Part shown: positions 1 to 64,000 of the stretch, piece after piece | Position numbering within the stretch: the first letter of the stretch is position 1 | How the letters are laid out: every line of letters begins with the position of its first letter | DNA from: Eledone cirrhosa | Taxonomy: Eukaryota | Length of the DNA: 64,000 nt | Direction: 5' to 3' | Assembly: GCA_964016885.1 (NCBI GenBank) | Contig: OZ024759.1 | Location: 6,758,001 to 6,822,000, forward strand | Program-made: the position numbers and the translations under genes | Notes under the pieces: generated by a model | What the model saw: the letters and a program-made list of their open reading frames with translations, nothing else | What the model was told of the DNA's origin: nothing | Database searches by the model: none

Positions 1-11
1 TGATCGCAGAT

Positions 12-848
12 TTGGTACGAGTGATGAAGAATGTGTCCAGCATGTGCGACCCAACAGAAATGGAAGGACACATCCAACACTTCATCAACCGCATGCAGTT
101 CTCTGGCTACAACCAAAGAGACAGAGTCAGAGTATACGAAGGAGCCATGGAAAAGTATAAGACCCTCATAGAACTGGACATGAAAGGAATTTGCCCACTA
201 TACAGGAGCAAATCATGGAATAGCTTAGATAGGGCTAGACATAAGATAGGGAAGGCCACATCATGGTACGACAACCAGAGATATCAGAGTGTCATGTTTG
301 TGGACGCCACCCCTGGAGGGAAATTAGCTAACCAGTGTAGAAAGGCCCTGAGAAAGACCCACTTAAAAATAAAGGTGGTAGAAAAGCCAGGAACCACCAT
401 AAAATCCCTGATCAGCAAAACCTACCCTTTTAAGAAAACCCACTGTACCAATAGGAAATGTATCATATGTAAGGTGAACCCCCGGATAAACTGTAAAACT
501 AGAAACGTAGTCTATAGCATAAGATGTACAGAGGGTACTTGCAGAAACACGACAACAACATACATAGGTGAGACAGCTCGTAGCATAGGTGAAAGGATAG
601 ACCAACACTGGGGGGAACTAAAAGGACGAAAAAACGGGTCAGTACTATACGAACATGCTAGACAACATCATGACGGTAACATAGACAACATAGAAATTAG
701 AATAATATCTAAACATAGGAATGACCCAGCAGATAGGCAAATCAGAGAGGCCAGTGAAATAGAAATTAGAAGACCAAAGCTAAACAGAAAGAATGAGTGG
801 AACAACAACAACACCCAAACAAACAACACTGACCTAAGAGAAGTATAA
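12..848 (+). CDS. Penelope-like retroelement (family P1) ORF, C-terminal part: RT thumb, Cys-rich linker, GIY-YIG endonuclease; 5' part lies outside the window
   Basis: Motifs MQFSGY, FVDATPGG, C-x4-C-x2-C linker, NVVYSIRC...TYIGETARSIGERIDQH, RQIREA..I...PKLN, which match the GIY-YIG endonuclease of PLEs. Confidence 0.9.
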   Translation: MVRVMKNVSSMCDPTEMEGHIQHFINRMQFSGYNQRDRVRVYEGAMEKYKTLIELDMKGICPLYRSKSWNSLDRARHKIGKATSWYDNQRYQSVMFVDATPGGKLANQCRKALRKTHLKIKVVEKPGTTIKSLISKTYPFKKTHCTNRKCIICKVNPRINCKTRNVVYSIRCTEGTCRNTTTTYIGETARSIGERIDQHWGELKGRKNGSVLYEHARQHHDGNIDNIEIRIISKHRNDPADRQIREASEIEIRRPKLNRKNEWNNNNTQTNNTDLREV

Positions 849-1365
849 ATAAATAAGTAAATTAAATTAAATAAAATAAGATAAATAAATACATACACAA
901 GCACATAAACACACACTAGTCACCCAGCAGACACAACACTATACACACTAGTCACACATCACACATAACACTATACACACACGCAAACGCATGCGCAAAG
1001 AATAAAATAAGATAAACAAACAAGCAAATAAATAAATAAATAAATATATAGACAGACTGAACAAAAAAAATGGCGTAGACATACAACACAACAGGAGGAA
1101 CAATGAATATAACACCACTGACGATGTTGCAGATGTGCAACGAAAGATTTATGTAAACTATATATATATGTGTTTGTCTATATTGTATCTGTATTATTTT
1201 TGACCGCCGGTCAGTCAATGGCAACATTGAGGACCGAGTAAGTTAGATCGCAGATATATATATATAAAAGACAGCGAGAAGCGAAAACCAACCAAACAGT
1301 GAGTGTGTTCTGTTATTAATTCTGGCAATATTACGCAAATATGACCCTCCCCAAATATAACAATA
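849..1365 (+). mobile_element. 3' pseudo-LTR/UTR of PLE P1, ending in (TA)n
   Basis: Near-identical sequence at 31100-31589, 29484-30030 (inverted), 11243-11915 and 7067-7285. Confidence 0.85.
1114..1154 (+). ncRNA. Minimal type I hammerhead ribozyme in the P1 pLTR
   Basis: CTGACGA-T-GTTGCA-gatg-TGCAAC-GAAA; stems I and III are very short and imperfect in this copy. Confidence 0.7.
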
Positions 1366-1879
<514 letters not shown>

Positions 1880-1991
1880 CGAAGGAAATGTGGTAAGGAA
1901 CCAGATGGACCATAACGCACCTAAGTACTCAATACTTAGGGGAGTAGAGTGGGTAATAGGAACGAGTAGGTCCACTCATTATTTAGAAGAA

Positions 1992-2183
1992 AAGGGCGGT
2001 GGATTGGCAGTATCGGTAGATGGTCGGATGCCATGCTTTCCAACATAGAGTTACGTCCCTTTACGGTCTGAGTTCAAATCCCACCAGGTTAACTTTGCCT
2101 TTCATCGTTACGGGGTCGATAAAATAAAGTACCAGTAATACACTGGTGTAATTTTTGGCCTTGTGCCAAAAGTAGAAACAGTT
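1992..2183 (+). mobile_element. tRNA-derived SINE (about 190 bp)
   Basis: A-box-like TGGCAGTATCGG, B-box GAGTTCAAATC, body GGGGTCGATAAAATAAAGTACCAG, tail GGCCTTGTGCC..AAGTAGAAACA; many copies in the window. Confidence 0.85.
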
Positions 2184-2404
2184 ATCTAGAAGAAAATATT
2201 GTACAACAAAATTTATTCTTATCCTTACAAGGTCACATTGTTTCCCCAAGTCTACTTTCAGGCTACTTGCTTTCCGTTTGAGGGCCTTCTCTCAGTTGAG
2301 GACCTTGATTAAGGACCTTGGCACCTTATCTCTGTCCTACTTGCTGTTGTCCTCGGTAACCAAATACCAGACACACTAAATTGAAGTCTCGTCAACGTCA
2401 TTAT

Positions 2405-2848
2405 CCCCCCCCCAACCACCACCACCAACAATTCCACCACCACCATCAACTCCACCACCACCACCACCACCACCACCATCACCACCACCACCACCACCAC
2501 CATCACCACCATCACCACCACCACCACCACCATCACCACCACCAACTCCACCACCAACACCACCATCACCACCACCACCACCACCACCATCACCACCACC
2601 AACCACCAACACCACCATCACCACCAACACCACCACCAACACCACCATCACCACCAACTCCACCACCACCACCACCAACACCACCATCACCACCATCACC
2701 ACCAACTCCACCACCACCACCACCAACAACAACACCACCATCACGACCAACACCACCACCAACACCACCATCACCACCAACACCACCACCACCACCATCA
2801 CCACCACCAACTCCACCACCAACACCACCACCACCACCAACTCCACCA
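2405..2848. repeat. (CCA)n/(CAC)n degenerate microsatellite
   Basis: Direct reading. Confidence 0.95.
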
Positions 2849-2974
2849 TGTCATATCGTTAAAATGATTTAACAGAAAAAGAAAAAGCTTTTTCTTCTTC
2901 AGATTGACGTTTCTCTGAGTCGGCAGTTCCCACACGGAGGAGGGGGAGGGGGGTATTGAACTGGGGGGTAGTGA

Positions 2975-3065
2975 GAGGGGGAAGAGGAGAGAGGGAGAGA
3001 GAGGGAGATAGAGAGTGAGAGAGAGAGAGATTGACAGAGAGAATGAGAGAGAGACAGAGAGAGAG

Positions 3066-3115
<50 letters not shown>

Positions 3116-3210
3116 TGAGTGAGAGAAAGAGAGAGAGAGAGACAAAGAGAGAGAGAGAGTGAGTGAGAGAGAGAGAGAGAGAGAGAGTGACAAAGAGAGA
3201 GAGAGTGAGT

Positions 3211-3255
<45 letters not shown>

Positions 3256-3314
3256 TGAGTGAGAGAGAGAGTAAGTGAGAGAGAGAGAGAGAGAGAGTGA
3301 CAAAGAGAGAGAGA

Positions 3315-3372
<58 letters not shown>
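2975..3372. repeat. (GA)n microsatellite
   Basis: Direct reading. Confidence 0.95.
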
Positions 3373-3374
<2 letters not shown>

Positions 3375-3479
3375 CAGCTTCAAAAAAGCCACCGCAGCCA
3401 CATTTTTGCAGATTCAACAGTTGAGAAGTTAAAGTCAATTTCAAGAATTTGGGTCGTCACTTCCATTCTTTAGTTATAG

Positions 3480-4672
3480 TGGTGGGGGTAGGTGGGGTGT
3501 AGCTGGTGGTGGTGGTGGTGGTGGTGGTGGTGGTGGTGGTGGTGGTGGTGTAGTGTTGTGGTGGTGGTGGTGGTGGTGGTGGTGGTGGTGGTGGTGGTGG
3601 TGTAGTGTTGTGGTGGTGGTGGTGGTGGTGGTGGTGGTGGTGGTGGTGGTGTAGTGTTGTGGTGGTGGTGGTGGTGGTGGTGGTGGTGGTGTAGTGTTGT
3701 GGTGGTGGTGGTGGTGGTGGTGGTGTAGTGTTGTGGTGGTGGTGGTGGTGTAGCTGGTGGTGGTGGTGGTGGTGGTGGTGGTGGTGGTGGTGGTGGTGGT
3801 GTAGTGTTGTGGTGGTGGTGGTGGTGGTGGTGGTGGTGGTGGTGGTGGTGGTGTAGTGTTGTGGTGGTGGTGGTGGTGGTGGTGGTGGTGGTGGTGGTGG
3901 TGTAGTGTTGTGGTGGTGGTGGTGGTGGTGGTGGTGGTGGTGTAGTGTTGTGGTGGTGGTGGTGGTGGTGGTGGTGTAGTGTTGTGGTGGTGGTGGTGGT
4001 GTAGCTGGTGGTGGTGGTGGTGGTGGTGGTGGTGGTGTAGTGTTGTGGTGGTGGTGGTGGTGGTGGTGTAGTGTTGTGGTGGTGGTGGTGGTGGTGGTGG
4101 TGGTGGTGTAGTGTTGTGGTGGTGGTGGTGGTGGTGGTGGTGTAGTGTTGTTGTGGTGGTGGTGGTGGTGGTGGTGGTGGTGGTGGTGTAGCTGGTGGTG
4201 GTGGTGGTGGTGGTGGTGGTGGTGTAGTGTTGTGGTGGTGGTGGTGGTGGTGGTGGTGGTGTAGTGTTGTGGTGGTGGTGGTGGTGGTGGTGGTGGTGGT
4301 GGTGTAGTGTTGTGGTGGTTGTGGTGGTGGTGGTGTTAGTGGTGGTGGTGATGGTGGTGTAGTGTTGTGGTGGTTGTGTTAGTAGTGGTGGTGGGGGAGG
4401 GGGTCGTGGTGGTGGTGGTGGTGGTGGTGGTGTTAGTGGTGGTGGTGGTGGTGGTCGTGGTGGCGTTAGTGGTGGTGGTGATGGTGTAGTGGTTGTGGTA
4501 GTGGTAGTGGTGGTGGTGGTGGGATGTGGGTAGCTGGTGGTGGTAGGTGGTGGTAGTGGCGGTGGTGGTGGTGGTGTAAGTGGTGGCGGTGGGGGTGGGG
4601 TTGGGGGTTGGGGGTTAGTGGTCGTCGTGGTGATGGTGTAGTGGTGGTGGTAGTGGTGGTGGTGGTGGTGAT
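3480..4672. repeat. (GGT)n compound satellite punctuated by GTAGTGTT
   Basis: Direct reading; same type as the reverse complement of 58250-60930. Confidence 0.95.
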
Positions 4673-4810
4673 GACAGTTGAGAAGGAGAGATTAAAGGAA
4701 AACTATCATTTGAGTACCATCCCCCCCCCACACACACATATATATATATATGTGTGTCTGTGTGCCTGTGTGTGTACAAACACACACAGGCACAGACATA
4801 TATATATATA

Positions 4811-4871
<61 letters not shown>

Positions 4872-4875
<4 letters not shown>

Positions 4876-5042
4876 TCATCATTTTACGTCCGCTTTTCCC
4901 CGCTTCCAAGGGTGGGACGGGTCCTATTCAGCACATCATCTCTCCGCCCGTTTTTCGTGGTCTACCTCTACTGCGTCTTCCCTCTACAGGGACTCCTGGC
5001 ACTTCTTAACCCATCGGTCATCCTCCATGCGCATCACATGTC
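4872..5042 (-). mobile_element. RTE-type LINE 3' end fragment
   Basis: Minus strand encodes [10 protein letters not shown] and GKTQ*R*TTK (degenerate GxRxRGRP), and ends in a (GAT)n tail. Confidence 0.6.
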
Positions 5043-5208
5043 CGGATGAGGGCCTTATGATAACATATGGTTTCATATATTTTCAACAGTAAAACTATAC
5101 TATACTATATGTATTCTACAGTCATACTATACAACACAGACGGCTTATCGTCTGTTTATCCAAGCGAAGCTAGGTACGTCAGCTATATATATATATGTGT
5201 GTGTGTAC

Positions 5209-5279
<71 letters not shown>

Positions 5280-5405
5280 GTAGGAGGTGAGTTTTATTGT
5301 AGTACAATAAAGCAATGCAGATATCGGATAAGTAGCACTCTACAGTTTGTAGGACTGGAGTATAAATAATATATAAGATCAAAAGATGGTTAAAAGAGTT
5401 CCATG

Positions 5406-5476
5406 TATTTTATTATGCGCATTTCAAAAACAAATATCATCATGCAATAACATTTGCGTTTTCGTCAGATAAAATA
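5406..5476 (-). ncRNA. Minimal type I hammerhead ribozyme in the P2 3' end
   Basis: Minus strand: TATTTTAT-CTGACGA-stem II-GAAA-TGCGCA-TA-ATAAAATA; 8-bp stem I, palindromic stem III. Confidence 0.85.
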
Positions 5477-6419
5477 GGGAGACATGATATGAAGGTTAAA
5501 ACACACTTGTGAATAGTGCAGTTTTAAATCAACATATGAAAAGTAGTTTTAGATTGATATGTGATATTGGGGAAAAACATTTTTTGAGGGGGTGGGGGTG
5601 GAAAGGATGAAAAAGAGGAGGAGATGAGAGTAAAAAGTGGAGGGGGAGGAGTATAATGAGGAAGGATGAGATAGGAGGAGAGATGGCTGATAGAGAGAGA
5701 GAGATAGCTTTTATAACTGAGAAAAATATATTGTTTTACATAGAGAGGTTGAAAAACCGTTGGAAGATAATATATAAATTAAAAGAATTTGAAAATTAAC
5801 GAAGAGAAAAATAATGTTAAGTTAAGGTTTGTATATTGAGGGGTTTAATAACATGTGCGATGAAAAGAAATTGTTAATATGTATTAAGAATAATATTTAA
5901 GGGTTTAATAATATGTGCGATGGAGAGAAATGGTTGATATGTATTATTAAAAAAATATAAAAAAATAGCAAAAGTAATGTAAGTAAGGATATATTGTGAA
6001 AGAAGTAGAAGATTGGATGTATAAGTTAGATGAGCATGAAAGGGAGAAAAAAATAATGAATTGAGGATGAATAATCTAACGTCAAAAAAATGTTTATGTT
6101 TACGAAGGATACATTGTGCTGTGTAATAATTGTTTCTACGTTAGGCACAATGATAATTGAGAAGTATCTAGGAAGAAAAGGTACAGATTAGGGGTTAGAA
6201 ATTAAAAGAAAAAGAAAAAAAGAAAAGAAAAAAGGAAAAAAGAAAGAAAGGGAAGTGATAAATAGGAGTGATATAGAATGAGTAACTAGTATTATATAAT
6301 GTATAATAAATAACATTGAAGTAAGGTAGAAAGATGGGTAGAAAGATGGGTTTTTAAAGAAATATATATGTATATATATATGTGTGCCTTTGAGAAAAGG
6401 ATTTTAAATTGATAAAGTA

Positions 6420-7066
6420 TTAGATATTAGCTGTATACTTTATGGAATGTTCTGTGGAATTTATGTGGAATTTATGCAAGCAGAGAGAAAACAAGTCAGT
6501 GCGTCTATTTATTATAGAATCTAAATTAGATATAATGGTAAATTTTTCACATAAACAGAGATTGCATGTCTTGGATAGAGAACTGTTCAAGTATAAAGAA
6601 GCAGAACAAACCTTTTTCCAAGAGATGTTATAGTTAATATTTTTGTCTTTCAAGGACCATATGAGTTCTGAGAGTGCCGTGTTGGTTCTTTAAAAGTTGG
6701 TATTTAAAAGACGAATGGTGATTATAAAGACGAGCTTTAAAGGAGGTGGAAGTGGAGCCATAATAGGAAAAGGAATTGGTGTCAGTTATAACTTTACATT
6801 CGTAGATTAAGTTTTTTTCAAGACAATGGTTGTTGAGAGGACATTTATTTTTAACAGGGCAATTGCAATTGCGATTAGAGAGATTAACAGAGTTATTAAC
6901 AAGTGACCTAGTGTTATCTATAGAAGGGATTGGATTGGAGAAGTTATTTACGATAGGAATAATAGTTTCTTGATTTAGAATGGGATTAAGAACATTTAGC
7001 GAAGTTGCGTTTGACATTGTATTTGGGTTTTCAGAAATTAGCCTAGAGTTTACAATGACGTCAACG
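6420..7066 (-). pseudogene. Frameshifted GIY-YIG endonuclease of PLE P2
   Basis: CNCPVKNKCPLNNHCLEKNLIYECKV...YYGSTSTSFKARLYNH, then after a frameshift near 6660 WKKV...CNLCLCEKFTI...INRRTDL..C.HK. Confidence 0.85.
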
Positions 7067-7277
7067 TGCAACGAAAGAACTTTGATAGACTATATATATG
7101 TGTTTGTGTCTATATTGTATCTGTATTTTTGACCGTTGGTCAGTCAATGGCAACATTGAGGACCGAATAAATTAGATTACCGATATAAAAGACACAGAAG
7201 CGAAAACCAACCAAACAGTGAGTGTGTTCTGTTATAAATTCTGGCAATATTACACAAATATGACCCTCCCCAAGTAT

Positions 7278-7285
<8 letters not shown>
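7067..7285 (+). mobile_element. Truncated P1 pLTR starting inside hammerhead stem II
   Basis: GTGCAACGAAAGAACTTTG...CCCAAGTATAACAAT matches 31380-31589. Confidence 0.85.
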
Positions 7286-7312
<27 letters not shown>

Positions 7313-7489
7313 GTTTTGTTATCAGGCAAGCTCTTGTGATACAGAGCAAGGAGACTCATCATTTAGCCTTAATTAAATGAATATTAAAACTCTATTTCGG
7401 TATTGAGTACTCCCTTCTTTTAGCCGGCGACTATTCGGATGTTTTCTGTATCTATCCTTTATGATCCTGTATCTACCCGACACGTCGAA

Positions 7490-7985
7490 CCACCCTGACA
7501 GACACACACCCCACCCTGACAGACACCTCCCTACCCTGACAGACCCCCCCCCCACCCTGACAGACACCCCCACCCTGACAGACACCTCCCCACCCTGACT
7601 GACACCTCACCACCCTGACTGACACCTCCCCACCCTGACAGACCCCCCACCCTGACATACACCCCCACCCTGACAGACACCTCCCCACCCTGACTGACAC
7701 CTCCCCATCCCGACGGACCCCCCTGACAGACGCACCCCACCCTGACAGACGCCCCCACACTGGCAGACACCCCCACCCTGACTACCCCACTGACAGACAC
7801 CCCCACCCTGACATACCCCCCTGACATACACCCCCACCCTGACTACCCCACTGACAGACACCCCCACCCTGACATACCCCCCTGACATACACCCCCACCC
7901 TGAAAGACACCACACCACCCTGACGGACGCCACCCCTCCCAGAAGGCCACCCACCCCAAACCTAACAGACACCCCCACCGCATAC
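7490..7985. repeat. 18-20 bp C-rich minisatellite (CCCCACCCTGACAGACAC), possibly inside a non-autonomous Helitron-like element (about 7453-8276)
   Basis: Tandem units; upstream A|TCTATCCTTTAT; GATGAGGGCCTTATGA shared with 5045. Confidence 0.8.
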
Positions 7986-8299
7986 CCTCCAAAGTACTCC
8001 TCAAAAAACAAATAGCATCGGATGAAACAGGTGCCCAGATGAGGGCCTTATGAATTATAACACAGGGTTTCACACTGGTGAAGGGGTGTGAGGGTTAACG
8101 GAAGGGGGAGGTCATCATTCCGGAAACTGGGGGTCACTAACCCTAACTTCAAACCCTTCATTGCCAGATCAAAGGACAACTTTCGGCAGTTGATTTAATA
8201 TATTTTGCAGGACTTCTATATCATGTATTGTTGTTGGCAGAAATACACCGCCCTCCCCTGTCTAATGTCGAGCTATATAAATATATATATATATGGTGG

Positions 8300-8363
<64 letters not shown>

Positions 8364-8469
8364 GGCGCCGTTACACACACACATATATATATATATGTGT
8401 GTGAGTGTGTGTGTGTGTGTGTAACGGCGCCATATATATATATACATACCACCATATATATATATATTA

Positions 8470-8500
<31 letters not shown>

Positions 8501-8551
8501 AAGTGTATATACACACACATATATATATGTGTGTATATATATATACACACG

Positions 8552-8637
<86 letters not shown>

Positions 8638-8828
8638 ACCACATGTTATACACACCACCGTCCATTCAACTAAACATTACAAACCTAAATAATAATCCGC
8701 CATTTACTTTCAACTGTTTTTATTATTTTTCGTTTAACTCTGGAAAAAATAATAATTAATTACTTTTATTGTTTGGATGTTAAACGTGGGCCGCGTCTTC
8801 ACAGCTTCCTGGCTCTTCCTTTCTTTAG

Positions 8829-8879
<51 letters not shown>

Positions 8880-9311
8880 ACCTTCCTTTCTTTCTTTTTT
8901 CCTCTCTTTTTTTTCTTTCTTTCTTTCTTCCTTTCTTTCTTTTTTCTTTCTTTCTTTATTTATTTATTTATCACACACACTCACACACACCTACACATAC
9001 ACTCACACACACACACACTTATACACTCACTCTCACTCACTCACACACACACTCACATATACACTCACACACACACTCTCACTCACTCACACACACTCAC
9101 TCTCACACACTCACACACACACATTCCTTCACACACACACTCATACACACACACTCACACACATACTCTTAAACACACTCACACACACTCTCACACACAC
9201 TCTCACACACACACGCTCACACTCACACCACACGCACACACACACACACATATATATATATATTAACATACGATATTAAACAAATGGAAACTATATTTAT
9301 AAAACCATATT

Positions 9312-9377
9312 TATTTGATTATACATATTTCAGGGATACCATATTAAAAATATGGCATGCCTTCGTCAGATAAAATA
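9312..9377 (-). ncRNA. Minimal type I hammerhead ribozyme
   Basis: Minus strand: TATTTTAT-CTGACGA-AGG-c-ATGCCATATT-ttt-AATATGGTAT-c-CCT-GAAA-TATGTA-TA-ATCAAATA. Confidence 0.8.
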
Positions 9378-9496
9378 CAATATATAAACAGTTTTATAAA
9401 TAATTTTGACGTACCATAATATAAGCAACCATTAAATTATTTCGTTTCTGAATTTGTTTAGCAAGATTCTTTATCTGAAAACGTGTGTTGAAACCG

Positions 9497-10080
<584 letters not shown>

Positions 10081-10190
10081 CACAGTAAATTTTGTGTCTA
10101 AAATTACGAGGGTAGAAAATACCACAAATGTTTTATATATTTAATCTGAAACATACAGTAAGATATACAGACCGTATCAATAACGATTTC

Positions 10191-10280
10191 ATCTCTCGGA
10201 CAGATTAGAGATTTAATCTGTTTCGCCCTGAAAATTGTGTTTGTAACAGATAATCCGTAGGCATTTCGTCAGCGAGAGAT
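10191..10280 (-). ncRNA. Type I hammerhead ribozyme with full stem III
   Basis: Minus strand: ATCTCTCG-CTGACGA-aatGCC...GGC-GAAA-CAGATTA-aatctc-TAATCTG-TC-CGAGAGAT; GUC cleavage triplet; stem II is irregular. Confidence 0.85.
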
Positions 10281-10484
10281 TAGAGTAAATGAAACAAAAC
10301 ACATTTAACAAGAACTCACAGGAGTAAATACATCTGGTGGGTTGTAAGCTATACGTGGTGTGAGTGGTTATGCTAGAAATAATAGCCTTATTACACTCAA
10401 CTTATAAGCTCACCTAGTTAGGGAGCCGAAATACAAATAAAATACAGAGTTATTAACTCATATTGATACCCTGCAATTGAGCAA

Positions 10485-10675
10485 TACGGTGGATTGGCAG
10501 TGTCGGTAGAGGGTCGGACGCCATGCTTTGACGTATAGAGTTACGGCCCTTGCGATTCTGAGTTCAAATCCCGCCGAGGTTAACTTTGGCTTTCATCCTT
10601 ACGAGGTCGATAAAATAAAGTATCAGTAATGTACTGGGTAATTACTGGCCTTGTGCCAAAAGTAGAAACAATTAT
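10485..10675 (+). mobile_element. tRNA SINE, followed by an inverted SINE tail (10680-10741)
   Basis: Same A/B boxes and tail as other copies. Confidence 0.85.
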
Positions 10676-10899
10676 ATACTAATTGTTTCTACTTTAGGCA
10701 CAAGGCCAGCAATTACCCAGTGCATTACTGGTACTTTATTTACAATTATATAATAATATATGTAGAAATAACCACAGTAAATTTTGTGTCTAAAATTACA
10801 TATAATGCTCAGTATTTATACTTTGAGCTTGTTATTGCAGGGTATCTATATGAGTTAATAACTCTGTATTTTATTTGTATATATATATATATATATATA

Positions 10900-11107
10900 T
10901 AGGAAAATGTTCAAGGCCCCGACGGCAGAGCTCAAGCCGTTTCGACGGCTATTTCTGGACCTGAAATAGGTTCAGAAATAGCTGTCGAAACGGCTTGAGC
11001 TCTGCCGTTGGGGAATTGAACATTTTCCTATTACCCACTCTGCTACCCAAAGTATTGAGTACTCTGGTGCGTTATGGTCCACCTGGTTCCTTACCACACT
11101 TCCTTCG

Positions 11108-11110
<3 letters not shown>
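10900..11110 (+). mobile_element. Fold-back element of family H, carrying the 3' half of a hammerhead
   Basis: Palindrome centred near 10965; GTCGAAACGGCTTGAGCTCTGCCGTTGGGG; flanked by (TA)n. Confidence 0.75.
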
Positions 11111-11163
<53 letters not shown>

Positions 11164-11242
11164 ATGGAAGGAAAACAGAAAGGAAAAGGGAAGAAAAGGG
11201 AAAACAGCGGCAAAAACAACAAACCGACCAATGTGCGAGCAA

Positions 11243-11538
11243 CTTGGGGAGGGTCATATTGTTGTAATAATATTGCCAGAAATAATAACTGAACACACTC
11301 ACTGTTTGGTTGGTTTTCGCTTCTGTATCTTTTATATCTCCACAGTTAATTCATTTGGTCCTTAATGTTTATCATTGACTGACCAACGGTTAAAAATACA
11401 GATATAAATATATATATATAGTCTAACAAAGTTCTTTCGTTGCACATCTGTAACATCATCAGTGATACTATTATCACGAACACACACACCAAACATTATA
11501 CACACACGCAAACGCATGCGCAGAGACGGAGACGAAAA

Positions 11539-11585
<47 letters not shown>

Positions 11586-11915
11586 AATAAAAATGTCGTG
11601 AACATTACAATATAACACAATAGGAAGGAACATGATAATAGTACCACTGATGATGTTGCAGATGTGCAACGAAAGAACTTTGTTAGACTATATATATGTG
11701 TTTATATCTGTATTTTTGACCGTTGGTCAGTCAATGATAAACATTGAGGACCAAATGAGTTAACTGTGGAGATATAAAAGGTACAGAAGCGAAAACCAAC
11801 CAAACAGTGAGTGTGTTCTGTTATTATTTCTGGCAATATTATTACAACAATATGACCCTCCCCAAGTATAACAATATTTGTTTCGACACACGATTTCATA
11901 TCAAAACCCTTGCAA
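11243..11915. mobile_element. Non-coding fold-back derivative of the P1 pLTR with two hammerheads (11425-11466 on -, 11643-11684 on +)
   Basis: Inverted arms at about 11243-11470 and 11640-11867; both read CTGATGA-T-GTT(G/A)CA-gatg-TGCAAC-GAAAGAACTTTG. Confidence 0.85.
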
Positions 11916-11938
11916 AACAAAAATATATATATACATAT

Positions 11939-12029
<91 letters not shown>

Positions 12030-12322
12030 TATGATTTATTTTCTTTTGGTCATTTTGGAAGCCTCAACAATGCAGGTGTGTAATTCTCTGGGTAACAAGA
12101 TCCGGTGGTGAAGAGAGAGATGTAAGGGAATGTAGAATGAGATGTATAGTGTGTAGAAGAACGTAGGAAAGAGTGTAAAAAATAAAAATAATAACACGAG
12201 ATAGAGTTACCTTGTGAGAGAGTTAATTGTCCCTATATTTCGGATTCACATCCATCAAGTGGGGTTTTTCCGGGGAAGGGGGATATGTCGGAGAGGAGCG
12301 ATACGTGTCCTCTGCTGTTCGT

Positions 12323-12397
<75 letters not shown>

Positions 12398-12431
12398 TAC
12401 ATATACATAAACATATATATATATATATATA

Positions 12432-12620
12432 TAACGAAGGAAATGTGGTAAGGAACCAGGTGGACCATAACGCACCAAAGTACTCAATACTTGGGGTAGT
12501 AGAGTGGGTAATAGGAACCAGTAAGACCCCGACGGCTGAGCTCAAGCCGTTTCGACGGCTAATTCTGAATTAGCCGTCGAAACGGCTTGAGCTCAGCCGT
12601 CGGGGTCTTACTGGTTCCTA
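12432..12620 (-). mobile_element. Fold-back element of family H
   Basis: Near-perfect palindrome 12511-12620; GAAA-CGGCT-tgagctc-AGCCG-TC-GGGG on both strands. Confidence 0.8.
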
Positions 12621-12734
12621 TATATATATATATATAGTTAAAAGAATAGAGGTGTAATATATATATATATATATATATTATTCAGAATATTAATAAAAGA
12701 TACAGAAGCGAAAACCATTCACATAATCAAAATA

Positions 12735-12800
12735 TGTTTTATTATATATATTTCGAAGGTACTGCGCTGTTTTTTCAGTACGTCCTCGTCAGATAAAATA
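12735..12800 (-). ncRNA. Minimal type I hammerhead ribozyme in a (TA)n-flanked element (about 12677-12955)
   Basis: Minus strand: TATTTTAT-CTGACGA-GGAcGTACTG...CAGTACcTTC-GAAA-TATATA-TA-ATAAAACA; related copy at 32755-33475. Confidence 0.85.
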
Positions 12801-13123
12801 CATGAATTGATGTATGACATACCTCAACGGTCTTGATGGTTCAATTCCAGTATTGGCAATATTAATAACTCCATAAAACTTCATTGTAGAGTGCTTTTAA
12901 TCTATTGTAAAACTATATTCATTGAGTAATCAATGAACCATATTAATCTTTGGTTATATATATATATATATATGTATGCGTGTGTGTGTGTGTGTGTATA
13001 TATGTATATATATATGTATATATATAATCTAAACTATAATAAAGGAAGATCTGCGGGACTGCGTACGTTTTTTTTTTTTTTATCTCGTTTGTAAAATAAG
13101 TTGGATTACTTTGAATAAATAAT

Positions 13124-13400
13124 TGTTTCTACTTTAGGCACAAGGCCAGCAATTACCCAGTGCATTACTGGTACTTTATTTTATCGACCCCGTAAGGATG
13201 AAAGGCAAAGTCAACCTCGGCGGGATTTGAACTCAGATCGTAAAGGGACGTAACTATGCTGGAAAGCATGGCGTCCGACCCTCTACTGATACTGCCAATC
13301 CACCGCCCTAACATGGCGTCTGACCCTCTACCGATACTGCCAATCCACCGCCCTAACATGGCGTCTGACCCTCTACCGATACTGCCAATCCACCACCCTA
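13124..13400 (-). mobile_element. tRNA SINE with 3 tandem 45-bp heads and a 15-bp TSD
   Basis: TSD CTTTGAATAAATAAT at 13109-13123 and 13402-13416. Confidence 0.9.
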
Positions 13401-13740
13401 TCTTTGAATAAATAATGAATGAATATTACATAATTTATCTACTAAATTTCGTAAACATCAATAATTTCGTAAAAGTAAATAATTTCAAATTGACATCTTT
13501 TCAAAGTTGCACTTCCGGTATATCGTCGCCACCACCACCATTGCAACTACCAAATATATAGAAAGAGAGAGTTTGTGATGAGAAAGATAGAGAGATTATG
13601 ATTTTCTACACCTGACGCGTATGATTGTGCACATACATACATCTGTATGTATGAGTATATAACTATTATGAGTATATAACTATAATAGCGCGAACACAAA
13701 CTTATAAAAATACTCTCACGGACATAATTCACACAAACAT

Positions 13741-14880
13741 ACATACATTCACACATATATACATACATTCACACATATATACATACATTCACACATATAT
13801 ACATACATTCACACATATATACATACATTCACACATATATACATACTTTCACACATATATACATACATTCACACATATATACATACTTTCACACATATAT
13901 ACATACATTCACACATATATACATACATTCACACATATATACATACATTCACACATATATACATACTTTCACACATATATACATACATTCACACATATAT
14001 ACATACTTTCACACATATATACATACATTCACACATATATACATACATTCACACATATATACATACATTCACACATATATACATACTTTCACACATATAT
14101 ACATACATTCACACATATATACATACATTCACACATATATACATACATTCACACATATATACATACTTTCACACATATATACATACTTTCACACATATAT
14201 ACATACATTCACACATATACACAAACTTTCACACTAATATACATACATTCACACATATATACATACTTTCACACATATATACATACTTTCACACATATAT
14301 ACATACATTCACACATATATACATACATTCACACATATATACATACTTTCACACATATATACATACATTCACACATATACACAAACTTTCACACTAATAT
14401 ACATACATTCACACATATATACATACTTTCACACATATATACATACTTTCACACATATATACATACATTCACACATATATACATACATTCACACATATAT
14501 ACATACTTTCACACTAATATACATACATTCACACATATATACATACATTCACACATATATACATACTTTCACACATATATACATACTTTCACACATATAT
14601 ACATACATTCACACATATATACATACATTCACACATATATACATACATTCACACATATATACATACATTCACACATATATACATACATTCACACATATAT
14701 ACATACTTTCACACATATACACAAACTTTCACACATATATACATACTTTCACACATATATACATACTTTCACACATATATACATACTTTCACACATATAT
14801 ACATACTTTCACACATATATACATACATTCACACAAATATACATACTTTCACACAAACATACATACATTCACACATATAC
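13741..14880. repeat. 20-bp minisatellite ACATAC(A/T)TTCACACATATAT, about 57 units
   Basis: Exact 20-bp periodicity. Confidence 0.97.
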
Positions 14881-15019
14881 ATCCACACAAACATACATAC
14901 ATTCACACATATACATTCACAAACACACACATACAGTCATGATAGCGTTCGGTTTAATTGGAAATGGGAGGGTAAAACAAGTATAACGTTTTATTTATTA
15001 ACTATTTTTTTAAAACTCA

Positions 15020-15364
15020 TCTAAACTATAATACAGTAAGGAGCGCGGGACTTCTTTAAAATTTCTGAAATGTCACACTTCCGGTTGGCCATCGCTTAAA
15101 TAAACATACTCATTTTCCGTCACTAATTTTCTCCTAATGCAGTTTATATATAATATAGTCTTATTTAATGTATCATGGATTACGTTACTGATTACATAAG
15201 AGAGTGTAACACGGTCTTCATTCAATTTCTATGTATTATATATTGTCAATTACGATGTTATCTGATGTATCATATCTACATGTATATATATACCTGCGTA
15301 TAATATCAATATACACACTACACATGCTAGCAGAAAACCACCCGTGGGGTGTTTTTTATGCTAG
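15020..15364 (+). mobile_element. Non-autonomous Helitron-like element
   Basis: A|TCTAAACTATAAT 5' end, subterminal hairpin AAAACCACCC..GGGGTGTTTT, CTAG|T 3' end; a similar 5' end occurs at 13028. Confidence 0.6.
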
Positions 15365-15454
15365 TTCTTATAATATTTATCACCTTTTTCTCAGGAAACG
15401 AAACAATTATTGTGCTATATTTTTAAAGTAATTACGCCTACTCTATTTCTATGT

Positions 15455-15502
<48 letters not shown>

Positions 15503-15656
15503 AGAGGGAGGTATAGTCCCGCCCGCTTGGTGCCGGGGTCGGGACTATATCTCTCTCTCTATACCTGTTCTACATCTCCCCATGTATTGAGTACTCCCAT
15601 GATTAGTGGTCTACCCAGTCTCAGCACCCCAGACTTTTCTCCCCCCCCCTCTCTCT

Positions 15657-15740
<84 letters not shown>

Positions 15741-15901
15741 CTTATTACGTGCCTTTCTCTCATTGCTCTGATTTATAAAGAGGTCGGTCTCTCTTCCTTG
15801 GGCTCTCTACCTTTTAATTTGATATATCTATATCTATATTAGTTCAATGCTTGATACAGTAGGAAAAGTGTCTTCACGTCTGCCCCCCCCCCCATATCCC
15901 C

Positions 15902-15974
<73 letters not shown>

Positions 15975-16109
15975 GATATATATTTCTGTTGGCCCAACGT
16001 CGTTTTGGACGACCAGTGCTCTGGCCGATTCAGCGAAAGTGGCCTTAAGTGGCCAAACATTCCATATACACATGTAACCTTAACGTATTTCTCAGGGAGA
16101 TTCATCGCA

Positions 16110-18235
16110 TGACACAGTGGCTGACGTGGCTGGCCCTTTCAATTAGAAGATAGAACTCATTTTTCTCAACGCCTAGTTGTGTCAGTTACAAAGCTTGGCT
16201 AGATGTGGTTCCGGCCACAGTTGAACACATTGCTGTCCTTTCTCATTGCTCCAGCAGGGGACATATCAGGAGGTGGTGTGTAGTCTGTGGTTCGATGCCA
16301 CAGTCACACACAACGTCCCCATCCTTTAAATATCCCCATTTTGCAAGAGTGACTTTTGCAAGTCCAATACCAGATCTTAGTATGTTGAGGTATTTCCACA
16401 CTGTATAGTTTGTATCTGCTCCAGGGGGGCAGTGCCCCACTCGCCTTTAGTTCCAGGGTGCAGTGCCTGGCTCACCTTTAGCTCCAGGGAGGGCAGTGCC
16501 TCACTCACCTTTAGCTCCAGGGGGCGCAGTGCCTCACTCACCTTTAGCTCCAGGGTACAGTGCCTGGCTCACCTTTAGTTCCAGGGGTGCAGTGCCTGGC
16601 TCGTCTTTAGTTCCAGGGTGCAGTGCCTCACTTACCTTTAGTTCCAGGTTGCAGTGCCTGGCTCACCTTTAGCTCCAGGGTACAGTGCCTGGCTCGTCTT
16701 TAGCTCCAGGGTACAGTGCCTGGCTCGTCTTTAGCTCCAGGGTACAGTGCCTGGCTCACCTTTAGTTCCAGGGTGCAGTGCCTGGCTCGTCTTTAGCTCC
16801 AGGGTACAGTGCCTGGCTCACCTTTAGTTCCAGGGTACAGTGCCTGGCTCGTCTTTAGCTCCAGGGTACAGTGCCTGGCTCACCTTTAGTTCCAGGGTGC
16901 AGTGCCTGGCTCACCTTTAGCTCCAGGGTACAGTGCCTGGCTCACCTTTAGTTCCAGGGTGCAGTGCCTGGCTCACCTTTAGTTCCAGGGTGCAGTGCCT
17001 GGCTCACCTTTAGCTCCAGGGTGCAGTGCCTGGCTCGTCTTTAGCTCCAGGGTGCAGTGCCTGGCTCACCTTTAGTTCCCGGGTGCAGTGCCTGGCTCGT
17101 CTTTAGCTCCAGGGTACAGTGCCTGGCTCGTCTTTAGCTCCAGGGTACAGTGCCTGGCTCGTCTTTAGCTCCAGGGTACAGTGCCTGGCTCACCTTTAGC
17201 TCTAGGGTGCAGTGCCTGGCTCGTCTTTAGCTCCAGGGTGCAGTGCCTGGCTCACCTGTAGCTCCAGGGTGCAGTGCCTGGCTCACCTTTAGCTCCAGGG
17301 TGCAGTGCCTGGCTCGTCTTTAGCTCCAGGGTGCAGTGCCTGGCTCACCTTTAGTTCCCGGGTGCAGTGCCTGGCTCGTCTTTAGCTCCAGGGTACAGTG
17401 CCTGGCTCGTCTTTAGCTCCAGGGTACAGTGCCTGGCTCACCTTTAGCTCCAGGGTGCAGTGCCTGGCTCGTCTTTAGCTCCAGGGTGCAGTGCCTGGCT
17501 CACCTTTAGTTCCCGGGTGCAGTGCCTGGCTCACCTTTAGCTCCAGGGTACAGTGCCTGGCTCGTCTTTAGCTCCAGGGTACAGTGCCTGGCTCACCTTT
17601 AGTTCCAGGGTGCAGTGCCTGGCTCACCTTTAGCTCCAGGGTACAGTGCCTGGCTCGTCTTTAGCTCCAGGGTACAGTGCCTGGCTCGTCTTTAGCTCCA
17701 GGGTACAGTGCCTGGCTCACCTTTAGTTCCAGGGTGCAGTGCCTGGCTCACCTTTAGCTCCAGGGTACAGTGCCTGGCTCGTCTTTAGCTCCAGGGTGCA
17801 GTGCCTGGCTCACCTTTAGTTCCAGGGTGCAGTGCCTGGCTCACCTTTAGCTCTAGGGTGCAGTGCCTGGCTCGTCTTTAGCTCCAGGGTGCAGTGCCTG
17901 GCTCACCTGTAGCTCCAGGGTGCAGTGCCTGGCTCACCTTTAGCTCCAGGGTGCAGTGCCTGGCTCGTCTTAAGCTCCAGGGGGTGCAGTGCCTGGCTCA
18001 CCTTTAGCTCCAGGGTACAGTGCCTGGCTCGTCTTTAGCTCCAGGGTGCAGTGCCTGGCTCGTCTTTAGCTCCATTGTTGTTAGAGATGAGAAGTTTTTC
18101 TTCCCAGCGAGTGACTCTTTCACTACTTAAGCTTGATGTTCCAAGGGGGGTGTGACGATCTTTAGAAAACGTTTGCTGGATTTTCAACTGACTGGCGCAA
18201 TGTGAACTTTGAAGCGTTGTCTTGCTGAAAGAGAC
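16110..18235 (-). mobile_element. RTEX/Daphne-like LINE 3' fragment split by a minisatellite
   Basis: WKYLNILRSGIG..KWG....CDCG..QTTHHLLICP on the left of the array and an LKSSKRFL-type segment on the right. Confidence 0.6.
16420..18074. repeat. 31-bp minisatellite CAGTGCCTGGCTCACCTTTAGCTCCAGGGTG, about 53 units
   Basis: Direct periodicity. Confidence 0.97.
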
Positions 18236-18493
18236 AAGTTGTCGTTGACCAGTCTGGGAATCGAACTCATGGGAGGTATGGAGTGTTGTAGAACTAATGA
18301 TACTAGAAGTGTGTTAAGAGCTATACATGTGCAATGCAGATGTTAGTGCGGCGATGAGAAGTCTGCAGCCAACATGTTATAGTTTAGTGGAGCCACATGT
18401 GGTCGTTAATGAGTCTGACAAAAATATTTGTTCATAGAAACACCAACGATTCACACATTTGTGTGTGAATATATATATATATATATACACACG

Positions 18494-18524
<31 letters not shown>

Positions 18525-18644
18525 GTGTGTGTGTACGTGTGTATATATATATATATATATATATACACACGTACATATATATACGCACCTACATATATAT
18601 ACACACGTACATATATATATATATGTATATATGTGTGTGTGTAC

Positions 18645-18684
<40 letters not shown>

Positions 18685-18754
18685 GTACATATATATATGT
18701 ATATATGTGTGTCTGTACGTGTATATATATATATATATGCATTTACACGTACAG

Positions 18755-18887
<133 letters not shown>

Positions 18888-18926
18888 TATATATATATAT
18901 ATATAAATACACACGTACCATTATAT

Positions 18927-19098
<172 letters not shown>

Positions 19099-19502
19099 GG
19101 CCATGTGTAGCCACCCACACTTACACCCACACACAGTGACAAGCCCACTTACGAGAGTATTTATCAATTCTAGTGATGTAATTAGTGGAGGATAGTGGTG
19201 TCACCTGCCATAGTGGAGGAGGAGGGGTTAATAGAGGAGGGGGGGTGAAAGAGAGGAGTGAGAGAGAGTTGGGTGGGGGTTAATAGAGGGGTGGTGGTGG
19301 AGTGAGAGAGAGGAGAGAGGAGAGAGAGAGGAAGTGTCTGGACCTTCATATTCCTAAAATTTACTTTAGCCAAATTGGCAGTTTTTCGGAAGTATACTGT
19401 TTCATATATATATATACCATGTATATATATATATATATATATATACTGTATATATATATATATATATACGGTATGTATATATATATATATATATATATAC
19501 GG

Positions 19503-19583
<81 letters not shown>

Positions 19584-19668
19584 TATATATATATATATAT
19601 ACGGTATATATATATATATATATTATATATATATATATATATACGGTATATATATATATATATGTACC

Positions 19669-19752
<84 letters not shown>

Positions 19753-19756
<4 letters not shown>

Positions 19757-19952
19757 TAATAAAAACAATGAAATAGAAACAAAGAACAAGTTCCTTATAT
19801 TAAAAAATTCATCATTTTACGATCGTTTCTAGGATGTATATCTGTGTTGGTATGTATATCATATAGATCCATGTAAAAATATTACAAATTATCAGAGGAA
19901 ATATACATACCTTCACATACACATGCTGTCTTCTGAAGACAGCATGTGTATG
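19753..19952 (-). mobile_element. Hammerhead-family element (second copy at 50026-50210), folded back at the catalytic core
   Basis: Near-identical to 50026-50209; palindrome CATACACATGCTGTCTTC-T-GAAGACAGCATGTGTATG. Confidence 0.7.
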
Positions 19953-20066
19953 TTTTCCTATGATTTTCATCGAAAATGTTTGAATGCATCTTCTCTTTTC
20001 ATGATATTTGGATTACATTGAGTTCTTCATACGGATTGGACACTACCGTATATTTTGGTAGATTTA

Positions 20067-20191
<125 letters not shown>

Positions 20192-20199
20192 TGTATATA

Positions 20200-20268
<69 letters not shown>

Positions 20269-20301
20269 TGTATATATATACATACTGTATATATATATAT
20301 A

Positions 20302-20382
<81 letters not shown>

Positions 20383-20407
20383 TGTATATATATACATACT
20401 GTATATA

Positions 20408-20526
20408 TATTCCGATGAAATGACAGTTGATAATAACATTGAAATATTGAATGTCTGCATAACTAATACTTTGTCGATAGCAGCTGTTTTCAGGTTATGT
20501 AACTGTTATAGAAACACGTGTCAATA
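20408..20526 (+). ncRNA. Degenerate type I hammerhead (core CCGATGA)
   Basis: TATT-CCGATGA-aATGACAGTT...AACTGTTATa-GAAA-CACGTG-TC-AATA. Confidence 0.6.
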
Positions 20527-20571
20527 AATTCCTTTTAACTAAGCTGTATCCATTAAAATCCTTCTATATAT

Positions 20572-20780
20572 ATAATAGCTTTCACCGTATTTTTAACTAA
20601 AGGAATTTTAGCCTGATAATGGGGTTTAGAACCCTCAGATAAATGGAAAAAGATGAGTATTGACGTACAAGACGCTCGAGGATGTACGTCAATACTGATC
20701 TTTTTCCATTTATCTGAGGGTTCTAAACCCCATTGTCAGGCTAAAATTCCTTTAGTCAAAAATACGGTGAAAGCTATTAT
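20572..20780. repeat. About 100-bp-arm inverted repeat (fold-back element)
   Basis: ATAATAGCTTTCACCGTATTTTT...TGACGTACA / TGTACGTCA...AAAAATACGGTGAAAGCTATTAT. Confidence 0.9.
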
Positions 20781-20855
20781 ATTTTCTAATTTCAAACCTG
20801 CTCACTGTTTCAAAACATACTTACTTGATATATCTTGATATATATATATATATAC

Positions 20856-20950
<95 letters not shown>

Positions 20951-20986
20951 TATATATATATATATAGATATATATATATATATACA

Positions 20987-21058
<72 letters not shown>

Positions 21059-21059
<1 letters not shown>

Positions 21060-21945
21060 GAGGTGTTGTCAGAAAAGTTCTAGGACTAATGTCACAAAAG
21101 ATTTATTTCAAACCCAAACTTCATACTAAGAGTTTTCTCCTTCAAAGTAATCCCCCTGGAGTCTAATGCACTTTTCCATCCGTTTCTGCCACGATTGCAT
21201 GCAATCCTGGAAGGATTCTTCCGGGATCCTCCGCAGTTCCGTCGTCACGGCCTTTTTGATGTCGTCCACGTCTTCAAAACGGGTCCCCTCCGGGTCGTAC
21301 TAAAAAATCCATGACTCATCACCGGTGATGACTGTCCCTAGCAAGTCTGGTTCGGTTTCAAGATGCTCGAGGATGTCCTGGCACACTTGCATGCGTCGAC
21401 CCTTCTGGTCATCCTTCAGCAGTTTTGGAACAATCTTCGCGCAGACTTACCGCATGTCAAAATCTTCAGTGAGAATCTTCCACACGCTGTCCCGATTCAT
21501 GCCCAGCTCATTTGCCATCAGTCGAACAGTCAGCCGACGATCGCTACGCACCATCTACCTGACGCGCTCAACGTTGACATCAGTCCTAGTTGTTGAGGGC
21601 CTTCCGCTCCTGGGGTCATCTTGCACCACTGAAAAACACGTGAGCGTGACATCGTCTCATCTCCATACACTTGCTGCAGCATTCCCAGTGCTTCTGACGG
21701 AGGTTTCCCCAACCGTACCAGAAACTTCAAGTTTGTTCGTTGCTCTGTGCTCATTGCTTGACGACCTGAAACAGAGGACATGTATATAAAATTATGAAGA
21801 AAAAAGTTTTATTGCTGCAGAGAGCTAAGATTACAGTTACATACACCAGGGGGATTACTTTGAAGGAGAAAACTCTTAGTGTGAAGTTTGGGTTTGAAAT
21901 AAATCTTTTGTGACATCAGTCCTGGAACTTTTCTGACACACCTCG
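21059..21945 (-). mobile_element. Internally deleted mariner transposon with about 100-bp TIRs and TA TSD
   Basis: EQRTNLKFLVRLGK..LQQVYGD..SRSRVFQW, RSGRPST, IVPKLL, VITGDESWI..YDPE, C-terminal GDYFEG; CGAGGTG(T)TGTCAGAAAAGTTC termini. Confidence 0.92.
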
Positions 21946-21971
21946 TATATGTATATATATATATGTATATA

Positions 21972-22182
<211 letters not shown>

Positions 22183-22241
22183 GTATATATATATGTATAT
22201 ATATATGTATATATATATATATATATACATATATATGTATG

Positions 22242-22346
<105 letters not shown>

Positions 22347-22461
22347 TATATACAGTATATATATATATATATGTGTGTATATATATATATATATATACAG
22401 TATATATATATATATATGTGTATATATATATATATATATACAGTATATATATATATATATA

Positions 22462-22602
<141 letters not shown>

Positions 22603-22879
22603 GTTCAAGTGAATAAGTGTGAGAAAAAGAAAGGAACGAAGAGAAAGAATGTTAGTGTGAAAGTGGGAGGAGAGAAAAAGAGAGAGACTTTGAGAGAGGA
22701 AGAGGGAGAAAGGGGGAGAGAAAGAGAGGTGTCAGGACAATAAATGATGTAACGAAGGAGGTGAAGAAGAAGGGGAGAGTGGGAGGATAAAGTGGGGGAT
22801 GATGAAGAGGAAGAGGTGGAGGAGATGTTAAATTTACGTCTCAATTACACATCATTAAACATCTATTTAAATTTGTCCT

Positions 22880-22916
22880 TCTCCTTCTTCTTTTTCTTCT
22901 TTTTCTTCTTCTTCTT

Positions 22917-23015
<99 letters not shown>

Positions 23016-23022
23016 GTTGTTA
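22880..23022. repeat. (TTC)n-(TTA)n microsatellite at the 3' end of the Dong-like LINE
   Basis: Direct reading. Confidence 0.95.
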
Positions 23023-24615
23023 TTCCTTGAATCTCAGTCATTGATGTTGGTTAACTGGAAAGTCCGTTGGATTGAATATCAAGCCACTACCTGCAGCCTC
23101 AGATATTCAGGACGTATCGGAGGGTTCTTGCTGTTCCAAGCAAGCATGCCTTTTGAAGCGTTCCAAAAAGCGTGAAGGGGCCGATTTTCTTTAACCATCC
23201 CTGGAAACTTTTGGAGATAGTCCCCAGTGCGCCTATGACAATCGGGATCACTTTGACTTCATGGCAGTTCCAAATCCTTTTCACCTCCCACTTTAGGTCC
23301 TGATATCGGTTAATTTTCTCCCTCTCCTTCTCTTGCACTCTCGTGTCGAACGGGCAGGCCACATCCACAATCAGACACGATCTTTTTTCTTTGTCCACAA
23401 CCACCAGGTCAGGTCTATTGTGTTCCAGTTTTTTGTCCGTCTGTATCCTAAAATCCCACAGCACCTTCACCTGATTGTTCTCCATCACCGCCTCTGGCCT
23501 ATGCTCATACCATTTCTCAGAATGTGGTAAATTGTTTACTTTGCACAGGTGCCAGTGGATCACCCTGCCCATCACATCGTGTCTCCAGCCCTTATAGTGG
23601 GTCTGGGCTAGGTGTTTACACTCGGACACAATGTGAGCCACAGTCTCCTCTCTCTCTCCACAGATCCTGCACAGTGGGCTAGCCTCCTCCTTGTAAATAT
23701 GGTGCTTCAACCACTTCGTTTTGAGGGCCTGCTCCTGCGCAGCCATTAGCATTCCTTCTGTAGCCTTTTTGAGGTCTCCTCTTCTCAACCAGTTCCATGT
23801 CTGTGGATCTCTAAATTCAGTTTTCTCAAAGAAGGTATTATGAAGGGATTTTCCCTTAAGGCTGCTCTTCCTCCTTGATGTTATTTCCTCCTTGGACATC
23901 CCCTGGCCTACTGTCCCCTCCTTCAGTACAGTTCTGAGCATTGGCTCCTTACTATAGGTCACGTATTTGTATAGGTTGTTTTTCTCCATCTGAACACAGT
24001 CCTCTATGCTGATAAGACCTCTTCCACCCTCAAATCTCCTTAGGTAGAGTCTATCGACATCACTCCTCTTGTGGAACATGTTGTAGATAGTCAATAGCTT
24101 CCTAGTCTTCCTATCCATTTCTTTTTGTTCAGCAACATTCCATCTCAGAATTCCCGCACTGTACCTAATAATAGACACAGCTCGGGAATTTACTGCGCTT
24201 ATGGCATTTCTGCTGTTCAGATGTGACTTCAATACGCTCCTTACTCTCCGAATGTATTCAGTTCTTAACAATTCCTTCATTTTTTTGTTCTTTATGCCAT
24301 CAGCCTCCAGAACGCCCAAATACTTGTATCCTTCCCCAGAGTCAATTTCCTTTATCATCTCACCTGTTGGTATCTGGATCCCGTTACTTCTGCTCAACCT
24401 ACCCCTTCTCATCACAATGACTCCACATTTACTAATACCAAACTGCATTATGCTGCGAAAAGTGAGAGCAGGATACAAGTTGGGAAAGGGAGAGCTTACC
24501 ATCAATCACCTCCTCTTCATGGACGATCTTAAGCTCTTCGGGAAAAGTTAGAAGGAGTTGGATGTGCTTGTTGACACTGTCCGTATTTTCAGCAGTGATA
24601 TATGTATGCAGTTTG

Positions 24616-24621
<6 letters not shown>
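23023..24621 (-). mobile_element. R4/Dong-like RLE non-LTR retrotransposon, 5'-truncated with a 5' inversion (24449-24621)
   Basis: ORF 23099-24448: YKYLG, GGRGL, CRIC...HIVSEC, RHD, RPDLVV..VDVACP; the inverted part encodes HLLFMDDLKL; (TTA)n on both flanks. Confidence 0.92.
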
Positions 24622-24659
<38 letters not shown>

Positions 24660-25040
24660 TGGCCACATATTCCTGGGAGGGTCGAGAGGGCAGAGTCCTC
24701 AGACACTCCTTCCAGCGGGTCCTGCCAGACTCAACCGTCTCCAACTGATCCAGCTGGATCCCCCAGTGTGACCAGCGAGGCTCATATATGTTACCCACCC
24801 ATCTTGCTTGGGGTCTACCACTGGGTCTCTTACCTGTTTCGCCTGTAAAATCTGTCTAGCTATTCTTTCCTGAGACATTCTAACCACATGCCAATAGTAT
24901 CCGGGTTGTCATCTCTTAATTCGGAGAAATATCGGCTCTACCTGAGTGACTCTCTCATCTCGAAGCTACGCACTTTATCGAGTAATGTTACTCCAATGAC
25001 CCTTTGGAGGAACATCATTTCGGCCGCTTGTATTCGCAAA
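24660..25040 (-). mobile_element. RTE-like LINE 3' fragment
   Basis: RIQAAEMMFLQRVIGVTLLDKVRS..RE.L, YWHVVRMSQER. Confidence 0.7.
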
Positions 25041-25065
25041 TTAAATTCCAAGATTATTATTATCA

Positions 25066-25248
25066 ATTGGCAGTATCGGTAGAGAGTCAGACACAATGCT
25101 TTGTAGCGTAGAGTTACAGCCCTTTCCATTCTGAGTTCAAATCCCGCCAAGGTTAACTTTGCCTTTCACCCTTACAGGGTCGATAAAATAAAGTACCAGT
25201 CATGTACTGGGTAATTGCTGGCCTTGTGCCAAAAGTAGAAACAATTAT
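25066..25248 (+). mobile_element. tRNA SINE
   Basis: Family match. Confidence 0.85.
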
Positions 25249-25311
25249 TTTCATTTTTTACTTGATGCCCCAGTCATGTTATTCAACTGAAATAATTGCC
25301 CTAATGAATAT

Positions 25312-26712
25312 CAAACTGCTACCAGCAGCCTCAGATATTCAGGACGTATCGGAGGGTCCTTGCCGTTCCAAGTAAGCATGGAAGTATTTCAAAATAGAGG
25401 TGGGGGGGGGGCTGATGGTCTTTAGCCAGCCTTGGAAACTCTTCGAGATAGTACCCAGTGCTCCCATGACGATAGAGACAACTTTGATCTCATGGCATTT
25501 CCAAACCCTTTTCAGTTTCCACTTCAGGTTCTGGTACCGGTTAATTCTTCTCCTCTACTTTTCATGTACTCTTGTGTCAAAGGGGCAAGCTACATCTATA
25601 ATCAAACATGATCTTTTTTCCTTGTCAAAAACCACCAAGTCAGGCCTATTATATTCTAATTCTTTATCAGTTTGTATTCTGAAATAACTGTTTCTACTTT
25701 AGGCACAAGGCCAGCAATCACCCAGTGCATTACTGGTACTTTATTTTATCGACCCCGTAAGGATGAAAGGCAAAGTCAACCTCGGCGGGATTTGAACTCA
25801 GATCATAAAGGGACGTAACTATGCTGGAAAGCATGGCGTCCGACCCTCTACCGATACTGCCAATCCACCGCCCTAACATGGCGTCCGACCCTCTACCGAT
25901 ACTGCCAATCCACCACCCTAACATGGCGTCCGACCCTCTACCGATACTGCCAATCCACCACCCTAACATGGCGTCCGACCCTCTACCGATACTGCCAATC
26001 CACCACCCTAACATGGCGTCCGACCCTCTACCGATACTGCCAATCCACCGCCCTAACATGGCGTCCGACCCTCTACCGATACTGCCAATCCACCACCCTA
26101 ACATGGCGTCCGACCCTCTACCGATACTGCCAATCCACCGCCCTAACATGGCGTCCGACCCTCTACCGATACTGCCACTCCACCGCCCTAGCATGACGTC
26201 CGACCCTCTACCGATACTGCCAATCCACCACCCTAACATGGCGTCCGACCCTCTACCGATACTGCCACTCCACCGCCCTAGCATGGCGTCCGACCCTCTA
26301 CCGATACTGCCAATCCACCGCCCTAGCATGGCGTCCGACCCTCTACCGATACTGCCAATCCACCACCCTAACATGGCGTCCGACCCTCTACCGATACTGC
26401 CACTCCACCGCCCTAACATGGCGTCCGACCCTCTACCGATACTGCCAATCCACCGCCCTAGCATGGCGTCCGACCCTCTACCGATACTGCCAATCCACCG
26501 CCCTAGCATGGCGTCCGACCCTCTACCGATACTGCCAATCTGAAATAACACCTTCACCTGGTCGTTTTCCATCACCAATTCTAGCTTATGCTCATACCAC
26601 TCCTCAGCGAGGGGTAAATCATTCAATTTGTACAAATGCCTGTGGATCACTTTTCCTATAATATCATACCTCCATCCTTTATAATGAGTCTGGGTCAGGA
26701 GTTTACCCTCGG
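25312..26712 (-). mobile_element. Second, degenerate Dong-like 3' fragment interrupted by a multi-head SINE
   Basis: Similar to 23085-23620 (CAGCCTCAGATATTCAGGACGTATCGGAGGG; WYEH, MENDQVKVL). Confidence 0.8.
25689..26540 (-). mobile_element. tRNA SINE with about 16 tandem 45-bp heads
   Basis: One body/B-box; flanking direct repeat TCTGAAATAAC on both sides. Confidence 0.9.
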
Positions 26713-26880
26713 AGTTACGGCTCTTTACATTCTGAGTTCAAATCCTGTCGATGTTAGCTTTGCTGTTCATCCTTACAGGGTTGATAAAATAAAGTACCAG
26801 TAACGCACTGGGGTCGATTTAATCGAATCTCCCCTACCCCAAAATTGTTGGCCTTGTGCCTATACAAGAAACAATTATTA
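26712..26880 (+). mobile_element. 5'-truncated SINE of a longer subfamily
   Basis: B-box and body, with an extra segment GGGGTCGATTTAATCGAATCTCCCCTACCCCAAAATTG before the tail. Confidence 0.75.
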
Positions 26881-26897
26881 TTATACAATTATTAGTA

Positions 26898-28533
26898 TAG
26901 GGCGGTGGATTGGCAGTATCGGTAGAGGGTCGGACGCCATGCTAGGGCGGTGGATTGGCAGTATCGGTAGAGGGTCGGACGCCATGCTAGGGCGGTGGAT
27001 TGGCAGTATCGGTAGAGGGTCGGACGCCATGCTAGGGCGGTGGATTGGCAGTATCGGTAGAGGGTCGGACGCCATGCTAGGGCGGTGGATTGGCAGTATC
27101 GGTAGAGGGTCGGACGCCATGCTAGGGCGGTGGATTGGCAGTATCGGTAGAGGGTCGGACGCCATGCTAGGGTGGTGGATTGGCAGTATCGGTAGAGGGT
27201 CGGACGCCATGCTAGGGTGGTGGATTGGCAGTATCGGTAGAGGGTCGGACGCCATGCTAGGGTGGTGGATTGGCAGTATCGGTAGAGGGTCGGACGCCAT
27301 GCTAGGGTGGTGGATTGGCAGTATCGGTAGAGGGTCGGACGCCATGCTAGGGTGGTGGATTGGCAGTATCGGTAGAGGGTCGGACGCCATGCTAGGGTGG
27401 TGGATTGGCAGTATCGGTAGAGGGTCGGACGCCATGCTAGGGCGGTGGATTGGCAGTATCGGTAGAGGGTCGGACGCCATGTTAGGGCGGTGGATTGGCA
27501 GTATCGGTAGAGGGTCGGACGCCATGTTAGGGCGGTGGATTGGCAGTATCGGTAGAGGGTTGGACGCCATGTTAGGGTGGTGGATTGGCAGTATCGGTAG
27601 AGGGTTGGACGCCATGCTAGGGTGGTGGATTGGCAGTATCGGTAGAGGGTCGGACGCCATGTTAGGGCGGTGGATTGGCAGTATCGGTAGAGGGTCGGAC
27701 GCCATGTTAGGGCGGTGGATTGGCAGTATCGGTAGAGGGTCGGACGCCATGCTAGGGTGGTGGATTGGCAGTATCGGTAGAGGGTCGGACGCCATGCTAG
27801 GGTGGTGGATTGGCAGTATCGGTAGAGGGTCGGACGCCATGCTAGGGCGGTGGATTGGCAGTATCGGTAGAGGGTCGGACGCCATGTTAGGGCGGTGGAT
27901 TGGCAGTATCGGTAGAGGGTCGGACGCCATGTTAGGGCGGTGGATTGGCAGTATCGGTAGAGGGTTGGACGCCATGTTAGGGTGGTGGATTGGCAGTATC
28001 GGTAGAGGGTTGGACGCCATGCTAGGGTGGTGGATTGGCAGTATCGGTAGAGGGTCGGACGCCATGTTAGGGCGGTGGATTGGCAGTATCGGTAGAGGGT
28101 CGGACGCCATGTTAGGGCGGTGGATTGGCAGTATCGGTAGAGGGTCGGACGCCATGTTAGGGCGGTGGATTGGCAGTATCGGTAGAGGGTCGGACGCCAT
28201 GTTAGGGCGGTGGATTGGCAGTATCGGTAGAGGGTCGGACGCCATGTTAGGGCGGTGGATTGGCAGTATCGGTAGAGGGTCGGACGCCATGTTAGGGCGG
28301 TGGATTGGCAGTATCGGTAGAGGGTCGGACGCCATGTTAGGGCGGTGGATTGGCAGTATCGGTAGAGGGTCGGACGCCATGCTTTGCAGCAAAGAGTTAC
28401 GGCCCTTTATGGTCTGAGTTCAAATCCCGCCGAAATTAACTTTGCCTTTCATCCTTACGGGGGTTGATGAAATAAAATACCAGTAATGCACTGGGATAAT
28501 TGCTGGCCTTGTGCCTAAAGTAGAAATAATTAT
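26898..28533 (+). mobile_element. tRNA SINE with about 33 tandem 45-bp heads
   Basis: Unit TAGGGYGGTGGATTGGCAGTATCGGTAGAGGGTYGGACGCCATGY, then a single B-box body. Confidence 0.92.
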
Positions 28534-28759
28534 TATACTCCTCCAGTGGCAACCTGGAGCAGTCTGCCACTAACCCAGGCTCTGCGGCACTTTGGGCCGA
28601 GGAGGGTAAACTCTCCAAATATCGGTCGCTCTCCGACAGGTTTGCACAGTCGAGCCCCTAGCAGTGGAGACTTCTGGTGTCCTTGGCCCTAGGGCCACCT
28701 CCCTACTCGCCACCATCAGTATGGAGTTGGCTATCAGCAGGTGGGAGCTTCGCGAATTA

Positions 28760-28945
28760 CTGGCAATATCGGAAGAGGGTCTGACGCCATGCTTTTGCAG
28801 CAAAGAGTTACGGCCCTTTATGGTCTGAGTTCAAATCCCGCCGAGGTTAACTTTGCCTTTCATCCTTACGGGGTCGGGTCGATAAAATAAAGTACCAGTA
28901 ATACACTGGAGTTATTGCTGGCCTTGTGCCTATAATTAGAAACTA
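28760..28945 (+). mobile_element. tRNA SINE
   Basis: Family match. Confidence 0.8.
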
Positions 28946-29483
28946 CTTTTATCATTTTTTTACTATAATTACAGAGAAACTGTTGTTGTTGTTGGAAGTA
29001 ATTGAGAATGGTGACTGAGGCGTCGTGGTGGAATATATTACTGGAGTAGGCGGAGGAGGTGGGGCACTGGAGTAGGCGGAGGGGGTAGGGGGCGGGAAGA
29101 TCACTTGACATTGAGTTAGGAATGTTTTTTTATAAAAATAACCCTGCTTCATTAATTAATTGGTCACCAAATACGACTGAGTTTAGCTTGACTATATTGT
29201 AGAGAGGAGGGGGAGATGGGGAGGGGGAGTGAGGAGGATGAGTGAGGGGGTGCGAGAGTGAGGGGGGAGTGAGAGAGAGAGGGGGAGAGGGGCGAGAGTG
29301 AGGGAGAGAGTGAGAGAGGGAGGGAGAGAGTGAGGGGTAGATGGGGAGAGTGAGGGGGAGTGAGTGTGAGAGAGTAAGATAGAGAGGGAGTGAAAGAATG
29401 TGAGAGAGAGATGCCCTCTGGCCAATGTTTACCTGTGTCCATGGGTATATATACATAAACATATATATATGTATGTATATATA

Positions 29484-31589
29484 GTTTTGCGAGGTTTTTT
29501 ATATGAAATCGTGTGTCGAAACAAATATTGTTATACTTGGGGAAGGGTCATATTTGTGTAATAATATTGCCAGAATTAATAACAGAGGACACTCACTGTT
29601 TGGTTGGTTTTCGCTTCTGTGTCTTTTATATCGGTTAATTTAATTTATTCGGTCCTCAATGTTTATCATTGACTGACCAACGGTCAAAAATACAGATACA
29701 ATATAGACACAAACACATATATATAGTCTATCAAAGTTCTTTCGTTGCACATCTGCAACATCGTCAGTGGTGCTATTATGTTTCCTCCCGTTGTATTGTA
29801 TGCCTACGCCATCTTTATTTAGTCTGTTTATTTATTTGTTTATTTTTTGTCTTCTCTGCGCATGCGTTTTCGTGTGTGTATAGTGTTTTGTTTGATGTGT
29901 GTTCGTGTTTGGCTGACTGTGTATTGGTTATTGTATTCTATCTTAGTTTACTAGTGTGTGTTTATATGTGGTTCTTGTTATTGTGCTTGTGTGTGTATTT
30001 ATTTATTTATTTATACTTCTCTTACTTCTTGTAAGAACAAGAGAGTACTAACAAGTTTGATTTAGAACGTAGCACAATGGAAAGCATCCAGCAGATAGCT
30101 AATTCCATACACCAGAGTATAACTGTAGCTATCGACTACCCTTCCAAACACCCTAACAATAGATTACCTGTATTAGACACGGAACTCTGGATTAACACTA
30201 TAGACGAGAGACCCCAAATTCTCCACTCACACTATGCTAAACCCATGGCCTCCAAATACCTGATACTCAAAAACTCAGCAATGTGTGATGAAGAACGTGT
30301 CCCGCATGTGCGACCCAACAGAAATGGAAAGACACATCCAACACTTCATCAACCGCATGCAGTTCTCTGGCTACAACCAAAGAGATAGAATCAGAGAATA
30401 CAAAGGAGCCACGGAGAAGTATAAGACCCTCATAGAACTGGACATGAAAGGAATTTGCCCATTATATAGGAGCAAATCATGGAATAGCTTAGATAGGACT
30501 AAACATAAGATAGAGAAAGCCACCTCATGGTACGACAACCAGAGATACCAGAGTGTCATGTTTGTGGACGCTACCCCTGGAGGGAAATTAGCTAACCAGT
30601 GTAGAAAGACTCCGAGAAATACCCACTTAAAGATTAAGGTGGTAGAAAAGCCAAAAACCACCATAAAATCCCTGATCAGCAAAACCTACCTTTTTAAGAA
30701 AACCCACTGTACTAATAGGAAATGTATTATATGTAAAGTAAACCACCGGATAAACTGTAAAACTAGAAACGTAGTCTATAGCATAAGATGTACAGAGGGT
30801 ACTTGCAGAAACATGACAACAACATACATAGGCGAGACAGCTCGTAGCATAGGTGAAAGGATAGACCAACACTGGGGGGAACTAAAAGGAGGAAAAAACG
30901 ATTCAGTACTATACAAACTTGCCAGACAACAACATGACGGTAACATAGACAACATAGAAATTAGAATAATATCTAAACATAGAAATGACCCAGCAGATAG
31001 GCAAATCAGAGAGCCAGCGAAATAGAACTCAGAAGGCCAAGGCTAAACAGAAAAAATGAATGGAATAACAACAACACCCAAACAAACAACACTGACCTAA
31101 GGCAAGTATAAATAAATAAATAAATACATACACAAGCACAATAACAACAAACACATATAAACACACACTAGTAAACTAAGATAGAATACAATAACCAATA
31201 CACAGTCACCAAAACACAAACACACATCAAACAAAACACTATACACACACGCAAACGCATGCGCAGAGAAGACAAAAAATAAACAAATAAATAAATAAAT
31301 AAACAGACTAAATAAAGATGGCGTAGGCATACAATACAACGGGAGGAAACATAATAGCACCACTGACGGTGTTGCAGATGTGCAACGAAAGAACTTTGTT
31401 AGACTATATATATGTGTTTGTGTCTATATTGTATCTGTATTTTTGACCGTTGGTCAGTCAATGGTAACATTGAGGACCGAATAAATTAAATTAACTGATA
31501 TAAAAGACACAGAAGCGAAAACCAACCAAACAGTGAGTGTGTTCTGTTATTAATTCTGGCAATATTATTACACAAATATGACCCTTCCC
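29484..31589 (+). mobile_element. PLE family P1 copy, 5'-truncated, with inverted 5' pLTR (29484-30030) and 3' pLTR (31100-31589)
   Basis: Arms are reverse complements; hammerheads at 29730-29771 (-, intact CTGACGA) and 31359-31400 (+, CTGACGG); flanked by TA-rich microsatellites. Confidence 0.92.
30032..31110 (+). pseudogene. Frameshifted P1 RT C-terminus plus GIY-YIG
   Basis: NSIHQSITV..D...LPVLDTELW...HYAKPM, frameshift near 30285, then a near-copy of ORF 12-848 with a second frameshift near 31015. Confidence 0.88.
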
Positions 31590-31633
31590 TATGTATATAT
31601 ATGTATGTGTATATATGTATGTATATATATGTT

Positions 31634-31711
<78 letters not shown>

Positions 31712-31736
31712 GGAATGTATATATATATATACATAC

Positions 31737-31770
<34 letters not shown>

Positions 31771-31776
31771 GGAATG

Positions 31777-31816
<40 letters not shown>

Positions 31817-32186
31817 TGTATACGTACATACATATATGTATACAGACGTACAGTAGTGTGTATATATACATACATGCACACATATATATATGTACTATGG
31901 ATTTACCGAACATTTATTATAATGCTCGGTGTGTTTGTAAACAAACATCCCGAATTAAGCCGTACAATGTTTAGCAACCATCGTTGCTCTTTTGTTCAAC
32001 ACTGACAAAGGAACGATGTACTAGTTTCAAGCCTATTAGCTATCGTCAGCACCGTATACCTTCCTGCCAGATGATTGAATGTCTGAAAGTATATACTTTC
32101 CTTATGCATATTAACGGCTGAGCAGTCTAATTTGCATATCGAGTGAGTTAATCGGCCGGGTGCACCGAAAACGATAAATGGAATAG

Positions 32187-32277
32187 AATGAAACGAAATT
32201 TCATTTCTCACTCTTAGTACGGCTGTTATTTAAGTAACAGCCGTCCTAAGAGTGAGAAATGAAATTTCGTTTCATTT
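32187..32277. repeat. Fold-back palindrome; one arm recurs at 51021-51060
   Basis: AATGAAACGAAATTTCATTTCTCACTCTTAG.ACGGCTGTTA and its reverse complement. Confidence 0.85.
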
Positions 32278-32282
32278 TTTCC

Positions 32283-32318
<36 letters not shown>

Positions 32319-32429
32319 AGAATTAGTATATCTACCAACATATATATACAGATGTATACCTATGCAAGGAAATATATAGGTGTTGTCTTAGTAACTTTGT
32401 GGTTCAATGCAAGGGGATGCAGAACAGTT

Positions 32430-32682
32430 ATATGAAAAACGTAAAATAAGGAAATTATAGTAATTAGCTTACTTACTTAAATTTCACTCCAACTAATTAG
32501 TTTCTGAAAGGGAATATACATGGAGATCATGGAGAAACATTTTCGTCATAAGGGAGTCATTCTCAGTTAAGATACCTGGCGATGCGTGGACACAGGGAAC
32601 TTATACAAAAATATTCAAACTAATTAGTTGGAGTGAAATTTAAGTAAGTAAGCTAATTACTATACTTTTCTTATTTTACGTT

Positions 32683-32690
<8 letters not shown>
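32430..32690. mobile_element. Fold-back element with about 75-bp arms and a possible degenerate hammerhead on -
   Basis: Arms at 32430-32502 and 32618-32690; minus strand ACTCC..ATGACGA...GAAA-CTAATTAG-TT-GGAGT. Confidence 0.55.
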
Positions 32691-32754
<64 letters not shown>

Positions 32755-32759
<5 letters not shown>

Positions 32760-33475
32760 TTCAAAATATTAACAAATGAAAAATATTCTCATTATCAAAA
32801 TATATTTTATTATATACTAGCAGCAGGACTCGGCGTTGCACGGGGTAGGAAACGTGAAATAGCAACACGCATATGCAAAGATTGAGGAATGTAGCTGTGA
32901 ACTTTTTGAATTCCCTTATTCTCAGGGAATGATTGTTCATCTACTGGAAACGTAGAACAATAACAGGCCGAATCCAATAGTAGCAGTGTCAGTGGGCTGA
33001 TTGCGGAAATCATGTATGCGAAAAGAGTAAGCGTTGTGGGGTAATGTATGTCGTAAGTCTGTTCACGAATTACGTCACGAATGGGAAACACACGTCAGTC
33101 TGAAGGAGCGACGTAGTCAATTGTTTTTTTCAGTACGTCCTCATCAGACAAAATATATGATTTGATATATGACATACCGCTAAGGTCTTGATTATACAAT
33201 TGACTGCCAATACTGGAATTGTATAATCAAGACCGTAGCGGTATGTCATATATCAAACCATATATTTTGTTTGATGAGGACGTACTGAAAAACAACACAG
33301 TACCTTTGAAATATATATAATAAAGTATATATTTTGATAATGAGAATATTTTTCATTTTATTTTGAATAATATTAAAAACTCTAGGAAAACCTTTTTTTG
33401 CTGTTGAGTGCTTCTAATTTATTGTAAAATTATATTCATTCAGTAATCAACGAAACATACTAATCTTTGGTTATA
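32755..33475. mobile_element. Fold-back element of the 12735 hammerhead family; left arm disrupted by a Helitron-like insert
   Basis: Palindrome centre near 33210; + hammerhead at 33263-33327 with core TTGATGA; the - arm keeps CTGATGA (33141-33147) but has lost GAAA. Confidence 0.75.
32817..33118 (-). mobile_element. Helitron-like 3' end fragment
   Basis: Minus strand ends CCCGTGCAACGCCGAGTCCTGCTGCTAG|T. Confidence 0.55.
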
Positions 33476-34503
33476 TATATATATACTTCCAGAATTACCC
33501 GCCGTTGCCCAGGTTACTGCTTTTCTTATTCAGATTAGTAATAATTATTTTAAAATATCTATATTTTATTAAAAAATTATCAAAATTGTAGATAATAAAA
33601 TTTAGAAATGAAAATCTGCCAATCTCGAAACACCTCAGGGTAAACAATATTGATTGTGTAATTTTTTGTTGGTGTCCAAATGAATAAATTGTTGCTACAC
33701 ACTCACACACATACACTATCACATATATAATCTAAGACACACACATACATACATTCACGCAGACACACGCATAACTTTTCACCTCATTTTTGGTCAGTTG
33801 CTACATACGTGTAGATATGTGTATTTAATAACGTACCTAACGAACGCACACTCACAGAAACATACATATTCATATACACAATGTGACAAATACATGCACT
33901 CACACACACATACACTCTCACATATATACACTCACACATATAAACTCTCACATACACTCACATACATATACTAAGACAGACACACACAGACATACATTCA
34001 CACACACCTGTCTGTCATCACATATATCTGTATGTGTAGATGTGTGTGTGTGTTTAATTGTCTGTGTGTGAAGATAATCTGTATGCAACTTACGTAGTAA
34101 CAAACTCACAAACACACACATATACAAAATGTGACGTCCTCGTGATTCACTATAGAAATGTTATTTTAGATAAAATGAAAATAAAAATTCCATGTTGACA
34201 CACTCGGGGTCTAATACGAATGTACGTATATATATATGTACATATATATATGTGTGTGTACGTATATATATACACATGTGTGTGTGTAGGCGTATATATA
34301 TAGATGTACGTATCAGAGGCGAAGGGTAACCTGGAAAGCAGGGCATGCAGTCCAATCGCCATGGCGGAAAGCGGGGCTGTGCAGCCTTACCCACCCTCCA
34401 ATTCCATCTAAATGACCTTCCCGGTCAAAGCCGCATGTAGTGTTATCTAGTGCGTGTGTGTATATATATATATATATATATACGTACATATATATATATG
34501 TAC

Positions 34504-34623
<120 letters not shown>

Positions 34624-34627
34624 ACGA

Positions 34628-34661
<34 letters not shown>

Positions 34662-34902
34662 TTATAAACTCAAACAGTCTTTTAAAATTAAATAGCTCAA
34701 AGAAAGAAGTATTTCTGAGCCGTGAAATACAAGTTAATATAAATTAATATATATGATAAACACTAATACAATCATATAAGTGTTTGTATTGTAAATGACC
34801 AAGTTAGCTAGATTGAAAAATACTAATTAGATTAATACAGTTTGCCTGTCTCGATTTAAAATAATAAATCAATAAAAACAAACCCATATTGGCAATAGCC
34901 GT

Positions 34903-35032
34903 GGTACTTGGACAAATTTAAATTTCAAAATCCAAACCTGTTCCGTAGATAAGTTTAAACTTCAAAACCCAAATAAGTTTCGATAATTGAAAAAGTGAAA
35001 AATTCCATTTTCTGTTCTCATCAGCAAGTACC
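34903..35032 (-). ncRNA. Type I hammerhead ribozyme with very long stem III
   Basis: Minus strand: GGTACTTG-CTGATGA-GA...TC-GAAA-C..long G-U-rich hairpin..G-TC-CAAGTACC. Confidence 0.8.
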
Positions 35033-35316
35033 CAGAAAATTGGTATGTTTCACCTCAAAATATTTAAAAGGACTGATCGACGCACATGCTTTTTCAGCAT
35101 CTAGCTACCCCATACTCGTGCTGCTAGAAATAACAGCCGTTTTTATGGGACTAAAATTAGCTCAACAAAAGGAGCCGTTATACTATATATATATAGAGTT
35201 ATAAACTCAAACAGTCTTTTACAATTAAATAGCTCAAAGAAAGAAGTATTTCTGAGCCGTGTAATTTAAATTTGTCCAAGTACCACGGCTATTGCCAATA
35301 TGGGTTTGTTTTTATT

Positions 35317-35501
35317 GATTGGCAGTATCGGTAGAGAGTCGGACACCATGCTTTGAAGCATAGAGTTACGTCCCTTTATGATCTGAGTTCAAATCCCGCC
35401 GAGGTTAACTTTGCCTTTCATCCTTACGGGGTCGATAAAATAAAGTACCAGTAATGTACTGGTGTAATTGCTGGCCTTGTGCCTAAACTAGAAACAATTA
35501 T
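35317..35501 (+). mobile_element. tRNA SINE
   Basis: Family match; absent from the opposite arm of the host inverted repeat. Confidence 0.88.
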
Positions 35502-35664
35502 TTTAAATCGAGACAGGCAAACTGTATTAATCTAATTAGTATTTTTCAATCTAGCTAACTTGGTCATTTACAATACAAACAATTATATGATTGTATTAGT
35601 GTTTATCATATATATTAATTTATATTAACTTGTATATATATATAGTCTTGAAATTTATTATTAT

Positions 35665-35721
<57 letters not shown>

Positions 35722-35724
<3 letters not shown>

Positions 35725-35916
35725 CGAAGTAAATGTGGTAAGGAACCAGGTGGACCATAACGCACCAAAGTACTCAATACTTGGGGTAGTAGAGTGGGTA
35801 ATAGGAACCAGTAAGACCCCGACGGCTGAGCTCAAGCCGTTTCGACGGCTAATTCTGGACTCCAGAATTAGCCGTCGAAACGGCTTGAGCTCAGCCGTCG
35901 GGGTCTTACTGGTTCC

Positions 35917-35920
<4 letters not shown>
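35722..35920 (-). mobile_element. Fold-back element of family H
   Basis: Near-identical to 12432-12620 with a slightly longer centre. Confidence 0.8.
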
Positions 35921-35979
<59 letters not shown>

Positions 35980-36139
35980 AAAAGAAATAAGAATTCGCTC
36001 CAAGCATAGCTTTATACAATATGTATAGAAATTTCGTATTTCTAAAGAAACACGGTTTTAGGAAGCCGTAGGTATGTAAACACCGGGGGGGGGGGGGGCT
36101 ATCGCCCTCTGGTGATGTCCAGCAGAAGCAAGGGGAACA

Positions 36140-36183
36140 ACCGTCAATGCATTTCAGTCTTATCTGGCCTTCGTCAGGACGAT
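36140..36183 (-). ncRNA. Minimal type I hammerhead ribozyme (opposite arm)
   Basis: ATCGTC-CTGACGA-AG-gccagataaga-CT-GAAA-TGCA-TT-GACGGT. Confidence 0.75.
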
Positions 36184-36220
36184 CTTCAAGTCCAGCAGTA
36201 GCAGGCGATGGGTGGGAGGG

Positions 36221-36264
36221 ATCGTCCTGACGAAGGCCAGTTAAACCTGAAATGCATAGACGGT
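36221..36264 (+). ncRNA. Minimal type I hammerhead ribozyme
   Basis: ATCGTC-CTGACGA-AGG-ccagttaaa-CCT-GAAA-TGCA-TA-GACGGT. Confidence 0.88.
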
Positions 36265-36448
36265 TGTCCCCCTTGCTTCTGCTGGACATCACAAGAGGGC
36301 GTTAGCCCCCCCCCCCCGCCCCGGTGTTTACATACCTACGGCTTCCTAAAACCGTGTTTCTTTAGAAATACAAAATTTCTATACATATTGTATAAAGCTA
36401 TGCTTGGAGCGAATTCTTATTTCTTTTCTTATATATATATATATATTC

Positions 36449-36530
<82 letters not shown>

Positions 36531-36591
36531 GTACATATATATATGTATATGTACGTATATATATATATATATATGTACGTATATATATATA

Positions 36592-36835
36592 TCCCAGTAC
36601 AACCTGTCCCATGGTCGGGTCGTTGGCGACTAAACTGGCAACCCTACCAAGGTTTCTTGGTGAGGAGGGTGACTTTGGACATCCTGCAGGACTAAAAGCA
36701 AAACCTGTCAAAGGGCAAAGGAGCTCTTAAGAGTCAATGGCCATCCAAAATCACCGGGAGAGATGATCCCTTAGCCTTTGTCAAGGCAGAATTCTAGGAG
36801 AAGGAAAACTCTGATATAACACCTGCAACTCTGAT
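36592..36835 (+). mobile_element. Probable RTE-type LINE 5' UTR fragment
   Basis: GGCA..TCTAGGAGAAGGAAAACTCTGA..AACACCTG motif recalled from RTE 5' UTRs. Confidence 0.4.
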
Positions 36836-37174
36836 GGTATCCAATGATGTTGACTTGTTCTTCTTTTTGGTAAATATCATCTTGGTTAAGAGAGTGGGAC
36901 TGGCTTTGTGCAGTGCCTTTGCTCACCATAAAAGCTTCACGGCACAGGCATTGCTTTATATCTGGAGATCTCTCTGCACTTGTCGTCACATGGTACCATG
37001 GGCCCAGCACTATGTGTCAATAATTGTCACAAGTTTAGTGTTTGTACCAGAGTTTTCAAGTCGCTGGCTGGACTAAAAAGTCACACTCGTTCAGCGCATC
37101 GGTAGGGGTTCTCCTACATGGATATAAAGTAGTGGCCGTACTCGAAAACAAGTTGGCAGCGACCATATATATGC

Positions 37175-37221
<47 letters not shown>

Positions 37222-37225
<4 letters not shown>

Positions 37226-37342
37226 AACCAGTAAGACCCCGACAGCTGAGCTCAAGCCGTTTCGACGGCTTACTGGTTCCTATTACTCATTCTACTACCT
37301 CAAGTATTGAGTACTTTGGTGCGTTATGGTCCACCTGGTTCC
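37222..37342 (+). mobile_element. Family H element with an inverted short arm and a deleted centre
   Basis: TAGGAACCAGTAAG...CGACGG joined to CTTACTGGTTCCTATTAC...CCTTCGTTA. Confidence 0.75.
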
Positions 37343-37391
37343 TTACCACATTTCCTTCGTTATATATATATATATATATATATATATACGT

Positions 37392-37800
37392 ATAATTGTT
37401 TCTACTTTAGGCACAAGGCCAGCAATTACCCAGTACATTACTGGTACTTTATTTTATCGACCCCGTAAGGATGAAAGGAAAAGTTAACCTCGGCGGGTTT
37501 TGAACTCAGACCATAAAGGGCCGTAACTCTTTGCTGCAAAGCATGGCGTCCAACCCTCTACCGATACTGCCAATACACCGCCCTAACATGGCGTCCAACC
37601 CTCTACCGATACTGCCAATACACCGCCCTAACATGGCGTCCAACCCTCTACCGATACTGCCAATACACCGCCCTAACATGGCGTCCAACCCTCTACCGAT
37701 ACTGCCAATACACCGCCCTAACATGGCGTCCAACCCTCTACCGATACTGCCAATACACCGCCCTAACATGGCGTCCGACCCTCTGCCGATACTGTCAATC
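37392..37800 (-). mobile_element. tRNA SINE with about 6 tandem heads
   Basis: 45-bp units with locus-specific variants (TGTATTGG, GGGTTGG). Confidence 0.9.
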
Positions 37801-38061
37801 CAAGGAGTTGACGGACCCAGCATATTTATCAATGCCAATAGGTAATGTAGGATACATTCCCAGAGTATTCACATAGTTATTCGCTTCAATACAATGTGTG
37901 TGTATGTGTGCGTGCGTGTGTGTGTGTGCGGGCGTGCAAAGGTGAATAATGTAGGCATTCACCGTAAAATTGGTGGTGATGGTGGTAGGTAAAGGAAAGA
38001 ATAGGAGCCGATCAAATCGGACCACGGAGACAATGTTTCCATTGGTCTTCACTTCAGAAAT

Positions 38062-38812
38062 ATGTATTTATGTTCTCTTTCTTTTAATTTCGAGTACATT
38101 TGTTTTTAATTTTGTTTTCCTAAGTGTGTTCCAGATGGTTCTAGCTATCCCATCGTGTCTCATGGGGAGGTAGTAGCGAGACGACATTCTTTCGCAGTTG
38201 ACAACAATGAGGCTAACATCTTCGATCTTTCTTTTACCTAGCCTACATTTATTGTCGACTGATGGCCCTCCTCTTTTGTAGTAGCAGATATTTGGTAGGG
38301 ATTTCTTGTTCCAGTATTGCATAGTGATATTCTTCAATGTGGGATGTCATAAATATGTCGGAACTCCATGCCAGGCTTTTTGAATGATTTATCCCCTCTA
38401 TGGTCTGCCTTTTTCATCTCAGCTACCCATGCACAACTTTCTTTGTGAATTGATCAATTTTTTAACCTTGTTCGAACATTGAATAGGATCTTCCAATTTC
38501 CCTGGTAGAGAGATTTATATCAGGCCTTATTCCATAACTCTCCCCCAGATCAGAGGCTATCCTAATGATATTATTTCTTTCATGCTCGGTAGGGATCTGA
38601 CGCCATGCTTTATAGCAAAGAGTTACGGCCCTTTATGGTCTGAGTTCAAATCCCGCCGAGGTTAACTTTGCCTTTCATCCTTACGAGGTCGATAAAATAA
38701 AGCACCAGTAATACACTGGGATAATTGCTGGCCTTGTGCCAAAGTAGAAACAATTATTTCTTTCATGCTCATAAACCTGGGCAAGATGGTTGCCAACCTT
38801 TTTCCTCTGTTG
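38062..38812 (-). mobile_element. Degenerate fragment of RLE LINE family A, interrupted by a SINE
   Basis: DNKCRLGKRKIEDVSLIVVNCERMSSRYYLPMRHD; matches 42850-43380. Confidence 0.85.
38588..38752 (+). mobile_element. 5'-truncated tRNA SINE with an 18-bp TSD
   Basis: ATTATTTCTTTCATGCTC at 38570-38587 and 38753-38770. Confidence 0.9.
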
Positions 38813-38935
38813 ACCCGGATATATATATGTACGTTCAGCGCATCGGTAGGAGTTCTCCTACATGGATATAAAGTAGTGGCCGTACTCGAAAACGAGTTGG
38901 CAGCCACCATGTGTGTATCTATGTATGTATGTATG

Positions 38936-41019
38936 TTCTTCTGGTTTTATAATTTCACAAAGTTTTACCAATAGAGAGAGAGAGTCGGTTTCTAACATAG
39001 ACACAAGACTCTCTCATTGGAATTTACACAACATCAACTAGGTAGGTATGTATGTATGTATGTATGTATGTATGTGTGTATGTGTGTACATAGTATGTAT
39101 GTATGTATGTATGAATTTATGTATCTGTGTATGTGTGTACATAGTATGTATGTTCTTCTAGTTTTATAATTTCACAAATTTTTGCCAATAGAGAGAGAGT
39201 CGGTTTCTAACATAGACACAAGACTCTCTCATTGGAATTTACACAACATCAACTAGGTAGGTATGTATGTGTCTGTATGTGTATGCATGGATGTTATTGT
39301 ATGTGTGGATGTGGATGTTTTGAGTTGTATGTGTGCATGTGTATATGCTTTGTATCTGTACATGTGTATATGCAGTTATTAGATGCAAAATTTTTGGAAT
39401 GTTTTACATATTTTTACTGTTCCATTAATGGATTGTACTTGTAATTTCCTAACTAGTTGTGTTCTTTCTGTTTCTGTGAAGCCTAGCTTCTCAAGATTTG
39501 TATTGAGGCAGTTACTAACATATCCCAGTGCCCCAATAATCACAGGTATAAATCTGAAGGTATAGTCAGGGTGGAGTATCTGTAGATTTCTCATCAGTTC
39601 TGCCTAAATTTTCTCCTTTTCGATAATCTTTGATATTATATTGGCATCTGCTGGGCAGCTAACTTCCACTACTGTGCATGCCTTCTTCTCCCTGTCCCAT
39701 ATCATAATATCTGGTCTGTTATGCCTGCATTTTATTGGGTTTTTACTGGAACATTCCACCAGTACTCTTTCATATTATGTACATGGATGTCTTCCACATT
39801 GCTGTAGCTTTTCATGTGTTTATTATGGAGTTATCTTTTTTACGAACTGAATTATACAGTGTTTTGGCCACTACATCATGCTTCATAGGTAGATAGTACC
39901 GCGATGACATCTTTGGACAGCTGCTGATGACATGGGTGATATCTTCAATGTTAGTTCTGCAGAGTCTGCACTTGTTATCACATCTAAGTGTTTTGCCTGC
40001 ATCCCTTTCTCTTTTGTGAATCAGGTATTTCGTGTTAATCTCCTGTTCTTGGATTGCAAAAACGTATCCTTCAAAGTGGGAGCCAATATAGCGGTTGTTG
40101 GTTCAAGATAGACTACTTTATTTATCTATATTACTCTCACTCTGGAGCTTCCTGGCAACATATCCAGGCATGATTTTTTGCTGATAAGCATGCAGTTTTT
40201 CATCCATGGATTCACTGCGATACTGCTGAGCGACTTCCCTGGGTGTGAGTTTTTGATTATCCCACAGGGAATATCTCTCGAGGAGTTCCTTCCCAACTCT
40301 CATGATCTTATCTGTTTCATGCAGATAGACTTGCTCGAGAAACGGGCTTCTACGCTTCGAGGTTCGTTGATTTTGTTGGAGAGATATGATGCGACATTCA
40401 AATGTTGTCTGGACTGATGTTAAGCCTCTGCCTCCCTGCTTACGTTTCAAGTAAAGGCGGTCTATGTCACTGTTGATGTGGAAGTTTCCGGTGTTGTTTA
40501 GTATTTTTCGAGTTCCAACATCAACTTCTCGGATTTCGTTTATCGTCCAATTGAGTATTCCAAACGTTGGTGTTAGGACAGACACAGCAAACACATTGTG
40601 AGCCACTGTTTTGTTTTGCGCAGAGAGTTCCGATGACCAGATCTTTCTTAATCGGGTGTAGTATTCCCTGGTTACGCGTTCTTTATTACACATACCATTA
40701 TAGGATATGTTCTCATCTATCCCCAGGTATCTGTAGCAGTCCTCGTCCGATATCGGTGAAACAGTTTGACCATTGATGATAATGTTGCTAGATTGGGTTG
40801 TTGTTTTTCCCCGCTTTACAGTCATATATGAGCATTTATCTTGGCCAAACTCCATTCCTATATCCTTTGAGAACGTTGTAACCAGGTCAAGAACTTTCTT
40901 CATCCCATCCATGTTCTTGGCATAGAGTTTCAGATCATCCTCAAAGAAATTATGGGTTAGGTTCGTATTTCTGTCCTCCTGTGAGCCAATGATGTATCCT
41001 TCACATTTCTTGAGCAGAA
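38936..41019 (-). mobile_element. R4-like RLE LINE family B, 5'-truncated and decayed, flanked by (TATG)n; terminal 110 bp tandemly duplicated
   Basis: THNFFEDDLKLY, YRYLGIDE, GGRGL, CRLC...HVISSC, RPDIM, FIPVIIGALG; 38936-39045 is repeated at 39153-39262. Confidence 0.85.
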
Positions 41020-41464
41020 ATGTATGTATGTTATGTATGTTATGTATGTATGTATGTATGTATGTATGTATGTTATGTATGTATGTATGTATGTATGTAT
41101 GTATGTATGTATGTTATGTATGTATGTATGTATGTATGTATGTATGTTATGTATGTATGTATGTATGTATGTATGTATGTATGTATGTATGTATGTATGT
41201 TATGTATGTATGTATGTATGTATGTATGTATGTTATGTATGTATGTATGTATGTATGTATGTATGTATGTATGTTATGTATGTATGTATGTATGTATGTT
41301 ATGTATGTATGTATGTATGTATGTATGTATGTATGTATGTATGTATGTATGTGTGTATGTATGTATGTATGTATGTATGTATGTGTGTATGTATGTTATG
41401 TATGTATGTATGTATGTATGTATGTATGTATGTATGTATGTATGTGTGTATGTATGTATGTATG
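41020..41464. repeat. (TATG)n microsatellite
   Basis: Direct reading. Confidence 0.97.
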
Positions 41465-42266
41465 TTCTCTCTCTCTCTCAATTTCGAGTATATTTTTGAC
41501 CGGCCACCTTCCTGGTGGCAAGGTTGTAAAAGAAAAGAAATTATCATCCCTTGAATCGCAAGAATGTTTTGCAAATTTTGAAGGTGCCAGCTATCGCAGC
41601 CATTTGTAGACTATGAATTAGGGAGCTGCGCTCTTTGTCCGCAAATCCAAGTTCAGTCATACTTTGGTCCAAGCGGGTTGGTATATAACCCGTAGCTCCA
41701 ATAATGATGGGTATGAAGCTAAAAGTGTATCTTGGATACTGGATTTGTAAACTCCTCATCAATAGATGTCCCCCTTCTCTTTTATTTTTCTGACAACGTG
41801 TACATCAAGTGGGCAGCTGATCTCCACAACAGAACACGTTTCCAATATTCCTTAGTGCCATCTGTCTCAATATATTCTTCCTCGTTTGTTTTTAATTTTG
41901 TTTTCCGAAGTGCGTTCCAGATGGTTCTAGCTATCCCATCGTGTCTCATGGGGAGGTAGTAGCGAGATGACATTCTTTCGCAGCTGGCAACAATGTGGCT
42001 TACGTTTTCGATCTTTGTTTTACATAGCCTGCATTTATTGTCAGCTGATGGCCCTCCTCTTTTGTGCAGCAGATATTTGGTAGGGAGTTCTTGTTCCTGT
42101 ATTGTATAGAGATATCCCTCAAGGTGTGATGTCATAACTTGTCGGAACTCCATGCCAGGCTTTTTGAGTGGTTTATCCCCTCTATGGTCTGTGTTTTACG
42201 TCTCAAGTATCCATGCACAACTTTTTCTGTAAATTGGTCAATTTTTTCATCTTGTTTGAATATTGA
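41465..42266 (-). mobile_element. Short 3' copy of RLE LINE family A
   Basis: Near-duplicate of 42346-43234 with small deletions. Confidence 0.9.
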
Positions 42267-42345
42267 AGCTAGGCTTCACAGGAACAGAAAGAACACAACG
42301 AGTTAGGAAATTACAAGTACAATCCATTGTATGTATGTATGTATG

Positions 42346-45230
42346 TTTTCTCTTTCTCTTAATTTCGAGTATATTTTTTTGACCGGCCATCTTCCTGGTG
42401 GCAAGGTTGTAAAAGAAAAGAAATTGTCATCCCTTGAATCGCAAGAATGTTTTGCAAATTTTGAAGGTGCCAGCTATCGCAGCCATTTGTAGACTATGAA
42501 TTAGGGAGCTGCGCTTTTTGTCCGCAAATCCAAGTTCAGTCATACTTTGGTCCAAGCGGGTTGGTATATAACCCGTAGCACCAATAATGATGGGTATGAA
42601 GCTAAAGGTGTATCTTGGATACTGGATTTGTAAACTCCTCATCAATGGTCCGTAGATGTCCTCCTTCTCCTGTATTTTTCTGACAACGTTTACATCAAGT
42701 GGGCAGCTGATCTCCACAACAGAACACGTTTCCAATGTGTGGTCCCAAACTACAATATCAGGCCGGTTGTGCTTTAATTTGGTGGCAGTTTTTATTTTCA
42801 GGTTCCACCAGTATTCCTTAGTGCCATCTGTCTCAATATATTCTTCCTCGTTTGTTGTTAATTTTGTTTTCCGAAGTGCGTTCCAGATGGTTCTAGCTAT
42901 CCCATCGTGTCTCATGGGGAGGTAGTAGCGAGATGACATTCTTTCGCAGCTGGCAACAATGTGGCTTACGTCCTCGATCTTTGTTTTACATAGCCTACAT
43001 TTATTGTCAGCTGCTGGCCCTCCTCTTTTGTGCAGCAGATATTTGGTAGGGAGTTCTTGTTCCTGTATTGCATAGAGATATCCCTCAAGGTGTGATGTCA
43101 TAAACTTGTCGGAACTCCATGCTAGGCTTTTTGAGTGGTTTATCCCCTCTATGGTCTGTGTTTTACGCCTCAAGTATCCATGCACAACTTTTTCTGTAAA
43201 TTGGTCAATTTTTTTATCTTGTTTGAACATTGAATAGGATCTTCCGATTTCTCTGGGTGAGAGATTTATATCAGGCTTTATTCCATATCTCTCCTCCAGA
43301 TCAGTCGCTATTTTAATGATATTTCTTTTTTCATGGTCATAAACCTGGGCAAGATGGTTGCCAACCTTTTTCCTCTGTTGAAGGTGTTGCTTCAGTGTTA
43401 CTATCCGGGTCTCATATGTTGTTAATATTGATTTTAGACCCCGGCCACCTTCCTTGCGTGAGAAGTATAGCCTATCCACAAAGTTCCCAGTAACACTGAG
43501 AAGTTTTCGAGTTCTAACATCCATCTCACTTAGTTCTTGCAATGACCAGTTCAGTAGGCCAAATGTTGGCGTTAGAATTGGCACAGTATAAGTATTGTGG
43601 GCAATGTATTTGTTGTATGCTGACAGTTCTGATGACCATATTTTCTTTACTCTTCTGAGGTATTCAGTTCTGGTTCTCTCCTTATTTATGGGTCCATCAT
43701 ATCTGACATTCTCATCCTGTCCAAGATATCTGTAGTTGTCACCTGACTGCAGAGGTTGTATTGTCAGGCCGTTCATCTCTAGATTTCTAGAGGAGGGCAC
43801 AGCTCTTCCACGTTTTACTGCCAAATATGCACACTTGGACTCACCAAATTTCATTTTGATGTCGGTTGAAAATTGTGTAATGAGGTTCAATTGTTTCTTG
43901 ATGTCATTGATATTTGGCCCATACAACTTCAGGTCATCAACAAAGAAAAGATGGGAGATACTTCTGGGCCCACTTCTTTGTCCACCTTGTTTCCTGAGTA
44001 GGTAAGATAGTGGATTCAGTGAGAGAACGAAGAGTAGCACTGACAAGCTATCACCCTGAAAGATGCCCTTCTGGTAATGTATCTTATCAGTCTTAACCTG
44101 CTCCTTCTCACCTCTAAGGATCAAACTGGTGTACCAGTTCTTGGTCAGGCGTTCAACAGCAGCTACCAATGGTTGTGGGACTTTAGCTAACTGTAAAGCC
44201 TTAACAATCCACCCATGAGGTACACTATCAAATGCTTTTTGATAGTCCAGCCACACGACAGTCATGTTTCTGCGATTCTTTGTTGTTTTTTCCTGAATCA
44301 TTTTGTTAGTTAGAAGGTGATCTATGCAACCCCACACCTCCCTCTTTCCACCAGCTTGCTCAGGTGTTATGATGTTGTTGGTATATATAATTTATACATG
44401 ATGTTTTGGCAGGCAATTGGGCGGTAATTTTTAGCAAGGGTGGTTTGGCTATTTTGGGGAATGAGGAGAGTAGAGGCAGTTGATAACCATCTGGGCAGTT
44501 CTTGTGTGCCCTTAATGGTTTCTGTAAACAGCCGTATGAGATCTTGCCGATAGAAAGTGAAATTCTTCAACCAGTATCCTGTAATGAGGTCTGGGCCTGG
44601 CGATTTCCTATTCGACATTTTCTGTAGAGCTGTTTCCAGTATTGACCCATCTATGTCATATTGTTTTGTCTGGACATGTTGGCAGTAGTCTTGTTCCAGT
44701 TCTTTTAGCCAATTAGCTTGTCTGTTGAATCCGTCATCCGTTTCCCATACAGATCTCCAGTAGCTCTCAACCTGTTCTTTTGAAGGGGTGTCATTTACAG
44801 AGATTGAGCTTTTGCCACCGAAGCTGCGATAAACTGATTTAGGATCTCTGGTAAACAATCTATTTAGCACTTGTCGTTTATGTGCTGTTGACTTATATTT
44901 TAGTCTTTCTGTTGTAGCTGTGAGTTGTTGTTTCAACTGGTGTAATTTGGAGTTCAAAGTTTTAAATTTTGTATCTCCAAATCGTCTCTCTAACTTTTTC
45001 TTTAGGTCTTCCTGGTGTCGTGTGAAGTTGCTCTCTATGTTGCATTTCATAACGACTGCGATGTGTGAGATACAACATTTTGTATCAGGGACAAAATTTT
45101 GGATTTTAAATTTCGCATCCACGCTGGTTCAGGCTTTCTGTTTGTATCTTGATTGCGTGGTTTTAGATGTGTGTTATATGATAGCAATGTGACAGCTGAA
45201 ACATATAACAAAACATTAAGCGTTTCTTTT
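42346..45230 (-). mobile_element. R4-like RLE LINE family A, about 2.9 kb, flanked by (ATGT)n
   Basis: SPGPDLI..YWLK, NYRPIAC, WLDYQKAFDSVPH, GIFQGDSLS, HLFFVDDLKLY, CRLC..HIVASC, RHD, RPDIVV..EISCP. Confidence 0.95.
42427..44337 (-). CDS. Reverse transcriptase, CCHC and restriction-like endonuclease (open 636-aa segment; frameshift to upstream segment 44367-45122)
   Basis: RT and RLE motifs listed for the element. Confidence 0.85.
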   Translation of the reverse strand: MWGCIDHLLTNKMIQEKTTKNRRNMTVVWLDYQKAFDSVPHGWIVKALQLAKVPQPLVAAVERLTKNWYTSLILRGEKEQVKTDKIHYQKGIFQGDSLSVLLFVLSLNPLSYLLRKQGGQRSGPRSISHLFFVDDLKLYGPNINDIKKQLNLITQFSTDIKMKFGESKCAYLAVKRGRAVPSSRNLEMNGLTIQPLQSGDNYRYLGQDENVRYDGPINKERTRTEYLRRVKKIWSSELSAYNKYIAHNTYTVPILTPTFGLLNWSLQELSEMDVRTRKLLSVTGNFVDRLYFSRKEGGRGLKSILTTYETRIVTLKQHLQQRKKVGNHLAQVYDHEKRNIIKIATDLEERYGIKPDINLSPREIGRSYSMFKQDKKIDQFTEKVVHGYLRRKTQTIEGINHSKSLAWSSDKFMTSHLEGYLYAIQEQELPTKYLLHKRGGPAADNKCRLCKTKIEDVSHIVASCERMSSRYYLPMRHDGIARTIWNALRKTKLTTNEEEYIETDGTKEYWWNLKIKTATKLKHNRPDIVVWDHTLETCSVVEISCPLDVNVVRKIQEKEDIYGPLMRSLQIQYPRYTFSFIPIIIGATGYIPTRLDQSMTELGFADKKRSSLIHSLQMAAIAGTFKICKTFLRFKG

Positions 45231-45389
45231 ATGTATGTATGTATGTATGTATGTATGTATGTATGTATGTATGTATGTATGTATGTATGTATGTATGTAT
45301 GTATGTATGTATGTATACAGATAGTTAGATAGAGACACAGATAAATAGATAGATGGAGTGATGGATAGATAGACAAACAGGCTGAAAAC

Positions 45390-46518
45390 AGATTTCTGTT
45401 TATTTGCCACTAGGGCACAAAAGAAAGGGACATGTACATGGGTGGGGGGAGTTTACATGAAAATCGAGTAAGAAAATTATAACAAACAAAATAATAACAA
45501 AAAGGTCCTCAATAGGGAGGGATCGTTTTGGGGTCACACACACCCCCGAAAAAAAGTGTGCGACCTTTCTCCACGGGAGCACAAAGAGAGGGTGCTCCCT
45601 TCTTTCTGTTCCACCTACAGGCTGAGGTAGAGAGAAGGCCCATTCACACGGGCCATTCTCGCAACTTTCACCTACCTTTCATAAAACTTGCTGGAGTGGA
45701 GCACCTCTCTCTCCATCCTGATCCTTCTTCCGAAATGGTATCGGAAGAAAAGGACCAGTTGTTGGCCGGAGAGAAAGGTGTCCGACCTCAGCCCTTTCAG
45801 ACGCGTCCATCATATAGCCTCTTTTACCATGGCTATTACACAGAGGAAGACCGCCTCTCCTTCATTTTTGAAGGGGGGAGGCGGCTTGATCGTTACAATG
45901 GACTCGGTGGTCAACCTAATTGGTCCCACCCGTGACAGCAGTTGTTCGACATAGCCCCACAGATCGGCAACGCCCGGGCAGTGCACCAATGCGTGCGCGA
46001 CGGTTTCCTCGTCGCGCACGCATCTGGGACAGATCTTTTTCGAGGGGTCCCTACCCGGGCGCCCGTGTCTGTAGAGCTTATCCCGAACGGGCAGAGCCCC
46101 TCGGTAGCACTGCCAGGCCAAGGACTTCTGGAAGTTGTCCATAGGTCCCGGGCCGAAAGTCCTAACGAACAGACTGGCCAGTTCGTCCTCCTCCATGCCT
46201 AGGGCTTCTCCGAGGGCGTCGTCGCACCCGCTAACCACCAGCCCTCTATAGAATGACGAGGTGGAGTCTCCGTCGATAGCGGGGTCCGCCTGCCAGAGAG
46301 CCGTGAGCGCCTGGGCACACTCGGTGTGCCAGTCGCCCAGTTTTCTCGGTCTTTGCTTCACCCAGGACTGCAGCTCGGTGAGCGAGACGAGCCTCGGGAA
46401 GGCTCGCCTCACAAACGGGGCCCACACCGGTTGACCGGTGAGGAATACGTGGAGGTGCCTTAGCCTCAATGTGTGTTTACGCATTTTTAGCCACGGCATC
46501 CCCAGCCCTCCTTTCAAA
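45390..46518 (-). mobile_element. L1/Tx1-clade LINE 3' fragment
   Basis: KGGLGMP, AWQCYRGALPVRDKL, CPRC...ETVAHALVHC (zf-RVT-like); AATAAA near the 3' end; GATA/GACA repeats on both flanks. Confidence 0.8.
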
Positions 46519-46534
46519 GACAGACAGACAGATA

Positions 46535-47050
46535 GATTTCTTTATTTGCCATAAGGGTGCACAGGGGACATTAGAGGACTTACAGCGGAAGTTTTACATT
46601 TAAACATGTAAACAGTTTTAACAATTATAAAATAAATAATAAACAATCAAAATCCCCAATAGGGGGAACGTTACAATTGGGTTGTTTTACACCCCGTAGA
46701 TAGAACAACCCTCAACACCAAGAGCATGTTTTGCAAGAGCTTGTCCTCCTCAACCTACAGGTTTATATACAGAGTAGGTCCATTCACTCCATTTTCACAA
46801 CATTCACCCATCTTTCAGAAAATTGGCTGGGGTGCAGCACCTCTCTATCCATTCTCACCCTTCTTCTGAAATAGTATTTGAAAAGGGCGATGAGGTCCAG
46901 AGAGGAAGGTGTCTGTCCTCAGTCCTTTCAATTTAGTCCACCATAACCACTAGACAGAGGAAAACTGCCTCTCCTTCGGTGTTAAACGAAGGTGGTGGGG
47001 TAATCCTCACCATAGACTTGACTGACAGCCGGATTCGTCCCACACTTGAC
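46535..47050 (-). mobile_element. Second, diverged L1/Tx1-like 3' fragment
   Basis: VGRIRLSVKSMVRITPPPSFNTEGEAVFLCLV is homologous to the preceding copy. Confidence 0.75.
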
Positions 47051-47086
47051 AAATAATAAATAGATAGATAGATAGATAAATAACTA

Positions 47087-47772
47087 CCGTATAGGCCGGC
47101 GTATAAGTCGACATTTGGAGCCTGAAAATATCTCTCCAAAACCAGGGGTCGACTTATCTGCCGAATATAAAACGTGAACCTTTACCACTGAGGGGTAAAC
47201 AGTGAAACTGCCTGCCTAACACTCGTTGTACACCACTTACCACAACTCTAGCAGACTACCACAATTATTTCCTACTGAATCTCATATTTGTTAAGTTTAT
47301 TTAACGTAGTTTATAATAATATAATCAATGACTTGTTGTAGCTCACAGGGTAGGTTACCATAGGGTAGGTTACCATAGGGTAGGTTACCATAGGGTAGGT
47401 TACCATAGGGTAGGTTACCATAGGGTAGGTTACCATAGGGTTACCATAGGTTAGGTTACCATAGAGTAGGTTACCATAGGTTTGATAAGCTAGGCTAGGC
47501 TGGTTTACTCAGTTACAACTCACTTATGACTGAAGTGTTTTAGAAGAAGTGCCTTCTTTTACAACTATTTAGTGTTTATTTCCATGTTTTATATTGTGTG
47601 CAAATAAAGAATGTCAAGCACATCTAGGGCTGGGCTGGGGAGATGGCGCTGCCTTGTTTTTTTTTTGGTGGCGTCGTCTTATCCGGCGGATATAGGCCTA
47701 AACCTGAATTACACCTCAGAATTTTAGGGGTTGACCTATGCACCGGATCGACCTATATGCTGGCATATATGG
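47087..47772. mobile_element. pogo/Tc-mariner-type MITE with TA TSD and internal 15-bp tandem repeat (AGGGTAGGTTACCAT, 47347-47480)
   Basis: TA|CCGTATAGGCCGGCGTATAAGTCGA ... TCGACCTATATGCTGGCATATATGG|TA; subterminal GTCGACTTAT repeats. Confidence 0.75.
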
Positions 47773-47919
47773 TAAATATAGAAATGAAAAGTCTTCAGCA
47801 TCTTTGTGACGGCGTCTGGTACAAGGGGAAATACTGAATACGGCATTCTCTCATACAACAACAGTAACAACAACACCACCAACAATACCACCAACAACAA
47901 CAATAACAACAATACCACC

Positions 47920-47950
<31 letters not shown>

Positions 47951-48300
47951 GTAATAACTTATCCAATAAAATAAATTGCTGTTTCCTCTTTTTTAGTTAA
48001 TTAAAACATTGTTAATTACAACAACAATGGTAATAATTACTATATTCTAATAATGTTGGTTTGTCATATAACCCCCACCTCTCTCTTCTCCCCCCTCCCT
48101 CCATCTCTTCCCCCTCTCTTCCCCTCCCTCCCTCTCTTCTCCCCCTCCCTCTCTTCCCCCTCCCTCCCTCTCTTCTCCCCCTCCCCACCAATGTACACAC
48201 AGTAACAAGAAACTGGGACAATGTCTAACATGTGGCGACATCTATGTCATTTCTTTAATTGAAATAGGGAGGTTGCCATTTGTTTCTGTATATATATATG

Positions 48301-48331
<31 letters not shown>

Positions 48332-48336
48332 GTATG

Positions 48337-48367
<31 letters not shown>

Positions 48368-48499
48368 GTATGTATATATATCCATGTATATATATATATA
48401 CATATACATGTATATATATACATATATATATACACACACATGTACAGAGAAAGGGGGGAAGGGAGAGACATAAATATATGTAATTAATAGTATTGCGTA

Positions 48500-48536
<37 letters not shown>

Positions 48537-48614
48537 AGAGTTGTCCACTAGACTGATTCATTCATATATAATACGTTGTTCATTTATAGTTCACCTCCCC
48601 CAGCCACCACCACC

Positions 48615-48683
<69 letters not shown>

Positions 48684-48797
48684 AATAATAACAACAACAA
48701 CACCACCTAAGTTTGAATCATTTTGACAAAACATTTCACAGAAAATAGTTTTGAAAAAAGAAATATTTGCATTTTTTTTTCTTCTTTTCTTCACTTT

Positions 48798-49590
48798 CCA
48801 TTGGTCTTTCTATTGCTGATACTATCTGTCAGTCATAACTCCTGGTAGAAGAAAGGAGCTGGTCATCAGATCAGACCAATGAAACAATGTCTCCATTGGT
48901 CTTTCCATTCCTGATACTATCTGTCAGTCACAACTCCTGGTAGAAGAAAGGAGCTGGTCATCAGATCAGACCAAGGAAACAATGTCTCCATTGGTCTTTC
49001 CATTCCTGATACTATCTGTCAGTCACAACTCCTGGTAGAAGAAAGGAGCTGGTCATCAGATCAGACCAAGGAAACAATGTCTCCATTGGTCTTTCCATTC
49101 CTGATACTATCTGTCAGTCACAACTCCTGGTAGAAGAAAGGAGCTGGTCATCAGATCAGACCAAGGAAACAATGTTTCCATTGGTCTTTCTATTGCTGAT
49201 ACTATCTGTGAGTCACAACTCCAGGCAGAAGAAAGGAGCTGATTGTCAGATCAGACCAAGGAAACAATGTCTCCATTGGTCTTTCCATTACTGATACTAT
49301 CTGTCAGTCATAACTCCTGGTAGAAGAAAGGAGCTGGTCATCAGATCAGACCAAGGAAACAATGTCTCCATTGGTCTTTCCATTACTGATACTATCTGTC
49401 AGTCATAACTCCTAGCAAAAGAAAGGAGCTGGTCATCAGATCAGACCAAGGAAACAATGTTTCCATTGGTCTTTCTATTGCTGATACTATCTGTAAGTCA
49501 CAACTCCTGGTAGAAGAAAGGAGCTGGTCATCAGATCAGACCAAGGAAACAATGTTTCCATTGGTCTTTCTATTGCTGATACTATCTGTC
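48798..49590. repeat. 95-bp tandem repeat, about 8 units, with two internal hairpins
   Basis: CCATTGGTC recurs at 48893, 48988, 49083; a single related sequence lies at 38003-38050. Confidence 0.93.
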
Positions 49591-49768
49591 ATGTGGTGTG
49601 GTTTCTGTAGAGGTCTGTCCACCATTTCCACATCCATGGTCAATCATTTATTCGACTTATTTGACTATTTTATGAATTATGATAGTTTTTCACATTAAAA
49701 TCCAAGTAAATTTAATATTTGTGTGTGTATATGTGTGTACGAAGACGCACTTATGTATCTATCTATCC

Positions 49769-49811
<43 letters not shown>

Positions 49812-49988
49812 GGGGTAACAAATAATACTTATATGCAAAGAACTGACTGGTTATAATTTTGTATTGGCGATCGAGTAACGTGAAAACAAGCGAATAGCGA
49901 TCTCTAGACCTACCAGTTCAGAGAAACAATTGTCAGCAATGAGATTAAAAACCTTTTTTGTATAGCAAACAATGTCAATTTTCTTTCT

Positions 49989-50030
<42 letters not shown>

Positions 50031-50087
50031 TAATAAAAACAATGAAATAAAAACAAAGAACAAGTTCCTTATATTAAAAAAATTCAT

Positions 50088-50212
50088 CATTTTACGATCG
50101 TTTCTAGGATGTATATGTGTGTTGGTATGTATATCATATAGATCTATGTAAAAATATTACAAATTATCAGAGGAATTATACATACCTTCACATATACATG
50201 CTGTCTTCAGAT
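50088..50212 (-). ncRNA. Type I hammerhead with extended stem II; 5' strand of stem I truncated
   Basis: Minus strand: CTGAAGA-cagcATGTATATGTG..GGTATGTATA...TATACATACC..CACATATACAT-ccta-GAAA-CGATCG-TA-AAATG. Confidence 0.7.
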
Positions 50213-50379
50213 ATATGTATATGTATGTATATATATAGAGAGAGGGTCATATTTGTGTAATATTGCCAGAATTAATAAAAAACCTCGCAAAACTAATTCA
50301 TCGCCGCTATCTAGATATATATATATATATATATACATATATACATATAATATTTATTATATATATATATATATAGGAG

Positions 50380-50716
50380 TTCCCATGATGTGTTGTTTCC
50401 TTGAGCAAGACACTTTATTTCACATTGCTCCAGTTTACTCAGCTGTAGAAGTGAGATGATAGGGACTGGGGTCCCTATCATTCCACTGCAAAGTGGTCGT
50501 GGAGGTGCCACGGTAAAAAAGCACCCAGCACTCACTGTAAATGAGGTTGGTGTTAGGAAGGGCAGAATCCAGCTGAAGAAATCAACCCAGAATCAGTTTC
50601 TGTATGAGCAAGACATGGTCAGCCGACCGGACACTGACCACAACAGGACAACCCGTCTAACCCATGCTAGCGTGGAAGAAAAGACGTAAAACGGTGATGA
50701 TGATGATGATGATGAT
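50380..50716 (+). mobile_element. Second SINE type / RTE-tail element ending in (GAT)n
   Basis: CCTTGAGCAAGACACTT core-like segment; GTTAGGAAGGGCA..CCAGC; CCCGTCTAACCCATGCTAGCGTGGAAG tail. Confidence 0.6.
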
Positions 50717-50946
50717 ATATATATATATATGTATATATAAATTTTAGTACAGCATTGACGAAGCTTTAGTATAGGGCCAAGCTAGCGTATATACATAATC
50801 GGTCTGTAGCTTTAGCACTCGGATGGGGTAAGACCCCAGAGTAATAACATTACCTTCAGACAGCTTAGCAAATCAGATATAGCAGTCGGCAGTCCAACCG
50901 CATTACCAGAGCAACGAAAATACAGGACCCAGGAAAAGATTTTATT

Positions 50947-51016
<70 letters not shown>

Positions 51017-51246
51017 AAAAGAATGAAATGAAATTTCATTTCTCACTCTTAGTACGGCTGATACTTATATGTAAGTATGTATACGTACATACATATATGT
51101 ATACAGACATACAGTAGTATGTATATATATACATACATGCACACATATATATATGTACAGGTATATATGTGTGCGCATGTATGTATATATATACATACTA
51201 CTGTACGTCTGTATACATATATGTATGTACGTATACATACTTACAT

Positions 51247-51346
<100 letters not shown>

Positions 51347-51542
51347 GTATGTATATATGTATATATCTATATATATATGTATGTATATATGTATATATCT
51401 ATATATATATGTATCTATATATGTATGTATGTATATATGTGTGTATATATATATATATATGTATATGTATATATGTATGTATATATATATATGTATGTAT
51501 ATATGTGTGTATGTATATATGTATGTATATATGTATGTATAA

Positions 51543-51637
<95 letters not shown>

Positions 51638-51639
51638 TA

Positions 51640-51915
51640 TCATCTCATCATCATCATCGTTTAATGTCCATCTTCCACGCTAGCATGGGTTAGACGGGAG
51701 TTGTCCCACTTGAGGCAAGGTTGGTCGGGTGACCGTGTCTCGCTCATATAGGACTGTCTGGCAGGTTTTCTACGGCTGGATGCCCTTCCTAACACCAACC
51801 ACATTTACAGTGTGGGTCTGGGAACTTTTTACCGTGTTACCTACACGACCACATTACAGAGTGGACTGTGTGTTTTTTTGTCGTGACACCTACACGATCT
51901 CGATCTCATTATTTT
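51640..51915 (-). mobile_element. RTE-tail-type element related to 50500-50716
   Basis: Reverse complement shares CCCGTCTAACCCATGCTAGCGTGGAAGA and GTTAGGAAGGGCATCCAGC. Confidence 0.6.
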
Positions 51916-52101
51916 GGATTGGCAGTATCGGTAGAGGGTCGGACGCCATGCTTAGACGCATAGAGTTACGGCCCTTGCCATTCTGAGTTCAAATCCCGCC
52001 GAGGTTAACTTTGCCTTTCATCCTTACGGGGTCGATAAAATAAAGTACTAGTAATGCACTGGGTATTTTCTGGCCTTTTGCCAATAGTAGAAACAATTAT
52101 T
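51916..52101 (+). mobile_element. tRNA SINE
   Basis: Family match. Confidence 0.88.
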
Positions 52102-52239
52102 TTATTTATTTGGACTCGATGTTGTGGTACCAACTTTACAGAGAGAGGGTGGTGTTTGTGGGAGTGGGAGGATAGGGTAGGGGTAGTGGGTTGGGGTGTA
52201 TATTTGGTTAAGAGGTGCCTACTGACTGAAGGTTTCGCT

Positions 52240-52995
52240 TTGTACATAGGCAAGGCGGGTCTTCTGTATTACTGTGTGGTGCCAAAGATCTCGGTCCAGT
52301 GACATTGTCTTAGAGAGGTGCAAGTGTGTAAGGTCGGAATTTATCAGATCGTCCCAGGCTTTTCTGGGTCTGCCTACTCCGTAGCTTCCATCAATTTTGA
52401 TCGCCCTGCACTTTTTTATGCAGCTGTCGTCTTTCATGCGCATCACGTGACCATACCAACGTAGTCTTCTCTCGAGTAAACAACATCTGGTCCCTCTTAT
52501 TCTTAATTTCTCACTTAGTTCATTTATGTTTTGATGTTCACGTATATTACTATTACACATCCAACGGAGCATGCATGCTTCATTCCTTTCCAGTCTGCGC
52601 TGGTCCTCTGGACGTAATGCCCAGGTCTCACTGCCATGTAGCTTTGCTGTTCATATACAGGCATCATACAATCTGCCTTTCATTTTTAGAGAGAAACCTT
52701 TTGTGGCCAACAACGGTATAAGCTCTCTGAACTTTTTCCTTCCCGTTCTGACTCTGGCTACTGTACTTTCAGAACACCCTCCACCACTGCTGATTTTGTC
52801 ACCCAGGTAACGGAAAGTGTCCACTATTTCTATAGAACCATCTGGGCAATAGAAGGAGCTAGTATCCTGTGGACACTTGCTACTTATTGCACCTGAGCAT
52901 CGGCCACATATAAAGTCTACGTTCTTAGATAGTTTACATCTTTTATGTACCTATAGTTTGCATTTGGGACATAAAATAGAATTTCTACCTACTCC
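52240..52995 (-). mobile_element. RTE LINE RT C-terminal fragment
   Basis: GVGRNSILCPKC..VHKRC, FRYLGD, GSETW, MLRWMC, RRLRWYGHVMR, GRPRKAW. Confidence 0.85.
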
Positions 52996-55900
52996 TGGAG
53001 ATGACTGGTGACACACTGAACTGCCAAAACACCTAGAGATTACTGGTGACACACTAAACTGTCACACCTAGAGATTACTGGTGTCACACTAAACTGTCAC
53101 AACACCTAGAGATTACTGGTGACACACTAAACTGTCACAACACCTATAGATTACTGGTGACACACTAAACTGTCACACCACCTATAGATTACTGGTGACA
53201 CACTAAACTGTCACAACACCTAGAGATTACTGGAGACACACTAAACTGTCACAACACCTATAGATTACTGGTGACACACTAAACTGTCACCACCTATAGA
53301 TTACTGGTGACACACTAAACTGTCACACCACCTATAGATTACTGGTGACACACTAAACTGTCACACCTAGAGATTACTGGTGTCACACTGAACTGCCAAA
53401 ACACCTTGAGATGACTGGTGACACACTAAACTGTCACAACACCTAGAGATTACTGATGACACACTAAACTGTCACACCTAGAGATTACTGGTGTCATACT
53501 ATACTGTCACAACACCTAGAGATTACTGGTGACACACTAAACTGTCACACCTATAGATTACTGGTGACACACTAAACTGTCACACCACCTATAGATTACT
53601 GGTGACACACTAAACTGTCACAACACCTAGAGATTACTGGAGACACACTAAACTGTCACAACACCTATAGATTACTGGTGACACACTAAACTGTCACACC
53701 ACCTATAGATTACTGGTGACACACTAAACTGTCACAACACCTATAGATTACTGGTGACACACTAAACTGTCACAACACCTATAGATTACTGGTGACACAC
53801 TAAACTGTCACACCACCTATAGATTACTGGTGACACACTAAACTGTCACACCTAGAGATTACTGGTGTCACACTGAACTGCCAAAACACCTTGAGATGAC
53901 TGGTGACACACTAAACTGTCACAACACCTAGAGATTACTGATGACACACTAAACTGTCACACCTAGAGATTACTGGTGTCATACTAAACTGTCACAACAC
54001 CTAGAGATTACTGGTGACACACTAAACTGTCACAACACCTATAGATTACTGGTGACATACTAAACTGTCACAACACCTATAGATTACTGGTGACACACTA
54101 AACTGTCACACCTAGAGATTACTGGTGACACACTAAAGTGTCACAACACCTAGAGATACTGGTGACACACTAAACTGTCACAACACCTATAGATTACTGG
54201 TGACACACTAAAGTGTCACAACACCTAGAGATACTGGTGACACAGTAAACTGTCACAACACCTATAGATTACTGGTAACACACTAAACTGTCACACCTAG
54301 AGATTACTGGTGACACACTAAACTGTCACAACACCTATGGATTACTGGTGACATACTAAACTGTCACACCTAGAGATTACTAGTGACAGACTAAACTGTC
54401 ACACCTATAGATTACTAGTGACACACTAAACTGTCACAACACCTATAGATTACTGGTGACACACTAAACTGTCACAACACCTATAGATTACTGGTGACAC
54501 ACTAAACTGTCACAACACCTATAGATTACTGGTGACACACTAAACTGTCACAACACCTATAGATTACTGGTGACACACTAAACTGTCACACCTATAGATT
54601 ACTGGTGACACACTAAACTGTCACAACACCTATAGATTACTGGTGACACACTAAACTGTCACACCTAGAGATTACTGGTGACACACTAAACTGTCACAAC
54701 ACCTATAGATTACTGGTGACACACTAAACTGTCACAACACCTATAGATTACTGGTGACACACTAAACTGTCACACCTATAGATTACTGGTGACACACTAA
54801 ATTGTCACACCTAGAGATTACTGGTGACGCACGAAACTGTCACAACACCTATAGATTACTGGTGACACACTAAACTGTCACACCTATAGATTACTGGTGA
54901 CACACTAAACTGTCACACCTAGAGATGACTGGTGACACACTAAACTGTCACACCTAGAGATGACTGGTGACACACTAAACTGTCACAACACCTATAGATT
55001 ACTGGTGACACACGAAACTGTCACAACACCTAGAGATGACTGGTGACACACTAAACTGTCACAACACCTATAGATTACTGGTGACACACTAAACTGTCAC
55101 ACCTAGAGATTACTGGTGACACACTAAACTGTCACACCTAGAGATTACTGGTGACACACTAAACTGTCACACCTAGAGATTACTGGTGACGCACGAAAAT
55201 GTCACAACACCTAGAGATTACTGGTGACACACTAAACTGTCACAACACCTATAGATTACTGGTGACACACTAAACTGTCACACCTAGAGATTACTGGTGA
55301 CACACTAAACTGTCACAACACCTATAGATTACTGGTGATACACTAAACTGTCACAACACCTAGAGATTACTGGTGACACACTAAACTGTCACACTACCTA
55401 GAGATTACTGGTGACACACTAAACTGTCACAACACCTATAGATTACTGGTGACACACTAAACTGTCACAACACCTAGAGATTACTGGTGACACACTAAAC
55501 TGTCACACCTAGAGATTACTGGTGACACACTAAACTGTCACAACACCTAGAGATTACTGGTGACACACTAAACTGTCACACCTATAGATTACTGGTGACA
55601 CACTAAACTGTCACAACACCTATAGATTACTGGTGACACACTAAACTGTCACACCTAGAGATTACTGGTGACACACTAAACTGTCACAACACCTAGAGAT
55701 GACTGGTGACACACTAAACTGTCACAACACCTATAGATTACTGGTAACACACTAAACTGTCACAACACCTAGAGATGACTGGTGACACACTAAAGTGTCA
55801 CAACACCTAGAGATACTGGTGACACAGTAAACTGTCACAACACCTATAGATTACTGGTAACACACTAAACTGTCACACCTAGAGATTACTGGTGACACAC

Positions 55901-57637
55901 TAAACTGTCACAACACCTATGGATTACTGGTGACACACTAAACTGTCACACCTAGAGATTACTAGTGACAGACTAAACTGTCACACCTATAGATTACTAG
56001 TGACACACTAAACTGTCACAACACCTATAGATTACTGGTGACACACTAAACTGTCACAACACCTATAGATTACTGGTGACACACTAAACTGTCACAACAC
56101 CTATAGATTACTGGTGACACACTAAACTGTCACAACACCTATAGATTACTGGTGACACACTAAACTGTCGCACCTATAGATTACTGGTGACACACTAAAC
56201 TGTTACAACACCTATAGATTACTGGTGACACACTAAACTGTCACAACACCTATAGATTACTGGTGACACACTAAACTGTCACAACACCTATAGATTACTG
56301 GTGACACACTAAACTGTCACAACACCTATAGATTACTGGTGACACACTAAACTGTCACACCTATAGATTACTGGTGACACACTAAATTGTCACACCTAGA
56401 GATTACTGGTGACGCACGAAACTGTCACAACACCTATAGATTACTGGTGACACACTAAACTGTCACACCTATAGATTACTGGTGACACACTAAACTGTCA
56501 CACCTAGAGATGACTGGTGACACACTAAACTGTCACACCTAGAGATGACTGGTGACACACTAAACTGTCACAACACCTATAGATTACTGGTGACACACGA
56601 AACTGTCACAACACCTAGAGATAACTGGTGACACACTAAACTGTCACAACACCTATAGATTACTGGTGACACACTAAACTGTCACACCTAGAGATTACTG
56701 GTGACACACTAAACTGTCACACCTAGAGATTACTGGTGACACACTAAACTGTCACACCTAGAGATTACTGGTGACGCACGAAAATGTCACAACACCTAGA
56801 GATTACTGGTGACACACTAAACTGTCACAACACCTATAGATTACTGGTGACACACTAAACTGTCACACCTAGAGATTACTGGTGACACACTAAACTGTCA
56901 CAACACCTATAGATTACTGGTGATACACTAAACTGTCACAACACCTAGAGATTACTGGTGACACACTAAACTGTCACACTACCTAGAGATTACTGGTGAC
57001 ACACTAAACTGTCACAACACCTATAGATTACTGGTGACACACTAAACTGTCACAACACCTAGAGATTACTGGTGACACACTAAACTGTCACACCTAGAGA
57101 TTACTGGTGACACACTAAACTGTCACAACACCTAGAGATTACTGGTGACACACTAAACTGTCACACCTATAGATTACTGGTGACACACTAAACTGTCACA
57201 ACACCTATAGATTACTGGTGACACACTAAACTGTCACACCTAGAGATTACTGGTGACACACTAAACTGTCACAACACCTAGAGATGACTGGTGACACACT
57301 AAACTGTCACAACACCTATAGATTACTGGTAACACACTAAACTGTCACAACACCTAGAGATGACTGGTGACACACTAAACTGTCACAACACCTATAGATT
57401 ACTGGTAACACACTAAACTGTCACAACACCTATAGATTACTGGTAACACACTAAACTGTCACAACACCTAGAGATGACTGGTGACACACTAAACTGTCAC
57501 AACACCTATAGATTACTGGTAACACACTAAACTGTCACAACACCTAGAGATTACTGGTGACACACTAAACTGTCACACCTAGAGATTACTGGTGACACAC
57601 TAAACTGTCACAACACCTATAGATTACTGGTGACACA
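52996..57637. repeat. 35/38-bp minisatellite (GATTACTGGTGACACACTAAACTGTCAC[AAC]ACCTA(G/T)A), about 4.6 kb, with higher-order duplications
   Basis: Direct periodicity; diagnostic variants recur about 1.58 kb apart. Confidence 0.97.
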
Positions 57638-57721
57638 TTTGACAGTATCATGACACTCGATCTTAACAATTAAACATAATACATAGACTACACAAAATAT
57701 TTCCTAATTTGTATTTACGTT

Positions 57722-58022
57722 TCATCATCATCATCATCATCATCATCAGTCCCTTGACTTCTGTAGTCGCCAGTGGTGGGGGGCTACTGCAGAAGCAGCC
57801 CACACTCAAAATAATCTATCAACGGTGGCTGTCAACAAATCTGTCGTCATGTGTGTCCATTCTTCGATATTGTCCAATCAGTTTTTACATTGGTGTCCCC
57901 CTCCTGCGTCCACCGTCAACGGGGCCTTGCATGATGGTCTCATACAGGCTGTCATGTGACGTGGCCAAGCCACGCCAGTTTCCTCCTCTTGGCAGTTGCA
58001 AAAAGAGGTTCCTGGTGACCGA
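57722..58022 (-). mobile_element. RTE (BovB-like) 3' end with (GAT)n tail
   Basis: KRRKLAWLGHVT, IMQGPVDGGRRRG..KNWLDNIEEWT. Confidence 0.75.
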
Positions 58023-58245
58023 CTGGGAACATTTCCACTGTTTACTATTACCTAAAATCTCAACTATTGACCCTCAGTTGTCAATGACGCATGCGTAAAC
58101 GGAAACTCTCCAGTTCACACAAGACATCGGCTGCTTCAATGATTTACAGTTTTCCCAGCCATAAAATAGGTTGTTTTTCCTCCACTTCACATCCAATTAA
58201 ACTGCACTCTTTGGCCTTCTTCTCACCATTAAAACTTCAACACAG

Positions 58246-60930
58246 CCCCACCACTACACTACACCACCACTACCCCACCACCACACTACACCACCACACT
58301 ACACCACCATCACACTACACCACCACTACCCCACCACCACACTACAACACCACACTACCCCACCACCACACTACACCACCACCACCACACTACACCACCA
58401 TCACACTACACCACCACACTACAACACCACACTACCCCACCACCACACTACACCACCACCACCACACTACACCACCATCACACTACACCACCACTACCCC
58501 ACCACCACACTACAACACCACACTACACCACCACCACCACACTACACCACCACCACACTACACCACCACACTACCCCACCACCACACTACACCACCACCA
58601 CCACACTACACCACCACACTACCCCACCACCACCACACTACACCACCACACTACCCCACCACCACACTACCCCACCACCACACTACCCCACCACCACACT
58701 ACAACACCACACTACCCCACCACCACACTACAACACCACACTACCCCACCACCACACTACACCACCACCACCACACTACACCACCACCACACTACACCAC
58801 CACCACACTACACCACCACCACACTACACCACCACCACCACACTACACCACCACCACACTACACCACCACCACACTACCCCACCACCACACTACGCCACC
58901 ACCACCACACTACACCACCACCACCACCACACTACACCACCACCACCACACTACACCACCACCACACTACACCACCACCACCACCACACTACACCACCAC
59001 CACACTACACCACCACCACCACACTACACCACCACCACACTACACCACCACCACACTACCCCACCACCACACTACACCACCACCACCACACTACACCACC
59101 ACCACCACACTACACCACCACCACACTACACCACCACCACCACCACACTACCCCACCACCACACTACACCACCACCACCACACTACACCACCACCACCAC
59201 ACTACACCACCACCACACTACACCACCACCACACTACACCACCACCACACTACACCACCATCAAACTACACCACCACACTACAACACCACACTACCCCAC
59301 CACCACACTACACCACCACCACCACACTACCCCACCACCACACTACGCCACCACCACCACACTACACCACCACCACACTACACCACCACCACCACACTAC
59401 ACCACACTACACCACCACCACCACCACACTACACCACCACCACACTACACCACCACCACCACCACACTACACCACCACCACACTACACCACCACCACACT
59501 ACACCACCATCACACTACACCACCACACTACCCCACCACCACACTACAACACCACACTACCCCACCACCACACTACACCACCACCACCACACTACACCAC
59601 ACTACACCACCACCACCACACTACACCACCACCACACTACACCACCACACTACCCCACCACCACACTACACCACCATCACACTACACCACCACACTACCC
59701 CACCACCACACTACAACACCACACTACCCCACCACCACACTACACCACCACCACCACACTACACCACCACCACACTACCCCACCACCACACTACGCCACC
59801 ACCACCACACTACACCACCACCACACTACACCACCACCACCACACTACACCACCACCACACTACACCACCACCACCACCACACTACACCACCACCACACT
59901 ACACCACCACCACCACCACACTACACCACCACCACACTACACCACCACCACCACCACACTACACCACCACCACACTACACCACCACCACACTACCCCACC
60001 ACCACACTACACCACCACACTACTCCACCACCACACTACACCACCACCACAGTACACCACCACCACCACACTACACCACCACCACCACCACACTACACCA
60101 CCACCACACTACACCACCACCACACTACACCACCACCACACTACACCACCACCACCACACTACACCACGACCACACTACACCACCACCACCACACTACCC
60201 CACCACCACACTACACCACCACCACACTACACCACCACCACACTACCCCACCACCACACTACACCACCACCACCACACTACACCACCACCACCACACTAC
60301 ACCACCACCACACTACACCACCACCACCACCACACTACCCCACCACCACACTACACCACCACCACCACACTACACCACCACCACTACACTACACCACCAC
60401 CACACTACACCACCACCACCACACTACCCCACCACCACACTACACCACCACCACACTACACCACCACACTACACCACCACCACTACCCCACCACCACACT
60501 ACACCACCACCACACCACACTACACCACCACACCACACTACACCACCACACTACACCACCACCACACCACACTACACCACCACCACCACACTACACCACC
60601 ACACTACACCACCACCACTACCCCACCACCACACCACCACCACCACACTACACCACCACACTACACCACCACCACCACACTACACCACCACACTACACCA
60701 CCACCACACTACACCCCCCCCCACACTACACCACCACCACTACACCACCACCACACTACACCACCACACTACACCACCACCACCACACTACACCACCACA
60801 CTACACCACCACCACACTACACCCCCCCACACTACACCACCACCACTACCCCACCACCACACTACACCACCACCACCACACCACCACCACCACACTACAC
60901 CACCACACTACACCACCACCACACTACACC
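58246..60930. repeat. (CCA)n-CACTA compound satellite
   Basis: Direct reading. Confidence 0.97.
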
Positions 60931-63433
60931 ACAGACACACAGACACACAGACACACAGACACACAGACACACACAGACACACAGACCCACACACACACAC
61001 AGACACACACAGACACACACACACACACAGACACACACAGACCCACACACACACACAGACACACACAGACACACAGACACACACAGACACACAGACACAC
61101 AAAAACACACACAGACACACACACACAAACACACACAGACCCACACAAACACACACAGACACACAGACACACACACACACACAGACACACACAGACCCAC
61201 ACACACACACAGACACACACAGACCCACACACACACACAGACACACACAGACCCACACACACACACAGACACACACAGACACACACACACACACAGACAC
61301 ACAGACACACACAGACACACAGACCCACACACACACACAGACACACACAGACCCACACACACACACAGACACACACAGACACACAGACACACACAGACAC
61401 ACAGACACACAAAAACACACACAGACACACACACACAAACACACACAGACCCACACACACACACACAGACACACAGACACACACACACACACAGACACAC
61501 AGACACACACAGACCCACACACACACACACAGACACACAGACACACACACACACAGACACACACAGACCCACACACACACACACAGACACACAGACACAC
61601 ACACACACAGACACACACACAGACACAGACACACAGACACACACAGACACACAGACCCACACACACACACAGACGCACACAGACCCACACACACACACAG
61701 ACACACACAGACGCACACACACACACAGACACACACACAGACACAGACACACAGACACAGACACACAGACCCACACACACACAGAGACACACACAGACCC
61801 ACACACACACACAGACACACACAGATACACACAGACACACAGACACACACAGACACACACAGACACACAGACCCACACACACACACAGACACACACAGAC
61901 CCCCACACACACACAGACACACACAGACACACACAGACACACACACACACACAGACACACAGACACACACACAGACACAGACCCACACACACACACACAG
62001 ACACACACAGACCCACACACACACACAGACACACACAGACACACACACACACACACAGACACACACACAGACACAGACACACAGACACACACAGACACAC
62101 AGACACACACACACACACACAGACACACACAGACCCACACACACACACAGACACACACAGACACACACACACACACACAGACACACACACAGACACAGAC
62201 ACACAGACACACACAGACACACAGACACACACACACACACACAGACACACACAGACCCACACACACACACACAGACACACACAGACACACACACACACAC
62301 AGACACACACACACACACAGACACACAGACACACACAGACACACAGACCCACACACACACACAGACACACACAGACACACACACACACACAGACACACAC
62401 AGACCCACACACACACACAGACACACACAGACACACACACAGACACAGACCCCCACACACACACAGACACACACAGACCCACACACACACACAGACACAC
62501 ACAGACACACACACACACACACACAGACACACAGACACACAGACACACAGACACACACACACACACAGACACACAGACACACACAGACACACAGACGCAC
62601 ACAGACACACACACACAGACACACAGACACACACACAGACACAGACACACAGACACACACACAGACACAGACCCACACACACACACAGACACACACAGAC
62701 ACACACAGACCCACACACACACACAGACACACACAGACCCACACACACACACAGACACACACACAGACACAGACCCACACACACACACAGACACACACAG
62801 ACCCACACACACACACAGACACACACAGACACACACACACACAGACACACACACAGACACAGACACACAGACACACACACAGACACACACAGACCCACAC
62901 ACACACACAGACACACACAGACACACACACACACAGACACACACACAGACACAGACACACAGACACACACAGACACACAGACCCACACACACACACAGAC
63001 ACACACAGACCCACACACACACACAGACACACACAGACACACACACACACACAGACACACACACAGACACAGACACACAGACACACACAGACACACAGAC
63101 ACACACAGACACACACACAGACACAGACACACAGACACACACAGACACACACACACACACAGACACACACACAGACACAGACACACAGACACACACAGAC
63201 ACACAGACACACACACACAGACACACACAGACACACACAGACACACACACACACACAGACCCACAGAGACACACAGACACACAGACACACACACACACAC
63301 AGACACACACAGACAGACACACAGACACACACAGACACACAGACACACACAGACACACACAGACACACACAGACACACAGACACACAGAGACACACACAG
63401 ACACACACAGACACACAGACACACATACACACA
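60931..63433. repeat. (CA)n-GA compound satellite
   Basis: Direct reading. Confidence 0.97.
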
Positions 63434-63504
63434 CGTCATGCAGACTATAATACAAGTCTTTTGCACTCAGTGTCCACAATTCATTGCACGCCCCCCCTTT
63501 CCCT

Positions 63505-64000
63505 GTCTCTCTGTCTCACTCACACTCACACACTCTCTCACTCACACTCACACACTCTCTCTCTCACACACCCTCTCACTCACACTCACACACTCTCTCT
63601 CTCACACACTCTCTCACTCACACTCACACACTCTCTCTCTCACACACTCTCTCACTCACACTCACACACTCTCTCTCTCACACACTCTCTCACTCACACT
63701 CACACACTCTCTCTCTCACACACTCTCTCACTCACACTCACACACTCTCTCTCTCTCTCACACACTCTCTCACTCACATTCACACACTCTCTCTCTCACA
63801 CACTCTCTCACTCACATTCACACACTCTCTCTCTCACACACTCTCTCACTCACAATCACACACTCTCTCTCACACACTCTCTCTCTCACACACTCTCTCA
63901 CTCACACTCACACACTCTCTCTCTCACACACTCTCTCACTCACACTCACACACTCTCTCTCTCTCACACACTCTCTCACTCACATTCACACACTCTCTCT
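63505..64000. repeat. (CT)/(CA) compound minisatellite
   Basis: Direct reading. Confidence 0.95.

Follow-up and report, generated by a model that had tools for sequence, protein, structure and literature searches.

Tandem arrays of the 45-bp head of a SINE, each running into a single body, occur in the window analysed here and at hundreds of other loci of the same genome. Judging by how sequence variants are distributed among their units, the expansion of the long arrays after insertion is well supported; as for the seed, we favour with modest confidence the view that copies landed with two heads, from sources already bearing the head-to-head junction, and that the extra head then behaved as a minisatellite, expanding or contracting where it stood.

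Four multi-head SINE copies in the window

The window (the whole stretch of 64,000 nucleotides) lies on C20 (37.3 Mb) of the 3.0-Gb genome G000 and holds ten SINE copies with both head and body, of which four are multi-headed, with 3, 16, 33, and 6 heads. The unit maps place the heads of each array at a strict 45-bp spacing, followed by one B-box body, and TRF reports, at period 45, 3.0 copies at 13267–13400, 15.8 at 25832–26540, 33.0 at 26898–28383, and 5.7 at 37542–37799; both agree with the head counts of an earlier note on this DNA.

The longest array, on the plus strand, comprises 33 heads (26899–28383), each with an A-box-like motif at bases 13–24, and continues into a single body with B box, conserved middle, and ATT tail (28384–28533, plus strand) of the subfamily without a 2-nt deletion. 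This 33-head element lies within the AT tail of an older, 5′-truncated, long-tailed SINE relative (26712–26881, plus strand), and its TSD is ambiguous for that reason. The other three elements lie on the minus strand. At 25689, the 16 heads (25830–26540), of which the outermost is 5′-truncated (from about base 10) and the inner ones are full length, adjoin a body of the majority subfamily, which carries the 2-nt deletion (25685–25829). At 13124, three heads (13265–13399), with A34 in the outer two only and A23 in the inner one only, precede another majority-subfamily body (13120–13264). The earlier note had described TSDs enclosing the whole array at these two loci, and we find the same, with 11 bp at 25689 (25678–25688 and 26539–26549) and 15 bp at 13124 (13109–13123 and 13402–13416). 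The 37541 element has six heads (37540–37802), with T10 and T33 in the inner five and not in the truncated outermost one, and a body running into (TA)n (37392–37539); no TSD was found for it.

The head-to-head junction reads CATGYT followed directly by AGGG at all four loci, as had been noted; AGGG is also the start of full-length single-head copies, and the array unit is identical to bases 1–45 of single-head copies. Base 44 is C in the body-adjacent head and T at the junction before that head, again in all four arrays. That variants are locus-specific holds in part, some of them (T5, T33, and A34) being recurrent CpG changes. The ORFs across the head arrays are stop-free repeat frames.

A few other features of these loci deserve mention. 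The 16-head and 33-head arrays (25830–28383) are oriented head to head with 358 bp between them; their outermost units carry C44, a state that most arrays do not show there. Next to the 25689 element lies a piece resembling 23462–23626. Two multi-head SINEs without TSD, at 37802–37895 and at locus L109, abut the end of one other repeat, which ends in (TA)n at locus L319 and which we read as a shared insertion target.

The SINE family

The SINE, probably of tRNA type, is about 190 bp long, with one mismatch between the A-box-like motif of its head and the A-box consensus, a B-box core at bases 78–80, and a simple-repeat tail (ATT). A whole-genome motif count gave 48,807 exact head–body junctions in G000, 34,508 of them (71%) with the 2-nt-deletion body that defines the majority subfamily; random genome samples contained 60–120 head-bearing copies per Mb, and the family would amount to some 250,000 copies. 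Single copies have a median TSD of 14 bp (n = 31 full-length copies with a called TSD). Searches for tRNA homology returned no gene with ARAGORN and no tRNA match in Rfam at E ≤ 10, and folding predicts a rod instead of a cloverleaf. In body and tail the family resembles abundant octopod SINEs, and it may be related to the octopus tRNA SINEs with a Nin/Deu-like middle. SINE DNA is given as 11.6% for O. vulgaris (PMC13282606), and the accessible parts of the octopus tRNA SINE papers (PMC4758252, PMC5804259, and PMC13282606) make no mention of head arrays. In X1 and X5, whole SINE copies are often joined tail to head, new copies entering the ATT tails of older ones.

Scale and reality of the head-to-head junction

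Against the 48,807 head–body junctions stand 5,918 head-to-head junctions in G000, and all 100 matches listed for the latter have the same 2-nt gap. A 35-nt junction motif matched 3,425 times and its reversed control not once, so the junction is not a product of chance. With a multi-head locus defined as a second head preceding head and body, with at most 3 mismatches over 65 bases, G000 contains 372 young loci, of which 100 were listed, 90 retrieved, and 88 analysed (two were unparsable); one has to keep in mind that the query biased this set toward near-consensus heads with T at base 44. The genome-wide distribution of head number, a check proposed in the earlier note, has two heads as its commonest class (29 of the 88 loci, next to 27 with 3–5 heads and 32 with 6 or more) and extends from 2 to 103 heads, the latter at L168. 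TSDs of at least 9 bp were called at 44 of the 88. Multi-head copies make up about 1.4–2.2% of comparable copies when calibrated on 1.0 Mb of random stretches that yielded only 5–8 matches, and 1 of the 84 SINE copies in a direct random sample. Some 6.5 kb of junction matches at G000:C1:6497072-6503579 mark a very long head array.

Reads and contigs were compared with a reference made of one head plus 47 bases of body. A back-joint of 45 was present in 211 raw reads of X21, with 20 start places, and also in contigs of X1 (organism A), X5 (organism C), and X7 (organism D); among the joints listed, it dominates, other phases of the head repeat (38, 41, and 77–84) being minor. Since independent short reads contain the junction, as do two other organisms, it is real, common to several species, and not an assembly artefact. 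The minor 38-bp phase is seen in X21, X1, and X5.

Growth of the arrays after insertion

In arrays of at least five heads, 418 non-CpG variant calls are common to several units, against 80 singletons. Neighbouring units are more alike than shuffled ones in 8 of 30 arrays, the test not being significant in the other 22; for the 33-head array of the window, p = 0.002. In that array, a block of nine units is duplicated, and units 13–18 recur as units 22–27. In the 37541 array, two variants fill the five inner units and are missing from the outer one, and the middle unit of the 13124 array is a mosaic of outer and inner heads. Repeated jumping at insertion would give independently mutating units; this is not the pattern seen, which thus speaks for growth in place. 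Iterative template jumping, put forward in the earlier note as a possible source of the long arrays, is contradicted by the variants common to several units and by the duplicated blocks, and it is not needed to explain array length. In the old arrays L031, L032, L038, and L073, CpG decay includes transversions (C to A and G to T) as well as transitions.

The two-head state

Two-head copies look like normal insertions in TSD length, 5′ truncation, and body age. TSDs of at least 9 bp were called at 16 of the 29, the median TSD is 15 for multi-head and 14 for single-head copies, 55 of 110 outer heads start at the full-length 5′ end vs. 108 of 236 single heads, and mean body divergence is 3.2 for two-head and 3.4 for single-head copies. 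Where the outer head is truncated and the inner heads are full (as at 25689), the inner heads were not copied from the locus’s own single head; because these inner units begin at base 1, the junction must have come from RNA or from another locus. Duplication in place of the copy’s own single head is excluded at such loci, and also by the absence of private variants common to both heads in 32 two-head elements.

The proposal of an expansion from a two-head master can be kept as regards growth from a two-head seed after insertion, to which the variant patterns point; a single master lineage was not found. Multi-head copies carry the 2-nt-deletion body in 92 of 113 cases and many other bodies in the remaining 21, and the deletion was rejected as a mark of the master on account of its presence in 34,508 of all 48,807 copies. 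Comparing 88 multi-head with 54 young single-head copies, matched for subfamily and youth, revealed no strong diagnostic body site: the main body haplotype is identical, differences at body sites are weak (p about 0.001–0.02), and a test of rare-variant sharing was borderline (p = 0.04–0.05). Single heads showed no excess of bases from an upstream head among 31 junctions. Early termination of Pol III in the T run was also considered as the cause of the unit end; it would give units of 46–47 bp, and there were none among the 100 junctions listed of the 5,918 or among the best-supported joints listed.

Chromosomal distribution

Head arrays lie in regions where minisatellites abound. Minisatellites cover 6.2% of big-chromosome interiors, 21.9% of small chromosomes, 20.9% of the window, and 9.8% of the 140 kb beside it; the window also contains 31-, 38-, 95-, 20-, and 16-bp arrays. 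None of 32 arrays with at least six heads lies in a big-chromosome interior, and the interiors of C1–4, with 46% of the bases, have only 4 of 88 multi-head loci. Enrichment is general on small chromosomes and apparent toward chromosome ends. The bias extends to two-head copies, 2 of 29 of which lie in big-chromosome interiors vs. 13 of 39 controls (p = 0.016; binomial p of 0.0007–0.05 for expected shares of 34–20%); the control consisted of 39 loci of another subfamily plus 1.0 Mb of random stretches, the random sampling having left out C5–C18. Multi-head loci also cluster, 17 of 51 gaps being under 1 Mb vs. 8.1 in simulations, and their local share is 4 of 10 copies in the window, 1 of 5 in the adjoining 140 kb, and 1 of 84 in random samples.

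Base 44 and a predicted hairpin

Base 44 is C in 223 of 236 single heads and 110 of 113 body-adjacent heads, and T in 96 of 113 heads preceding the body-adjacent one; this last count is biased by the query, and T44 is the proximal junction base in all six unselected arrays. The simplest source for the C44 of inner units would be the last head, through misaligned exchange. The prevailing base in organism C is G44 (117–118 contigs vs. 12–20 with C, these being contig counts, whose depths are not copy numbers); a junction base that differs between species points to an inherited junction and not to a fixed enzyme bias. Inheritance alone does not explain how variable the base is: otherwise perfect junctions have T in 28 cases, C in 8, G in 4, and A in 2, and base 44 shows 6 transversions vs. 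0.16 per other non-CpG site (p = 2e-8). Mixed T/G and T/A arrays occur (9 of 52 arrays with a transversion state at base 44), which implies either that this base can mutate once the element is in place or that the junction originated more than once.

A rod-like RNA hairpin is predicted over SINE bases 3–91 (z of −2.5 and −3.2), with an apex unchanged in an eight-copy consensus, and the final base of the unit is the last to be paired in the 5′ arm, just before the apical loop. The fold of the full SINE is not significant (z of −1.0), and none of 25 pairs is compensatory in eight copies. The coincidence of unit end and apex was noticed post hoc, and we treat it as a lead, not a finding, for a structure-guided origin.

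How the seed may have arisen and spread

According to the favoured explanation, the junction from base 45 back to base 1, mostly with T44 in this genome, would have arisen early and been handed on. In a multi-head source, transcription would usually depend on the A box closest to the B box and yield one-head copies; now and then the A box one unit further upstream would be used instead, and a LINE enzyme would insert the resulting two-head RNA with normal TSD and 5′ truncation. The later addition of units, to 100 or more, is shown by the variant patterns; the two 45-bp direct repeats would misalign, with unequal exchange, slippage, or conversion as the probable mechanism. Arrays would persist where the region favours expansion (small chromosomes and chromosome ends), and two-head copies elsewhere would collapse to one head. 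Several points count against this scheme. No source lineage is visible, and inheritance alone leaves the variability of base 44 unaccounted for. The avoidance of interiors and the clustering require an extra assumption, namely many or long-lived sources together with regional collapse. Use of the upstream A box would need a spacing just beyond that of yeast tRNA genes, the distance from it to the B box being about 97–99 nt by simple arithmetic and the A–B spacing reported for those genes being 31–93 nt (PMC5356446, in the text available). For the spread of the junction, we nevertheless favour retrotransposition from multi-head sources over ectopic conversion or a fresh jump.

Ectopic gene conversion, by which a broken one-head copy would be repaired from a nearby multi-head copy (about 190 bp shared) and gain heads before local expansion, is a serious alternative that we consider less probable. 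It fits the subfamily spectrum and the TSDs and 5′ truncation matching those of single-head copies without extra assumptions, agrees with a species-specific junction base, and directly accounts for the clustering of loci and the regional bias of even two-head copies; yet it predicts private variants in both heads, which none of the 32 elements has (a test of low power, about one being expected by rough estimate), and bodies older than heads, whose divergence is equal, and its left homology arm would be 45 bp or less. We rate as unlikely a fresh template jump at each insertion, in which the LINE reverse transcriptase, on reaching base 1, would append one or two bases without a template and switch to the 5′ half of a SINE RNA cut at the apical hairpin loop, giving a two-head copy that expands locally. 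The exact end of the unit at the hairpin apex, the occurrence of all four letters at base 44, and the many subfamilies affected would suit such a jump. It is difficult to reconcile with a junction of fixed length, when the genuine 5′ ends carry anything from 0 to 13 untemplated bases, or with a dominant base 44 that differs between species; it does not predict the regional bias, the mixed T/G and T/A arrays call for changes after insertion or several junctions, and the hairpin behind it, noticed post hoc, has no compensatory pairs and is not significant in the full element. A single jump may all the same have made the original two-head seed. Doubtful, in our view, but worth stating is a combined scheme, in which the apex of the SINE hairpin, as RNA or DNA, guides an error-prone event that makes or renews the junction and leaves a one-base scar at base 44, and in which multi-head copies pass the junction on to neighbouring ordinary copies or act as sources with their own upstream A boxes; if true, a minisatellite seed would be spreading itself through the family, and the scar would serve as an internal marker by which independent events could be counted.

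It is very improbable that arrays were complete from the moment of insertion, whether through repeated template jumps or through rolling-circle synthesis on a 45-nt RNA circle: TSDs do enclose arrays of up to 28 heads, some short arrays lack internal variants, and L188 and L189 have one non-T base at 44 throughout, but the excess of shared over singleton variants, together with block duplications and variants limited to inner or outer units, implies copying after mutation, and the confinement of long arrays to unstable regions adds to a picture that already contradicts this origin for long arrays. An assembly artefact is scarcely credible. The exact copy numbers of the window arrays are those of the assembly and thus provisional; the 45-bp back-joint is nonetheless present in raw reads of X21 and contigs of X1, X5, and X7, and the arrays show an internal order of variants and are set in unique flanks that carry TSDs.

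Comparison with known systems

The closest likeness is with the squamate satellites sSat1-3, in which, as far as the available text of Vassetzky et al. (2023, PMC10702118) describes them, the repeated unit corresponds to a portion of a tRNA SINE and, in its terminal copy, continues into the rest of that SINE, one phase dominates over many loci with few to hundreds of units, and there are locus-specific subvariants and a bias to chromosome ends. Their units measure about 70–290 nt, the main snake unit (Squam3 bases 42–108) containing box B (PMC10702118), whereas the present unit has 45 nt counted from base 1, contains box A only, and is attached to a whole body, often with a TSD, in a different SINE and phylum; the large two-head class and the variable base specific to the junction are further differences. 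A sub-SINE unit whose terminal copy extends into the SINE, an apparent subtelomeric preference, and at least four middle monomers at many loci (32 of the 88 loci have at least six heads, as do three of the four window arrays) place the arrays in the class of SINE-derived satellites only, apart from sSat1-3 proper as that paper describes them.

The Alu units described by Jurka and Gentles in 2006 reportedly comprise about the first 44 bases, A box included. Short direct repeats on either side of the unit account for the Alu minisatellites, and the present SINE unit has none: no repeats of this Haber–Louis type were seen in the present subfamilies, in which bases 46 onward are unlike bases 1 onward, and a faintly similar stretch follows the head in 1 of the 17 older SINE relatives shown (L265). 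Another older relative, near position 2125 of L193, has a 29-bp duplication of the A-box region bounded by a short direct repeat, the classical slippage pattern. The 5′-Alu tandems of Ahmed and Liang (2012, PMC3389668; 136 cases, mean unit 88.6 bp) share with our arrays a partial 5′ SINE unit repeated beside a full element and, in the accessible part of that paper, initiation at or after insertion followed by gradual expansion; here, in contrast, hundreds of loci have one junction, and inner units are full length despite a truncated outer head.

SVA, with its VNTR, and mouse L1, with its 5′ monomers, are retroposons with an expandable array, as is LTR12. In these, as in the present family, a seed repeat is likely spread by retrotransposition, its length then changing at each locus (for the LTR12 repeats, see PMC3389668). 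Unlike in LTR12, SVA, and L1, the array concerns about 1–2% of copies, and the repeat is a Pol III A-box head; a dedicated dimeric or VNTR-bearing SINE subfamily was not found, multi-head and single-head copies having the same main haplotype and weak site differences.

The earlier note’s suggestion that a Pol III promoter can repeatedly become a satellite holds as to the kind of process, and such routes from mobile elements are already described in the accessible text of PMC10702118 and PMC3389668; the 45-nt unit with the A box only, joined to a full body, is a new case. No paper listed in our searches of the openly accessible literature describes such arrays for a SINE of a cephalopod, though subscription papers, Repbase, Dfam, or supplements may do so. 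The seeding of tandem repeats by dispersed elements is for the most part poorly explained, a mechanism having been assigned to only about 6% of the human cases, according to the part of PMC3389668 available. The present system has hundreds of young loci with one seed, at stages from 2 to 100 units, with TSDs kept and a marker base at the junction; with tens of thousands of one-head copies as controls, one can thus measure how a minisatellite is born, expands, and collapses, and how strongly it is biased by region. Multi-head loci are also candidate VNTR markers.

Two minor observations on the window may be added. Its 95-bp minisatellite (48797–49591) includes a stretch of another dispersed repeat seen in many of the retrieved loci and is thus a second array derived from a mobile element. 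LINE fragments with RVT_1 and/or zf-RVT matches lie on the minus strand at 42430–44391, 23102–24505 (a match below the Pfam cut-off), and 45813–46541, and they possibly represent the partner clade of the SINE.

What the first reader, a model, noticed from the sequence alone, without database searches (positions are those of the whole stretch)
29484..31589. Coding PLE with inverted pLTRs links the fold-back elements to an autonomous parent
Seen: the RT-GIY-YIG fragment is flanked by inverted pLTRs, each with a hammerhead. The same pLTR appears with an ORF at 1-1365 and as an ORF-less hairpin at 11243-11915. This gives a continuum from coding element to pure fold-back within one window. Established: inverted 5' pLTRs occur in Penelope. 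The arms end at about two recurring positions, with or without a roughly 45-bp extension (TTGTTTCGACACACGATTTCAT...GCAAAAC).
Basis: partly seen in the sequence, partly recalled or inferred. Interest (0 to 1): 0.7.

Follow-up and report, generated by a model that had tools for sequence, protein, structure and literature searches.

The report
Twice-primed Penelope insertions, unusual reverse transcriptase
This is a dead, shortened copy of a recently spreading Penelope-like jumping gene whose back-to-back insertions nearly always have one long and one short end, likely because each insertion is copied twice from two neighbouring start points, and whose copying enzyme carries an extra conserved segment that may mark an unnamed branch of these elements.

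Summary
The anatomy is real, but the element at 29484-31589 is not the autonomous parent. It is a decayed, 5'-truncated Penelope-like element (PLE) with no RT catalytic core and two frameshifting deletions. The parent is a 4,117-bp unit with a 1,210-aa RT-GIY-YIG ORF; 138 of 138 scored genomic hits match its last 281 aa exactly. The '45-bp extension' is the known PLE tail, the start of the ORF. ORF-less hairpins are the short end of a truncation series, not a family of their own. Inverted pLTRs, a one-sided tail and opposed hammerheads are published. Two results go further. (1) 59 of 59 complete young inverted pairs have one short and one tailed end. The arms share a template, yet in 29 of 59 neither can be a copy of the other, which points to two separate primings; this scan noted the end pattern before elsewhere in this genome. 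(2) The RT spans about 128 residues between motifs A and B' (about 60 in canonical C-terminal-endonuclease PLEs), as do 213 of 213 measured sequences. This may be an unnamed PLE lineage; I could not place it against named references.

The parts
29484..30024 (-). Inverted arm: whole 3' UTR/pLTR plus the first ~68 nt of the ORF (tailed end), abutting (TA)n
29484..29525 (-).
29729..29772 (-). Minimal type I hammerhead-like motif of the left arm; core intact, 6-bp stem II, 2-bp stem III, weak stem I
30029..31111 (+). 5'-truncated ORF remnant (RT thumb, C-X4-C-X2-C-X7-C linker, GIY-YIG endonuclease), 94.2% identical to the intact ORF; starts after YVDD; 44-nt deletion near 30284, 1-nt deletion near 31012
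31098..31589 (+). Direct arm: 3' UTR/pLTR ending at ORF +12 (short class, eroded), abutting (TA)n
31358..31401 (+). Hammerhead-like motif of the right arm, core base A9 changed to G
1..1366 (+). 3' part of a nearly full-length copy of the young subfamily (begins at ORF +48, upstream of the window; short end +26). Its tailed inverted partner (+79) lies upstream of the window in L021
11242..11918 (.). ORF-less fold-back of a third subfamily: short arm 11242-11474 (-), tailed arm 11475-11918 (+)
7066..7285 (+). Solo short arm starting inside hammerhead stem II, ending at +26
50243..50310 (.). Minimal ~68-bp fold-back: inverted short-arm stub plus tail stub (about +50 to +84)
9439..9955 (.). ORF-less fold-back of a sister PLE family (~72% DNA identity in the ORF): tailed arm (-) to +84, short arm (+) to +26

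Best explanation
The stretch is a dead, 5'-truncated, head-to-head insertion of an endonuclease-bearing Penelope-like retrotransposon in a (TA)n tract, likely made when both cut ends of the target primed reverse transcription on RNA from one source locus, one at a start site near +26 and the other at +69 to +84 of the ORF. Shown: the family, the intact parent ORF, the target, the two end classes, one of each per pair, shared arm variants and variable inner breakpoints. Inferred: the GIY-YIG domain cuts both strands of (TA)n; each 3'-OH anneals through 2-4 nt of UA/AU and is extended for its own distance; the two cDNA ends are then joined, mostly at short microhomologies. Long extension gives an ORF-bearing pair, short extension an ORF-less hairpin, one productive priming a solo arm. 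I favour one RNA molecule primed twice over two RNA copies on an asymmetric dimer, but did not separate these.
For: Parent: 138 of 138 scored hits are 100% identical over the last 281 aa, 25 in open frames of 1,210 aa or more; unit 4,117 bp; best fold matches are telomerase RTs. Ends: 59 of 59 complete pairs among 104 mapped loci have one end at +19..+32 (52 at +26) and one at +69..+85. Older subfamilies: 29 of 31 pairs among 89 loci. Sister family: 11 of 11 pairs among 30 loci. 116 of 118 young ends abut TA-rich DNA. In 29 of 59 pairs the tail-less arm reaches more than 50 nt further 5' than the tailed arm, so neither arm contains the other. One source: 0.52 substitutions/kb within pairs against 2.14 between insertions, 30 of 49 pairs with none; both arms of L108 carry the same internal rearrangement junction. 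8 of 59 pairs stop within 50 nt of each other inside (permutation mean 1.5; 0 of 10,000 reach 8). Junctions: 37 of 56 overlap, 8 blunt, 11 with inserts. In vitro, a lizard PLE cuts and extends both strands and starts at two adjacent sites inside the ORF start (PMC11167929).
Against: Exceptions among older copies: L209 (tail/tail), L222 (short/short), and L065 (tail/tail, missed by the script). Arm identity could also come from gene conversion or from assembly polishing of palindromes; not tested. The tandem-unit test of which unit the partner arm copies was informative in 2 of 8 pairs and split. The young sample is the best-scoring hits on contigs C1-C3, 20 of them hand-picked pairs, tandems or the window's neighbour; the sister-family query demanded a tailed arm. 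PMC11167929 saw no difference in start site between top and bottom strands, and no homology between start site and cut DNA, whereas ends here overlap the TA target by 2-4 nt.
Confidence: 0.68

Rival explanations
1. Fold-back or self-priming: one cDNA (or an antisense RNA, as proposed in PMC3846280) snaps back and is copied, so the second arm is a copy of the first, trimmed later to +26.
For: Arms are nearly identical; 8 of 59 pairs are near-perfect palindromes; most junctions have microhomology.
Against: In 29 of 59 pairs each arm holds sequence that the other lacks; some tailed arms are only 15-18 nt of tail (L114, L125, L139).
Confidence: 0.1
2. Two RNA copies from one active source locus, held by an asymmetric protein dimer, each primed at a different site.
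For: Explains independent arm lengths and shared variants. The lizard PLE protein is predicted to be a dimer (PMC11167929).
Against: Needs an extra rule for strict one-of-each ends; does not by itself explain the excess of equal inner ends (8 of 59 against 1.5). It shares the two-priming core with my best reading.
Confidence: 0.3
3. The ORF-less hairpins are a separate non-autonomous family (SINE- or retrozyme-like, or a MITE) that spreads as a unit.
For: ORF-less fold-backs are frequent, and animal retrozymes are proposed PLE derivatives (bioRxiv 10.64898/2026.07.22.740005).
Against: The 12 hairpin junctions printed all differ. ORF-less and ORF-linked arms are intermixed within each older subfamily in a 78-row pLTR tree with weak inner support. 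The only repeated hairpin seen (L064/L067, 230 kb apart) shares its flanks and so looks like a local duplication.
Confidence: 0.07
4. Two independent insertions into one (TA)n tract, or inversion after insertion.
For: (TA)n tracts collect many PLE copies, and adjacent separate copies occur (L222, L135, L156). This may explain the three exceptions.
Against: Arms share private variants and abut with no TA between them; one-of-each ends in 59 of 59.
Confidence: 0.03

Closest known systems
Endonuclease-bearing PLE insertions with an inverted 5'-truncated copy and one-sided tail (PMC8557442 Fig. 2 legend and text; PMC3846280, Adineta vaga Pen2a)
   Same: Partial tandems, inverted pLTR, tail made of the first codons of the ORF on one arm, TATA-like box in the pLTR, N-rich insert in the ORF (48% Asn at aa 245-415), (TA)n target.
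   Different: The tail is 41-58 nt with sub-sites at +69, +71 and +84, not 30-40 nt. One-sidedness is described there as 'often' or 'optional'; here it is counted at 59 of 59.
Poseidon_Ac (PAc) of the green anole, internal RT initiation (PMC11167929)
   Same: Two adjacent start sites inside the ORF start bound the tail; both target strands are cut and extended; AT-rich target.
   Different: Here ends overlap the target by 2-4 nt of TA, and the hammerhead lies about 230 nt upstream of the ATG rather than across it. PAc is in the Penelope/Poseidon clade, which lacks the linker Zn-finger.
Nematis and Neptune PLE clades (PMC8557442 text, Figs S1 and S2)
   Same: C-terminal GIY-YIG with two Cys between GIY and YIG, upstream CX2-5CxxC linker; the C-X4-C-X2-C-X7-C spacing equals that printed for Nematis_C4 and Nematis_Cr.
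   Different: Motif A to B' span is 128 aa against about 60 in the printed Nematis, Neptune and Penelope rows (my hand count); Neptune linkers are much longer.
Naiad/Chlamys PLEs and telomerase RT (insertion in fingers, IFD)
   Same: Extra sequence between RT motifs A and B', at the IFD position; telomerase RTs are the top fold matches (Z 15.4, rmsd 3.9, 381 aligned for 7trd_A).
   Different: The endonuclease is C-terminal in 102 of 103 homologues where it was found. The insert is about 40 aa longer than in Naiads. Structural homology to the telomerase IFD is not shown.
Minimal hammerheads of metazoan PLEs (PMC4209133)
   Same: CUGANGA and GAAA core, extra base before G10.1, G10.1-C11.1 pair, 6-bp stem II, 2-bp stem III; opposed pairs 100-700 bp apart are described there.
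   Different: Stem I is 2-4 of 5 pairs in this family against 5 of 5 in the commonest sister-family form; activity is doubtful.

Membership tests
EN+ Penelope-like elements | Telomerase-related RT in a single ORF | tested here: met
   1,210-aa ORF; model mean pLDDT 90.9; telomerase RTs rank 1-4 by Foldseek and 1-15 by VIA-align. Pfam gave no hit on the parent and weak RVT_1 hits on 5 of 7 homologues.
EN+ Penelope-like elements | GIY-YIG endonuclease with two Cys between GIY and YIG and two His (CCHH) | tested here: met
   Seen in the sequence and in homologue rows; weak GIY-YIG Pfam hits on 3 of 7 homologues.
EN+ Penelope-like elements | pLTRs from partial tandems, inverted 5' copy, tail | tested here: met
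EN+ Penelope-like elements | Hammerhead motif in the pLTR | tested here: met
   Core conserved; 2 of 6 stem II pairs change on both sides between family and sister family (7 rows, in effect two lineages). No Rfam hit.
EN+ Penelope-like elements | Hammerhead self-cleavage; retained spliceosomal intron | not testable with these tools
   Needs RNA or an assay.
Neptune clade | Long CX2-5CxxC linker and no insertion between motifs A and B' | tested here: not met
   7 residues to the last Cys (84 of 160 matched linkers are 4/7) against about 25 in the printed Neptune rows; span 128 aa.
Nematis clade | Short CX2-5CxxC linker | tested here: met
Nematis clade | No insertion between motifs A and B' | tested here: not met
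   124-148 aa in 83 of 83 rows, 117-161 aa in 130 of 130 measurable among 220 further proteins; about 60 in the two printed Nematis rows (hand count).
Neptune or Nematis clade | RT phylogeny with named reference elements | not testable with these tools
   No named reference proteins were obtainable; the tree has only an in-genome Hydra-type outgroup and is a quick, unfinished search.
Naiad/Chlamys | N-terminal endonuclease; DKA in place of DKG | tested here: not met
   Endonuclease C-terminal; motif reads DKSG.
Hydra clade | CxCX5C linker, DKT, no CCHH | tested here: not met
   Absent here but present in another family of this genome, to which this RT shows no BLASTP match better than E 1.4.
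Telomerase/Naiad IFD | Fold of the insert matches a solved IFD | tested here: inconclusive
   Same position in the RT; the insert folded alone (mean pLDDT 90.4) gave no clear match to anything.
Non-autonomous fold-back family (retrozyme or MITE) | A fixed unit repeated at dispersed sites and forming its own clade | tested here: not met

The most novel reading that the evidence does not exclude
The parent belongs to a large, unnamed clade of C-terminal-endonuclease PLEs whose RT carries a conserved, telomerase-sized domain in the fingers. Its insertions record a rule that every inverted PLE is made from one RNA primed exactly twice, once at each of two fixed start sites, by the two ends of a double-strand cut in (TA)n.
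Probability: 0.3. Interest if true: 0.68.

Novelty: new variant of a known kind. Interest (0 to 1): 0.42.

Why it matters
How PLEs make their tandem and inverted structures is named as an open question in PMC8557442, and the one in vitro system (PMC11167929) shows two start sites without linking them to the two ends of an insertion. The one-of-each rule, the shared template and the independent arm lengths make that link and give a clear prediction; a family with many intact, identical ORFs offers material to test it. A C-terminal-endonuclease lineage with an IFD-sized insert would bear on whether the telomerase IFD was inherited from a PLE-like ancestor or gained several times. The focal copy itself is an ordinary fossil.

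Tried and rejected
Rfam: 0 hits at gathering score over the window and one unrelated hit at E 0.068 in the element. Pfam: no meaningful hit on the window ORFs (one unrelated match at E 0.052) and none on the parent. PDB sequence search: two RT hits at E 0.057 and 0.18 only. Expression: no RNA holder listed, so expression, splicing and hammerhead cleavage stay open. Twin conserved hairpins behind the two start sites (e1-9518699, e1-8673755): no duplicated motif here; only a weak fold after +26 (-0.5 to -2.3 kcal) and a hairpin near +85..+105 (-7 to -8 kcal) with one synonymous compensatory change between two lineages. One RNA against two: 6 of 8 tandem pairs uninformative, 2 split. Fold of the insert alone: no match at Z 5 or more among 48,161 chains and none at E 0.001 or better. 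No intact ORF among the 40 older-subfamily stretches fetched (longest frame 557 aa; the 686-aa frame in L214 may be the sister family's). Target-site duplications could not be read inside (TA)n. The protein atlas did not answer. Five lineage motifs were absent from the Craig 2021 supplement, but that file seems to hold only Naiad, Chlamys and Hydra families. Arkhipova 2006, which defined Neptune and Nematis, is not held, and Repbase could not be consulted.

Full report
Observation. The window lies in a 3.0-Gb animal genome; the nearest named homologue of the ORF is an Octopus vulgaris protein at 68%. The element has an inverted arm at 29484-30024, an ORF remnant at 30029-31111 and a direct arm at 31098-31589, between (TA)n tracts. 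The arms agree at 481 of 503 ungapped columns, far above shuffles (869 against at most 41 in 200). Related sequence lies at 1-1366, 7066-7285, 11242-11918 and 50243-50310. The remnant is 94.2% identical to the intact ORF but begins after the catalytic YVDD motif and has a 44-nt and a 1-nt deletion, so it is neither coding nor autonomous.

The parent. The protein at window 3-845 matched 138 of 138 scored places at 100% identity, all on three contigs, from 39,503 first-look candidates; 25 of the 138 sit in open frames of 1,210 aa or more. A natural tandem gave a 4,117-bp unit with a 1,210-aa ORF from the ATG, YVDD at residue 826, the linker at 1077, a hammerhead-like core at +3890 and a TATA-like box at +4040. 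The model of residues 430-1210 (mean pLDDT 90.9) matched telomerase RTs best. Window 1-1366 is the 3' end of a nearly full-length young copy whose inverted, tailed partner lies just upstream of the window (L021).

End points. I mapped 104 loci of the young subfamily: 20 hand-picked pairs, tandems and the window's neighbour, 80 further stretches around hits, and 4 complete short loci. Fifty-nine held an inverted pair with both outer ends visible. All 59 had one short end (+19 to +32; 52 at +26) and one tailed end (+69 to +85; 34 at +84, 15 at +69, 7 at +71). In the two older subfamilies, 89 loci (11 left out: 10 duplicates and the reference) gave 31 pairs: 29 one-of-each (one of these from the sister family), one tail/tail, one short/short; L065 is a further tail/tail case that the script missed. 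A sister family, about 72% identical in the ORF, gave 11 of 11 pairs among 30 loci at +25/26 and +84, though that query demanded a tailed arm. Contigs of public runs show TA-rich loose ends at +84 (40 contigs, run X1), at +26 and +66 in a second organism and at +79 in a third (one contig each); this is weak support, and X1 may be the assembly's own sample. 116 of 118 young ends abut TA-rich DNA, and each main end class overlaps the TA tract by 2-4 nt.

How the arms relate. Of the 59 pairs, 57 were projected and 49 had 150 nt or more of overlap. They differ by 0.52 substitutions/kb against a median of 2.14 between insertions; 30 have none, and in 47 the partner is closer than the median other arm. 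Both arms of L108 carry the same internal junction. The tail-less arm reaches over 50 nt further 5' in 29 pairs, the tailed arm in 22, and 8 stop within 50 nt of each other (permutation mean 1.5). In those 29 each arm has sequence that the other lacks, so neither was copied from the other. Junctions mostly overlap by a few bases (37 of 56). The simplest reading is two primings, one from each cut end of the target, at two start sites on RNA from one source. One RNA primed twice explains the strict one-of-each rule and the excess of equal inner ends; two RNAs on an asymmetric dimer remain possible, and my test between them failed. Gene conversion and assembly polishing were not excluded as sources of arm identity.

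The hairpins. The nearest relatives of the window's hairpin and of the focal arm include ORF-linked, solo and fold-back copies with scattered breakpoints; the 12 junctions printed all differ. A 78-row pLTR tree separates a young clade (99/100), the sister family (100/100) and the hairpin type from the rest (95/86), with ORF-less and ORF-linked arms intermixed in the two older groups; most inner branches are weak. So the hairpins are short products of the same reaction, and the window's three copies come from three subfamilies.

Hammerhead. Rfam found none. A minimal type I layout is present, with the extra base before stem II that PMC4209133 describes. Two of six stem II pairs change on both sides between family and sister family (7 rows, in effect two lineages). 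Stem I has 2 to 4 of 5 pairs in this family and 5 of 5 in the commonest sister form, and the focal right arm has A9 changed to G. No inner end falls at the predicted cleavage site. Activity is untested.

An unexpected feature. The linker spacing C-X4-C-X2-C-X7-C equals that printed for two Nematis elements. But the RT has 128 residues from the motif A aspartate to the motif B' glutamine. The span is 124-148 in 83 of 83 aligned rows and 117-161 in 130 of 130 measurable among 220 further proteins; 102 of 103 with a detected endonuclease have it C-terminal. All were found by likeness to this protein, so they show one lineage, not all PLEs. By my hand count of Fig. S1 of PMC8557442 the span is about 60 in Penelope, Nematis and Neptune rows, about 84 in a Naiad, and roughly 115-150 in telomerases. 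A Hydra-type PLE of the same genome has about 96 residues from motif A to motif C (hand count) against 173 here. PMC8557442 states that canonical C-terminal-endonuclease PLEs have no IFD. The insert has conserved residues and folds confidently, but a fold link to the telomerase IFD is not shown. The lineage is large: 425 clusters at E 1e-5 or better and 3,377 representatives at E 1e-30 or better, of which I examined only the listed best.

Literature seen. PMC11167929: parts 1-2 of 4. PMC8557442: passages, section 12, supplement parts 1 and 54 of 59 and two searches in it. PMC3846280: passages. PMC4209133: parts 1-2 of 4. bioRxiv 10.64898/2026.07.22.740005: part 1 of 5; its supplements are closed. 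Eight searches (listings only for other papers) showed no paper that counts a one-of-each rule or describes a C-terminal-endonuclease PLE with such an insert. Arkhipova 2006, Repbase and most subscription journals were out of reach, so absence from print is not established. Earlier notes of this scan report the one-short-one-long pattern in this genome and twin-priming ideas; I saw them.

Verdict. The finding as written is known PLE anatomy on a dead copy. What lifts it is the counted two-priming signature and the possibly unnamed lineage with an insert in the fingers. Novelty: new variant of a known kind. Interest 0.42; 0.68 if the novel case holds (probability about 0.3).

Noticed in passing
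window 6634-7089 (-): Endonuclease-region fragment of another PLE family with a CxCX5C linker; longer copies have DKT and YRDD, the Hydra-clade features of PMC8557442. The solo arm at 7066-7285 sits directly beside it.
   Followed up: partly
window 9439-9955; L214, L241-L270: Sister PLE family with the same +26/+84 ends and a better-formed hammerhead stem I; copies are 98-99% alike.
   Followed up: yes
L022:2573-6202, aa 245-415: Asparagine-rich insert (48% Asn) in the N-terminal part of the ORF, as described for rotifer PLEs (PMC3846280).
   Followed up: no
L022 about 2664-2678 (ORF +85..+105): Small hairpin just 3' of the +84 start site in both family and sister family, with one synonymous compensatory change.
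   Followed up: partly
L108:277-5603: Nested palindrome in which both arms carry the same internal inversion junction, so the template was likely a read-through transcript of an earlier inverted insertion.
   Followed up: partly
window 33122-33297 and 12743-12792: A different palindromic repeat with a hammerhead-like core beside (TA)n.
   Followed up: no
window 10918-11010, 12520-12620, 35600-36057: A further fold-back repeat family between TA tracts, unrelated in sequence to the arms studied.
   Followed up: no
window 23099-24505 (-), 40118-41113 (-), 42427-45128 (-): Long RT and endonuclease-like frames of another non-LTR element, resembling R4/Dong-type LINEs (label recalled, not tested).
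   Followed up: no
window 31430-31560 and homologues: Between hammerhead and ATG lie two short inverted repeats, a TATA-like box and a splice-donor-like GTGAGT; PLEs are known to keep an intron in this region. Seen by eye.
   Followed up: no
protein P0096: An Octopus vulgaris protein annotated as dynein regulatory complex subunit 6-like matches 19% of the query at 74% identity, possibly a PLE piece in a gene model.
   Followed up: no

Follow-up and report, generated by a model that had tools for sequence, protein, structure and literature searches.

How a near-symmetrical fold-back with a hammerhead motif in each arm arose at positions 35976–36431 of the window, the 64,000 nucleotide stretch of DNA analysed here, and what would become of its transcripts, are the questions raised by this locus. 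The original prediction was of inverted arms of about 210 bp around a 33 bp spacer, with (TA)n on both sides and no ORF. The arms, the flanks and the absence of an ORF are all borne out. Alignment of 36220–36431 with the reverse complement of 35976–36186 gives 201 identities, 8 mismatches and 5 gap positions, an arm identity of 201/209. The hairpin of the element has a predicted energy of -404 kcal/mol (z = -43), and 0 of 100 shuffled sequences fold equally well. Stops occur in all six frames, leaving no ORF across the element, and a tRNA search over the 64 kb window found none. The sequence on the left is a (TA)n tract (35920..35977) and that on the right is a (TA)n-rich tract (36430..36590), both presumed to be the target. 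These tracts mask any TA duplication and make the target-site duplication unreadable.

A search of the 3.0 Gb genome with the element returned 3370 candidates, of which the best 40 were scored. The matches recur at steps of 300–400 bp, and mapping of the loci gives a tandem unit of 323 nt, in which the hammerhead occupies unit positions 125–170, with a predicted cut after 163. In a blastn map of the window's copy (L001), the left arm (35978..36184, minus strand) is unit 125–323, its 5' truncation falling on the first base of hammerhead stem I and its 3' end pointing outward into (TA)n. The right arm (36183..36429, plus strand) is unit ~92–323, also 5'-truncated, and the two arms overlap by 2 nt at the head-to-head junction. 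The sequence of the predicted spacer is present (36185..36219, plus strand), but the unit map places it at unit about 92–124 of the right arm only; rather than a separate part, it is the extra 5' portion of that arm's repeat unit. In many genomic copies the match to the query starts at position 208, which is within this apparent spacer. Each arm also has a Penelope-type tail, unit 283–323, between the two fixed 3' end sites of the family, at 36389..36429 (plus strand) in the right arm and at 35978..36018 (minus strand) in the left. Judged from the unit map, the element is two 5'-truncated pieces of a 323 nt tandem repeat, placed head to head, and is not a unit element. The window's copy holds two partial units only.

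A motif scan of the whole window places one type I hammerhead in each arm, both reading outward and both carrying CUGACGA, GAAA, UGCA and UH. The right hammerhead (36220–36265, plus strand) has a predicted cut after 36258, at AUA, and a stem II of 3 pairs, having lost the loop-closing pair of the 4 that are typical of the family. The left hammerhead (36139–36184, minus strand) has a predicted cut after 36146, where the triplet is AUU instead of AUA, and an internal mismatch in stem II. The three-helix core (CUGANGA, GAAA, NUH) is present in both arms, with a 7 bp helix I, a 4 bp helix II and a 2 bp palindromic helix III. The core motifs of the 'complete minimal hammerhead' claimed for each arm are therefore there; the motif is not complete, with stem II damaged in both arms, nor minimal, being of the canonical type I form. 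The architecture is the usual metazoan type I form and not the helix-III-less 'min-HHR', as these are described in the available text of PMC4209133. An Rfam search of 36080–36330 with E up to 10 gave 8 matches, none of them to a ribozyme family, and no hammerhead was among the 150 of 272 matches listed for the whole window. The Rfam matches are spurious miRNA-type hairpins that fall below the gathering scores. Further hammerhead motifs, belonging to other families, are found in the window at 12792 and at about 32050, both on the minus strand.

The hammerheads of Penelope-like elements have a type I core and a short palindromic helix III associated with activity as dimers, and those with such a helix III are reported to need a second ribozyme (Cervera and de la Pena 2014, PMC4209133, in the sections available). 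The window's hammerheads share both the core and the short palindromic helix. In Schistosoma, the same source describes such motif pairs 100–700 bp apart on opposite strands. The window's two cores differ from those pairs in being ~50 bp apart, and their helices of 7, 4 and 2 bp are what that paper's available text calls the 'canonical' metazoan form. A transcript of either strand of the element would hold just one hammerhead, and by analogy the hammerheads of this copy are likely to need a dimer partner.

The family to which the arms belong is large. The exact core pattern has 860 matches genome-wide (434 on the plus and 426 on the minus strand) and the tail motif has 1459, with 0 for the reversed control in each case; these figures are lower bounds on motif copies and not counts of insertions. 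Two overlapping samples were taken. Sample 1 consists of the first 100 core matches on contig C1, in position order, which resolve into 74 loci and 75 insertions; arms spanning the ribozyme are over-represented in it. Left out of it were 4 loci repeating an insertion, 2 matches of a single insertion (L045), and 6 of 7 matches spaced ~60–100 kb apart at C1:143.3–143.8 Mb. The seven core matches of this last region (G000:C1:143348607-143796119) are identical and probably represent one insertion within a large tandem duplication. Sample 2 consists of the first 100 tail matches, giving 82 loci (56 new and 26 matched by eye) and 84 insertions. The samples have 25 loci in common.

Head-to-head insertions with their 3' ends outward make up 48 of the insertions in sample 1, alongside 25 in a single orientation and 2 that are complex. 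In sample 2 the corresponding numbers are 50, 33 and 1. All of the head-to-head centres are distinct (48/48 and 50/50 in the overlapping samples). Collecting copies genome-wide had been proposed as a check, with variable centres implying independent 5' inversions, and this is the outcome. The junctions of the 48 in sample 1 have an overlap of 1–10 nt in 20 cases, are blunt in 7, have a gap of 1–10 nt in 11 and are larger in the other 10. Of the 96 arms, 33 are longer than one unit, the longest being 743 nt, and in 47 of the 48 arm pairs the two arms overlap in unit coordinates. Together these suggest a template that is either longer than the unit or circular. A dinucleotide microsatellite is found at one or both ends of 47/48 head-to-head insertions (both sides in 25, one side in 22, neither in 1), these being raw counts in a genome that is itself microsatellite-rich.

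The outer 3' ends fall mainly at two sites. Of the 121 ends in sample 1, 51 are at a short site (unit 275–299, most near 282), 46 are at a long site (unit 313–321) and 24 are elsewhere; the spacing between the sites is 39 nt. When the two ends of each head-to-head insertion are considered as a pair, sample 1 has 26 long and short, 1 long and long, 2 short and short, and 19 in which one end or both lie elsewhere. Sample 2 has 32, 1, 2 and 15 respectively, the one long and long insertion being the same as in sample 1. The long and short combination thus accounts for 26/29 and 32/35 of the insertions with both ends at a site, where about half would be expected if the ends were independent (p = 7e-6 and 2e-7, in overlapping samples). 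No accumulation of 5' ends is seen at the hammerhead cut site, with 2/96 against 2.7 expected in sample 1 and 1/100 in sample 2. The DNA therefore gives no sign that the ribozyme ever cut the template. Some loci consist only of the tail (unit 280–321), and in these (L245, L280, L283) unit 280 is adjoined by another repeat, of the same kind each time, which suggests that insertions favour the AT-rich hairpin at the short end.

Penelope-like insertions are described as having partial tandems, an inverted 5'-truncated copy, a 30–40 bp tail on one end and a bias towards (TA)n or microsatellite targets (Craig et al. 2021, PMC8557442; Arkhipova et al. 2013, PMC3846280; both as far as their available text extends). 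The family has the same footprint: a truncated inverted copy placed head to head, a variable junction, a 39 nt tail and microsatellite targets, together with the partial tandems, as in the endonuclease-bearing Penelope-like insertions of those accounts. It is unlike the insertions described there in having no ORF, the whole element being the 323 nt unit, and the window's copy is tailed at both ends. In vitro, the purified Penelope-type protein of Anolis Poseidon cuts and extends both strands of AT-rich targets; two internal RNA start sites bound the tail, and uncleaved RNA is the main template (PMC11167929). The family resembles Poseidon in a tail bounded by two start sites, and arms that run through the cut site fit an uncleaved template. 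For Poseidon no difference in start site was seen between the strands, whereas the two ends of insertions in this family nearly always use different sites.

The 323 nt family can also be compared with the metazoan non-LTR retrozymes, which are non-coding tandem units of 170–400 nt, each with a type I hammerhead, for which Penelope-like elements have been proposed as the mobiliser (Cervera and de la Pena 2020, PMC7229834; Li, Clavereau and Pollet 2026, bioRxiv 10.64898/2026.07.22.740005; in the text available). The arms reveal tandem non-coding units with a type I hammerhead, at a period of 323 nt within the range of about 170–400 nt and in arms of up to 743 nt. A natural unit folds well as a circle, at -96.6 kcal/mol (z = -4.3 against 60 shuffles). 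Retrozymes of this class are further expected to accumulate as small circular RNAs. The two-armed insertions and the tails set the family apart from the retrozymes as described in those texts, and no parent pLTR was found among the two coding families examined. The layout is one already known for Penelope-like elements, found here on a non-LTR retrozyme, and the sequence-level features of the element fit those of a non-LTR retrozyme inserted with a Penelope footprint.

It is very probable that a Penelope-like element supplied the reverse transcriptase-endonuclease that placed the head-to-head, 5'-truncated retrozyme pieces in a TA microsatellite. The enzyme would cut both strands of AT-rich DNA, after which both 3' ends would be extended, with synthesis starting at fixed sites within a template RNA that is multimeric or circular. 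Each of the two cDNAs would stop at an arbitrary point, with the truncated ends being joined over a few bases of microhomology. In the window's copy both arms would have begun at the outer start site, either from one template or through one arm being copied from the other, and the copy would since have drifted to give the 8 differences between its arms.

The symmetry of the window's copy, with its identical ends and TA flanks, is what would be expected of a MITE, a non-autonomous DNA transposon with long TIRs, TA duplications and a hammerhead-like motif present by chance. This origin is extremely improbable given the distinct centres of every head-to-head copy in both samples, the unequal ends of most copies, the 25/75 insertions in a single orientation, the tandem units and the covariation of stem II. 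None of the best 40 of 3370 candidates for the whole element repeats the 125/92 junction at the centre of the window's copy. For the family, a MITE is refuted by the copies not sharing both terminal repeats and a fixed internal sequence. That the element is retro-derived and not a MITE, as originally proposed, is supported by the variable centres and by the single-orientation and tandem copies. Classical LINE twin priming, in which a linear RNA is primed at its 3' end and once internally so that the arms are adjacent, non-overlapping parts, is another retrotransposition route to consider. Head-to-head geometry with microhomology at the junction is the expected product of twin priming, and LINE-like RT pieces are present in the window (Pfam RVT_1 at 42427–44391). 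The register expected of twin priming is found in 3/48 insertions, against 3.3 by chance, and the arms that should be separate overlap in unit coordinates in all but one of the 48 pairs. Both outer ends lie at fixed internal sites without poly(A). Twin priming is highly improbable here, being largely refuted by a register at chance level and by the overlap of the arms.

Insertion by a Penelope-like enzyme leaves two points to be explained: the pairing of unlike ends in the family and the like ends of the window's copy. Based on the 26/29 and 32/35 insertions with long and short ends, where about half were expected, a tentative reading, somewhat short of probable, is that priming is two-ended and asymmetric. 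At a TA break, an enzyme dimer would prime each strand on a single retrozyme RNA, either multimeric or circular, with one subunit at the outer and the other at the inner start site, and rare symmetrical copies would come about by fold-back. The rule in the family, that only one of the two ends has a tail, does not hold for the window's copy. Each of its arms is tailed, and both stop at the same base, a combination otherwise seen in 1/48 insertions of sample 1 and 1/50 of sample 2, which are the same insertion. Its arms are 95.7% identical over 186 columns, and at most 93% identical to any other copy then compared. They share 11/11 non-consensus alleles, of which no other of 274 segments has more than 6. 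Two alleles in the tail are nearly private to them: 308T is found in 2/214 segments, both of them here, and 301G in 4/214.

These features could be accounted for with the same family and the same enzyme if the symmetry arose by fold-back, one cDNA looping at unit ~92, priming on itself at unit 125 and copying its own sequence as far as the end, or by later conversion of one arm within the palindrome. Such self-priming has been proposed for junctions of this kind (PMC3846280, available text). This is a variant of the Penelope-like insertion set out above and does not exclude it. The arms ending at the same base and sharing the near-private 308T and 301G are consistent with fold-back, as is the location of 7/8 of the arm differences in the inner half (p = 0.07). 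The only other insertion with two long ends (L002) likewise has identical ends and a short loop (unit 99–123). However, these are two cases, one of which was chosen for its symmetry, and the 2 nt of microhomology fits the end-joining of two cDNAs equally well. Rare alleles are common to opposed arms in 48/1003 comparisons, against 306/40090 between random insertions, the pairs not being independent. At least one such allele is found in 32/83 insertions; in the majority of these the ends are unequal and the 5' starts far apart, an arrangement that could not result from fold-back. A single template for both arms would explain the rare alleles that opposed arms have in common. Fold-back is therefore possible for the window's copy, but rather doubtful.

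The transcripts of the element were predicted to be divided between self-cleavage and the formation of dsRNA. Such a competition is not borne out in the folding model, in which forcing hammerhead stems I and II to form costs 60.8 and 62.6 kcal/mol relative to the hairpin, and the hairpin pairs first. A read-through transcript yields the antisense arm before the hammerhead, which in the model is already paired once it is complete, and a transcript that ends right after the hammerhead is already a hairpin. Stem I would be free to form only in a transcript starting inside the junction. The hammerheads of this copy are predicted not to cut. The window's copy is most likely a dead insertion, because read-through RNA would fold into a hairpin of ~200 bp and the hammerheads are predicted not to cleave it.

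A hairpin of ~200 bp in RNA is a substrate for ADAR and Dicer. Since read-through of either strand is predicted to give such a hairpin, the locus could have been co-opted, with a transcript switched between self-cleavage and a dsRNA substrate for one of these enzymes. This is very unlikely, given the advantage of about 60 kcal/mol and earlier formation of the hairpin in the model, and the damage to stem II in both hammerheads. About two thirds of the sampled family insertions are also fold-backs, so the locus is not special. By eye, the ORFs of at least 150 aa in the window, a length that does not cover short exons, are simple-repeat frames or pieces of retroelements. There are no A-to-I scars in the genomic copies, with A>G at 175/15020 and T>C at 153/14629 on the RNA strand (p = 0.35), and 0 of the 8 arm differences is a change from consensus A to G private to one arm. 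The suggestion that the element is an ADAR or siRNA substrate thus finds no support in either comparison.

Within the family, retention of the ribozyme is seen when the subfamilies are compared. An older sister subfamily (L207, L210–L238; 1598 candidates, best 40 scored) was traced from a loose end among contigs of one study, in which four sequencing runs of unrecorded kind were compared with the element and one with a unit. Its stem II differs, being G-C-based, and its cut triplet is AUC. In a set of 96 sequences (73 distinct), 3/4 stem II pairs and 1/7 stem I pairs change on both sides, so the helices of the type I hammerhead covary, on few independent events. Pairing is retained in 90.9% of cells, against 86.6% in shuffles, although the 4 doubly changed pairs are not above the 5.5 of the shuffles, the events being few and mainly between the two subfamilies. 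Because stem II pairing is retained through these double changes, it is likely, on this sequence comparison, that the hammerhead fold was preserved during the family's mobile period. Selection on the ribozyme among genomic copies was considered and rejected. The mismatch of 2.3% against 5.1% came from loci chosen by similarity, the first 80 nt of the unit are equally low, and there is no per-column effect in the sample picked by the tail. In that sample the core is no better conserved than the rest, with a median column mismatch of 5.6% against 4.3% (p = 0.67) and a pooled mismatch of 5.1% against 6.9%. Selection on the ribozyme is therefore visible only between subfamilies.

Candidates for the mobilising enzyme are abundant in the same genome. 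Searches with two endonuclease pieces gave 44084 and 30905 candidates, with the best 150 scored for each, and reveal ORF-bearing elements with RT-like and GIY-YIG-like motifs. From motifs read by eye, we take these ORFs to be those of Penelope-like elements; sequence searches of Pfam, NCBIfam and PDB with them gave no significant match. The ORF-bearing elements form the same head-to-head pairs, with identities of 99.5% (L242), 95.7% (L243) and 98.5% (L244), and one of the coding families carries a hammerhead itself, with alternative 3' ends located in TA. The sequence of the unit has no match in the two coding families examined (60 loci, and 6 longer loci), so no autonomous element sharing it was found among them, and there is no consistent link to an ORF among 234 loci of the 323 nt family. 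One insertion is a hybrid (L273:1209-2432, at G000:C1:105893027-105896046), with both outer ends in TA. One side consists of a retrozyme arm with the short end; on the other, unit 148–200 runs directly, with no intervening bases, into sequence of a coding Penelope-like family, namely its endonuclease and 3' end. The sequence of this hybrid fits a template switch and a later insertion accompanied by a deletion equally well; a template switch, if true, would name the mobiliser.

Penelope-like elements are also present in the window itself. One, at 5280–7130 on the minus strand, is 5'-truncated and has an endonuclease-like frame at 6634–7089, its own hammerhead at 5468 and its 3' end in (TA)n, with a near-identical copy at G000:C20:3165339. 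At 30264–31025, on the plus strand, is the endonuclease end of a second, young Penelope-like family that has many long open frames genome-wide (1217 aa in L239).

As a single locus the element matters little, being one drifting copy among many. The family as a whole adds evidence from the insertion footprint, in the tail, the two start sites and the head-to-head arms, to the proposal that Penelope-like enzymes move animal retrozymes. The strong pairing of long and short ends is a prediction that can be tested in the published in vitro system. For annotation, caution is warranted, as symmetrical copies of a retrozyme resemble MITEs. The available main text of an octopus repeat annotation (PMC13282606) does not contain 'ribozyme' or 'retrozyme', and no published account of the 323 nt family or of the paired use of ends was found in the literature, supplements apart.

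Other repeats of the window adjoin or resemble the element. A second, unrelated fold-back family is present at 35724–35920, directly adjoining the element, and at 12514–12618 and 37221–37285, with 5 matches to a 20 nt motif where 0 are expected. Its arms, which end in TA, are of unequal length, and no hammerhead is seen in these pieces. Arrays of a 45 bp unit are found at 25800–28420 and 37497–37847, inside copies of a short interspersed repeat.
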